Source: Phaeosaccion multiseriatum (lineage: Eukaryota; Protista; Ochrophyta, other classes). Taken from it: a stretch of 64,000 nucleotides of DNA. The position numbers and the translations under genes are program-made. The first letter of the stretch is position 1. The number at the start of each line of letters is the position of its first letter. The notes beneath the pieces were generated by a model that searched no databases, was not told the DNA's origin, and saw only the letters and a program-made list of their open reading frames with translations. Below are positions 1-64,000 of this stretch, in pieces. The DNA is taken from the NCBI GenBank assembly GCA_965112735.1, contig OZ218950.1, forward strand, positions 1,860,001 to 1,924,000, in the 5' to 3' direction.

Positions 1-134
1 AAGAGGAGGGAGGGTATTACAGCAGCTCTTCGTGTCTGTCAGCAGCCTCATCACCCCCCCCCCCGTCCCCGGGAGCTGCTGCGGCGGCGAGGCGAGGAGA
101 CACGCCGGGTGGTCCTGGGCGTGCGCGAGAGGGG

Positions 135-1518
135 ATGCTAAGTGAGGGACACGTATCGAGCTCTTGGTCTCTGAAGGAGGAAGGGGAGGAAGGGGAGAGG
201 GAGGTGTGGCATCGCCAAGAGCCCCGCATGGTGAGCGAAGAGGAGGAGGAGGAGGAGGAGGAGGAGGAGGAGGAGGAGGAGGAGGAGGAGGAGGAGGAGG
301 AGGAGGAGGAGGAGGAGGAGGAGGAGGAGGAGGAGGAGGAGGAGGAGGAGGAGGAGGAGGAGGAGGAGGAGGAGGAGGAGGAGGAGGAGGAGGAGGAGGA
401 GGAGGAGGAGGAGGAGGAGGAGGAGGAGGAGGAGGGGGAAGAGGAGGCCGACCACCGCAGGAGAGAGGAGCAAGGAGGGGTGGGAGTAAAGACCGCTGGG
501 ACTGAGGTGACGCGTGAAGTGGGGAGGGGGCTCCTCCGAGGCTCGAGTTATCGATGGCATGAGGACAGGCAAAGATACGAAGAGAAGGAAGGATCAGGGG
601 AGGAAGACAACGCAAGTCGCAGCCAATGGAGGGCAGCAGTTGGTGGTACAGCAGCAGCAGGACCCACAAGTGTTGGAGCAAGAGTCGTCGGGCTGGACGG
701 GAGCAGTGATGTCAGCAGGCGGCTCTCTCGGAGGAGAACCGTCTTCCACCCCGGGGTCAGCGCCGACGGTTTCCACGCCGGGGTGGGGCCTCGGGCCGGC
801 ACAGACGCCTTCTCCTTCCTCCGAGATGAGAAAGCCAAGATGCGAGCGGCGTCTGCGGGGCCTGGGGTACAAAGAGGGGTGGCGGTTGGTGATACAGACA
901 GAGCCGGAGCAGGAGGAGCATTGCTGATGGCTTGTACCGGTGAAGAGCACGGCGTGGTGGAGGGGAGGAGCCTGAGGGCAGCAGCTGAGGATGGAGGGAG
1001 CAGAAGAAGAAGAGAAGAGGAGAGGGCGCTGGGGGGCATGGTGGAGCGGCATCGACAGGCATGCCTCCATCGCTTGGGACGGGCCCCGTTTGAGCACGTG
1101 CTAGACTTCATTCGCGACGCAGGAGTGACAGACACCCCCACCGGAGGAGGAGGAGGAGGAGACGCATCGCAGCAGGTAAATGTCTGTCCCGGGCTCCAAG
1201 AGGCAAGACCGATCCGATATCGAATGGTAGACTTTATGGGCCGGCAGAAGAACCCTTCCCCTGACTTAACGACTGCATCCCTCCCCCTTGTTGCAGGAGG
1301 CGCGCCTCGCGGAGCTGCAGAGCTACCTGGTGTCAGAGAGAGGTCTGACGCTGCTGCAAGCGTCTGAGAGCGTCTTCCTCGCGCAGAAACTCATCGCCTT
1401 CGAGCAGGCCCTGCAGGACTGTAGAGGAGGCCGTGGTGGGGGCAAGCAGCAGAAAGACATGGATGTCCAGCATCGTCACCGCCATTTGGAGTGCCACCAC
1501 AGCCCAGTAGTGCAGTGA
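135..1518 (+). pseudogene. Low-complexity ORF with a degenerate BTB/POZ (KCTD-like) remnant; probable gene fragment
   Basis: Around 1050-1118 the sequence reads IDRHASIAWDGP, then changes frame to FEHVLDFIRD, resembling the KCTD BTB motif FIDRDxxxFxxILxFLR. A plausible GT..AG intron (~1175-1297) leads to EARLAELQSYL. The N-terminal part is a (GAG)n poly-E run. Confidence 0.3.
238..435. repeat. (GAG)n microsatellite, ~65 units
   Basis: Directly visible. Confidence 0.95.
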
Positions 1519-1547
1519 TATAATATCATAATATCCAGTACGGTTCA

Positions 1548-1805
1548 TCGGCTCCAGGCGAGGTTTCTCGGGCCCGATAAAGCAGAAGCCTGCGGCGGCC
1601 TGCGGCCGAAAGTAAGAAGCCTGCGGCTGGCCTGCGGCCAGAAGCCTGCAGAAAGTAGCGAAAAGCCTGCCAAGTCCCCCATTTTTCTCCCAGCCTGCGA
1701 AGCCTGAAGCCTGACCATGGCCTGCGGCCAGAAGCCTGCGCTGGCCTGCGGCCAGAAGCCCGACGCCAGAAGCCTAAAGCCCGAGAAACCTCGCCTGCGA
1801 GCCGA
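1548..1805. mobile_element. MITE-like non-autonomous TIR element (~260 bp)
   Basis: TCGGCTCCAGGCGAGGTTTCTCGGGC (1548-1573) is the reverse complement of GCCCGAGAAACCTCGCCTGCGAGCCGA (1779-1805) apart from a 1-nt indel. The interior is packed with GAAGCCTGCG/GGCCTGCGGCC subterminal repeats. CGGTT occurs at 1541-1545 and 1806-1810 and may be a TSD; the exact ends are uncertain. Confidence 0.7.
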
Positions 1806-1924
1806 CGGTTGTTATAAACGGGCGGGCGATGGATTTGAAGTCGAGAGTGCCCTTTGGCGAGTGGTATGTCTATTTTTCAGAGCTTCCTACACTACTTTGA
1901 CAGGGGAGGTGTGGTACCGAAGCA

Positions 1925-2148
1925 GTCTCGGGACGAACAGCGTCACCTGAAATCGATCAAGCAGCCTTACCGCCCTTCCTGCTTTATACCCCCTGCAGCT
2001 CCAATGCACGTGATCGTACTTTCGCTAGACTGATGCCTCTACTGGCTAGGCATGAGTCAAGTACGACTTTAGCACGTGGGGATAGACCCCAAAGCTGCCC
2101 CCCTCCAGCTGGCTGGAGGTTGGCAGCGCTTGATGGAAGCATCGCTCG
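1925..2148 (-). ncRNA. Putative Fanzor omegaRNA: scaffold ~2148-1947 plus guide ~1946-1925
   Basis: Lies immediately 3' of the Fanzor stop codon. Helices visible: enclosing stem 2128-2134/1956-1962, hairpin 2094-2127 (GCTGCC..CCTCCAGC / GCTGGAGG..GGCAGC), and a 72-nt nested stem 2007-2078 (CACGTG, TCGTACTT/AAGTACGA, GACT..ATGCCT/AGGCAT..AGTC). The structure ends at GATCGATTTCAGG, an IS607-like right end. The boundaries are inferred. Confidence 0.7.
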
Positions 2149-3944
2149 TCACCTGGACCATGTCATTGTCAACCCTTGGTCCACGATGCTCTTGATGAAT
2201 ATGTTGCGGGCCCCATTCACGTCTCGCCCGCATCTAAAGTTGCAAAGGTGGCACCGGAACACCTTTGCACCACCCAGATTGTAGCGTACGGCGCCACACT
2301 CGGAGCACGTCTTGCTCGTGTACTCCTCTGTCACCATGACGACGTTGGTCCCCTTCTCGAGAGCCTTGGCTTTCAGCATCTCGCGAAATTTATAGTGGGA
2401 CCATGTCATCATGGCTCTGGCCGTCTTGCTGTTGATCCTGCGGAAGCCACGGGCCTGCTGCCTCCTCCGCACCATATCCTGGGTGTTGAACTTCGGCAGG
2501 AAGACAACATCGTACTCATCACACAAATACTTGCATGTCTTTCGGTGCACATCCTTCACGAGATTCTTGAGGCGCCGGATCGCACGATGCCACGCTCGAC
2601 GCCGCCGATAGCGGACCTTGGGCTTGACTGTATCATCGACGGATCGAGATTGTAGACGATCCAGGTGTGCACAAAGTCGATAGACGCGCCCCACATCGCC
2701 CGGGGCCACCTCCGTGACAACTCCGTGGTGATCGATGACGGTGTTGAATGTGCGCACACCTGGGTCCAGCGCACACAATCGAAGGTCGCTGGCATCTCCG
2801 TCAAAATCCTTCTTCAGAACCCTCTTCTCCGTAACCACCGCCCAGAAGTTGCCGCACCTGGAGGAAATGGAGATTTTGATGATATCGCAAGAAGGCAGGG
2901 CGGTTTCAGATGAGATTAGATGGTCCATAAGTCAATGGCCCAGGCCCAGGCAGATACGTTGATAGCTACACACCTGTCCTTCTGAAGAATGAGCTCTCCT
3001 CCCTCGAAGGCACTGAGGTCCTCACACGCACGAAGGGGCTCGCCGTTGGTGAAGGTGGTGAAGAGTTTAAGACCACATCCCCCGTCCTCGAGCTCCTCAG
3101 TCTTCCATGTTTTGCCTGGCACTCTCATGGTCTGCACGTCCTTCTTCCGTCTGAAGCGCAGCTCGTACTGGTGTTCGGGGTTTTTCCTGCGCTTGGCCTT
3201 GTTGCTCTCGTCGGCCTTGAGAAGATCCACCATCGCCGCGTCCCGGATTGCCGCAGGCGTCTCCAGCACCCACGCTGTTCTGCGCGGAGTTGGAGCAGCA
3301 TCCCGTCGGTCTGGCTTGTTCTTCCTCCCGCTACCCGGTCCCTTTCTCCTCTTGTTGTTGTTGACGCGCCGCGGCTTCACCCCTCCATGCACATGGAGCC
3401 CGACGACCTTGGCGCGAAAGTCCTTCGCACTCATTGCGCATTTGCCCTGCTTGTGCATAGAGAGGCACTTATTGTAGGTCCATCTTGAAGTCCCAAACCA
3501 TCCGTTCAGCCTCTTGGTCCAGGCCGGAGTCGGACGAAGCTGGATGCGCCTGGCACGATTCTCGGTCGCGATGTCCTCCTCTTCTTCCTCCACCCTCCTC
3601 CTCTTCTTCCTCCATCCTCTTCTCTTCTTCGCGTCTTGGATCACCCCGCCCATTCTCTCCGCCCAAGAAGCAGTCGCCTGTGGCCAGGAGAACCTTGGCC
3701 ACCCCGGCCCACGGGGCAAGGTTGGCACCACCTTGACCAGTCTCCACCATGCTTTTCGTGCGTGCACTCCGTCAGCAGGCCTTGAGGCGTTCTCGTCCGT
3801 CACGGTAGTCTGAGCCGGGTCGCGGAGACGGAAGAGCCACTCGCGCGCCACAGTGGAGCACCAGTGGTTCCAGAAGGGCCGGAACGGGGGACCTGCTGGA
3901 TCCCTTGGCTGGTTTACTCCGGAGAAGTCTACGCTCTCCTCCAT
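2149..3944 (-). CDS. Fanzor2 (IS607 TnpB-like RNA-guided endonuclease), ~559 aa, two exons (3944-2974, 2857-2149)
   Basis: Motifs present: HTH_OrfB-like RARRIQLRPT..WFGTSRWTYN, WVLETPAAIRDAAMVDLLKA, RuvC-I CALDPGVRTF (Fanzor D-P-G), relocated RuvC-II Glu in VTEEYTSKTC, Zn finger CSEC..CHLC, and RuvC-III RDVNGARNI. Removing the intron GTGTGT..TTTCCTCCAG (2973-2858) restores the frame and gives LILQKDRCGNFWAVV. Confidence 0.92.
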
Positions 3945-4080
3945 GGACACATGCCGTCTAAGGAAAAAAAATGAGTGGCGGAGCTTTGGGCTTGCTTTGA
4001 CGTGTTTCGAGCCCTTTTCCACAAGCGAGGATGGCACTATATGTGTTTCCTTCTTTCTCTCTTTTGGTACTGTAGTACCC

Positions 4081-4200
4081 TCGGCTCCAGGTTTCTCGGG
4101 CTTTAGGCTTCTGGGCCGTAGCTACCCCCCTCCAGGCTTCGGGCTTCTGGCCGCAGGCCAGTGGTCAGGCTTCAGGCTTCTCAGGCTGGCTGGGAGAAGA
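4081..4200. mobile_element. Second, diverged end of the same TIR family, inverted relative to 1680-1805
   Basis: TCGGCTCCAGGTTTCTCGGGCTTTAGGCTTCTGG..GGCTTCTGGCCGCAGGCCA..TGGTCAGGCTTCAGGCTTC..GCTGGGAGAA aligns with the reverse complement of 1680-1805. No partner TIR was found downstream. Confidence 0.7.
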
Positions 4201-4448
4201 AAAGAAAAAAAAATAGGGGGGGGGGGGGAACGCGCACACACACAGGCCCTACAAGGCAGCTTAAGCTGGGCAGATGACCTGACCCGCCTTGATGTAGCTT
4301 TTGGGCAGATGACCAGACCAACTTAAGGACTGTCTGAAGTATACTTATTTTTTTATTATTAATTAATAAAAAATTAATATTAAAAAACAACTGTCACCAC
4401 CATCTGCGCCAACTCGCTCCCGGGTGGGCAGGCCTTCAGCCGGCTTCA

Positions 4449-6420
<1,972 letters not shown>

Positions 6421-7469
6421 AAACTGTTCCCTATCCAGGCCCCGAAGGTGGACCAAGAAGCGGCATACGGCCCGCTACACCGCACAGAAGAGCCCCCCGT
6501 GCACACCTGTCTCTAATTGTCACACACCCCTCATCACATTATTTTTAGATGGTATCTTCCTACACATGCCAATGACGAAACTGTCGACCATGCATAATCC
6601 TGTTTTTTAGCTTTGTCCGATCATTCATCTGATCTTGCAGAGCGTTGGGGGCGCGGCTTGGACCGGGAAAGTGGCTCTTATGAGAGAGGAGGAGATTCAT
6701 CTGCTCGCTGTAGTCGGGTGAGTAACTGTGTTTTTGTCTTCCCCTCTTTTTTACCCTTCCCGCTCCTGCCTCCTTTCCCGCCCTCGCCCTGGCTTCCATT
6801 GTACACGCTGCTCGCCGTGCTCTGACATTCTTACTATGCGTTTGACGTATGCGACAGGCGAGTTCTCATGGGATGGGCGATGGTGATGGCACCGGTCGAC
6901 GCGAGCTGTTGCGGGAGGGGGGGGGTTCCGACCGTTGGAAAAGTCAGTCCCATTATGAGGACAGAGGGAACACTGACAGCCCTTACAGCCAACAGGTAAA
7001 TTTCTCGGCACTAGTCAAATCACCCCCGTCCCCTCCCTCTTCTCTTTTCTTTGAAGACCTCTGCAGCTCTGCGAACTCTGCTCGCCCTGCTCTGACATTC
7101 TTGCCATGCTTTTTTTCCACAGGGGGATGCGCGATGACGAGGGCACGGGATTTAGCGATATGAGATTGACATCTAGTGTCGACTACTGTTCTGCGGCATC
7201 CCCAAGATCGACCTCAAGCCGTGTATCATGGGGACTACCGCAGACAGGTGAGGGGGTCACGGGTGTCTGGTGTCTAGGTAGTCGATAAATGGTGTCGGAG
7301 CGTTGCCCGATACCCAAGAAAGGAAGGACCCAACGCCCCCCTCCCTTTCCTTCTCTCCTTCCCTCCCTCTTTCTCACCCACCCCTCCGCTCCCTCCCTCT
7401 CCCTCCTCCCCTCCCTTTCCCTCCCTCTCCCTCCCTCCCTCCCTCCATCCATCCATCCATCTCCCCTCA

Positions 7470-8154
7470 GGGCGATTCCCACTCCGTGATTAAGTGGTTC
7501 TGGGAAGTAGTCACCGACCTTTCCGACGAAGAGATGGCACGCTTCCTCCAATGGGCCACAGGGAGTAGGGCCGCCTGCCCTCCCACGGCTTCAAGGCCCT
7601 TCCGTCCAACGAGGGTGGCAACTTTCGCAGCTTCACCATTCAATCCATGCGGAAACGGTGAGTGGTGTGGAGGGGAGGGGGGAAGGGATGTAAAAAGACT
7701 GACAGGGTTGAGGTGCCTCCCCTCTCTCCCCTCGCTCCCCCGGCCCATGCATTGCCCTCCCATATTCCCCTAATCTCGCAACTTAGAGAGTCCTTCTTCC
7801 CGAGAGCGCTCAATAAATGAAATGACCAACTCACCTATGACAAATGGCTGCTTCATCTCGCCCCCGTATTCCCCTTATGCGCGTATTTGCTCTTGCGTTG
7901 TTGGCGCTCTTCCTCCTTTTCCTCGGATGCTGCACCTTGCCTCATGCCGCCCCATCCGTTCCCTACGCACACACACGCGCATCCTCACACACACACGCAC
8001 ACACACACGCACACACATAGGCACACATACTCAAATGTACCCGTTAGCCTGCTTCAACCGCGTGGATCTGCCCTTGTACGAGAGCAAGAGGGAGTTGGCC
8101 CAGTACCTCACCGTCGTTGTCAACATCGACGTGACGGGATTCGGCATGGACTAG
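7470..8154 (+). pseudogene. C-terminal fragment of a HECT E3 ubiquitin ligase (two exons)
   Basis: VIKWFWEVV..EEMARFLQWATGS is followed by a frameshift (~7567) to RLPSHGFKAL. The second exon YPLACFNRVDLPLYESK..TGFGMD* lacks the HT of the canonical AHTCFN motif. No upstream HECT exons are visible. Confidence 0.75.
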
Positions 8155-8245
8155 TCACAGGTTGTAGCACCAACACGTCAACATCGACGCTTCGGGATTC
8201 AGGATGGGATAGGTCAAGACAGCAAAGGCTACGTGTGGTGGTACT

Positions 8246-8882
8246 GTGCTGAGTAGTGAAGGCTGGTATCACCACACCAACCCAATCGGAGAGGAGGAGG
8301 AGGAGGAGGAGGAGGAGGAGGAGGAGGACAAAGAGCTGCGAGAAGCGACAGCAGAGCATAGCACATTGTATGTACATGTACACTACAACGGCGGCAGGGG
8401 CGGTGGCAGCTGCAACAGCGGCACCTGTGGTGACTCGGCGCAAGAACCGAAGAGGAAGAAGAAGAGGAAGCTGCCGACGGGGGAAGGTCCAAGCCCAACC
8501 GCGACCAACAAGTCGGCCCTCTGGACATTCGCCCTCGAGTTGATCACCAAGGCTTACCCGGTGGGAGGCGGCGGTGGGACAGAAGGCCTTCATCAAATTC
8601 AAAGACGACGGTCGTGCAAAGAGCCTTCTGGGTTGCGTCAGGGCTGCGCTTGAGACCGTGCCCGAACAGCTGGAGCACACGCAAAAGCTTCAGGTGTTCA
8701 GAGAGATTGAGGAGCTCAAGAAGCGGCACAAGGCCGTGACGGCTTTAAGACAGGATTATGAGGCCAGATGGGTATGGAAGTGGGAGTTCCCCCGACCGCC
8801 CCCCCCTTGCAGCCCGTGTAAAGAGGTTGTTGTCGATGATGTAGCTCCCCCATTAAGAGAGGCGGAGAGGCAGCGTGAGTGA
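8246..8882 (+). pseudogene. Frameshifted ORF of unknown function with an NLS-like KRKKKRK
   Basis: Two overlapping protein-like ORFs (8246-8653 and 8574-8882) join by a frame change near 8575. No family was recognised. Confidence 0.3.
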
Positions 8883-9205
8883 GTCAGACGTTTTCATAAT
8901 TTAATTCCTGGCGCCTTACCCTTGCACCCTCCTCTCTCCCGTGTGCTCTGTACATCATCTCCTACAACCTTTTACTACTATAACGAGAAACGTGAGTCTC
9001 ACACAAAAAGTCCCAACTATCCTTGTCATGATATGATACAGAGGCGCCCCCGCCGGGCCCTAACATACGACTCCCTCCTCCTCCTCCTCCTCCCACTCCT
9101 TCCAGTCCCTCCCAAGCGCTGTCGACCTCCGCCTCACGGACCGAGTGGTGGATGATCACGGAGCATCAGCAGCAGCAGTTGGTGATACAAGCAGGCCCTC
9201 TCAGC

Positions 9206-12200
9206 TTATGTGTTGTTAATCTCCTCCCACTCGTGCTTGGCTATCTTTGAATAGAACTTCCCTTGGTGCTTCTCCCTGTTGATGCGCCAGTAGTGCTCCG
9301 GCATTGGGGCAGACTTGGAGTGCGTCTTCAGCTTCTGACTCATTGTAGAGACGAACTCCTCGTCGTGAGTGATCACGACGAGCTGGAACTTGGCCGCCTG
9401 GCAGGCAGGGGGTGGAGGGATGGCAGTCAATTGATGGGGGGGGGGGTTGGGTGCGTGCGTGGGTGAGAGAGAGACGAGAGAGAGGCCCATAGAGAGAGAG
9501 AGAGAGAGAGAGGGGTCGAGTGGGTGGCCTGTATAGCCTAATTCCCTCGCCCCTACGCACCCACCCCCACACGTGTCACCACCATACCCACATCCGACTC
9601 CCCTCCACTGCCATCCCTTGCATGGTACTTCCACTGCCATCCCTGACAGGGTACCTACCTTCTGGGACCTATCGGCGATGATCTTGGCCAGCGCCTCGGC
9701 CAAGCCCTGCAGCAGCAGCAGCAGCAGCAAGGTTTATTGATTGTTAAATCCATCAGCACTGTCAATCACTCAATCACTCAATCACTCCATCAACACATCA
9801 ATCAGTCATGGGAGGAACGAAGCACTTGCAGCAGCAGCGGGAGAGGCAGCACCAGCAGCAAACACATTGTTTTGTTCCGTCCGGAGAGAGGGCGTGCCTT
9901 GTTCCGACCGGGAGGCGAAAGTCCCTCCCGTACACATGTCCTTCTCCACAGCAAGGAGGGCTGCGGAGAAGGACAAAACTTCTCTCCCTCCCTCCCCCCT
10001 CACTCTCTCCTCACATTCTTGTTGTCCTTGTCGAGGTTGGTGGTAGGCTCATCCAAGGCAAGTACGCTGCACTTGAGGCAGAACGTCTCTGCCAGGGCGA
10101 GGCGGATCACAATGCTCGCCAGCACCCTCTGCCCCGCCGAGCAGCGGCCCTTCATGTCCAAGTTGGCTGCAGACGGCCAGCCATTGGATGCCATCCATAA
10201 AGAGTGGGGAGGAGGAGGAGGAGGAGGAGGAGGAGGAGGAGAAGGAGGGGGGGGGGAGGAGGGAGAAGCCAGTGCGAGTTTGAGTTGGCAAAGGCGAGGA
10301 ATGAAGAACCCAACAGGTGCAATTGACATGGCATCATGACATAGCAATGCATGCGCCATTCACCTCTCCCTACACACTCATGCACTCACCTCCGTCCTTG
10401 GTCATTGCCACGCGGTAGTTGTAGGATCGCCTGGCCTTGGTGCTTCCCCCCTCCTCCCCCGACACGATCTCAATCTTGTCAATGTCCTGCCCCTTGTATG
10501 TCTCTCCCCACAGCTGGTGCACGGCCTTGTTGATGTCAGCGATCTTCATGGCGTGGTATTCCAACAGAGACTTGTGTGTACATGTGTGTGTATTACGGGG
10601 CGGGCAGTTGCAGGTGCAGATTGAGTTTGCAAGCTTCAGTCTCACATTCACACATTGAACGGATGACCGACCGACTTGACCAGGCTTCTCGCCCCTCCGA
10701 CGTAAAACCCTGTATGACACGTCCCCACCGCCTATCTTCAAACACACACACAAACTCACGCACGCACGCACGCACACACACACAGACACTAACGCACGCA
10801 CTACCTCACCCACATACCCGTACCCCCCCCCCCCCCCGTACCTTGTCCAGGGCAAGCCAGAACTTGTCGAGGTCTTTGACTGCCATCTCCGTACAGGAGA
10901 ACTCCTGTTGCTTCTGGCAGTGCTTGGCCTTGACATCTTGGTAGTCATCAGCCCTCAGACTCCTCTTTAGTTCCTTGTGCCTCTCATGCAGCGTCGAATA
11001 CTTCCCCCTCTGCTCGGCCTTGTCAGACTCGAGCGTACGCAAGCCCGCGTCCAGCGTGCTGATTTGGTCGTGCAGCGACCTTCCCCCAGCCCGCAGATGC
11101 TCCCCCTCCTTCTCTCGAATCTTCTCCTCCAGCGCCAATATCTCCCCCTGCATCGCCTCTCGCTCCTTCTCCATGGCAATGATGGTCAAGGCCTCCCTCG
11201 CATCCGACGCAAACTTGTCCTGCTCACTGCCATCGGCTTCCGCTTCGTCAAGCCGTGCCTGGGCCTCTAACCAGTGCTCGTTTGCCACTTTGCACCCCTC
11301 CTTGTTGCGCGCAATGTTTGCCTCATTCTCCTCCATTTGGCCCATCAGATCGCTCTCCTCTGACTTACTCAGCCTCTCCTGCAGGGACCTGGGGGGGTGG
11401 TGGGGGAGAGTGCGCGAGCGCCACGCCGACACACATACACACACGACAGAGAGAGAGAGAACAACGGCACCAAAACCCGGTCCCCCAAACACAAGGAAGA
11501 GTGAGGTGTGCTAACACAATGAGTTCCCGCCCTATCTGAGGGCCTCCTCCCTCCCCACCTGAAGGCATTTGCCCCCGCAGTTGTGTCGCTGAGTAAATCC
11601 TGCGCCTCGTCCTCGGCGGTACGGGCGTAGCGACGGAACTGCTCCAGCTCCTACTCATGTCAGTAGGCCGAGTGTATGGGCGGGGGTGGGGGGGCAACAA
11701 CAGGGAGGAGAGAGAGAGGGTGGAGAGAACAAGCACGAGTTAAGAAGAGGTGAGGGAGTGGGAGTGCTAGGAAAGCGAGAGAGATCAAGTAGACAAGCCA
11801 GTCGGATGATCGGCTTCTAGTGGGGGGGGGAGGGGAGGAAACCCCTTGAGAAGACACCTACAATCGAATACTCTTCCAAGCAGTCGTTTCCTTGCCGAGA
11901 GTACATCGACAAGACGCCCTCAAGCTCTCCACAATCAACGTGCCAACATGCCGAACATAGCTACGAATGGGAAAAGCAATTACGCACGCAAACCCCCTGT
12001 CTGTCTTGTGGCTTCTGGACAGCGCGCATACATGCAGCACACAGAGAACAGCCAGCAGCAACCCCTCTTTTTACCCTACCCACCTCTGACTTGCGGCCTA
12101 GCTCCTGCTTGAGAGGCAGCTCTCTCTCTTCCTGCTTGCGGATGTCCTCGCTCAGCTCCTGCCGCTGCATTCTGACCTCTGCCAGCCGCTTCCTCATCGT

Positions 12201-15200
12201 CTCCTGCTCCGCGGAGGAAAGAAGAACGAAACAAACAAGTAAATGAGCAACAACGAAAACAAAACAAAAAACGAGCGAGGACAAGAATGAACAAGAGATA
12301 GAAGGGAGGGACGGGTGCAAACAAAGAGAGGCGTGGGTGGGTGTGCATGGACGCCCCCTCCACCCATCCAACCACCACATCCACCACACACATCCCCGTG
12401 TCCTGACACTCACCCTCCTATCCTGACACCCACCCACTCTCTGTCTTGACACCCGCCTACTCATCCACCCATTCTGACATAACACCCACCCTCTGTCCTG
12501 ACACCGACCTGCCTCTCCAAGTTGGCGGCAAGCTCCTTGTGCATGTTCCCAGCGTTTCTCTTGCGATTGTCGAGGCGGTAACTCTCTTGCCGTGCCGTGT
12601 CGATGGCAGTGGACTTCCTGTGTAGCTCGGTCTGCAGCCGGTCCTTCTTGGTCAGCTGGGGGCGGGACGGAGGGATCGAGGGGGCGTCAGTGTGGGAGAG
12701 CGCATGAGCGCGAGAAAGCGAGTGATAAGTGACAGTAAGAGTGAGACAGAGATTGAGAGCGAGAGAGAGAGAGAGTAAGTGAGAGGGAGAGAAGCGTGAG
12801 AGAGAAAAGAGTGAGAGTGAGAGTGAGAGAGAGACAGAGAGAGTAGAAGAGTGAGAGAGAGAGTATAAGAGTGACAGATAGAGTATGAGTGACGGAGAGA
12901 GTAAAAGAGAAAGAGTAAGAGTGACAGAGAGAGTCAGAGTCAGAGTCAGAGTACTGCCCCTCATTCTTGTGCCGTGATCCTCACTCCTCACCAGCTCAAC
13001 ATGTGCCTTCCTAACGTCCCCAATGTCTCTGTTGCTCTCCGCCCCTGCACTGAAGGCGGTCAGCTTGTCCAAAGTGGCCTGCGCTTCCTTGCTCTCAATG
13101 GCCATACTACACAAGCGTCAAAGCGGAGGGAGAGAGAGAGAGAGAGGGACAGAGAGAGGGTGGCGACGAAACGGAGATAAGAGAGAGGGAGAGGAAGACA
13201 GAGGCACCAACTGGACTGCCATCCCCGCACCTGTTGGCATCCTTGAGCCAGCGCTCGACGTCCCCATGCCTGAGTTTGACTTGCTCGAGCGTCTCAGTGC
13301 CCCTCTTGAGTGCTGTCTCCTCAAAAGCGGTACTCTCGGCCTTCTCAGATACCTCCGCCTCCAGACCGGCAATCTAAGCGCACACGCAGTATACGGGCAT
13401 ATAAGGGTATACGGATTGGGTCGACCCGCATATCAAAACAGTATAAGAAGGGAGCAACGGTAGCAGCAGAAGTATTAGCAGCGGTAGCACAAGGAGTGGT
13501 AGCAGCATGGTAGCAGCAGCACGACAGGTGGGTAAAAACAACAACAATATAAAACGCAACCATCACCGTCTGCTCTTGTTTCCTTTTCACTTCCCCCCCC
13601 CCCCCCCTCTATCTGCCCTCACCTCCCTATCCAGCTCAGTCAGCCTGCTGCCGATGGACATCCACTTGTTCCACTCCTCCGCCCGACCTTCCAGGGCCTC
13701 CACGTCCTCCTTGGCCTGCGCGGGAGGAGTGGGGGACATTGCCAGCCAGGCGAAGGATAAAGGGTAAGCGTGGACAGAGAGGTGAGGCGAGGCGAAGCGA
13801 AGCGAAGGACAAACACGGGTGCATTGCTTGGCGCGACTTAAGAGACTGGAGAGAAATCACATGAGCGAAAGTCAAGCCATCACCGGCAGCAGCAATAGTT
13901 GGTGATACACCAACAGCAAGGACTGCACAGAGGAGCCTATGCTGGAGACTCTCTCTCTCTCGCCAACGAAGCTGCTCAGGCCGCCGCTCAGGCCGCTGCT
14001 CTCATGCGCACTCCCCTAGCTCCATCACACATGTAAGTTCCTCCACATCCACAAACCCTCCGTCTCCATTTCGGTCTTGTCCATCACAACCCCCCCCCCC
14101 CCACACTGTAGATACTCCTCCTCCTCCCTTCTCACCCTCTACTCGCCAACTCGAGCTCTTCGAAGCACCAACGAATGAACGCACCTCATTGTAGAGTCTC
14201 TCATCCGTGCCAGCCATCTCGGCTTGCTGCGCCCAGGTCTGCATCGTTTGTTCAAACGCCTTCATGCTGTGCACATGCACCGCGATGGCAGCAGAGGGCA
14301 GTGGATGGCAGTAGATAGGCAGCACGTCGACATGCGGAGAACATGGAGAGAGAGAGAGAGAGAGAGACAGAGAGGCAAGCGAAGCAAGAACAAGGCAAAG
14401 GCGAGGGCGAAAGCGAAAGGCGTGAGGGAGGGACCGGAAACCGATGCTTTATCCGAGAACAAGGAAGGACTGAAACAAAAAAAACACCTTCCTCCACCGC
14501 GTGTGTGGGCAAGACAACACAACACAACACAAGTGATGAACAAAGCAAATGCTCAACTGCCCTGCCCTTCCCCTTCCCATCTCCTCCTCTCCTCTCCTCC
14601 ACGCCATACCTTACACCCACCACTGCACCACCCCCCATCCTCCACCCCCACCCAAAACTCATACCCTACCCTCATCCTTGGACCCTCCTACCGCCACCCT
14701 ATAAAACCCCTTGACCCTCTGACCCTCTACAGCTCTGAAGCTCTGAAGCTCTGAACTTACTCGTCCGTGCCCTTCTCGAGTCCTCGCCTGCAGGCCAGGC
14801 AGCAGCCCTCGTCATTGAACATCTCCTTGAAGAGCGTGACCACCATCTTGATGGATATGCCATTCTTCCACGCCTGCATGTGCCGCTCGGTTCTATCCTT
14901 GGCCAGCGCCATGAGGCTGCTCATAAAGTCCAGATGCTCCACCTGTGATTATATATAGAGGCGAGGAGAGTGGTGACGAGTTCAATACGTTGACGAGTTC
15001 GGTCGGTGGTGAGCGTGTATAACAACAGTCTCCGAAGCGCAGTAGCAGCAGCAGCCGCAGCGTCGTCCCTCACAATTATGAATGACGACATATTAAATCG
15101 ACACCGATATATCCTGTATCCCCCTGTCCTCGACGTACCCTCTATACGAGTACTCCTTGTGCATCACACATCACCTCCGTCCCTCCGTAGGGGGGCATTG

Positions 15201-18200
15201 GTTCTATTCTTCCTACCCCTCGGCATCATCCTCCATCTCCTACAACCCCATGCCCATCTTTCATCCCACATCAATACCCCATGTAGTGCTCACCTCTGTA
15301 GGGGCGTTGTCTACCGCCTCCTGTATGGCCTTGTCCTCCGTCTTGCTGAACGAAGCCCCCTCGCGTATCTGCTTCTTCATCTCCCTGCCTGTCACCTGCA
15401 GGGCCTCAATGGACCCTGTCAGCGCGTCTTGCTCCTGCTTCTTGTGAGCCCGTTCTCGCTTGGCCTGTTTACACACCGTGTCCTTTTCGGTCTGGGCGCG
15501 GATCAAGTCGCTGTGGGTGGGTTGGTGTGGAGGTGTGCGTTTGTGCGTGAGTGCGTGCGTGTCGAGAAAGGAAGAGGGGGGGGGGGGGGGAGGCACAAAA
15601 GCAAAGCAAATGAAAGCAAAGCGCCATACAGAGACGGAATGGAACGTTAGAGAGAGGAGGAGAGCATGTTGCGGTTGAGCCAGAGCGAAGATGGGAGGGA
15701 TGACAGTCAAAAGACAACCCTCGGCTCAGAAGGACGGAAGGGAGCAATGCCAAAGGCGGAAAGAAAGCTTCAATACATATAGAGAGGGTGAGAGATACAG
15801 ATGGCAGGGAGAGAGAGAGAGAGACTCTTTCTATCACCTCTCTCAAAAACAAGCCCCAACACGCACAAAAACACAAGCACACACAACAGGGCGATGGCAA
15901 TACACGGCCCTCCTTGGCGCGTAGAACAAACAAGTACCAGCCAGGTATGCACTGCCATCATCCACTGCCCCACGCACTCACGTGACCGCCTTGCTCCTCT
16001 CCTCCACGTCCCGCCCGCCGTCCTCCAGTTTGGCCGCCAGCACCGCCAACGTGTCTTTCAACGCGTCCACAGAGCCATCCGTAAGCCGCTCCTCCTCCGT
16101 CAGCAGCCCCCCCATTGTTCCTGACTCTTTGCAGTCCGCGTCGAGCCGCTGCCGCCTCTCCTTGAGCCTGTCCTGCCTCTGGAGCACCGCTTTGTTGTCC
16201 TCCTGCTCTCCACGGTCGGTCGGTCGGTCGGTCAGTCAGTCAGTCAGTCAGTCACGCGAGGGAAGGATGAGAGAGGGAGACAGACAGGGAGAGAGAGGGA
16301 GAACGGGAGAGGGAGGGAGAGAGAGGGAGAGAGGGGGGGGGGGGGAGGGAGGGAGACAGTCACGCGAGTGAGTTTGTTATGAGCCATGCGTGAGGGAGGT
16401 ACAGGCAAGAGGTCTTGGGAAACAGATGCGCAGATGGATGGGTGGGTGGACAGATGGGTGGATGGATGGATGGATAATATGGATGGATGGACGCGTTGGT
16501 AGAAGAATGATGTATCCTCGTTCAGGGCCAATCACCATCTAATTGAAAACTTAAACTCAAACGCAAACCCACCTCGTCGGCCTCGAGCTTGACGAGCAAG
16601 GCCTTTTCATTCTCAATGTCGTGGTCGGCCTCCGAGATTGCTTTATCGAGCTTTCGGCGGTCATTCTCGAGTTGTTCGACATTGTTTGCCGTGGTGTGCG
16701 CCTCGAGGGCAGCGTCTGCCTTGGCCTGCTGCCGAGCAGCCTCGTCCACCTGGGACTTTGTGACACTGCGGTATGTGGGTGTGGGTGGTGTGAGTGTGGG
16801 TGGGTGTGTGTGCGCGCGTGGGTGTGGGTGGGTGGGTGCATGTGTGTGTGCGTTCGTGTGTCTTTGTCTTTGTGTGTGTGTGTGTGTGTGTGTGGAGGGA
16901 GAAGGGAGGAGGGAGGGAAGGAAGGCCGCCCGAGACACTTCGATTCTGAGCCCAATGCCTACTAGCCTGCTGTTCCGAGTCTCGATTCCGAGCTTCTCTG
17001 CCTCCTTGTCGAGCTTGTCTGCCTCACCCTTCTTGGACCGCATCATCACGTCCGACGTCTCCATTTGAGTCTAAGGAGGGAGGAGAAGGAGGAGGGAGGA
17101 GGGGGAGGGGGGGGAGGAGGGGGGAGGAAGGTGCGCGACAAGGCAATGACAAAAGGGGAGAAGAAGATGAGGGAGAGATACGCCCAACACACCCCCGTCC
17201 ACAGCCCCACACCCTCCCTCCCTCCCTCCCTCCCTCCCTACCTCCCTCCCTCCCTTCCCCCCTCCCCCCCTCACCTGCAGCTTGGCAATAGCTGCCTGCC
17301 TCTCGTCTCCCTTCTGCCTGTGCTGCTGCCTCAGGGCCACCAATGCACTCTCCTTTTCGGTTACATGCTTGGCAAGGTCGCGTTCGAAGTCTGTGACCAC
17401 CTCGGTGCTATAGGCGCTCTGACCGGGGCCGGTGGGCTTGTGGGGGTTGTCAGGATGAGCGAGGACACGGGAGGGTGTAAGAGGGAGGAGGGGTGTGAGC
17501 CGTGGGTATGGGGGATGTTGAGAGGGTATGGAGGGGGTGGAGAGACGGAGAGGGCATGGCCACGGGAAGATGGGGGGGGGGGAGAAGGGGGGGGTGCAGG
17601 GTAGAGGGGTACGGGCACAAGAGACAAAATTGAGTATGCAAGGTGCTGTGGGAGAAGCGCGCATAAGTAATGTAATGTAAGTACTAGGCAGTCAAGAAAG
17701 ATCTGCCTGCGTAAGGGCGGGGCTGTCTTTGAAGGAGGAAGAGGAAGGAGAAGGCACACGAACGGCTCTGTCGCTCGATACCTGCTGCGACTGACGGTCC
17801 GTGGGTACGAAGATGCCAAAGCGATCCGATAGAAGCTGTGCAGAGGGGTGTGTGTGCGGTGTGTGTGCAGCGAAAGAGTAACGAGTACGCGGGAGGGATA
17901 GACAGCAAGAAAAGTTGGAGAGTATGTGGGCCAGAGGAGGGCGAGGCGAGAACAGTGTCAAGCAAGAGGCATCAGGCCGTCCACCACTGAACAGACAGGA
18001 CGGACAGTACAGCAGGGGTAGGGCAGGACAGGAGATGGCAGGGGATGGCAGGGGATGGGCAGGACAGGGGATGGCAGGGGATGGCAGGGGATGGGCAGGA
18101 CAGGACAGGACAGGACAAGAAGGGACGCCACACGCCAAGGGGGAGGAGAACAGGCCCCTGGAGGGCCCACTGCGCTCCCTCCACCTTACTTACCTGCAGC

Positions 18201-21200
18201 TGATTGTCGCGATCCGCCACCAACGCCGTCTGGGAGGGGAGGAAAGAAGGGAAGCCCGCACAGGCGAAATAGGGCAAAAGACGTGGTGTAACGTCAGTTT
18301 CAGCGTCCGCAGCCCCAGCTTCAGTTTCAGTTTCAGTCAGTGTATAGCACTACCTCTGGAGTCGATCGATCCGATCCACCCCTCTGTCCTGACACCCAAC
18401 CCACCCTCCAAGTCTCCCTGACACCCAGCCCTCTGTCCTGACACCACCCACCCACCCACCCACCTGGTCCTTGTACATCTGCTTGAGTGTACCTTGTTTG
18501 AGCGTGAGGTCCTGCTCCACCCCCTTGAGCTTTCTGAGCTTCTTTTGTGTCTTGTGCACATTCTGGCTGAGCTGCTCACGCTCCGCCTTGGGGTCGAGGA
18601 GGTTGGGTTGGGTTGGGTTGGTTGGGGTGGGTTGGGTTGGGTTGGGTTACATTGAGTTGGGTAGAGTTGAACACTTTCCACTCAGTAATAATCAAGTCAT
18701 TGCCCACTCACCCACGACCCCCCTCCCCTTCACTACCCATCCACTACCCACCCACTCACCCACCCATTGACTTACGTATCCACGCCCCCACCTACCTCCG
18801 ATTCCTTGAGCCTCTGTTGCTGTTCCTCCATGGCCTTCGTCACCTCCTCCTCCGACCGTTGCAGCCACGTCGCGCTCTCCTTGTTGGCACCCATGCGCTC
18901 CTTCTTCTCCTCCACCAACACCACCCTCTCCGAAAGCCTCATCTCCTTGTCCTGCTTCTCCTGCCGCAGCGCGGTGCACTACAGGAGGTGATTCGTAAGT
19001 TGGGGTGTTGGTTGGGCTGGGATTAAATGGCATCCGTACGGGTGGGTGGGTGGGTGGGTCGGTACAAGTTGCGGATGCACGTGTGCGGTATATCTCTTGT
19101 GTGTGCATGTGTGTGTGTGTGTGCAGGGAGGTAGGGCGCGAAAGACGTGGGTGCGCGATGAGAACAAGAGTTTGGGTGACGCAGCGAGGGGATTCAGGCA
19201 AAGGAAGCATCGCGGATGCGTTTGTACGTGCGTCATCGTGGCTCTCCCTCCCTCCTCCCTCCTCATTCACTGCCATCCATCCCCCCCTTCCCCCCCCCTC
19301 CTCCCATCCACTGCCATCCTCACCTCCCTGGACACGGCCTGCAGCTTGGTCAGGGCCTCGGTGTCCTTGGCAATATTGGCGTTGATGCTCTCGATCTCCT
19401 CCTTCACCTTCGTTAGCCTGTCGTCCGTCTGAAGGAGATCAGACAGAGATACATAAGAGAGCGACGCACGGAGAGACGTGAAGGACGGCGCACATACACA
19501 CACACACACAGACGCGCGAGTGCCTCAACCTCCTTCAGCTTCAACAGCACCAGAGCGCAGCCAATGCAACCAACGCAGACAAAGGCATCTCCCCAACTCT
19601 GCCCGACTCTGCCTGAGTCTGTCTGTCTGTCTGTCTCTCTGTCTGTCTCTCTGTCTGTCTGTCTCTGCTTGTCTGTCTCTGACTAAGTCTGGAGTTTGTC
19701 TGTCTGTCTCTGCTTGTCTGCCTGTCTTCCTTTCTTTTTCTGACTAGTTCTGACCTCCTGGAGTGTCTCCTCCAGGCGAATGGCCGCGGCCTTGTGAGCG
19801 TACAGCGCCGCCAGCTCGGCCTTGATGTCCTTCACCTGATAGGAGGGGGTGAGGAGGTGAGGGAGGAGAGAGGGAGGGAGGGAGGGAGGCATAGAGAGGG
19901 AGGGAGAAAGAGGGTGGAGGATGAGCTGTGTATGACGCGACGACCAGAGCAACCAAACGAACAAACAGCCCTGCCCAATGTCGCCCAACAATTACCCCAA
20001 CACTGCGAGTGCAAGTAAAAAAGCGCCCCCCCCCCCCTTGTCTGCTCCCCTCTCACCTTGGACGCATACTCTAGCTTCGTCTTTCTGATTTGATCCAGCG
20101 CCTTGGTGTAGCGTGTGGACTCGAAGATATCATCAAACTTTTGCTTCACCACCTTGCCCTCCTGCAAGGGCCACGAGGACTCCTCCTGTAGAGGCAGGGG
20201 GGGAGGGAGGGAGGGATAGGATATGAAAAAACAATTGTGAAGCGAAATTCTGATGGCAGAAGATGACGTTCTCGAGGATGGCAGCGGACAAGCCCAGGCA
20301 CTGCGGAACAGTCTTGTCGAGCTCCGAGCACTTGGCGCTGATGCTACTCTTCTTGTCACCGTCCAGGCTCCTGTGGGGAGGGCGAGGAGGGGAGGGGAGG
20401 GAAGGGGAGGGCAGAGTACATAGATGACAGCTATGCCAAGAACGCAAAAGTATATATATATTACACCCTTAAGTGCCATCTATGGTTGTCTAAAAGTAAT
20501 GTCAAAAGTAGACGAGATGGCAGCAGATGGAAGTGTATCACCAACGGTAACACCAACCTGATCACTCCGTCCAGGGCCTTGAACGACAGCTTGTTGTTCT
20601 TGTTGGATAGCTGGAAGCCCCTAACGACCACCATGCTCTTGCCGGTCTCTCTCGTGAAGCGTAGACGGATCAGAGCCTTGACATCGTGCTCCTCCTCGAT
20701 CTGCACGTGACCCGTCACGGCATGGTACGCGGGCAGCGCACGCATGCACACACATACGCACGCACAAGAACACGCACAGGCACACACGCACATGCACGCA
20801 CGCGCACAGAGAGAGAAGCGGTTGGAGTTGTTGTTGGAGGGTGTTCGGCGTCGGAGGAGGGACGCGTCCAACCAGCAGAAACAGCAACAGAGGAAGGCGG
20901 GGGGGCGACGAAGGGGAAGGCGGAGGGTGGGGGGGAGAGAGTGCCTTCATACGGGTGTACGTCACGCTGAGTCGCGTGTGTGAGAAGGTCAATCAGCAGA
21001 TAGACAGGGCGTCCCGCCAAACGCAGCGCGCCTCTCTCCTTCTTCTCACAGGCATCCTCCTACCTTGGGGTCGTGAATGAAGGTCTGCCCGTTTCTGGAG
21101 CTCGGCGGAAGCGAGCCAGTGCAAGCCATCTTGAGGCACTCAATGATGGTCGTCTTGCCGCAGCCGTTGGCCCCCACGATCATCGTCAGGGGGGAGTAGA

Positions 21201-21654
21201 ACTCAATCACCTGAATAGGGGGGGGGGGGGGGCAGGGAGAGAGGCAGGGAGGGAGAGAGTAAGCAAACCGAAGGGCCGAGAGGGCGCTTGAAGGCAGGAA
21301 GGGAGAGTAACATCGGCTCGGCTCGGCGAGGGGGAGAGAGAGCATGACGAGAGAGCATGACGAGAGAGCATGACGGGAGAGCACGCTTCTGCTCTCACTG
21401 GATGGTCCCAGCCACCGCCCCCTGACCCGCCGCGATAGCGGATAGCGTGCCGGCGCCCGATAGCGGATAGCGCGCCGGCTGGCGCCGGCGACAGCGGATA
21501 GCACGCCCCAACTGGCTGGCTGGCGCCGGCGATAGCGGGTAGCGGGCCGGCGATAGCGGATGGCAGTGTATCAGGGTTTGACACTACTGACCTCCTCGGC
21601 GGAAGGGGCGAAGCTGCGGATGCCCCGGACCCCGAGCTTCTCCAGGGACGCCAT
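9206..21654 (-). CDS. RAD50: DNA repair protein RAD50, more than 20 exons
   Basis: Exon 1 (21654-21592) reads [17 protein letters not shown]. Also present: Walker [48 protein letters not shown], zinc hook CLAC (~14800), signature [25 protein letters not shown], Walker [12 protein letters not shown], and H-loop [12 protein letters not shown]. Stop at 9206. Confidence 0.96.
21430..21562. repeat. Minisatellite (GCCGGCGATAGCGGATAGC-like units) in RAD50 intron 1
   Basis: About six degenerate copies are visible. Confidence 0.75.
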
Positions 21655-21737
21655 GGTGGGTCCCCCTCCTCCTCCTCGTCAAGCCCTTGCCAAAAGGAGC
21701 CGGGCAACAGCGCAGCCGACACACGAAAGCCCAAGCT

Positions 21738-21823
<86 letters not shown>

Positions 21824-22252
21824 TTCACACACACAGACACACTCTCCGTGTGTCTCCCTCTCTCTGTCAGACAAGCTCCCTCAAAGATCCAAGTTTGTTT
21901 TGAAGGAGAGACTGACCCCAAATAAAGGGCTCTGAAGTTTCAATTTCTGATTTCTCGCTCCTCGCTCGCCAGCTGTGCGGTCAGGTACTGCCCGCGTCAC
22001 AAGTGGCATCGGGTGCCGTCCGCCGTCCATCCAAAAAGTCGTTGCGGTTCTGGGATACCGTGGTAAGAGGCGTCTGCGGACGTCCCGAGTACGCCTTAGG
22101 GTATTCGGAGCGGCGCCCGTCCGAGGCACGTACATCAGACGGATCGTGCTTCTTTAGCCGACAACGCGGACCATTTATCCCCCCTTTTCTCCCGAGCCTT
22201 GTGCGTACTTTTCCCGACGAGAAAACAACTTGCGGAGTGGGGGAAGATCAAG

Positions 22253-23608
22253 ATGGATGGGATCAACGAAAAGATTGACAAGGTGGACAGGGAAGAAGAG
22301 GAGGTAAAGCGGACTCTGCGTGGTGAAGCTTGCTACCTCTCCTTGACGGCTTCCGAAGGGAGGGAGGAGCTGCTGATGCACCTCGGGGCCTTGAGGGAGG
22401 AGAAGAGAGATCTCAGGGAGGCGAAGAGATATCTGATTGAAAGGGAGGACAAGGTGCTGGACGAGGAGCGGAACCAGAAGGCTTTCGAGAGGGAGAAGAA
22501 GGTCCTCACTCTCCGCCTCAAGGTCCAAGAGTCAGCAGCCCCCCCAAGTGCCACGCACGATGCTGCATGCGTGGGCAACGAGGAGGAGAGATCACATAGA
22601 AGCGGTAGCAGCAGCAGCAGCAGCGATACCACGCTGCCTTGGGTAAGCTCTGCTGGAGGGGAGAGGGGAGAGAGCGTGAGTGCTGTGTCGCATGCTGCAC
22701 AATCTAAGGTGTGGGCCATAAAGGAGCTGCACGGAAAGGTAATGGAGCTCGTGGGACGCGGAGAGTACGCCTTCGTCGCGGCGGTGTGCAAGCAGTGGAG
22801 GAACTACTACATTGTTGCACGAGCCGCCAAGACCAGACTCAAGAGCATAGTGGCATCTATCGACCGCGTGTACTGGGCTCGGAGGCAAGGATACCAACTT
22901 TCGGTCCAGACGTTCCAGGCAGCTGCTCAGTATGGAGATGTGGACATGTGCAAGGCTCTCTTTCACATGGGCTGCCCTTGGGATGAGAGCGTGTGCGTGT
23001 CAGCAACGACCAACGAGCGGCACAGCCCAAGCGTCCTCAAGTGGCTACGCTCCACGGACTCCCATGACAAGGACAGGAGATGCCCGTGGGATGAAGAAGT
23101 CTGCACTGCTGCTGCGGGGAGGGGAGGCATCGAGCTGCTGGAGTGGCTTCTCTCAGATGACGCAAAGGCGCCATTTTCTTGCTCGGTGTGGCTTCAGGCT
23201 ATTGGAAGTGGACGCATCAATGTGCTGGAGTTCCTGATGAACAATGACAAGGTCAGGGCTGAGCGGGAGCGAACAGGGGAGATCAGCAGGTGGAAGACCG
23301 GAGCTCATACCGCTATTGCAACCGCTGAGCTGGGCACGCTGCGGTGGTTGCATGCTAATGCACGTGACCTCTGCCTTTGGAACAAGATGCTGTGCCAGTA
23401 TGCTGTGCTCTTTGGGAAGAGCCTGACCCTGCTGCAGTGGCTCCGCTCGGAAGAAGTGGGCTGTACGTGGGACAAGTATTCGTGTCCAGAGTGCATCAAG
23501 AGAGGGGAGGAGCGCAGTGGTAGACAATGGGACATCAAGCCCGACGTGTTTCAGGAGATCAAGCAGTGGGTCCATGCCAACGGACACCCCTGCAACTGTC
23601 CGGACTGA
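22253..23608 (+). CDS. Intronless ankyrin-like repeat protein (CPWD-type) with an N-terminal coiled coil and F-box-like segment, ~451 aa
   Basis: An F-box-like segment YAFVAAVCKQWR precedes repeats GCPWDESVC, RCPWDEEVCTAAAGRGGIELLEWL, LGTLRWLHAN and LLQWLRSEEVGCTWD, ending WVHANGHPC. This repeat type is familiar from algal and giant-virus ankyrin-like families. Confidence 0.8.
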   Translation: MDGINEKIDKVDREEEEVKRTLRGEACYLSLTASEGREELLMHLGALREEKRDLREAKRYLIEREDKVLDEERNQKAFEREKKVLTLRLKVQESAAPPSATHDAACVGNEEERSHRSGSSSSSSDTTLPWVSSAGGERGESVSAVSHAAQSKVWAIKELHGKVMELVGRGEYAFVAAVCKQWRNYYIVARAAKTRLKSIVASIDRVYWARRQGYQLSVQTFQAAAQYGDVDMCKALFHMGCPWDESVCVSATTNERHSPSVLKWLRSTDSHDKDRRCPWDEEVCTAAAGRGGIELLEWLLSDDAKAPFSCSVWLQAIGSGRINVLEFLMNNDKVRAERERTGEISRWKTGAHTAIATAELGTLRWLHANARDLCLWNKMLCQYAVLFGKSLTLLQWLRSEEVGCTWDKYSCPECIKRGEERSGRQWDIKPDVFQEIKQWVHANGHPCNCPD

Positions 23609-23964
23609 GGACGGAGACTGACTGCTGACGGGAGTAGGTGCTTTCATTTGGAGGGTCTTCTGCTGAATTTATTCGTACAGAGATTCGATGGAAGACAGGG
23701 GGGGGGGCTGGAGTGCCACGGTAGGGAAGGGAGACATATTTTGAATGATAGGAATCAACCTAAGAATAACATATGCGTGTGTTTGTGAGTGTGTGTGTGT
23801 GAGTGTGTGTGTCGAATCCCCTTCATACCGTCGAATACCGCGAGCGAGTTGGCGGGGGGGGGGGTTGGGGAATCGGTTGGCGCCATTTTTCTGGACTGGA
23901 TGGCACTGGATGGCTCGCTTCGCTTTGGCAAGGGCAGCCCTCGCCCAGTAATAAAAGTTCCGTC

Positions 23965-24551
23965 ATGGCGCAGGAGCAGGCGAGCTTTTGCGTTGCCTGT
24001 GAGAGGATCTTCCTCTCCTTCTCAAAGCTGCACGACCGTTGCCCGGAGTGCCTGGGGGCGAGGAAGGGAGGGAAGGCAGGGAAGAAGAGGAAGAAATTGA
24101 GCCTCTCGAGCAGCAGTAGCAGAAGCAATACGGGGGGGGCGCTTGCTTCTGATACTGCTGGAGAAGGGGTTGAGGAGGTGGGACGGAGTGCCAAGATGGA
24201 TGAGGCTGAACTCGATTTGGGCCCGACAGTCTCCATCTCCTCTCCTTCCCAAGCCATGGTCACCTCCGTATCGTCATCATTATCGTCGCCATCACAGAGC
24301 ATAGAAGGCTTTCTTAAGGGTCTGGGTTCGGATCAGCGTGCTCATACCAGCGAGGAGACGGTGGCCCATACGGAAGACGGAGAGAAATGCCCAGAGCAGC
24401 ATGAGAATGAGTTTGACCTGGACGGGGATACTGAGCAAGAGGGAGTTTCTGAGACGGAGGAAGAACGGGAGGAGAAGCAAGAAGAGGCTGAGGGAGAGCA
24501 GGAAGACGACGAAGTGTAGGAGCAGAAGAAGAAGAAGAAGCAGGAGGAGGA

Positions 24552-24585
<34 letters not shown>

Positions 24586-27500
24586 GAGGAGCAGGAGGAG
24601 GAGCAGGAGCAGGAGAAGCAGGAGGAGCAGGAGGAGCAGGAGGAAGAGGACTATGAGGATAGTCACTACGGTGACAGCGAGAGCTTCTATGCTCTTGCGG
24701 TCGAAGGTGGTCACGATGAGATGTACGAAGAGCGAGAGGGTTCTGACGCAAGCAGCCAAGAAGGAGGGCAAGAAGACAGGCTAGAGGAGAGTATAGGTGC
24801 TGCAGAGACGGAGGCCGAGGAGGAGCACGAGGAGGAAGGAGAGGTAGCGACCGAGGACGAGGGGGAGGAAGGGAGGGGCGATTGCCTTGGCATTGTCGAT
24901 GGTGATGACGATGATGATGACGATGACGTGACGTGCCTTGGCCATGTGCCCTCGAGCGTTACACGGCAGCCCCTATCCTCGCTGGCAGACATGGGAAGAG
25001 GCGAACACAGGAGTCGACACAGGAGGGAGGAGGGAGACAGGGAAGGAGATCAGACTATGGCTGCTGCTACTGTTGCTGCTACTGCTAATGCTGCTACTGC
25101 TGCTACTGCTGCTTCTGCTGCTGAGACTGAGGAAGCGCTGACCCTTCTGTGCCCCGTCTGTTTGACGTCCTTGGGAAAGCTTGCAATGGAGGAAAGGTGT
25201 AAGCACGTGAACGATTGCGCCGACCAGCAGGAGAGCGGCACAGCGCCAACCACAGTACGAAGTGGAGGATGTGCACGTGTGGGCAAGGAGGAAGGAGGAT
25301 CTTCAGAAGAACGGTCGGTGGAGCAGTCTCTGACACCGGAGGGGTGTTGCGTCTGTGGGCAGGACCTGTCGGGCTTGAGGGAGAGGGCCAAGGAATGGCA
25401 CATCAACGCCTGCCTAGATAGTCAGCAAGCTGCCTTCCGGGCAGAGGAGGTGGAGGCAGAAGCAGCGGTGGAAAGAGGCGGAGGAGGAGCAGGAGGAGCA
25501 GGAGCAGGAGGTGCATCGGAGGGGGGGAAGGGCCGCCGAAGAAAGAGATGTATTGGCGAGGCTGCAGACGTGAGAGCGGAAGAGTCTGGTGTGGCTACTA
25601 CTGCTCAGTTGCCTCGAAATGATGAGTTATTGAGTGAGAACTACGAGTGCCTATTCTGCCACGTGGCCCTCACTGGGAAGCCCTGGAAGCAGCGAGTGGG
25701 ACACGTTAAGAAGTGCAGGAAGAAGTCTGAAGCCGCTGCTGCAGCCGCTGCTGCTGCTGCCTCCGGCGCTCCAACCACACCTCCAGGCCGAACAGAGGGG
25801 AAGGAGAGGGGCGTGGAGGTGGTGGTGGTAGACATTGACAGCGCAGAGGAAGGGGGGGGAGGTGCAGGGCAAGCAGTGGCAGCTGCTCCGAAGGCGCTGA
25901 GTATTAATGACGTGTTGATGGGCCCAGCGAGGAAACGGAGTCGAGGAGGTGAGGCTGCGAAAGAGCTCGAGCAGAAGAAGCAGGCGAAGGGCAGCACCAG
26001 CACCAGCACCAGCACCAGCATTAGTACTGCATTGGAGAAGGGGGGCAAAGCTCTATCTACTGCGACCCCGACTTGTTGGCCAATAGCGATGAAGGGCAAG
26101 GGCAAAGCGGCCGTGGCAGGGGTGGCAGGAGACCGGAGCAACATCAAGAACAATACCAAGAAGAAGAAGATGAGTGCGGGCGACTACTTCGGCTGGGGCG
26201 CTTCCAACTCGCCCTGCCCGGCCTTCAAGAAGGTCCCCGGTGCGATGATGCCCATCATTGTGGACGGTAAGTGCATGGCAGTGGATGGCAGTGGATGGCA
26301 GTGCATGGTGAGGAGCCTTGGGGTGACAGACAGGCAAGAATGAGGTTTCTCACCCACTGCTACTAATTCTCTTTTCACTCTCCCTCCCTCGCTCTCTTTC
26401 TCTCCTTCTCTCTTCTTTCCCCCTTATCTGCATGCTCTATCTTGTCTTTCTACCTCTGTTTGTGTGGCTCTCTCTCCCGGCCTCTCTTCCTCTCTCTCTC
26501 GCGCTCCACCCCTCCTACCCCCTGTTGCATTCATTCCGCTTACTGCTGCATTCATTCCGCTTACTGCTGCATTCATTCATTCATTCATTCATTCCGCTTA
26601 CTGCCGCATTCCTTCCGCTTACTGCTGCATTCCGCATTCAAAGGCTTCCGATGGGCGAAGCCCAGCTTGTCCCGAGTGTACTTCCTCACGCACTTCCACG
26701 GCGACCATTACTGCGGGCTGGGAAAGCGCTTTGGCTGTGGCTTAATCTACGGGAGCATTCCGACCCTCAAGCTGGTGAAGCGCAAGCTAGGTGTGAAAGC
26801 CAAGTTCCTGCGGCCTCTGAAGATGAATACGCCGCACCAAATACCGCTCCGTTGGGCTCCAGGAGCGGGGTGGGGGAAAGGGGCGAGGGCAAGAGGGAGA
26901 GGGTGGAAAGCACGGCAGCGGCCGCCGCTGAAGAAGAAAAGGAAGTACCACCACCAGCAGCAGCAGCAGCAGCAGCAGGAGGAGGAGGAGGAGAAGAAGG
27001 TAGAGGAGGAAAGCGTGACGGGTCCCGTCACGCTTTTGGACGCCAACCACTGCCCAGGTTCTGTTCTGTTTTTGTTCGAGATGCCCGACGGAAAGACCCA
27101 TTTACACGTGGGAGACTTTCGTTGGGCGCAGGAGGAGGTGCTGCGAATGAACCCGGAGCTCCTCAAGTTTGATCAGCGGGTGCACAGTGGGCCTCCTGTA
27201 GCAGCAGCAGCAAGCCTCCGCAGCAGCAACACCACCGCCAAGACGGGCAGTAAGAGCCGTGGTGATGAGGAGGATAGGGAGGAGAGTAGGAACAGCAGCA
27301 GCAGCAGCAGTGGCGAGGGTGGGGGGGCGGGTGATAGTGGTCGGGTGGAGAGTGAGAAAGGGGATGGTAGAAGGGGCGTGGAAGGCGGGGATAGATGTGG
27401 GGAAGAAGAGACGAACGACGACGGGGCGAGAGGAGGAGGAAGAGGTGGTGGTGGTGGTGGTGGTGGTGGTGGTGGCGGAGGAGGAGGAGGAGGAGGAGGA

Positions 27501-29065
27501 GGAGGAGGAGGAGGAGGAGGAGGAGGAGGAGGAGGAGGAGGAGGAGGAGGTGGTGGAGGAGGAGGAGGAGAAGGAGGAGGAGGAGGAGGAGGAGGAGGAG
27601 GAGGAGGAGGAGGAGGAGGAGGAGGAAGAGGAGAAGGAGAAGGAGGAGGAGAAGAGCGAAAGGATGGTGGTGGCGGGGCGCTCATCAACAAGTTGCCTCC
27701 CGCTGTCGCTGCAGAGGCGGAAGTGTACCGACAGGGAGCCGTCAAACAAGCGGAGCAGAAGCTGCAGCTACAACGGATGAAGGAGGAGCGTGATCGGGAG
27801 AGCGATAGACAGGAGCGAGGCGAACCATCGAATCGAATCGACACGCTGTTCCTGGACACCACTTACTGCCGCCCGCAGTACACCTTCCCGTCTCAAAAGG
27901 ACACGATCGATGCGGTGACGGCCGTGGCTCGGGAGCACTTGAACGAGAGCGAAGGCTTCTTGAGCGAGAGCGAAGGCTTCGACACGCTGCTCCTCTTCGG
28001 CTCTTACTCCCTGGGCAAGGAGAGGCTCTACATGGAGGTGGCGAGGTACGTGCGTGCGTGGGTGCGTGGGGTGGGGAATGTGTGGGTGAGGGAGTTTCAC
28101 CACAAAGGAATGTCGTGGTGTTCGACTTTCGACGCTCTCTCTCCTCCCCCCCTCTCCCTCTCTCTCTCTCTCTCTCCCCCTCTCTCTCTCTCCCTCGCTC
28201 TCTCTCTCTCTCTCACACTCCCTCTCTCTTTCTCTCTCTCTCGCTCCCTCTTTCCTTCCCCTTCTGCCCAGACGCCTTGGGAAGAAGGTATGCGTGAGCG
28301 AGGGGCGCAAGGCCATGTTGGACTGCCTGGACTGGGACGATGAAACCAAGAACATCCTCACACTGGATGAAGCTGCCACTCCCATTTGGGTGGTGCCTAT
28401 TAACCACATCACTATGGATACCCTGCCTAACTACTTCGAGAAGAGAGTGCCGCGGGTGATGGAGTTTAGGCATGTGGTCGGGTTCCGCCCCACGGGCTGG
28501 ACCTACAAACAGGTATGGTGTGGTTGTACAAAGAGCTGTAACGTTCAGTAAGTCTGAGTTTGAGTTTGAGTTTGAGTTTATTAGACGGTCGTCTCGTTGT
28601 TGTGGTTTTGTACCCAAACACACACCGAACAAGAGCTTCATATTGAATACCGAGTATCGAGTATGCTTCTGCAACGTTCTAACTAACTCAAGCCGCTCGC
28701 CACAGGTCAAGGCAGGCGGGGTCACACGGACTGTGGAGGAGACTCGGAGGAGACGGAGCAGGTGAGGGAGGGGAAGGAGGAAAGGAGGAAGGGACAGAAG
28801 GCGCGGGGAGGAGGAGGTGGTGGAGCAGGAGCAGGAGGAAGAGGGGGGGGGCAGGGGGACCACACGCCCTTCCTCGATTCCTTTGGGCCAAGAGTATCGA
28901 TTGATTGCGCCGTCCCTTGCTCCTTGCTCAACGGGCCTGTCCTGTCATCAAAGTCCCCCTCTCTCTCAGCCCCTCATCACCAGCCAACCTTCATATCGTC
29001 GATCGCCTCTTTCCCCCTCTACCTACTTGTGCATGCACCTTTCACCTTTCACCACACGCACACAC

Positions 29066-29146
<81 letters not shown>

Positions 29147-29510
29147 CAGCCAAGCTGCGAGCGGTGGAGGAGCGGGAGGGGGAGGGGCGACTATGGTGCA
29201 GCAAGCCGCCAACGCCCTTTGTAAAGAGCAGCAAGAGCAGGAGCAAGAGAACAAGCGACATCTTCTGAGTAAAAAGACGGAATCGAGTGGAAAGCGGCAG
29301 CAGCAGCGCCTGACCACTTACGGTGTGCCTTACTCCGAGCACTCCAACTTCCAGGAGCTAAGAGACTGTGTGCGCTTCTTCAATGCCAAGCGCATCGTTC
29401 CGACGGTGTCCTGTGAAACGGCCGAGCAGGTGGAAGGGCAGATCAAGCTGCTCACGGAACCCGACAAGGTGGTGAATGATCTACTTAAGTGTGGCTTTAA
29501 AATTAACTAA
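23965..29510 (+). CDS. SNM1: SNM1/PSO2 (DCLRE1A-like) DNA cross-link repair nuclease (metallo-beta-lactamase/beta-CASP) with N-terminal UBZ-like Zn fingers
   Basis: Motifs: IVDG/FRW, FLTHFHGDHY, LLDANHCPGS, LHVGDFR, LFLDTTY, GSYSLGKE, GFRPTGW, YGVPYSEHSNFQEL and IVPTV. Three CxxC..HxxxC fingers lie at 25150-25720. Introns at ~26267-26643, 28046-28271, 28513-28705 and 28761-29149. There is an in-frame TAG at 24517, so the true start could be 24721. Confidence 0.93.
26527..26637. repeat. Intronic tandem repeat (GCATTCATTCCGCTTACTGCT)n
   Basis: About four copies plus (CATT)n. Confidence 0.85.
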
Positions 29511-30087
29511 ACGGGTAGGGTAGGGGCTGCTGAAGAATGGGAGGAGGAGGGACCGTGAGGAGGGGGGGCTGAAGGGTCATGAGGGGGGTACGTTTGTACC
29601 ACTTACTCTACGGTAAACGATGTGTATATATGTATCCCGAGAGGTGAGGGAGGAGGGGTAGGAGGGGTGAGGGGGGAGCCTTTCGAGTCGCAACGGAGGG
29701 GCTGCTGAACAAGGGGACGCAAGAGGGGCGAGCCTTTTGTCGAGTAGCGAGATGGACCCGCTGCTCCATACCCAGCGAGCTGAGTCAGTCACGTTGCCCC
29801 CCAAAAGGTGGTTAGAACCAGATGTTCAACACAAATGTTCAATTTTCCCAGTTATTTTTTCTGATTTTGGACAAAAAATGACTCGCGTGGCGATGTCGAT
29901 GATGATCGGGAGAGGAAAGGAAAGTTGGAATGATGATCTCCCCCACCCCTTATAAAAAGAGGCATAGAAGAGAGAGTATGCTAAGACGAATGTGGAACGA
30001 AGGAAGATGATGAAGCACTGGAGTTGACCGTGCGGGGCGGGCTGACAAGTACCGCCAGTCATTGGAGCAGGGAGAGGAGAAGGAGAG

Positions 30088-30748
30088 ATGGAGCAGCCGC
30101 AGCACCAGCCGCAGCACCCGCCGCAGTACCGACTTGCCATGGATGCGGCCGGGGCCTTGCCGCAGCCTCTCCTCCAAGGCGTGGTCCACCACCCTCACCA
30201 GGAGTGCCAGCAACCACAGCAGCCGCCACAGCAGCCGCCGCAGGTGCCGGACGAGCAGCAGCAACAGCCTCCTCCAGGGCAGGCGTTTGGTCCGAATGCG
30301 CCACCGCCACAGCCGCCGCCGCCGCCGCCGGCGCAGGCGCAGCTCCAGCAGCAGCAGCAGCTCCAGCACCGGCAGGGTCTAGCGCTGAGCGTCATGCCGT
30401 TGGGTACTGGAGACGAGGCGGGGCACGAGTCCCAACAGCAGCAGCAAACGGGGGAGAGGGGTGGCACCCCCACCAGCGGCGGCGGACTAGTGGCTGTGCC
30501 AGAGGAGATTCGTAGCACCAGAAGCAATAGCAATGGCTCCACCGGCCTTCCGCAGCCCATGCTGGGGGGTGTTGGTCTGTATGGAGGAGGAGGGGGAGGA
30601 GGCGGGGAGGGGGCGCCCAAGGTGGTGGACAGTGGGGCCTACACCGCTGCTCACGGGTTTCACGCCCCGGTCATGGCGGCCTACTTTAATCCACAGCAGC
30701 AGGCCGCGTTTAACCCTGCGGCCCTTCCGCTTCAGCTGCAGCAAGTGT

Positions 30749-30787
<39 letters not shown>

Positions 30788-30842
30788 TTGCGCAGCAGCA
30801 GCCCCAGCAGTACCACGCCTTTGCGGGCGCAGACCCCCGCCA

Positions 30843-30875
<33 letters not shown>

Positions 30876-31286
30876 TCCCACTTGGATTCATCCGGGCATA
30901 GCGGGTTACCCTTACGCCGGCATGATGCAGAGCCAACAGATGCAAATGGCGGTGGCAGCGGCAGCAGCTCAGCAGCAGCAAGCTCAGGCCCTAGCCGCTC
31001 GTGTGGCTTCGCAGCACCATGCGGTGGTCGGTTGGGGCGGAAGCAGCACCAGTAGTAGTAGTAGTAGCGGAGTACAAGGCGCCCACGGCAAGGAGGAGCA
31101 GCCGCCTACGACAGCGCTAGCGGTGGGGGCCGTAGCAGCACCAGAAGGGGCAAGCGAAAGCGCGGTCAGTGAGGCCAGCGCAGAGAATCCGTCCAATTTA
31201 GAGAGCCCTGCCCCCCCCGAGCTGCTGAGCGCAGTAGCGCCGAGTCCGCTGGCTTCCCCACCAGCGCCAGCAGCAGCGGCGGCACC

Positions 31287-31323
<37 letters not shown>

Positions 31324-31607
31324 AAGCAGCGAGGCACGTTCCCCAAGTCGACGTGGTCCTCGGACGGTGGAAACGTCCACACCAGCAGCGGCAGCAACAG
31401 CAGCGGCGCGGCCATTCGGCAACCTGCTCTTCCTGTCTCTGCCCCAGTAGCAGCTGCAGTGGCCGCGAGCGCCCTTACGTCATCCATTCCATCTTCCATG
31501 GCGTCGCCGCCACCAGCAGCCTCTTCGCCACCGCCAGTCTCATCACTGCCAGCGCCGACGCCTCAACCGCAGCAGGCCCAGCCGCCGCCGCACCATCATC
31601 ACCATGC

Positions 31608-31645
<38 letters not shown>

Positions 31646-33824
31646 TCCATCACCACCACCATCACCAGCAGCAGCAGCCGCACCAGCCGATTCACGCCCC
31701 GATGATGATGGGCGTGCTTCCTTACATGGTTCCTCCTGGGCAGCAGCCGCAGCAGCAGCACCACCACCACCACCCGCATCATCCCCACGCCGGCATGGCC
31801 GGAGTACCAACCCCCGCTCACCATCACCTCGGCGGGCCTCCGGGCACTGCTGCCGCCGCTGCTGCGGCTGTGGTGGCGGCGGCGGCTGCTGCAGCTGCTG
31901 CTGGCTCGCACCCACCGCCACACTTGGGCGCGTCTGGCATGCCGCCGCAGCTCATGGCGCAGCACGCCCTCATGATGGATCAGGAGAGGTGAGTGGTTCA
32001 TCTTGGGCTGACTGAGAGAGGAAGAGAGAGAGAGAGGGGGACGAGGAAGATGAGTCGTGTGTGTATTTTTATCGTCATTCGTTCCCCTGCGACGTGAGTA
32101 TATCATGTGGCCACAATCTATAGTTTTTTTAATCCGTCGTGCCCCTCCTCAGGTTCAACTCCCGCATGGCTATTGAGGAACACGTGCGCACGCAGCAGAA
32201 GAAGGTGCAGAAGCGAGCGGCCAACCGCATCTCCGCCCAGCTCTCCCGCAAGCGCAAGAAGGCTTTCATTGAGGACCTGTCTATGCAAAACATGGTGCTC
32301 TGTCGGCACAATGAGATTCTGGAGGCTGTGCCGGACCCCATCTTCGCCTTTCTTGTCAAGGACGGAAGCATTTGGTTCGCCTCCAACAGCGCGCAATTGG
32401 TGAGTGGTGGACATGTGTGTCAGCTTTTCACTTGTTGTGGTTGGAGGGTTATTATGCATGCCTTCCTTCTTACACCACACCATCCTCTCCCGGGATTTCT
32501 CTCCTGACGCCGCAACTCTCTTCCCTCTCAGGTGTTGGGTGTGGATGGCGAAGAGCTGACGAAGCAGAGCATCTACAAGTTCATCTCCGCCGATTGCGCC
32601 AAACGCCTTCAGGCTCTCGTGCTCGACGCCTCCAAGCAAGGCACGCGCACGGCGGGGGGGGAGGCGGAGGGCATTGATTTGGCAGAACCCCTCACTGTCC
32701 GGTTCCGCAAAAAGGGCACCAGTAACCGGCGCGGCGGAGTGCTGCGAGGAACGGTGAGCCGCATTGACGAGGACGACCCCGCGCTGACGTGCGTTTGTTC
32801 CATTCGAGCAATAGAGGACGACGCAGCAGCGGGGGCGGGCGATGGAGACAGCGACGACAGCGAGTGCTCCGAGAGCCAGTCGGCCACCGGCTCTTCCTCC
32901 TCCGATTGCGGGGGCAGCACCACTGGAAGCTGCGGCGGAAGCACCACGGGAAGCAATAGCAGCGGAAGCAAGAGCCGCAGCGGGAGCGGGAGCGGGAGCG
33001 GGAGTGGTAGCGGAGGAGAGGGCAGCAGCAGCAGCGGCAGCGGCGGCGTGCACTGCGAGCGAAAGGCCCGCAAGAAGAGCACGACTTTCGCCACGGACAC
33101 CCCCCCACCCCCTCCTGACGACTGCCGACAGGACGGTGGAGAGGGAGATGAGGGGGCCAGCAACAGCAGCAACGGCAACGACAGCGGTGGGAGCAACCGC
33201 GGGTCTCCGCTTCAACAGGACGAGAAGTACGCCTTCATCACCGACTCGGCTGAGCGCGCACGATTCAACACCTACATGCTGTCGGGCAACACCACCACGA
33301 GTACCACCAGCGCCAGCACCACCAGCGGCAGCTGCAGCAGCGGTAGCGGCAGCGGGGAGGAGAGTGAGCAGCCGTCGGATCGGAGTAAGAAGGAGGGCGG
33401 TTCCAAAAGGAGGAAGCGCAGCACCAAGTCCTCGGCAGCAAGTGCACAAGGCGCCGCGGTCTCACCGTCCAGCTCCTCCGCTGCGGAGGAGGATAAGAAA
33501 GCAACGACGGCGGCAACAACAGCAACAGCACCACCACCACCACAAACAACAACAGCAACAGCAACAACAACAGCAGCAGTGCTTCCCCTTTCGCCTTCGT
33601 CGGGTGCCCTGCCCGTCCCGCACATGCTGCACCACAAGCTGCACAAGGCCCAGCGGCATCGGCAGCAGCAGCTGGAGGAGAGGGGGACGTCGAGTGAGGG
33701 CGCCAAGCACGGTCAGGAAGCAGTAGCAGCCGACCAAGTGCTATCTTCACCACAGCCAGTAGTAGCCACGTCCGGAGCTGAACAGCAGCAGAGTCCGATG
33801 CAGGAGCAGCAACAGGACCAATAG
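30088..33824 (+). CDS. bZIP-PAS transcription factor with a long Q/P/H-rich N-terminus; exons 30088-31988, 32153-32399, 32532-33824
   Basis: The basic region KRAANRISAQLSRKRKKAFIEDL is followed directly by a PAS fold (ILEAVPDPIFAF..DGSIWFASNS..LGVDGEELTKQSIYKFI..CVCSIR). The GT-AG introns keep the frame. There is no LOV GRNCRFLQ motif. Confidence 0.85.
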
Positions 33825-34257
33825 AAGGGCCGGGCTTTGGTCCCGAAACAAGTTTTCTCTCATTTCCGATGGGAGTATTGGATGGAAGGAATGACGAATG
33901 CCCGCCGCGTATTGCGCACCTCGTTTTACCCGAGAAGGCGTGCAATTTCTTTGGAGAGCGATGCAAATATTGTTCCATAAATTAAAAAGCGACTCAAAGA
34001 AATACAGAGTTTGCGATTGAAAAGGAAAGAAAGGAAAACGGAAATCGGCCCCAGCCCAATATGCCAACAAAATTTGAAGAACAGTTCAATGGCCCTTCTG
34101 GGCCGCTCGAGCCCCACAATCGTTGTCTCTAGAGAGAGAGGGCCGACCCATGAGACCTGGCAGCCCTAACAGCAGCAGCAGCCGCATCAGTAGCTCCAGT
34201 AGCAGCAGACGGAGAAGACTCGTGGGCAGGTCGGCCAATATCACCTCAGTGGTGACC

Positions 34258-36538
34258 ATGGCCAGTGCTTTGAGCCAACTCTGTGTGCGCAGTAGTACCG
34301 CCTTTGTGGCCACCACTGGGGCCGCAAGCAGCTTAGCGCGGAAGAGAGGAGCGGTTGGACTGACTGCGACGCTGGAGTCGAGGCGTCGGAGCGTCTGCGG
34401 CACACGTGGCATGAGCAGCAGCAGCAGCAAGCAGCAGCGGCAGCACCAGCACCAGCACCAGAGCCACCTCGCGACGAGGCTGCTTAGAAGATGCCAATCC
34501 ACCCCCTTCCACTCCTCCTCCCTTCTGTTATCGTCGCTCACAGAGTCGGACTCTGATGCGGCTTCCGCCGACTCCATCGCACCGCAAGAGGCGGTGGAAG
34601 AGGATGGGGAGGACGGCAACGAGTCCGACGACTTTTCGTACACGCCGCCCTACGTCGTGGACGAGTCCTCCCTAGAGGATCCCGCCGCGGAAGCGCTCTT
34701 CTTCGGCGAGCGTACACCCTACGCCGAGCTGGGCCTGAGCCCCCCACTCGTGGAAGCGCTGGACCAGTTGGGGCTCTCCTCGTCCACAGCCATCCAGGCC
34801 TTGGCCATCCCCACCGTGCTCGCCGGCAAGGACGTGGTCATCGGCGCAGAGACGGGTAGCGGTAAAACGCTGGCCTATCTGCTGCCCGTGCTCCAGGATC
34901 TGATGGACAAGCCGACCTCTGCTGACCCTCCCGATGAGCTGTTGGGCCGCTGCCCGACGTGGACCATGTTTCCCGAGGTCATCATCCTCGCACCCAATAG
35001 GGAGCTCTGTGAGCAGGTGCGTGGTGATGAAGCGGAAAAAAGGGAAGAGCAGTGGCGAGTAAATGGGTAGATGGCTCTGATCATGGAATCTAACCAAAAC
35101 GAAAGCCGCTCCGCGGCGCCGCCGCCATGCAGGCCTTGAGTGAGTCACTCCGCGACCCCCCCCTCCTCCCAAGGGAGACACCCCTCACCTGCTCTTCCCT
35201 TCCCCTCTGCTTCCCTTCTCTTCTCTTCTCTTCCCTTCCCCTCCCCTCCCCTCCCCTCCCCTCCCCTCCCCTCCCCTCCCTTCCCTTCGGCTCTCCTTCC
35301 CATGCCTCCCTCCTTTCCGTCCCATCCCCTCCCATCCCTCCCCTCCTCTCCCCTCCCCTCCCCTCCCCTCCACTCTTCCCTTCCCGTCCCTCCCCTCCTC
35401 TCCCCTCCCCTCCTCCCTTCCCCACCCCCCTCCTCCTCCCCTCCCCTCCCCTCCCCTCCCTTCCCTGCCGCTCTCCTCCCCTGCCCCTCCCCTCCCCCTC
35501 CCCCCTCCCTCCTCCCCCCCTTCTTCCCTGTACCACCAACAGGTGCACAGGGTTGTCCAACAGATACTTCGCATGTCCGGCGAATCTGCCAAGGAAGACG
35601 GCATCACCGCTGACGTCATTTGCGGAACCGCCACAGGGTACCCCTATGGACCAGCCCGCCCCGCCCCAAAGATGCTCGTATGTACCCCTGTCTTCCTCGC
35701 GGGGTACGGAGGGGCGCGCTTCGTGCCGCTCTTTTGCAAGGCACGCACGTTGGTAATGGACGAAGCCGATATGCTTCTGGATGGCGGTTACCTCAGGCAG
35801 GTGGAGGATATTTTGCTGGGCTTCAAGCGAGCCCATCGACAGGAGGGGGTGGACAAGGCGCAAATGGTCATGGCGGCGGCTACGCTGCCCAGCTACGGCC
35901 TCAAGAGTGTGGAGCAGTACATTTTGCAGCAATTCCCGGACGTGAAGCAAGTGGTGGCAAGCAAAATGCACAAACATCACCCGGGTATTGCCCAAGAGTT
36001 TATGAGAGTCGATGACGACACATCGGGCAAGATTGAGGCGCTGGTGGAGGTGTTGCAAGAGGAGGAGAATGTAGGCAAGAGAACCATGGTCTTCACCAAC
36101 ACGGCTGCTTCGTGCAAGACCACCACGCAGGCCTTGGTCCAAGCGGGTCTTGACGTGGTGCCCTACCACAAGGACATTGCTCCTTTCCAGCGCGGAGAGA
36201 ATTTGGACAGCTTCCGAACGGGCAGGGTGAATGTGCTCGTTTGCACAGACCTTGCCGCGCGCGGGTTGGACATTTCCGGGGTACAGCACATTGTGCAGAT
36301 GGACTTTGCGCTTAATGTAGTGCAACACCTGCATCGCTTGGGTCGAGCGGCGCGGGCGGGAAGGGCAGGGAGGGCCACCACCTTCTACGACAGTAAAGGG
36401 CTGGACCTTGTGCGCTCGATTCGAAAGGCTATGGAAGTGGACTCGAAGCTCGATGACTCGTTTAGCCGCAAGAGGGGCTTCCGCAAGAAGTTAAAGAGGT
36501 ATGGAGAGTCGCGCCAGGCCCCGGAGAACCGATTCTGA
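34258..36538 (+). CDS. DEAD-box RNA helicase, probably organellar (RH22-like); intron 35017-35542
   Basis: Q motif IQALAIP, AETGSGKT, APNREL, DEAD, AAT, LVCTDLAARGLD and HRLGRAARAG. The S/R-rich N-terminus looks like a transit peptide. Alternative ATG at 34150. Confidence 0.92.
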
Positions 36539-36731
36539 AACGTATTGTTATTTGGTTAGATGTCATATTATGGGGAGAGGAGCGGAGCGAGGAGTGGAGT
36601 GGACAGTGAAGAGACAGGAGGACATGGATGTTCCTGTCTACACACCCCCCAATCACATAATACCAAACGAACATGTCGAGGTCGAGATCGTTAGTCCCTG
36701 TGAAACTCGAAGCTCGAACGCTTCCCATACG

Positions 36732-36764
<33 letters not shown>

Positions 36765-37048
36765 GGTGAACGAAAAAAGTCTAACTGTCTATTTATTATA
36801 TATATCACATGACAACGTAAGCTCACACATACGGTGTACACTGATGCCCCAGCGGAGCACCATTAATCCCATCGTTCCGGCCTGCGCTTCTCAGCACACG
36901 GCAGAATGAATTGGATATGACTTCACCCTTTAAAAAAATACAACGTAGTCACTATCGTAACGGGCTACAGTATCGAATCGAAAAAGACAGACATTGGATG
37001 TCTATGGATGGATATGAATCATCTGAAAGATGCCTTGCTGCGTTGCTG

Positions 37049-41317
<4,269 letters not shown>

Positions 41318-41539
41318 GCTCTCGCTGTGTAAGAGGGCCTCAAGGACAATTGGACTCCCGTCGATCTTGTCCTCCTCCACGCACGCGTTCGAATCCGGCC
41401 TCGAAAATCGGAGAAAAATAGAGTTTTGTTGGAACGCCCCCTTGGGACGTCCTTGATTGCGTACGTTTACGCCCCCAGAGCCTTACACGCGAGCAGGAGT
41501 AAGAGCAACACCGTAGACAGCCAGCTTCGCATAGCAATC

Positions 41540-43508
41540 ATGATGTTTAAGTCGGTCGTTGCGCTTACCCTGCTGGGGGCCGCCTCTGTGCAGGCCTTCG
41601 CGCCCCACGCTGCCGTCAGCGGCGCCGTGCAGGCCAAGTCTGAGCTTCGCATGTCCAGCCCTGCCGCCGCCACCACTGGCCTTGTCACCAAGTTCGATAA
41701 GCTCCCGGCCAGGTACGTTGCAGAGAGAGGAGCATGGAGGAGGGTTTGTCGTTTCTCTGCGGCAGGGCCTTGCCTGCGGCAGAAGACGTGCTGCTTGCAG
41801 GCGAGAGTTGTATGTGTGTAGAGGATGCTGGGGACCAACGTGGAGCTCAGAGCCGCAGGGGCAGCAGGGAAGGGCGCAAGCTACTGCACCTCAGCCACCG
41901 ACGAGGAGGGCTCGAGGGGGTGCCATTCCTCTGGCTCGATTGGCTGGGAGGGGGAGTTGAGGGGTGCTGGCTTCTAAGTTGCTGTAGGAATGGATCTTGG
42001 TGTGCCAACGGGGTGCACATCGGGTGGACAGCGGGGTTTTGGGGTCGGGATCCCGGAGTACCCTCATGTACTGCTCAGGAAGACTGGCTGGTTGTTTATT
42101 TGTACTTATCGCTGCGTGGGGGGCACCGTGCACTCGACGCCACTGGCCACGCATGCACCTACTTGGGGCCTGAGTTTCACGAGGTCCAGTAGATTGTCTT
42201 ACCAAGGGCTAGCCCTTCACCGCTCTGATCCTCTTACCACTACCGCCTTCTAATCTCGCTCTCCCCTTTTCCCTCCGCTCTGCCTTTGATGCTGTTGTTG
42301 TTTGTCCCACCATCGCGCCACGTACTACCCCCCCCCACCCATTCTTTTCCCTCGCCTTATTGCACGTGATGCGTTCCTCCCCCAACCCATCCCGTCGCTC
42401 ATCCACACTACACCCGCACAAACAAAACCTATCGCAAATTTTCAGCGTCAAGCCCGGTGTGGTGACTGGCCCCGCCCTGGTTGACCTCCTCAACCACGCC
42501 AAGGACAATGAGTTCGCCATCCCCGGTGTCAACATTGTGGGCAGCAACTCCATCAACGCCTGCATGGAGGCCGCACAGAAGTACGGAGGACCCATCATGG
42601 TCACCTTCTCCCGCGGAGGAGGACAGATGATTGCCGGAAAGGGGGCCAACAACGACGACGATGCCGCCTCCATTGCCGGAGCCGTGGCCGGAGCCAAGCA
42701 CGTTCGTGAGGTGGCAAAGCTGTACGGTGTGCCCGTGGTGCTCCACACTGACCACTGCCAAAAGGCGTGGCTGCCCTGGTTCGACGGCATGATTGAGGCC
42801 AACGAGAAGTACTTCGAGGAGCACGGAGAGCCTCTGTTCTCTTCTCACATGCTCGACCTGTCGGAGGAGGAGCTCGAGGAGAACGTCGGCATCTGCAAGA
42901 AGTACTTGACTCGCATGGCCAAGATCAACTGCCTGCTCGAGATGGAGCTGGGAGTGACTGGCGGAGAGGAGGATGGTGTGGACAACACGGAGATTGACTC
43001 TTCCCGTCTGTACACACAGCCCGAGGAGGTGTGGTACACGTACCAGGAGCTGAGCGCCATCCCCAACGGACAGTTCACGGTGGCCGCTTCCTTCGGTAAC
43101 GTGCACGGAGTGTACTCGCCCGGAAACGTCGAGCTCAGGCCCGTTATCCTGCACAACACGCAGGAGTTCATCTCCGAGAAGCTTGGGGACGGAAACAAGA
43201 AGCCCGTGAAGTTTGTGTTCCACGGTGGATCCGGCTCCAGTGTCGAGGATATCAGGTACGCCATCAAGGCGGGAGTGGTGAAGATGAACATCGACACCGA
43301 CACGCAGTGGGCCTTCTGGGACGGTATGCGTAAGTACGAGGCCGCGAACAGGGACTACTTGCAGGGACAGATTGGCAACCCGGAGGGAGACGATAAGCCA
43401 AACAAGAAGTACTACGACCCCCGTATGGTGCTGCGAGCGGGAGAGGAGGCCATGGTGGACCGTCTGGTACAAGCAGCAGCCGACCTTAACTGCGTCGATG
43501 TCTTGTAA
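41540..43508 (+). CDS. fbaA: Plastid class II fructose-bisphosphate aldolase (FbaC-like); exons 41540-41712, 42446-43508
   Basis: Bipartite presequence MMFKSVVALTLLGAASVQA-FAP. Class II motifs: VVLHTDHC, SSHMLDLS, EMELGVTGGEEDG, FGNVHG, FVFHGGSGS, KMNIDTD and KPNKKYYDPR. Confidence 0.97.
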
Positions 43509-45384
43509 GTTTGTTCTCTTGCCTACCCAATGACGCTTTGTAGTAAGTGTGTTTGGGTTTTAGTGTAGAGAAACTTTTGCCTCCTGCCGGTCCGGTCTCT
43601 CTCTTTGTTTTTGTTTGCTTTTGCTCTTTCGGTTCTCGCGGTGGACGCGGAGAAGAAAGGAGGGAGAAAGAAGGGAAAAGGCGGCAAGCAACTTGTTGTT
43701 GGTTTTTGAGACTTTGAAGATGGAAGTGCCGTGCTGTGGAAACACCACCAGAGGGCTAACGTCTTGGGAGACACCAGCCGGGGAGCGGTCGGTACACACA
43801 CACTCGGGCACGGATGGCAGAGCAGCAGCAGCAGCGGCACCCCCTCTACCCCCTCCCTTCCTTCCCCTGTATTCAATACCTCCCTTCCCCTCACCACACA
43901 CCCCACAATTCACACCCACGGGCCATTGTCTCGTTCACTCTACACCCCCACCTACCCACCCGTCCGAGGAATGGAATCTGATAGATCATACTTTAGCATT
44001 AAACCTGGCCTGGGGGTTATTAACTGGCCATTGATACCAATATAAAAGACGAGTGGCATAAGGTGTTGTAAGTTATTTTTCGCGATGTTGAAGCAGAGCA
44101 GCCAAGGAGGAGAGGATGATTTGACAGGGCCATGTGGAAGAGAGAGCACAACCAGACGAAGACGCCTGCTGAACGGGCCGCTTCAGATCAACATACTCAC
44201 GCAAGATTAAGTTCAGTACAAGTGTTCATTCACGTTCCGTAGTCTCTGTCAATGCGAGCAGGGCTTACGGTATTTATTCTCTCTCTCTCTCTCTCTCGCG
44301 TCTGCCTCCAGCTGGACTGCGAGGCCGCCTGAAACTGAAACTCTAAAGGGCAGGCGAACTGATGTCCACACAGACAAGAGTCTCTCTGGCTGCCCGCAGC
44401 TACGATACACCTCCCCTGGCCTTCCATCCCAAGAGACAGAGCCAGGCAGATAAGACGGGCGTTTATAGTTTATAGACGGGTTTGAGAGGAGAGGAGGAGC
44501 CAATCGTGCCAGCTCCAGTGCCTCTTCTCGTTCCCCTCACTCCAGACTCACTGCCACACACCCTCACACACCCCCTGCCAGTGGCGATATCGTGCTGCTT
44601 TGCCTCTCGTGTCTCCGCGTCAAACAGCGGAGGGGTGGGTGCGGGGCCCTCTCTCAGGCACAAAACGGAAACTACAGGCTTGTTTGTAACCGTAATAGCC
44701 CCCCCACCCTTTGTGCAGGAACAAGCGCCGCCCTCGGATCATACCGCCCTCCACTTGGCGGGGGCGTCTCGGTGGTCAGTTGCCTAGCTGCAAACTACTT
44801 GCTGCAAGCTGGCTGCTGGGGACTGCTTCCTCCTCTTGCCAAGCCAAGCCAACACAAGGCGCGAGGTCGCGCTCCCCGACGGCCCAAGCAAAACCAAAAA
44901 AAACACGACCCCCCACCACCCCTCTCTCTAACGCCCCGCGGCCGCAGCACTCGTTACTATGCCCTCCGCTCGTCTCGTCTCTCCCATTCCACACTGTCTC
45001 CTCCCCTCGGGCGGAGCAACGCATCGCACTGCTGGCTCACGTCAAGTCCTTCGTCCGTGTCCAGGGCCCACGCTCCCATGCAACAACCCACTGGGGTGGG
45101 GGGCGGGTCTCTCACCTCTCATCCGACTCACCAGCTCATCAAGCAGAGTGTGCTGCCCAGTCTTCGACCCGCGGGAGGCCGCCGTGGTACAAGCAATAGA
45201 GAGGCGCACTATAACACAATGTGTGTGCTGTGCATGTACCACAATGGAGTGTGCGAGCCGAGCGGCCTGTGCTCTCCTGTCCGCCGTCTCCCGCAGCCTC
45301 CGCCCCCGCTCCAGCTGTCGGGCTCAGGGGGCGCTCCATAACACCGGAAAATTGGATCACGTGAGGCTCCGCAATGCTGCAGTC

Positions 45385-46096
45385 CTACGAGCCTTGTCTT
45401 GTCCCCTTTGCAGCTTCGCCCCGCCCCCTTTGCTCCTCTTGCTGCAGAGTAGCAGAGTACTCATGGAGTTTGAAGGTGAGGATTCCGACGGTGAGGCCCA
45501 TAGTACTGCCCACGAAGGCACCCCTCAGCATGGTCCGCGCACTACTTCTCCGGTACAGAGCGCCGGCCACCGCACCGCCAAACGTGTAGCCTCCTACATC
45601 AACTCTGTTGTCCTTTGCGGCTCCAAACACTGTACAATGAGCAAGTACCGCGGAGAGCGCACATGAGTTGGTGGAACCAGCAGAGCTCATACGGAGACGA
45701 GATAGGATGGTTCCACTTCACCTACCTTCCGCCATTCCGATAAATAGGCAGGTAAAGCCGGCGAACTTCACTCCCTGCCGCAACGCTTGGCCCCGGAGGA
45801 AGGCCTTCCTCTGCACCGCGGGTAGGACAAAGCTCGCTTGCATATTCCTGCGGTGGAAAAGGAGGGTGGAAGTTTGAAAGCATGTGGCTTCACCCATATC
45901 GTGCGGCCATCTCGTACCTGCGGTAGCCAAATATCGTCCCACAGAGAAAGGAGGCAGCTGCTGTTTGGCCCACGTTCTCGAGCGATTTGTGCTGCTCCAA
46001 TCGACGCTTGAACTCCTCCCAGGAAGGGGGCTGCGGCTGCTGCTGCTGCTTCGTCTGCTGGGGCGGCTGATCCTTCCAATCTACCGTCTCCACCAT
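45385..46096 (-). CDS. Small membrane protein, Tim17/Tim22/Tim23-like, about three exons
   Basis: Spliced reading: SFLCGTIFGY..GVKFAGFTCLFIG..GYTFGGAVAGALYR..GAFVGSTMGLTVG, i.e. four glycine-zipper hydrophobic segments. GT-AG introns near 45917-45848 and 45725-45660. Confidence 0.55.
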
Positions 46097-46197
46097 ACTC
46101 AAAGATGATTTTTTCTCATCAATACAGATCAATACAGAGACGATATCGGGGGGGGGGATTTGTGAGTTGGATCACCAACCCGCGCGATAGCTCAAAC

Positions 46198-46725
46198 TCG
46201 CCCCCGTGCACGCCTAGCGGCCTAGGCCTATTTTGGAAAATTGCCCGGCCTAGGGAGGGGGGTAGGCCCTCGGCCTATTTATAGGCCGCCTAGGCGGCGG
46301 CCTAGGCGGGGGCCGGAGGCCCGCGGCCTAGGGCAGACGCCAACTAGGCGCAGGTCCAGGGCGGGAATATGCTCCTCTATGCCCTTGGGCTGGCCCGGAA
46401 CCCGCCCAAGTGTCGTCAGTTTTAAGCAAATGTATTGCATGGGATAAGTGAGGAACAGCTAGACTTGGTTCGTGTTGTCTCTTTCCGCCTCGCTGGCCCT
46501 ACGAGGAGTGCAGGCCTACAGGTGTGCTGCTACCCACTGGCTGGGCGGCACCACGCACGCGCCCACGGTCACTGGGAGGCTGCCTAGAGGCGGGCTATAG
46601 GCCGCCTAGGGCTGAAAAGTGAGCGGCCTAGAGCGGCCGGAGGCCGCCGGCCTAGGCCTATTTCGGCCGAAGGCCGAGCGGCCTAGCGGCCTAGAGCCTA
46701 GGCCGCTAGGCGTGCACGGGGGCGA
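46198..46725. mobile_element. MITE, 528 bp, 30-bp perfect TIRs, 6-bp TSD (TCAAAC)
   Basis: TCGCCCCCGTGCACGCCTAGCGGCCTAGGC at 46198-46227 and its exact reverse complement at 46696-46725. TCAAAC at 46192-46197 and 46726-46731. Many subterminal (G)GCCTAG(G) repeats. Confidence 0.93.
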
Positions 46726-46814
46726 TCAAACGCCTTCCCTTCTCCTGGAACAGGGCCTGCCCTCCCTCTCCCTGACGCGGAGGGGGAGTAACAGGCCCTC
46801 CCGCTGGGCCCCAG

Positions 46815-46862
<48 letters not shown>

Positions 46863-47057
46863 ACACACACACACACACTACGCCCTTCCAGTTTCAGTTC
46901 ATAATTAAGTCAATATACTTCCCCTTCTCCTAAATGCATATGGAGAGTGATAGCAAGCTACCGGAATACTCCGTACTCTTTTAAGGGACCTTCCGTTTCT
47001 TTACTCCAAGTAGAGAAAGTCCAGGTTTCCACCCCCACACACCAAACACCTTTATTT

Positions 47058-47569
47058 CTACTCGGGCAAGCTCCCCTCGCCCCCACCCATTAGCAGCAGC
47101 CTCCGCAGTGCCTCCTTAACCTCCTTGACTTCCTCCCTCAGCCGCACCACCTCGCCGCCCAATCGCTCGGATTCTGTCTCTGTCTGTTCGCCCACATCAT
47201 CACTAGTACCAGCAGCACCGGCAGTGCCAACGCCAACACCGCCTGTGTGGTCGACCGTACCAGTCCCATTGTTGGACGATAGCGATCCCTCCTCGAGAAG
47301 CGCCAGTATGTCCTCTACCTGCTTCGCCTTGTGGGCTTCGTGCCGGAGCTGCACCGTAGTCAAGGACTCAAACTCGTACCGAAATGGGGAGGAACTGCCT
47401 GTTGTTGCTGTCGTATCACCAACTGCCGCTGCTGCTTTCACCTCGACACCGCCATCACCGTTGGAAAGCTCAGTGTCGGCGTCTGCGGCAGCCTTGAACA
47501 CCCTCCTGACCCTCTGCACCTTCCCCTCTTCGAGGAGAGAAGGAGAAGAGGTAGGAGCAGGAGCAGCGG

Positions 47570-47626
<57 letters not shown>

Positions 47627-48904
47627 AAGAGCTCTCTCCAATGTCTTCAGGCGTCTTCCCTCTCATACCCTTCACCCTGACCACAGCGCCCGTCGTCACC
47701 TGAGACATCATCAAGCCTTCCTCAGCGGCCCTCTCTTCCCCAGCAACAGCCTTCTTCCCCTTCTTCGTTCTTCGCTCCTTCTTTCTGCGGTGATTTCTTC
47801 GTTCCCCCTCCCTCCTCCCACCTCCGCTGCCCCCGCAAGCTGCCCTCTCCTTGGCTCCTGCTGCACAGATGCCCCACCCCGGTTCCTCCAGAGCCACATA
47901 CCGCCGATAAGCCGCGACGGCCTCACAGTCCTCCGTTGCTGTATCACCAACTGCTACCCCCGCCCCTGGAGCTGTATCACCAACTGCTATACGTGCCCTT
48001 ACCCCTGCCACACCGCTCTGAAGTGATGTGTCCTCCTCGTCCCTGGCTAGCACGACCCAGTCGCCCTCTCTGGTGTCTTTCTGCTGGCCACGGCTGGCCC
48101 ACGCTGCCTCGTCACCACCAACACCACCGCCACCACAACCAGTACCACCACCACCAGCAGCAGCAGCAGTAGCAGCAGAAGTTGCCCCTTCGACTGACGC
48201 TTCCTCAAGAAACGACCCCACCTTATCGTCTCTGACGTCATCGCTTGCGCTTGCACCGCTTACAAATACCACCAGTGCTTGGTTGAAGTCATAGCTCTTG
48301 AACTTCTCGAAGCTACTCAACTTGGTAGGAGCGTGGTTGTCGTCCCAGAATCCTGCTCCTGCCTTTGCTCGGCCCCCGCTCCCTCCTCCCCCTCCTCTTC
48401 CTCCTTCTAGTCGTCTTGATCGCTCTGTCCTGTTTGTGGAGAGCTGCTGGGGGTCCTCTTCCTTCCCTCCTTCCCCCTCTCCGTTCTGCTGCTGCTGCTG
48501 CTGCTGCTGATGCTTTTCCTGCTGCTTCTGCTGCTCTATCTTTCTCCTCCTCCTCCCCTTCCTCCCCAGCAGCAGCACCTCCCTAACCAAGGGGAAATGC
48601 CTGGCCTGCTCATCGATACGTGCCTCGCCCTTCTGCTCCTCCTCCGCCCTCGCTTGTATCTCCTTCTCCAATATCTCTCCTCCCGCTGCCGCCACTGCAG
48701 CTACTTCTGTGCCTGAGGCACTACTCGAGATACTTCCCGATGAGCCCCCCCCCCCGCCTGCCTCTACACGCTTGCGCAGCTCCCACAGCGCAGGGTGACC
48801 CCTCTTGGGTCGGAAGATGCCGAGGAAAAGGTCCATGGCTTGCTGCCGCTCGAGGTCCTTGACGTTATTGGAGTAATACCTGATGATGATGATGTTGTTG
48901 TTGT

Positions 48905-48936
<32 letters not shown>

Positions 48937-48939
48937 TTG

Positions 48940-48983
<44 letters not shown>

Positions 48984-49385
48984 GGTGGTGGTGATGATGA
49001 CGATCATGGTGACAACAACAACAACAACAACAACAAGAGCAGCGAATGCAACAATAAGAACAACACAACAGCAGCAGCGAGTACAACAATAGCAGCTCAC
49101 TCCTCCTCCTCCTCCTCCTCCTCCTCCTCCTCCTCCTCCTCCTCCTCCTCCCCCTTCTTCTCCTCCTTCTCCTCCTCCTCCTCGCCCCCGCCCCTCTCCT
49201 TTCACCGTACCTTCGTGCGGCCACAAGCGCATTCATCGCACCCCCCGTGAGCACGAAACCCCCCTCGCTGCCGCCTTTGTCGCCCTCCCCCCCCTCCCCG
49301 CTCTTCTCATCGAGCTTGTGCATAGCTCCAGAGCCTCCGTACTGGTGCGCGAGCTGGTCTCCTGTGTAGGACACCACACATACAT

Positions 49386-49424
<39 letters not shown>

Positions 49425-49944
49425 AGAGTTTGAGTTTGTGGAATGTCAGAACGACGACGGGGCAACAACAAAAAACGAGCGAACAGAGCGTACAAAGTGG
49501 ACTTTACGCCTGGAAATAGCCCTCCCTCCCTCCCTCCCTCCCTCACTGACTCACTCACTCACTCACTCACCATGAGCAGCGTACAGCTCCATGAGCACTT
49601 TGGTGCCTTCCGTACACACGGAGGCAAGCGAGAGGGGGTGTAGCTGCAGCGGCTCCAGCACAAGAGAGAGCTGCTGCAGAAGGGCCGTCTTGCCGTAGCA
49701 GAATTGCGCCACGTTGGTCCTGCAATGAGTAAGAGAATTCCGCGAGGGTGTGTGATTGAATAGGGTCCCATCCCTCCTTTTCCCCGATGCGCCTGCCCCT
49801 CCACGCCCTCCTCAACCTTCCTCTCTCTGTCTTCCTCGCCCTCTCTCCCTCTCCTTTCCTCTCTCTCCTTCCCTCTATCACTCTCTCCCTCTCTCTGTCT
49901 TCCTCTCCCTCTCTCTCCCTCTCCTTCCCTCTCTCTCTCTCTCC

Positions 49945-49985
<41 letters not shown>

Positions 49986-51132
49986 GTATCTTCTCCCCTC
50001 CTCCACCCCCCCTCCCCGGGCTGACTGACTGACCTGTCGAGGCAATCAACGCAATTGGTCCTGAGAATGCCGTACTGAAACTTCATGCCAGCGTCCGCCA
50101 GAAGCTTACTGTGCCCCACCTGGGATGTCGAGTCTGCGTGGTGGTTGGTTTGGTTTGTGTGGCCGCCCAGCCCCCCGCCCGCCCGGTCCCAATGCAAAAA
50201 GGTAACGAGGAGAGGGTCAAAGGTTAGGAAATACTACGTAATGGGTAAATAGGTCGATGGGGTGTCAGTGCTCGATCTTCCTCAAACTGCGGCGGCGAAG
50301 AGCCCTACCTGTTCCTGTTTCTGATCGTTTTCGTCGCCGCTGCTGCTGTTGCTGCTCAAGCGTCCTCCCCTCCTGCCGCCGTAACCGTCGCTGTTTGAAA
50401 ACATGCAGGCCCAAAGGGTCTTCTTCGCTACGACCACCACCATCACCGCCAGCACCACTACTATCACCACCACCACCACCACCACCACCACCACCACCAC
50501 CACCACCACCACCACCATCCTTATCACCACCACCACCACCACCACCGCCGCCGCCGCCGGCGGCATCAGAACTAGAGGAAGGCGCTGTTGGTTGACCAAC
50601 TGCTGCCGGCCAGAGCCGGTCCGAAAAAGGCACCCCGTTGAGCAGGACCCCTCTCGTTGACTTAGGGGGGGGAGAAGCTGACCCAGTAGGGGGCGAAGAA
50701 GCCGAGCCTGAGGCTGAAAGAGGCGTCGACGCTGCTGCTGTATCACCAACTACCACTGCTGCTGCGGCGGCGGCTGCTGCTGCTGAGGCGGCTGCGGCCG
50801 TCGCCGACGGCAACGACGACGACGACGATGATAACGATGACGGTGGTGGTGGCGAGAAGCGTTCGACGAATGTGCCAATGGCAGGGAAGACAGACTTGCC
50901 AGCGCCGTGTGGGGTACCCAAGGGAGAGCAATAGAGCATTAGAGCAGCAGAGCAGTAGAGCAAGTCATTGAAAGAAAGACGGAAAATCGGGAGGAAGTGA
51001 GTGGAATACACACCTCTCAACCCTCCTCCTCTCCCCTCTCCTCCCCTAAGGTTTTAGTCCCACCCTGCATCCGTGACATACATACATACATGCACACATA
51101 CATGCATATATATACATACATACATACATACA

Positions 51133-51164
<32 letters not shown>

Positions 51165-53451
51165 CGTACCTTGGTGATTGTGTCCAGCGTGGAAAATACA
51201 TCATCTCCCTGCTTGGTGCCGTTCAGAAAGTCGAAAGTGAAGTACTGTATCGGAGTAGGCACAGGAGCCACAGGCCCAAAAGCTCGGGTGTGTGCGGCCC
51301 CACCCTCCGCCCCCTCCTCCTGGTCCTGCTTCGTCCCCCCTCGACCAGTTGGTGGTACAGAAGCTCGACCAGTTGGTGGTTCAGCCGGGGGGCCGGTGAC
51401 GAAAGATGCTCCTCCTCCTACGCCCACTCTGCCCCCTTCACCCCCTCCCGATGTGGTGGTCGTTGCTTTCAGGCCGTCGGGCTCTCTCTCGCCCCTCCTT
51501 CCTTCTTCTGTTGCGTCTATTGGTGAGGACCTTTTTCGTAGTCTTTCGTCCTCGTCCTCCTTCTCCTCCCCCCCCCCCCCCCTCCTCCTCCTCCTCCTCC
51601 TCCTCCTCCTCCTCCTCCTCCTCCTCCTCCTCCTCCTCCTCCTGTATCCCCTCAGCATGTTTAAGGGCGCCTGAAGTGCCTGCTTGCCTCGCGCCATGGC
51701 TCGGTCTTCTTCCCTCAGTCGCTGCGACCCAGAAGCCCCTACCGCTCTTCTCCTTCTCCTTCTTGTCATCACTACTCGCGCCATCACCATCACCATCACC
51801 ATCACCATCACCATCGTCATCGTCATCATCTCCACCACTACTACCGCTACCAGCCTCATACAACAAACCCGGCCTGTCGTCATGGTAGGCATCCACCAGC
51901 ACTGAGCAGGGCGGTGATGAGGATGAGGCGGACGGGGAATGCGCAAGGCATTGCACGCTGTCGTCACGCTGCAGCCATGCGGTGGAGAGGCTCCGTCGAG
52001 AGAGGCCTCTCCGCTCCACTTCGCCCCACTCTTGCTCCAGGGCAAGTCCTTTGCTGTTGTTTGCGGTTGCCTCGAAGAACTTCGACATACTGCCCCCCCG
52101 GCTCCTCCTCGCAGTAGCAGCAGTAGTAGCAGTAGCTGATGTTGGTATGGACGACGATGACGACGACGATGATGATGATAATGATGATTGGGTAGCAGGA
52201 GCCCCGACTACTCCCAGCAGCGCAGTCTCCAGCGCTGCGGATGCTGCTGCTACTGCTTCTGTTGCTACCCCACTTGCTCCTTTCACACTTCCTCCCCCAC
52301 ACTCGGCAACCTCTTTTCTCTCCCTTCCCTCTCCTCCCTCCTCCTTTCCCTCTTCATCCTCCTCCTCCTCCTCCTCCTCCCCCTCCTCCTCCCCCTCTCC
52401 CCTCTCCTCCTCCGCCCCCTCCTCCTTCTCCGCCCCCTCCTCGCTGTCGTCAAGCGCCGTCCCGAGACTACTACCAAGGTCACCGTACTCCGCCGCACCC
52501 AGGCTGCTGCCACTGCCGGTAGACCATCGACGACGCCTCTTCACTCCCTCTGCGCCCCCACCCTGTCCAGCCCTGCCCCGCAACTTATCCACCCACCAAG
52601 GGAAGGACAGCCTGCCCGAAACGCCCGTAACGCCCGCCCCATCGCCGCTCCCTTGTTCCATCACGGAGGACGCAGCACCAGTAGAAGCCCCCCCCGACAT
52701 GTTTTCATCCACGTCGTCGCCAACCCTGTTTTCAGCAGCCGCATCAGCCCCCTCTTCTTCTTCCTCCGGGCCTGTCGCAATTCCCCCCTCCCCCTCCTTG
52801 CCTTTCTCACCCTTCTCCTGTCCTCCTCCTCCTCCTCCTCCTCCTCCTCCTCCTCCTCCTCCTCCTCGTTGTCCTTTCCCCTTTTTTTTGTGCCGCATTG
52901 CCGACTGAAACAAGCCGTTGATTGTCTCCACAGCATAGTCAAATGCGTGCCCCAGGAGCTGCTCTCTAGCGGTTCCGCTCTCTCTCTGTCGAATGAGACT
53001 CAACACCGTGACCGGCAGACCGTAACGGCGGAAGAGTTTCTCGAAGTGCAGGCACGCCGCATCGAGACCCTGTGTGTGTTTGTTTGTTTATGTGTTTGTT
53101 TGTTTGTTTGTTTGTTTGTTTGTTTGTTTGTTTGTTTGTTTTTTTGTTTGTTTGTTTTGTTTGTTTGTTGTTGGGACAGTGAAGGTCTGGTCGGTAGACG
53201 TTCGTCAGAGGGAAGGGGGACGGCTGGGTCGGGATCACCAGCAGCAGCCATGTAGTGCAAAGTGTGTAGTGCATACAGATGCATGTCTGTCTCTTCTACT
53301 GACTGCCCATACATGTTCGCTCACTCTCTCTACACACGGACTTCCTCCGGTAAGAAACTCTTACCATGTCAGGGTAGGCGATGACGACGTCGGGCTTGGG
53401 TGCAGCAAGGTTGGTGTGACTGTGGTACCGACACACGAGAGAGGCCCCGGC

Positions 53452-53507
<56 letters not shown>

Positions 53508-53523
53508 GCTTGAGGAATAAGAA

Positions 53524-53554
<31 letters not shown>

Positions 53555-55977
53555 AAGAAGAAGAGGAGGAGGAGGAGGAGGGGGAGGAGGAGGAGGAGGA
53601 GAAGGAGGAGAAGGAGGAGGGTACAGCAAGCAAAGGTGAGAGAGAGACATGTCGACAGCAGTTGTCGGCTTGCTTTGTCGCTCACCTCCAGTACAGAGGG
53701 ATTGAACCTCTTGCTTGCACGGAGGAGGAGGAGCAGCATGTAGCGCCCAGGGGGTCTTCAAAGGACACTATCTGCTCAGTCTCCACTTCGTTCGCAACGT
53801 GACCGAGATGATTTGCGCCTGTGTGTGCGTGCGTGTTTGAGAGAAAGAGAGAGAGTGTGCATGTTCATGTGCGCATGTGTGTGTGCGTGTGAGTGTGCAT
53901 CGGTGTGCGTGTGTGCATCCGATGTGTGTGTATGCATATGTGTATATACACCATCTTCTCCCCCTTTTCCTCTCTTCTCACCTCGTCTCTCCTCCCTCTC
54001 CCCCTCCTTTCCCCACTTCTCACCTCCTCCCTCTCCCTCTCCCTCTTCTCCTCCCCCTCCATTCCTCTTCTCACTCACCTCGTTTGAGATACCTTGTGCC
54101 AGCAAAGTGCCGAGACCTTCTCGCGATGAGTGTTACCCTCACCGTGCCCAGCAGCGGGCGGCGGAAGAGGCCGTGCTTTGTTCTACTGTCCACCTCGCTT
54201 TCCCCTGGGGGCGCTCGCCCCCCCACCTGCTCAGCTAACCCATGCTGCTGTTGCTGCTGCTGCTGCTGCTCCTCCTCCTGCTCACTGGGTCGCAACTCGA
54301 TGACCCGTTGGGCAAAGAAGCCATGGACGATCGGCAGGATCCAGTCACTGAGGACGAGAGAGAGGTCGGCATCGGGGAAAGGGAGAACAAAGGAAGAGTA
54401 TGCAGATAAGATAAGAGAAGATAAGATAAGAGAAGATATGAGCTCCAAGAGTCCCCCCTCCCACCTCCCTTGACGTCGCCTTGACAGACAACAAAACCTT
54501 TTGACATTGACAGAACAGAGATTTGGGAGAGGCCCCTGGATGGGAGGAGGGGGCTCAGACTAAACACCAAAGGACTCCAGATCGACATGTCGCCGCACCA
54601 CTGGGTATTTTGGACTGACCTGTACTGTAGCCTTCCGTCCGCCGCCGCCCTGAGCAAAGGCTGCAGCAGATGCGTGTTCCACACAAAGCGATCGTTCACA
54701 CGAAGTTTGGACCCGGGTGGGGACCGGGTCCTTCCATCCGATGGCTGTTTCTTGTTGGTCTGCGTATTACTGCGAGCTGCTGCTGGCACAGTCCCCCCTC
54801 CTCCTGCACCATTGACGTCGTCACCGCCTCCGCCCCCCCGAGTAGCAGCATCATCATCATGAGGATGAGCAGGAGCAGAAGCATCGTCAGCATCATTATC
54901 ATCACTATCATCATCACGATCCTCATTTAGATCATCTTCCTTCTCTTCCTCCTGCTCCTCTTCCTCCTCCTCCTCAAGGCTTGCGCTGAGTCTGAAGCAG
55001 GCCAAGCGCTGCAGGGTGCTGGTGATGTCGGAGGAGTACGAGAAGAAGAAGTCCGCATTCTTACTCAGGTCCACCTGTTAGTATCGAGGTTTGGGGGGGG
55101 CGGGGGTGAGGGGGTGCGGGTGAGGGAGCGGCGGCAGCAACACACCATACAAGAGAGTACCAGCAGAGAGCAAGGTAGGTGGCAGGACGAGGCAGAATGT
55201 AGGCACACTAGCTAGCGAACTAAGTGCAAGAAAGCGCTCGTATCTAACCTGGCAAAAGATGTTCTTGTATCGAGCCTCCTCCGCGTCTGCGGTGAAGAGC
55301 CTGGGGCCAGTGCGAAGGGTGAGGGACACCAGTAGCGTCTTCTCCACCGCGTAGATGTGGCTCCCTCCAAGAATGCCTATCTTCTTCCGTTTGGTGATGA
55401 AGTACACAAAGTACCCCCTGCATGCGTGTGGGCGGTTTGGGCGAAAGGCCAAAGGCAAAGGAAGGAGAGTCTGAGACATAGTAAGGGAAGGGGGATGAGA
55501 AAAAAGGATGATGGGAGACCCGAGCCGCACTTGCAGCAGCAGCGCGGAAGAGGGAAGCGGTAGTCATGGCACGTCCTCTTTTCTTTGTTGCTCAGTCTGC
55601 TCCATACGCTCTCCTCCTTCTCCTCCTGCCGTGACCTACCCTGCGAGCAACTTGAATACCCCAATGATGCCGTGTGCCTTGCATACTTCCGTGAGTGCGT
55701 TGCTGTCGCCGATGCCAGCAAGACCAGCGATGCCTCCACTACTGCCAGAAACCCCTCCCAGCTCGACCAGGCGAGCCTTGAGCCCGGCTTCATCGTACTT
55801 GACCTCTGATTGCTGCACATCAGGACACCCTCTCCCCGAAGCCTTCGCGGCATCCTCTGCACTTTCTTTATTGAAAGAGAGTATTGAGTACCCACCGCTG
55901 CTCGTCCCCACAACGTGCACAGCCTTCTTGTTCTCGTAGACAGTCAAGTGCTGCAGGGGTGCTCGAAGGAGCACCAT
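47058..55977 (-). CDS. FIG4: FIG4/SAC-domain polyphosphoinositide phosphatase, multi-exon, with large low-complexity inserts
   Basis: [81 protein letters not shown], catalytic [19 protein letters not shown] (CX5RT), [11 protein letters not shown] and [18 protein letters not shown]. One apparent frameshift lies in a poly-C run near 51570. Confidence 0.93.
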
Positions 55978-56212
55978 TTGCTGCATAAGAAGAAGAAGAG
56001 AAATCTTTGAATATGTCAACAATTTCCTTACGTAATCTAATGAATGTGTGATGATACATTCCTTTCCCCCCTTCTCAACCGCAGTTCTGGTCCCTTCGAG
56101 GGCCCCGGAGACACAGAGACACATGCACACGCACACATACACACACACACACGCACACACCCACAATCACACTTTCAGTATGTGATTCCCAAAAAGTTAA
56201 TAAGTCCAGATA

Positions 56213-59200
56213 CTACGCCGACATCTCCTCTCCCGCTCCATCTCCATTTCCCTCCCCTCCTCCTGCTGCCTCCACACGCTCCTCTGCCGCCTGCCGATAC
56301 TTCCTCCCCAGCTTGTCGATCTCTCGCTCCGCGATGGCCACAGCGGCGGCCACGCTCCCATCCCGAGATTGGTGCGGTCCCTCCCTCTGGCCGACAGCAG
56401 CAGCAGCAGCACCTACCCCACCAGTAGTAGCTCTACTACTCCCACTCCTACTCGTACCACCAACACCCCCACTACTGCCTCGCACCCCCTGCGACTGATC
56501 AGCTCTTCTGCCACCCCTCCTCCGCCTCGGGCGTGTCCAACCAGAGAAGGTCGGCGAGAGCTCCAGCTGCCCTTCCTCATCCTCATCGTCCTCGTCGCTG
56601 TCCGAGGAGCTTCCAAAGGACGACGTTGGAGCCGGAGCCAATCCGGCGTCACCACCACCACCACTACCACCAGCACGACGTCTGCGACGAGATACGGATG
56701 TTCTAGCACGGGAAGAAGCACAAGAAGAAGAAGACGAGGAGGAGAGAGCGGCGGAGGTCGATCGCCGCCCCGCAGCAGCAACAAGCCCCTGCCCCAGCTC
56801 GCCTAACTCCATCCGGCCGCGGTGGTGGGAGTGGGACACTGTGGTGCTGTTGACCCCGGTCCCTCCTCCTCGCTCCCACCCGCGAGCCGCAGCCGGGGAG
56901 GCCTCTCCAGGCTCGATGCTGGACTCTGAGAGGGAGCAAGCCCTGCCTTCTCCTTGGCTGAGCTGATGATCCTCCTCCTCCTCCTCCTCCTCCTCCTCCT
57001 CCTCCTCCTCCTCCTCCTCCTCCTCCTCCTCCTCCTCTCCGCCACCGCGGCGGCCAGCGGGAGGAGAGAGCCGTGGAACGAAGCCTATTCGGGCGTAGCG
57101 CTGCTCCAGAGAGGGAGGGGCCATTGCGGCCGCTCCTGCTGTTGCTGCTTCAGTTGGTGCGCCGGTTGATGCACCTGGCTGCGCCATTTGCAAGTGGGGT
57201 GGAGCCATCTCCCCATCCTCCACAACGTGTCTCCCACCCGGAGAGAGCACCACCTCCTCCCCATCGCTGAGGACACCCTCTCCTACATCAATGCGGCCCT
57301 CAGACCAAAGAGAACCAGAGACAGAAGCAACAGCAGCAGCATCAGCAGCAGCATCAGCAGGCGGTACACCGTCCACCCCGCCCGCCCCGTGCGCTGCCAT
57401 AGACCGGGCCAAGCTACTGAGGTCGAGGAACGGCAGCTCCCGGCTGCTCTTCCGCCCGTTATCGTCATCGTCATCGCTCCTTCCGCTGGAAGAAGTACCG
57501 CTGCTGTCTACTGCCGCCTCCCTCTGCTCTCTCATCCTCCCCTCCCTTGCCGCCGCGAGCCTGAGCCGCTGCTGTTCCTCCTGCAACGCGCTAGCCTGCT
57601 CACCGAGCTCCGCTGCCACCTGCTGCAAGCGCTCCTCCCGAGCACTTGCCTCGGCAAAGCCCTCCTCCATCCTCCTCACCATGCGCTTCTCATGTTGCGC
57701 TACCCTCTCCCCCAAATGGCGAGTACGCTCCGCGGCCTGAACAGCATAGACCTTGGCTTCTTGTGCTGTGGTGGTGACACGACCGTCCATGTCAGCCACC
57801 CTCTCGCCGATGGACAAGACGGCGGCAGTCAACGCTGCCGTAAAGGAACTACTCGCATCACCATCACTGCGACCCTCGTGCTCGTGCGGTGGCGGTTGCT
57901 GTACTTCCACGTGTATCGTCGGGGCGGGTAGTGGTCCCACCATGGCCCCCACCGCTGCCGCTGCTGCCGCCGCTGCTGCCGCTGCCGTTGCTGCTACTCC
58001 TCCTGCTGCTGGCGCCTCTGCCTCTGCCTCTTGCTCTTCCTGACGGCGCTGCTGGTGCCGCAGCTGCAGCGCACGCGCCCGCGCCTCTCTACGCGCTCGG
58101 TCCTGCAGTTCCAATGACGCCCTTCGCAGCTGCTCCTCCCCTTCCTGCTGTGAGCCCCGCGAGCACCCACCCTCTGCCTCCTCGAGCACCTGTCTCACGC
58201 TCTTGGGGCTCCCTCTTTCCACCCTCGTCCTCGCCTCCGCCTCAACTCCGTCCTCTGCTGCTTCTTCACCCTCCTCGCCCCCATGCCGACGAATCGCAAG
58301 CACCATGTGCTCCTCCCCTGCAGCAGAGGCAGGATGGCAGTGGATGGCCTCCACCACCTCCTCGGATTGCTTCCCTTCCCCTTCTCTTTCTTGTCTTCCA
58401 TCCGCCCCTTCTGACGTCATCATGGGCATCATGGGTAGCGAGCGCCATTGTCGCCCACCGTGCAGTACTCTCGCGAGGCTTGTACGGTAGCGGTGCGGAG
58501 GGTCGCGCGGGCAAGAGTCAGACGCCGACGCCTTCTCCTTCGCCCTTTCCTCGGTTGCCGCCTCTTGCTTCTCATCCTCCCCCTCAACTCTACTCTCGTC
58601 ATCCCCCTTGCCTGCTGGTGGTGGCTCCTCCTCCTTCTGCGGCTGCTGTACCACCAACTGCTGTGGCGCCGCCTGCAACAGAAGGTGCCTCTGTAACAGC
58701 TCCTGCTGTGCTAAGCGCAGCTCCATTCGTTCCTCCGCTGATGCTCTGTGCTGCTCTGTCATGAGCTCTTTCATCCAGCGAAGCATCTCTCCGGTTGCAT
58801 TTACATCATCCTCTCCCCCCCGTGCTGGTGCTGCTGCCCCCGCCGCCGCTGGCTTTGCTTGAGGCGAGTCCTCGGTCTCTTTCCCAGCCCCCTTCTCCTG
58901 CTCCTCCTTCTCCTCCTTCTCCTCCTTCTCATCCTCCTCCGCCTTTTCCTGAGGCTGCTCTTGCTCGTCCTCCTCCTGCCTTTGAGCGCGGAGTGCCATG
59001 AGACCGGCGAGACGCAGCCACTGATGACTCTCGAGCATGGTCGTTCCTGCCGCACACCCATCCAGATTGAGTGTCTCTCCTGTTGCCCCACCACCAGCAT
59101 GGAAAGCCGTCGCCGACGGAGGACGTGTGGTAGTTATCGCCTCAAGGTGCCCCCCCTTCGCCCCCCGCACGTCGGCCCCTCCTCTCCCTTCGAGGATGAT

Positions 59201-62051
59201 GGCCCCCTTTGTTCGCAGCTCTTGAAACCGCTCCGTATGCTGTCTCAAGGCCCGCTCTTCCCGATCCTCCACTTCCTCTACGCCGAGACTGCTTCCTTCA
59301 TCACTCACTCTCTCCTCGTCATGGTCATAAACATCACCTTGCGCCGCAGCAGCCGAGCCCCAAGCACGAGTCACAGTGCTCGCTGCTGCTGCTGCTGCTG
59401 CCGCTGCTGCGGTATCACCAACTGCCGCACCACCTGCCTTGGTCGAGACAGGCACAACCTTGTACCACTCCCTCTCGTCCTCGTCCTCCACCTCCTCCTC
59501 AGCAGAGAGGTCGGCTTGTTGCGGCCTCACATGCACGGGATGGTGACGCACTACACCCCCTTTTCCTCCTCCACCCGCCCCTCCCTCGCCCCGCTCCCCG
59601 GCAGCATACATGAACGCGTCCTCCGTCGTCACCAGCTTTCCTCTCTCCCTTTCGCGAAGGGCCTCAAACTCGCTCCTCACCTCCCGCCGAAGCCCATCCA
59701 TGGACTGCCTCACTTCACTTTGTTCTCTGGCGAGCTCCCCGACCTTCCTGGCGGTCACCCGGCTCTCTGCTGCCACCCCTGCTCCTCCGCCCCTCCTCGC
59801 TCGCTTGGTGGCCGCTGTCGCCCCCCCTGCCGCCCTACGCGGGTTGTCGATGCGATATCGGCTGGCAAGATTCCTCAATTCTTGTGGAAGAACGTGCGAT
59901 TGGCGCTGACGGGGCACCACCTGACCTGAAGCGTCAGTGCGGTAGAGTGCCTTCGCAGTGCTGGTGGTGCTGGTGGTGGAGGAGGAGGAACCAACAGGCT
60001 GCCTTGCTGTATGGGCAACTGCCGTGGCTGCTCCTGCTGCTCTGGTAGCCTCCCCTTTGCGGCCCACCATGGGCGCTTCTTCCCCGAAGCGCGGTACGTG
60101 CAGAGGAGCAGTCCAGTCTACAGTGCTCTCCCCTTGACCCTGCCCTTGGCCTTGGCCGCCCACACTAGTATTCGTCCTGTGGTGCGGCTGGAGGCTCCTA
60201 CTAGTGCCAGTGTTATTTACGAGTTGCTTCCCCTGCCGGAGCAGCAGTATCCGCTGCTGCCGAGCGGTTAGGCGAGCGGTTAGGTGGGGCCTGGCTGTCG
60301 CTAATGTCGTGTCCTTGGGGCCATTGTTGTACCTTGCCGTCCCCGTCTGCAAGCCAAAGAGCAGCGTCTGAGTAGCAGCGGCAGCGTCGCCCTCGTCGTC
60401 GTCATAGCTGCCGAGCCCCTCCACTTCATTGCCGAATCCTCCTCCTCCTCCTCCTCCTCCTCCTCCTCCTCCTCCTCCTCCTCCCCCTCCTCCTCCGATT
60501 GCTGCCGTTGCGCTGCCATTGCTACTGCCACTCCCATCCCGCCTCCTCCTCTTGGAAGGCAATCGATAGCTGCCTGTAGCCACACTCCGGTCCAGCGAAA
60601 TCTTCTCCTCTCTCAGCTCCTCCATTTCACGCCGGATTCGGTCCAGATTCGCCCCTCCCCTCCCCTCCGACCGCGCACCAGCTGCTGTATCACCAACTGC
60701 CGCGTCTCCATCCCTCGCCTGCTGCTGCTGCCGCCGCTCGTGCTGCGAGTAGGTGTGGGGGCCGAGGGAGAGCGGGTGCCTGCTCAGCTGGTGCGCGTAG
60801 TCTGAGGCGGCATGCATGACTCCCATAGGGGCCTGCGCGGCCAGGTCGTTTAGCTCCCTGGTGTCAGGACGGGGGAGATGACAGGAGGAAACATGAAGGA
60901 GCACACAGGGGCAAAGCAAAGCAGAACATCCCAAGGGAGACAGGGAGGCCGGGGAGACCATGAGGAGGTATATGGGGGTACTGCGTGGACCTCGCGTCTG
61001 CAAGCGCAAGGTCAATCCAGGCTATCGTAGCAGCGGCAAAAGCAGCCGCATTTGCTCCTACAGCAGGCGTTTTGTGGTCGCACCTGTAGCCTTCGACGAG
61101 ATGCTTTACTCTGCTGTTGAGATCCTGGGCCATGTTTTCTGTGTGGCTCTGCACCTGGGCGAGGTGTGCAGCCATGGTGGGCACCGCCTGCAGCAGCTGC
61201 TCGTACTCGCTGATGACCTGCTCGGCCATTCCGAGAGGGGCTGGTGCTGGTGCTGGTGGTTGTGTTGGTGCTGCTGTTTGTACCCCTCCCACGAACTCCG
61301 CCCCCCGCTGTGGAGCAGCGCGGACTGCCGTTGCCGTCGAAGGGGGCGCCGGGGGGGAAGGAGGAGAAGCGGCGGTGGAGATAGGCGATGGAATCTCCTC
61401 TTGTCCGTCTCTGCTGTCTTTATCTCTCCCCCCTCCTTGGCGGTTCTCGCTGCCGGCTTTCTCGCCGCCTCGCTGGCCAGCAGCGCTGGGTATCTTCGTC
61501 GCAGAGGCCCTTCCTTTTCCTCCCGCAGCGGAAGAAGGAGGAGAAGCAGCGGCAGCAGAAGTCGCAGGTCTCATCTGCTTAGCCGGTGCTGTTGTTGTTG
61601 CAGCGGGAGGAAAAGGAAGGGCCTCTGCGGCAGCAGAAGTCGCAGGTCTCATCTGCTTAGCCGGTGCTGTTGTTGTTGCGGCTGTGCAACTCTTCGTACT
61701 GTGGGCCTGCAGCTGCCGCCGACTGGGTGTCAAGCCCCCCCCCCTCCCTGCCCTAGCCCCTCCAGCACCTCTCGGCGCTGGGGTAGAGCTCGCCCTCTGC
61801 GATGCCGATTGAGGCACATGCTTTGAGACATCTGGTGGCCGGGTCCGCCGCAATTTATCGTGCTGCCCCCGCTGCTGAGGCTGGTGCTGAGGCTGTTGGT
61901 GCTGCTGCTGTTGCTGTCGCTGCTCCTGAAGCGGACTTCTCTTCGCCGGCCTGGGAGGGACGACGAGAGGCGTTCCTGTGCCGATCACAACGGGAGGGTT
62001 AATCACCCTCCCGCTCAGCCGCCTTCCCCCAAGCCCTGGAGTAGCACTCAT
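56213..62051 (-). CDS. Large low-complexity / coiled-coil protein of unknown function; exons ~62051-61084, 60857-56213
   Basis: A 4.6-kb open frame plus an upstream ORF joined in frame by a GT..CAG intron (61083-60858: GYR/ELND). No domain was recognised. Confidence 0.7.
61549..61679. repeat. ~53-bp direct duplication within coding sequence (ATTTAPAKQMRPATSAAA x2)
   Basis: Copies at ~61549-61601 and ~61627-61679. Confidence 0.85.
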
Positions 62052-62323
62052 CACTGGCGGTTGGGAATGGACTTTCACTCCCAAAGATCCCCCCCCGGCG
62101 GCTGCTGCTCCTCTCCCTCACGCTTCTCCTGCCCCCTCCCCTCCCTCTCTTGTCCCCGCCTCCCTTGCCCCTGGAGGCTGCTGCCCAACGCTCATCGGCT
62201 GCCCTCTTTTCTCTGAAATGTAAAGATCGATGACAGCGATGTAAGTCGAACACATGTCAACAAAATCCGATCTGAAACTCAAACTGGCGTAACTGTGGCT
62301 CAACTTGTCCTTGCTCAAGGAAC

Positions 62324-63282
62324 ATGGCTGCAGGGGGGTGCGCGACGGGGGGGGGGCTGAGCCATACAGATCAGAAGGAGGAGCGGCAGAAGCAGCCGGC
62401 TGAGGGTGCTCCGTCGAGTGCGTCTTCTCGTGTCCTGAGCAGCACGAGGTCTCCCGCCCCATCCACCCGTGCTACTCGTGTCAGGGCGATGCTTGGCACG
62501 GGCCTCTCCTCCGACGTCCCCAGAGCCGTGGACGAGCGTGCTACTCTGAAGATCGACGAGGTTTTCCTGCCGCAGAGTGTCCGCGAGGGGCCGCCGGAGA
62601 AAGGCAGGGGGTCGAAGAACAAGGTGTTCGATCTCAAAGGCGCGCTTGCTAAAGGCATGGGCATTCGACCTTGGAGGCTTGCAACAACGCACAAGGTATG
62701 ATTTAGCATTGGCCTCGTGGTGTTCTCTCGAGTCAGCGTCCGCTTTTCCCGCAAGTTGTTGTATTGTGGTGTCCTCCACTGACCTATTCTCCCCCCACCC
62801 ACCCACACCCCTGTACCTACCTAATACAGGCGGCATTGAAGCCCTATACCACAATGAAGCAGGAGAAGGACAAAAGGGACTACGTTGCTGTGCAGAGCGT
62901 GGGTCACGGGTCGAATTACGGTCGCCATAGACGCCCTCATCCTCCCGCCTCCTCTGCTCGGCACCACCACCATGGCAATCACAATCGGGCGCGAAAAAAC
63001 AGAGGGCACTCGAGAGACAGCCGACGATCCAGGGCGTCATCTGCAGGGGGAGTGGTAGCTGTGAGAGGCGCAGTGGGAGAAGGAGGGGCGAAGAAAGTAG
63101 AGGACGCTGAAGAGAAGAAGCAGCGGCGGCCGGAGACGGCTGACAAGGAAGAGGGTGAGCAGGAGGTACCACTGGAGCAGAAGGCTTCAGTGAGCACAGA
63201 AGCACAAATGGAGGGTGATGACGAGAGGAGCATTGGAAAGGAGTTGAGCGACAGCGAAACGGAGGAGCAAGAAAGCAGCAGC

Positions 63283-63346
<64 letters not shown>

Positions 63347-64000
63347 ATGAGGATGATGAGGAAGATGAGGAAGATGACGAAGATGACGAAGATGAAGAGG
63401 ACTATGCGTTGTCTAGTGCCAACCGCGATAGCAATACCCAAATCGACTGCGAGGCCGATGAAGGACGTGGTGCGGAGGGAGACGACGACCCAAGCACGGT
63501 GTCAGCAGGGGAAGGCGCCATTCGGGAGGGCGGGCGTGAAGTTGACGAGGAGGGGCCAGTCGAGTCTTTGGGAGAGGGAGAATATGCCTCTCCCTCACTC
63601 GGGACTCAAGAGATAGTGATTGTGGGAGGAGGAGGAGGAGGAGAAGGACGAGACGGAGGAGGAGGAGAGAGAGAAGGAGGAGGAGGAGGAGGAGCGAGAG
63701 AAGAAGGAGGAGGAGGGGGAGGAGGGTTGGCAGGAGGAAGAAGAGAAGGAGAGGGAGGGGGAGAAGAAGAAGGAGGAGGAGGAAGAGGAGGAGGAGAAGG
63801 AGGAGGAGGAGGAAGAGGAGGAGGAGGAGGAGGAGGAGGAGGAGGAGGAGGAGGAGGAGGAGGAGGAGGAGGAGGAGTAGGAGTAGGAGTAGGAGTAGGA
63901 GGAGGAGGATGCGGAGGAAGAGAAGGAGAGGGAGAAGGAGGAAAGCCGGGGGGAAGACACGGCGACGAGATGATCGCAGGCGCGGAGGCTAGCAAACCGA
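62324..64000 (+). CDS. 5' part of an unknown low-complexity protein, divergent from the previous gene; runs off the window
   Basis: Exon 62324-62694, intron GTATGA..TACAG (~62695-62829), then an open frame AALKPYTTMKQEK..poly-S, D/E, poly-G with no stop before 64000. Confidence 0.6.

Follow-up and report, generated by a model that had tools for sequence, protein, structure and literature searches.

A Fanzor2 gene and its predicted omegaRNA, probably descended from a giant-virus IS607 element, on a chromosome of Phaeosaccion multiseriatum

Introduction

Fanzor2 omegaRNAs and their pseudoknot, Fanzor2 copies lacking TnpA, and introns in Fanzor genes have already been described. The cryo-EM structure of ApmFz2, the Fanzor2 of the mimivirus element ISvMimi (PDB 9b0l), shows 5' nucleotides of the RNA paired with positions -4 to 0 (PMC11832414). 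In the reRNA of the IS607 TnpB of ISXfa1, an apical loop forms a pseudoknot with the bases flanking the guide, and this pseudoknot is required (Yoon et al., 10.1101/2023.08.09.552727). The TnpA-less Fanzor2* copies of molluscs and Chloropicon are found in transposons bearing terminal inverted repeats (TIR) and target site duplications (TSD; 10.1101/2023.08.09.552727).

The locus described here lies in a window of 64,000 nucleotides of P. multiseriatum (contig OZ218950.1), to which all coordinates refer unless another locus is named. It is likely to be the template of a Fanzor2 omegaRNA that descends from a giant-virus IS607 element, is now located on the host chromosome without a transposase, and ends at position 1867. 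It shares with ApmFz2 the RuvC triad, which matches residue for residue, a scaffold of 200+ nt located downstream of the ORF, a 5' loop predicted to pair with the last scaffold bases beside the guide, and long stems that appear dispensable. In contrast to ApmFz2, which is viral and has a GGG TAM, the window copy is located on a host chromosome, contains a predicted intron and an expanded stem of 72 nt, and belongs to a clade ending in CG or TG. The predicted pseudoknot is of the ISXfa1 type, for which the proof by compensatory mutations was obtained in ISXfa1 itself; that element differs from the window copy in being bacterial, in its 144-nt scaffold and GGG TAM, and in the presence of TnpA. 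The location on a host chromosome without an IS607 TnpA is shared with Fanzor2*. In contrast to Fanzor2*, the ends of the window Fanzor yielded neither a TIR nor a TSD, and the right end is still of the IS607 type; the ends of the nearby MITEs face inwards, and one of these MITEs inserted separately, 60 nt into the flank. The useful results are a corrected boundary of the omegaRNA, the definition of a clade with CG or TG ends, and a series of three stages of the element in one genome.

The Fanzor2 gene and its intron

The minus strand from 3944 to 2149 carries an IS607-derived Fanzor2 gene with one inferred intron and an intact RuvC D-E-D triad (Table 1). Protein searches were performed for each exon, and the joined frame was translated. 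Exon 1 shares 48% amino acid identity with a paralogue on C14. Exon 2 scores above the cut-off of the TnpB family model NF040570, and its top PDB match is ApmFz2 (9b0l, E 8.5e-21), with D324, E467, and D501 aligned to the D, E, and D of the triad. The triad, in which the glutamate is rearranged (D, then E ahead of the zinc finger, then D), and the C4 zinc finger assign the protein to the Fanzor2/IS607 TnpB class. Both exons are free of stop codons, and the catalytic and zinc-binding residues are all retained. Contigs from four DNA runs of one sample were identical to the assembly across the region. The copy is not an autonomous IS607 element: TnpA is absent upstream, and the end reads CA instead of CG. 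A tblastn search with the TnpA of the C14 paralogue as query found no TnpA remnant in the window.

The 116-nt insert between the exons has GT..AG borders, a CTAAT motif, and a pyrimidine tract, and its removal is exactly in frame; it is probably spliced out of the transcript. A 50-nt repeat inside it (2913-2962) occurs in at least 40 copies in the genome, frequently as inverted pairs 350-500 bp apart, and is likely the terminal repeat of a MITE. The intron edges form a direct repeat, CAG/GTG, and the intron was possibly gained from a transposon. A second direct repeat, of 9 nt (CAGGTGACG, minus strand, 2155-2147 and 1949-1941), covers the stop codon and the element end that had been proposed earlier. 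A hypothetical splice from GT (2152) to AG (1948), the donor of which is weak, would leave the stop codon unchanged and remove most of the scaffold. The repeat and the alternative splice are probably due to chance. An origin of the region by insertion, with target duplication of 9 nt, was also considered and was rejected, as the region is homologous to viral right ends.

Table 1. Features of the Fanzor2 locus and its flanks (window coordinates)
Feature	Position	Strand	Basis or remark
Fanzor2 exon 1	2974..3944	-	N-terminal FWN..W extension, HTH/REC-WED part; Pfam HTH_OrfB_IS605
Intron, 116 nt, GT..AG, predicted	2858..2973	-	with it excised, the D-R-C-G stretch reads as in the intronless C14 paralogue
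Fanzor2 exon 2	2149..2857	-	RuvC with rearranged D-E-D triad, CxxC..CxxC zinc finger; stop 2151-2149
Predicted omegaRNA scaffold/IS607-derived right end, ~265 nt	1867..2132	-	5' edge approximate
5' hairpin, 13 bp (6+7), then conserved GC-TTT linker	2094..2127	-	MFE; hairpin at the same place in relatives
Pseudoknot hairpin GGGG-loop-CCCC; loop strand GTCTAT 2087-2082	2078..2090	-	kept in 19 relatives; pair probability 0.91-0.97
Variable stem, 72 nt (short hairpin in relatives), then conserved TGCA 2008-2005	2007..2078	-	MFE
Long multi-segment stem; holds TTTCAGG (apical hairpin 1962-1945) and, as 3' strand, the earlier guide	1888..2008	-	
Pseudoknot 3' strand ATAGAC + A; counterpart of the TAGGCG end	1867..1873	-	6/6 match, MAFFT columns
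Predicted guide, first 20 flank bases, starts UACCACUCGCC	1847..1866	-	boundary rule of relatives
MITE, 40+ copy family, ~6-bp target duplications	1548..1805	.	inserted 60 nt past the predicted end
Second end of the same MITE family	4081-4200		starts 4081

Paralogues, descent, and selection

Two Fanzor paralogues, on C14 and C3, are present in the genome. The C14 copy (L032/L042) is a complete IS607 element with TnpA and Fanzor2, surrounded by virus-like genes in a region that appears giant-virus-like, and its TnpA scores above the IS607 cut-off. It is related to the window copy by 67% identity in RuvC, the same hairpin, a TGCA-like motif, and the loop/end pairing, and differs from it in retaining TnpA and the TAGGCG end, in being intronless, and in its position among virus-like genes. 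The element occupies L042 3227-5541, between kinase-like fragments and close to a DHFR-thymidylate synthase-like gene. The Fanzor frame of the element extends into the omegaRNA region, and the start of its pseudoknot hairpin is duplicated. In the phylogenetic tree, the window Fanzor2 is the sister of the C14 copy (support 98/95). It lies inside a clade (96/99) whose loci carry Resolvase genes, and thus groups with the eukaryotic and viral TnpBs associated with IS607 TnpA.

The C3 copy is broken and folded back. This decayed paralogue (L041 4587-7019; C3 ~2,422,600-2,425,000) contains three fold-back inversions, the largest of which is a palindrome of approximately 1 kb of the 3' end of the gene with arms of 89% identity, a possible source of hairpin RNA. 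The pseudoknot hairpin is absent from it. Upstream, the C3 and window copies share about 110 nt; downstream, the C3 sequence is scrambled. One genome thus holds an intact viral IS607, an intron-bearing host copy, and a decayed copy, which makes a host role of Fanzors testable here.

The Fanzor2 protein is under purifying selection. The dN/dS ratio between the window and C3 copies was 0.31-0.39, and that of the window branch about 0.4 (12 non-synonymous and 9 synonymous changes, Fisher p 0.04). Between the window and C14 copies, synonymous sites were saturated.

With the same ancestry and the same boundary, the locus might be a recent fossil that guides nothing, in which a transposon remnant that is not spliced out accounts for the 116-nt insert, or in which production of the RNA has ceased. 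The loss of TnpA and of the terminal CG, the high-copy repeat within the insert, a 3' half too diverged for covariance models (see below), and the decay that the C3 paralogue did undergo are all consistent with this reading. It is nevertheless unlikely in view of two stop-free exons with every catalytic and zinc residue kept, an insert bearing intron signals that can be removed exactly in frame, and a pseudoknot preserved by a double change, although these points would still be compatible with a very recent death of the locus.

Structure of the predicted omegaRNA

Sequence comparison supports the assignment of the region downstream of the stop codon to the right end and omegaRNA of an IS607-derived Fanzor2, as the first-pass annotation had proposed. 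The pseudoknot hairpin and the TGCA motif following it are common to the right ends of IS607-Fanzor2 relatives, and a sequence profile built from these relatives matched the window with E 1.8e-4, a match limited to 2104-2013. Homology to the right ends of the relatives is thus detected by profile in the 5' half and weakly in the 3' half. A search of the region against Rfam gave no match, and a DNA search of the own genome found no second copy of the 3' region, so the right end is single-copy.

The 5' hairpin, the GGGG-loop-CCCC hairpin, and the 72-nt stem are all present in the minimum free energy (MFE) structure. The motifs named in the first-pass annotation were all found where it had placed them, and its multi-segment stem of 72 nt was confirmed at 2078-2007. 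Its GC hairpin is likewise present (2127-2094), with 13 bp (6+7) rather than the 14 counted. The 7-bp stem ATCAAGC/GCTTGAT (2134-2128 and 1962-1956), thought to enclose the whole region, consists of complementary strands, but it is absent from the MFE structure of 2148-1925 and has a probability of 0.00 in 2148-1847. The sequence GGGGGTATAAAGC, suggested as a pseudoknot partner, pairs instead with 1906-1900 and 1917-1914.

The predicted order of elements, hairpin, pseudoknot hairpin, variable stem, TGCA, long stem, short linker, and pseudoknot strand, is that of the folds of the relatives. The fold had a z-score of -2.76 for 2148-1925 and of -4.38 for 2135-1867; z alone does not fix the boundary because it varies irregularly with the chosen end (-2.3 to -5.1).

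The element end in relatives and in the window

The loci of close relatives were collected, and three families were present at several insertion sites. In all three, the copies were 99% identical through TAGGCG or TAGGTG and unrelated beyond. Since the copies diverge right after TAGG(C/T)G, the clade ends in CG or TG and not in GG, the dinucleotide that had been presumed for the window copy. In the closest clade, the end lies 177-266 nt beyond the conserved hairpin. The register of the loop/end pairing is fixed: bases 4-9 of the hairpin pair with bases -2 to -7 of the end, forming 4-6 pairs in 19 out of 19 relatives examined. Loop and end covary among these 19 relatives, with G-C or A-T at pair 1 and C-G or T-A at pairs 2 and 3. 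This pairing is the pseudoknot described for ISXfa1 and ApmFz2. Another degenerate copy in a genome assembly (L060 4757-4941) has CA in place of the CG end and a T-G pair in the pseudoknot.

Among 570 candidate ends in the window, only the end at 1867 offers six out of six Watson-Crick pairs with the loop GTCTAT (ATAGAC, 1873-1868); the next-best ends reach 4/6, 1941 reaches 3/6, and 1946 reaches 2/6. The distance of the 1867 end from the hairpin, 224 nt, is within the range of the relatives. A chance complement of six bases is expected with a probability of about 13% in the 570 nt scanned and of about 2% within the expected range. One pair, C-G in the C14 copy and most relatives, is T-A in the window, with both sides changed; this is within natural variation because the pair also occurs in L104, a distant relative. 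In a MAFFT alignment, TAGAC of the window falls in the columns of the TAGG of the relatives. Considering the pairing rule of the relatives and the unique 6/6 match, the scaffold most likely extends from about 2132 to 1867, about 80 bases beyond the end proposed earlier, with the guide starting at 1866. A 5' loop pairing with the bases just before the guide is predicted at 1873-1868 and not at 1946.

The alignment of the 3' half gave mixed results. In a summed alignment to five relatives, 1945-1867 scored better than shuffled sequences (p 0.01, the last 7 nt being shuffled as well), whereas 1945-1874 showed no significant homology (p 0.09) when the last 7 nt were kept constant. Pairwise local alignments of 1945-1867 to the relatives were mostly not significant, and the pairing energy of 1945-1874 was no better than that of shuffles (p 0.14-0.17). 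Because covariance models built from the relatives without the window sequence failed to detect its 3' half, we regard 1867 as the very probable, rather than the certain, boundary of element and scaffold.

The end at TTTCAGG (1946) of the first-pass annotation, with a GG core and a guide at 1945-1925, would agree with the GG or GGG used by the known IS607 elements ISXfa1 and ApmFz2, and the interval 2148-1925 is structured. The structure does not stop there, however: the helices 1996-1990/1906-1900 and 1984-1979/1925-1920 span 1946 with probabilities of 0.6-1.0, and an apical hairpin has TCAGGT (1950-1945) as one of its arms. According to the MAFFT alignment, the proposed guide lies in the 3' strand of a stem common to the relatives, which are conserved well past the equivalent of 1946; of the copies in the own genome, C3 is scrambled and C14 too diverged for this comparison. 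A genome search with 1945-1925 revealed no target within two mismatches. Together with two pseudoknot pairs out of six, a score of -11.7 bits in a simple end-motif matrix, and the CG or TG ends of the clade, this makes an end at 1946 highly improbable. An RNA built to this boundary would miss its pseudoknot.

A shortened element ending in ..GTGACG at 1941, with the guide from 1940, has a terminal CG as in the clade, three pseudoknot pairs (GTC/GAC), and the top score of the same matrix (5.7 bits; 1867 scores 1.0). It is improbable all the same, as the relatives show 4-6 pairs, the long stem would lose the partner of its 5' arm, helices cross this point with probabilities of 0.6-1.0, and 1941-1939 itself takes part in the pairing of the stem.

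Predicted function, guide, and flanking repeats

With the end at 1867, characterized Fanzor2 systems serve as the model for RNA processing, loading, and TAM-dependent cleavage (PMC10530073, PMC10432273, PMC11832414). The locus would descend from a giant-virus IS607 element and, having lost its transposase, persist on the host chromosome. The omegaRNA may be cut from the 3' end of the Fanzor transcript as an RNA of approximately 280 nt and loaded on the protein. Its core would be the pseudoknot of 2087-2082 with 1873-1868, the long variable stems being looped out between, and the bases from 1866 on would act as the guide, by which the RuvC nuclease would be brought to matching DNA beside a short motif, the TAM. 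The TAM probably ends in CG. At the left end, a single usable junction was available among the relatives (L079/L080), where the shared sequence begins with CGCG, and for this reason the TAM of the window copy is a guess. The predicted protein, the ~265-nt scaffold, and the guide start define a Fanzor2 RNP that can be built, and the pairing provides a simple rule for placing the guide across a clade of IS607 elements of algal viruses with CG or TG at the end in place of GG.

The corrected guide has no perfect match in the genome. Its best near-match, 16 out of 17 bases, is located after TCG in an exon of an IRE1-like kinase (L146 1501-1517; C4:4391537) and is treated as a chance match because the flanking homology stops and the codon run that it represents is a common one. 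Viral contigs gave 17 matches of 15-16 nt, none of which extend, and which fit a common F-G-E-W-Y codon string. In the simplest reading, the guide comes from the sequence flanking an old insertion, and its target, the empty site, no longer exists. In mobile IS607 elements, guided cutting of empty sites protects the element, as established for TnpB. An immobile locus may be an orphan that still works or a fossil of recent date; domestication of the gene is less likely. In the last case, the alga would have retained a virus-derived Fanzor2 with one fixed guide for a purpose of its own, e.g., defence against the source giant virus or action on a host gene. Immobility, the intron, purifying selection, and the compensated pseudoknot would fit such a role, to which we assign a low probability.

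One whole MITE and one MITE end flank the Fanzor2 gene, their termini facing it.

Follow-up and report, generated by a model that had tools for sequence, protein, structure and literature searches.

A TnpA-less Fanzor2 gene with a predicted spliceosomal intron in the ochrophyte Phaeosaccion multiseriatum

On the minus strand of the window (the whole 64-kb stretch of DNA analysed here), we identify a Fanzor2 gene whose coding sequence is broken once, by an apparently lineage-specific 116-nt insertion flanked by a 6-bp direct repeat (CAGGTG). The reading we favour, and consider probable, is that of a TnpA-less Fanzor2 of the IS607/giant-virus lineage, residing in a eukaryotic nuclear genome and carrying a single insertion that most likely functions as a spliceosomal intron of recent origin. 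If expressed, the spliced mRNA would encode 559 aa, beginning with a clade-specific N-terminal extension (RPFWN, basic cluster), an HTH domain and a K/R-rich insertion, and ending in a C-terminal part with a RuvC domain, whose D-E-D triad is rearranged in the Fanzor manner, and a C4 zinc ribbon. Judging from its homologue ApmFz2, this protein would bind an RNA encoded at the 3' end of the locus, and may cut guide-matching double-stranded DNA beside a short adjacent motif. Feature coordinates are collected in Table 1.

Table 1. Features of the Fanzor2 locus and its surroundings, in window coordinates.
Feature	Position	Strand	Details and basis
Exon 1	2974..3944	-	971 nt; codes for residues 1-323 and the first 2 nt of codon 324; carries the N-terminal extension, HTH and part of REC/WED
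Predicted spliceosomal intron	2858..2973	-	116 nt, phase 2, 48% GC; GTGTGT...polypyrimidine...CAG
Exon 2	2149..2857	-	709 nt; codes for residues 324-559 and ends in TGA (2151-2149); carries RuvC and the zinc ribbon
Basic cluster KKRRGWRKKRRR, candidate NLS	3594..3629	-	residues 106-117; sequence reading, NLS role putative
HTH_OrfB_IS605 domain	3450..3560	-	residues 129-165; Pfam PF12323, E 1e-6, 28.6 bits (cut-off 21)
K/R-rich insertion	3297..3377	-	about residues 190-216; alignments
Direct repeat CAGGTG, 3' copy	2855..2860	-	spans acceptor
50-bp piece of high-copy dispersed repeat of the same genome	2913..2962	.	inside intron
RuvC-I Asp D355 of DPG	2764..2766	-	equivalent of ApmFz2 D324; alignment
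Alternative RuvC-II Glu E501 (VTEEYTS)	2326..2328	-	equivalent of ApmFz2 E467; alignment; PMC10530073, PMC10711439
C4 zinc ribbon C508, C511, C526, C529 (CxxC...CxxC)	2242..2307	-	sequence, alignment
RuvC-III Asp D536 of RDVNGARNI	2221..2223	-	alignment
Conserved hairpin GCUUUGGGGUCUAUCCCC, which opens the 3' guide-RNA scaffold of the clade	2072..2099	-	nhmmer top window match
Putative omegaRNA scaffold region, approximate extent	1944..2200	-	fold and partial model match
MITE-like high-copy repeat with own terminal inverted repeats	1548..1804	.	344 nt downstream of stop
Inverted partial copy of the 1548-1804 MITE-like repeat	4065..4201	.	about 120 nt upstream of ATG

Joining 3944-2974 to 2857-2149 on the minus strand gives a stop-free protein of 559 aa (1680 nt: 559 codons plus TGA, with zero internal stops) that starts at the first ATG in the open frame of exon 1; a 7-codon upstream ORF, read from the sequence, overlaps this start codon. 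The intron would run from GTGTGT to ...CTCCATTTCCTCCAG (2973-2858), and the predicted 2974/2857 junction would bring the end of exon 1, ...AAGGACAG, up to the start of exon 2, GTGCGGCAAC. Recomputation returned exactly the exons, intron coordinates and stop-free product given in a preliminary description of this DNA, which had presented the gene as hidden by its intron; the predicted gene structure stands, but "hidden" is overstated, as the exon-2 ORF by itself matches TnpB models at E 1e-21 to 1e-29.

Family membership is evident from profile searches and from the arrangement of the active site. The exon 2 product matches Pfam PF07282 (E 3.9e-21, 75.4 bits; cut-off 26.3) and falls slightly below the cut-off for PF01385 (30.4 against 30.5 bits), and the NCBIfam model NF040570 guided_TnpB scores 101.1 bits (cut-off 100). 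The RuvC-I context CALDPGVRTF is invariant in a 16-sequence alignment. The canonical RuvC-II Glu is lost, its site reading VVFLPKFNT (FLPKF = 443-447), and E501 is followed by EYTSKT and then by C508, placing the alternative Glu six residues ahead of the zinc finger. DPG in RuvC-I, loss of the canonical Glu and an alternative Glu before the zinc finger together make up the published Fanzor fingerprint (PMC10711439), here found in full. All the catalytic elements that had been proposed from the letters alone are thus present, namely DPG (D355), VTEEYTS (E501), RDVNGA (D536) and the C4 zinc finger, and the identification as TnpB/Fanzor agrees with the Pfam and NCBIfam matches; judged by its sequence, the protein is a member of the TnpB/Fanzor superfamily. 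Every one of the 29 columns conserved in at least 90% of 103 relatives is kept (29/29; family median 0.97).

The protein is colinear with TnpBs of 380-410 aa except for the N-terminal extension and short insertions. Taken alone, the extension still shows homology (E 4e-5 to L004, a Logan contig), and the homology begins at residue 4 in comparison with the metagenome sequences L001 and L002, and at residue 21 in comparison with L004. The K/R-rich insertion is common to the clade of brown-alga copies and L001, and is missing in cyanobacterial and R104-like relatives. In a variant contig, the gene has conservative Y>F and K>R substitutions, pointing to a close paralogue and hence to recent copying.

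Several comparisons bear on whether the protein belongs with Fanzor2 or Fanzor1. The best solved match by phmmer is 9b0l, the mimivirus Fanzor2 (E 8.5e-21), while SpuFz1 (8gkh) gave no match at E up to 0.01. Foldseek, with the exon products searched separately and the comparison covering the RuvC half alone of a predicted structure (pLDDT 74), ranks 9b0l first (1.6e-10) and 8gkh 33rd. By sequence and modelled fold, the protein is closer to Fanzor2 than to Fanzor1. In a tree of 104 proteins, built without Fanzor1 and without curated Fanzor2 and Fanzor2* references, the gene falls among IS607 TnpBs, pro-Fanzors and giant-virus Fanzor2, and its 14-row clade (SH-aLRT 100) also holds Pylaiella, Ectocarpus and L001. 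Of the relatives with a name, copies in brown-alga genomes come closest, at about 55% identity. The preliminary description had assigned the gene to the IS607-derived Fanzor2 group, proposing HMM and phylogenetic placement and a structural comparison with ApmFz2 as checks. Placement falls within TnpB/Fanzor and among IS607-linked relatives, and the HTH_OrfB_IS605 domain, this tree position and the first rank of 9b0l (by fold, for the RuvC half) all bear the assignment out. The FWN-type N-terminus cited in its favour is truly conserved, as RPFW[ND], within this subclade only.

The closest characterised system is ApmFz2 (ApmFNuc, Acanthamoeba polyphaga mimivirus L79, PDB 9b0l), with which the DPG Asp, the alternative Glu, the RD Asp and the C4 ribbon align. 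The two proteins are of comparable size (520 aa for ApmFz2, 559 aa here, with an N-terminal extension in both), and identity is about 26% over the aligned RuvC half only. ApmFz2 is part of a TnpA-bearing IS607 element and is intronless (PMC10530073); the window gene, by contrast, is interrupted by the predicted intron, lacks TnpA, and has both an RPFWN-type N-terminus and the K/R-rich insertion. Much nearer is a set of brown-alga and marine IS607 Fanzor2 sequences, made up of L001 and L002, Ectocarpus spp. proteins, L004 and a Pylaiella littoralis locus (CAXMZX020000168.1, here L003). Our protein is 44-45% identical to these across some 540-557 aa, and 54-58% within the RuvC half; the loci have N-terminal motifs, K/R-rich insertion and first 3' RNA hairpin in common. 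Cyanobacterial pro-Fanzors (for example the Microcoleus and Coleofasciculus proteins P0034, P0039 and P0070), IS607 TnpBs proposed as the prokaryotic source of Fanzor2 (PMC10711439), show the same RuvC fingerprint at 47-50% identity in the RuvC half, but are about 380-400 aa long and have neither N-terminal extension nor K/R insertion nor intron; the tree sets them apart as a clade of their own (SH-aLRT 100), across a starred (96) split from the group of the window gene. Fanzor1, represented by SpuFz1, is a member of this superfamily too, with its catalytic site rearranged in the same way and 14% identity by Foldseek, whereas the window protein is compact and TnpB-like, with the HTH typical of Fanzor2.

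A stop-free join is unremarkable on its own, because 54 GT..AG pairs in the intron zone yield one, and we discarded it as evidence in itself. The pair 2973/2858 is the shortest of these as well, and, in agreement with the exact join proposed earlier, it is the sole GT..AG pair whose removal leaves the protein colinear residue-for-residue with homologues. The junction ELILQKDR|CGNFWAV aligns with the homologous EVVIQKDRCGNFYA; QKDRCGNF is contiguous in P0001, P0002, L003 and L004 and uninterrupted in all homologues examined, brown-alga and marine copies included. The insertion is missing from every homologue examined, and on this comparison the 116-nt intron appears to be lineage-specific. Its 5' copy of CAGGTG lies at 2971-2976, exactly 116 nt from the 3' copy, and contig depth over the internal 50-bp piece (two bins, summed) reaches tens of times that of single-copy DNA; loose contig ends lie at 2913 and 2957/2962. 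Given the 6-bp direct repeat and the high-copy piece, the intron looks like a recent insertion. Introners (PMC9860276) offer a likeness, being lineage-specific, with short border repeats that supply AG|GT and repeat-family sequence inside; the predicted intron differs from them in matching its repeat family over the 50-bp internal piece only and in having no inverted ends, for which we searched within the intron. With a CAGGTG duplication, any insertion restores the frame exactly, and frame restoration is therefore no proof of splicing.

Much of this would also suit a freshly inactivated pseudogene, in which the 116-nt repeat-derived insertion stays unspliced, translation yields 342 residues before ending at 2916 (the stop that the exon 1 frame reaches without splicing), and all that is left here is a dead relic of an IS607-type element. 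We give this reading a real but distinctly minor share of the probability. In its favour are the absence of the insertion from all homologues, a 6-bp direct repeat resembling a target-site duplication or repair microhomology, and the 50-bp high-copy fragment within. The sequence runs are also compatible with it. In the four runs (one sample) that hold the locus, the intron is present and depth is even across coding, non-coding and intergenic DNA; we take these runs as genomic DNA because the intron and intergenic DNA are evenly covered. A run search restricted to RNA libraries listed none for the locus, the spliced 559-aa form was not found in the protein collection by an exon-1 search that would admit it, and an exact look-up of the 259-aa ORF in public collections gave no record, so that no product of the gene was found in these searches.

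Against inactivation stands the state of the gene itself, which has no other lesion in 1680 nt and keeps all of its conserved columns. The predicted intron also has what a spliced intron would need: GT..AG ends, a polypyrimidine tract, and frame and homologue colinearity after removal are all present. Its 5' site differs from GTGAGT at +4 only, the polypyrimidine tract is good and the acceptor is CAG, features that recur in the host introns nearby. A RAD50/SMC-like gene 5 kb from the Fanzor2 gene has three GT-AG introns, with GTGAGT, GTGAGG and GTAGGT donors and CAG acceptors; GTGTGT..CAG suits this local usage, since the neighbouring introns use similar donors and the same acceptor. An exon search on the RAD50/SMC-like gene returned weak SMC_N-type leads only. 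The intron-bearing neighbour and the high-copy dispersed repeats flanking the Fanzor2 gene together place the locus in a eukaryotic genome.

The element around the gene is less complete than the gene. A serine recombinase or resolvase lies directly upstream in 65/84 related loci, and in the brown-alga and marine elements it overlaps the nuclease start, whereas the window gene has none: with the L001 resolvase as tblastn query, the best E value across the 64 kb is 0.9, and a search for tnpA relics at E up to 50 brought up nothing credible in the window. The left end of an IS607-type element is missing at the locus, as is TnpA. The sequence is that of a Fanzor2 whose IS607-type element is incomplete. 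Absence of TnpA would also suit a dead remnant, but of the two overlapping frames the N-terminal nuclease one is still recognisable here and the tnpA one is gone, a contrast that suggests the nuclease frame has been under selection.

Downstream, the brown-alga and marine clade has a conserved 3' RNA of ~240 nt that ends in TAGGCG, and the window matches its first hairpin only. This hairpin occurs in 8/8 related loci and sits here at the expected place. A covariance model (R1; seven related loci, 242 positions) matches at 2108-2034 with 7.9 bits and E 0.005 within 900 nt, and both this model and an nhmmer profile fail to match the remainder of the clade's RNA. The region 1900-2260(-) folds with z = -4.0, and Rfam gave no match on 1400-4400. 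The right end of the putative scaffold, near AGGTG at 1948-1944, is placed by analogy with the clade's ...TAGGCG end only. That most of the clade's 3' RNA is unrecognisable is a further point for the pseudogene reading, and the earlier suggestion that the nuclease is "possibly active" is weakened, since TnpA is absent and the first 3' RNA hairpin is all that can be recognised; the accompanying term "domesticating" found no support in our analysis.

A less probable arrangement, which we would put at rather long odds, is a Fanzor2* element, that is, a Fanzor2 captured by a cut-and-paste transposon ending at 1548-1804 and 4065-4201 and mobilised in trans by the transposase of that family. Fanzor2 genes in TIR transposons are documented in Chloropicon primus and in molluscs (Mercenaria mercenaria), and these resemble our gene in combining a Fanzor2-type protein, a eukaryotic genome and the lack of an IS607 TnpA (PMC10711439). 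The MITE-like repeat, moreover, has only two copies in 64 kb, and these bracket the gene in inverted orientation. However, Fanzor2* genes lie inside defined TIR/TSD elements, whereas the left repeat copy (1548-1804) is complete in itself, inverted ends included, and loose ends of other genomic copies place the family's termini on the gene-facing sides; the gene is therefore outside, not inside, each repeat unit. Depth also separates the two, the Fanzor2 gene being single-copy and the repeat 100x or more, and neither a target-site duplication nor a link to a transposase was found. Candidate excision joints at 1573/4103 and 1602/4152 were discarded as artefacts that arise from the inverted ends of the repeat itself.

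An endogenous giant-virus (phaeovirus-like) insertion, intact merely through recent viral integration and not a host-adapted gene, is very unlikely: relatives are plentiful in giant-virus MAG contigs, L001, the relative that comes closest at full length, has Bro-N/T5orf172 and hybrid histidine-kinase genes for neighbours, and giant endogenous viruses of brown and green algae have been reported with Fanzor elements, but GC and GC3 fit the surrounding window and not L001, Pfam on ten large window ORFs gave no match except one ankyrin and thus no virus-hallmark domain, an intron-bearing RAD50/SMC-like host gene lies 5 kb off, the gene holds an intron-like insertion, and host high-copy repeats stand on either side.

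Returning to a TnpA-less Fanzor2 with a likely spliced insertion, a stronger version would have a giant-virus/IS607 Fanzor2 adapting to a eukaryotic nuclear genome, still active with a remodelled, shorter guide RNA and with a functional repeat-derived intron. Gain of introns and NLSs by Fanzors has already been published (PMC10530073). This stronger version is one we put forward tentatively, as the less probable course; it draws on the loss of tnpA, a base composition like that of the window (58.6% GC in the CDS vs 58.5% overall), basic NLS-like clusters, and a new intron with an AGGT-containing duplication.

Fanzors are eukaryotic RNA-guided nucleases and candidate compact genome editors, of which thousands have been catalogued. 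Against that number, and with intron and NLS acquisition already described, one more Fanzor2 is incremental. The subclade of brown-alga copies and marine IS607 elements is itself coherent, with its N-terminal motif, K/R-rich insertion and conserved 3' RNA (TAGGCG end), and we found it nowhere singled out in the Fanzor literature examined; its conserved 3' RNA provides a ready-made guide-RNA model for the family. If the insertion is spliced, this single intron would represent a datable insertion-type gain in a gene of prokaryotic or viral origin, and would offer a simple case in which to study the adaptation of such genes to eukaryotic genomes.

The split gene of the preliminary description, on the minus strand at 3944-2149, was reproduced from the sequence in both its layout and its join: excision of a short intron-like segment leaves 1680 nt, or 559 codons plus TGA with no internal stops, whereas the unspliced exon 1 frame terminates at 2916. 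A stop-free join is weak evidence by itself, because 54 GT..AG pairs yield an open product in an enumeration of 30-400 nt pairs across the gene zone. Compared with homologues, 2973/2858 is the only pair that restores ELILQKDR/CGNFWAV (slash, junction) residue for residue, and the closest relatives carry the same block unbroken as (V/I)IQKDRCGNFYA; homology is thus what distinguishes this predicted pair from the others. An upstream ORF of 7 codons (MCPWRRA; 3942-3965, minus strand) overlaps the predicted start codon, with its ATG out of frame 7 nt 5' of that start.

Features of the locus and of related loci (window positions, except where an L-number names a related locus)
Feature	Position	Strand	Size or basis
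Exon 1	3944-2974	minus	971 nt
Intron-like segment	2973-2858	minus	116 nt; starts GTGTGT, ends with a pyrimidine-rich run and CAG
Exon 2	2857-2149	minus	709 nt
RAD50/SMC-type ABC ATPase, terminal exons	9206-10420	minus	signature motif, Walker B, VITHDEEF
MITE-like repeat with own inverted ends	1548-1804		high-copy repeat
Inverted partial copy of MITE-like repeat	4065-4201		repeat comparison
Clade 3' RNA	L001 7191-7437		conserved sequence
Clade 3' RNA	L003 7204-7444		conserved sequence
Clade 3' RNA	L004 2012-2250		conserved sequence
Clade 3' RNA	L085 1823-2051		conserved sequence
Clade 3' RNA	L087 1770-2005		conserved sequence
Clade 3' RNA	L088 2029-2282		conserved sequence
Clade 3' RNA	L089 3274-3529		conserved sequence

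The earlier assignment to Fanzor2 is supported by family models, by the catalytic fingerprint (DPG with an alternative Glu) and by structure 9b0l as top match in both sequence and fold, and we regard family membership as almost certain. Exon 2 alone matches Cas12f1-like_TNB (3.9e-21), OrfB_IS605 and NCBIfam guided_TnpB (101 bits), and an HTH_OrfB_IS605 domain is located in exon 1. Among solved structures searched by sequence, 9b0l chain P (mimivirus L79 protein, ApmFz2) ranks first (E 8.5e-21) and no Fanzor1 chain was matched. The suggested structural comparison with ApmFz2 bore this out: an AlphaFold model of the RuvC half (pLDDT 74, pTM 0.70) finds 9b0l before every other solved structure (1.6e-10), with the Fanzor1 reference SpuFz1 down at rank 33. 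D355 and E501 align with ApmFz2 D324 and E467, experimentally tested catalytic residues (PMC10530073). The protein carries the published Fanzor fingerprint (PMC10711439), with DPG in RuvC-I, the canonical RuvC-II Glu replaced (the site reads VVFLPKF), the alternative Glu six residues ahead of the CxxC...CxxC ribbon and RDVNGARNI after it, and keeps 29/29 of the columns that are at least 90% conserved across 103 relatives.

Over the RuvC half, the nearest proteins are 54-58% identical; their sources are marine metagenomes and genome records of Pylaiella littoralis and Ectocarpus. Cyanobacterial TnpBs ("pro-Fanzors") come next (47-50%). Phylogenetic placement, proposed as a check, was obtained in part: in a 104-protein tree comprising no Fanzor1 sequences, the window protein falls in a 14-member clade with brown-alga and marine sequences (SH-aLRT 100), sister to the related protein P0122 and surrounded by giant-virus MAG copies, and the cyanobacterial TnpBs form a separate clade. 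Among relatives with genomic context, the closest of full length (metagenome contigs L001/L002; 44% identical over 557 residues) has a similar N-terminal extension sharing the motifs RPFW[ND] and TD.N.S.P...ARK.W, and a K/R-rich insertion missing from cyanobacterial and R104-like relatives. The window's extension alone significantly matches the Logan contig L004 (E 4e-5).

In L001 the nuclease gene lies directly 3' of, and overlaps, a serine recombinase gene, which is the IS607 layout. At L001 5358-7233, as in L002, the nuclease frame stays open for more than 400 nt on the 5' side of its called start, overlapping the recombinase gene's 3' two-thirds in a different frame; the window's N-terminal extension has its homologue in this overlapped part. 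Of 84 related loci, 65, among them the Pylaiella locus, have a resolvase immediately upstream. None was found anywhere across the 64-kb window, and at 3530-3944 the frame expected to encode it is no longer recognisable; the sequence is therefore that of a Fanzor2, but the element is incomplete. In the Pylaiella IS607 copy (L003, CAXMZX020000168.1, 5349-7192) resolvase and nuclease are each split across frames, which indicates either decay or introns within this copy; in the deposited gene model, 79 nt of the K-rich region are removed.

Within the window the MITE-like repeat has only the two tabulated copies, which bracket the gene in inverted orientation; its terminal inverted repeat is about CGGCTC(C)CAGGCGAGGTTTCTCGGGC and its summed read-contig depth about 100-270x single copy. 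They are unlikely to be the ends of a gene-carrying transposon, since their termini point toward the gene, which itself has single-copy depth; the symmetry of the repeat itself accounts for apparent "skips" between them. At 135-600 and 5930-6080 are long, perfect simple repeats of coding-like type: (GAG/GAA)n, with about 70 Glu codons, and a 12-nt unit that reads as (GRQA)n.

No relative in our alignments is interrupted at the intron site, which makes the 116-nt segment a lineage-specific insertion. CAGGTG is present at both borders, spaced exactly 116 nt apart, for which a pre-insertion GAC AGG TGC would be the source. Inside the intron, positions 2913-2962 (50 bp) belong, in same-organism reads, to a second dispersed repeat of high copy number (summed depth tens to hundreds of times single-copy level), whose other copies diverge from the window on both sides, with the plus strand reading ...GATGTTGGAAGGCCTC to one side and GAACGGGTGGCGTGGCTCTCACTATCC to the other. 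Inverted ends were looked for within the 116-nt segment and none found. The segment resembles an insertion derived from a repeat or from repair and accompanied by a short duplication, a known path to new introns (PMC9860276).

Any insertion duplicating CAGGTG restores the frame exactly on removal, so frame restoration is no proof of splicing. The main rival reading, a fresh pseudogene, we consider less likely. The four sequencing runs containing the locus look like genomic DNA, a run search restricted to RNA libraries found none, and the product had no entry in the searched protein collection. Splicing is predicted from the quality of the splice signals, from the lack of other damage and from a nuclease frame still recognisable where the overlapping tnpA frame is not. 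The predicted sites also fit local usage, as a RAD50/SMC-like gene 5 kb away has three GT-AG introns with comparable donors (GTGAGT, GTGAGG, GTAGGT) and CAG acceptors throughout, which makes the setting a eukaryotic nuclear genome. Those introns are about 220-310 nt long and rich in CT and simple repeats; GC content is 58.6% in the window gene's coding sequence, 58.5% in the whole window and 50% in L001. The intron is probably a recent insertion that is spliced, and for actual splicing and activity we see a roughly even chance.

Exon 2 is covered by fragmented unitigs at 1.2-2.5x depth, and a variant contig at 2389-2393 (T>C, T>C, T>A; about twice single-copy depth) encodes the changes Y>F and K>R; homologues show both states. 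These data point to at least one close RuvC-half paralogue elsewhere in the genome; a near-identical copy probably exists there, or else the reads come from a sample not identical to the assembly.

In seven related loci the protein core is followed by a conserved non-coding stretch of about 240 nt, opening with the hairpin GGCWUUGGGGCCUACCCC (GGGGCCUACCCC) and terminating in ...UAGGCG. The loci diverge immediately beyond, where the scaffold/guide junction is expected. Of 69 predicted pairs, 40 occur as two or more canonical pair types. The window has the first hairpin where it would be expected (2099-2072), and the 3' region there is more stably folded than shuffled sequences (z = -4.0); sequence profile and covariance model recovered none of the clade RNA past that hairpin, and Rfam gave no match to the region. 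A hairpin then ...UUUCAGGUG near 1948-1944 may mark the corresponding end. The conserved RNA, with its covarying pairs and no matching Rfam entry, is a ready candidate omegaRNA family for the brown-alga/marine IS607 Fanzor2 clade.

Taking the whole chain together, we lean towards a Fanzor2 of IS607/giant-virus lineage that lacks TnpA and carries an intron of recent insertion, probably spliced. Publications already describe introns, NLS gain, TnpA-less copies and virus-to-host sharing in Fanzors, and the window gene is therefore a further member of a known family.
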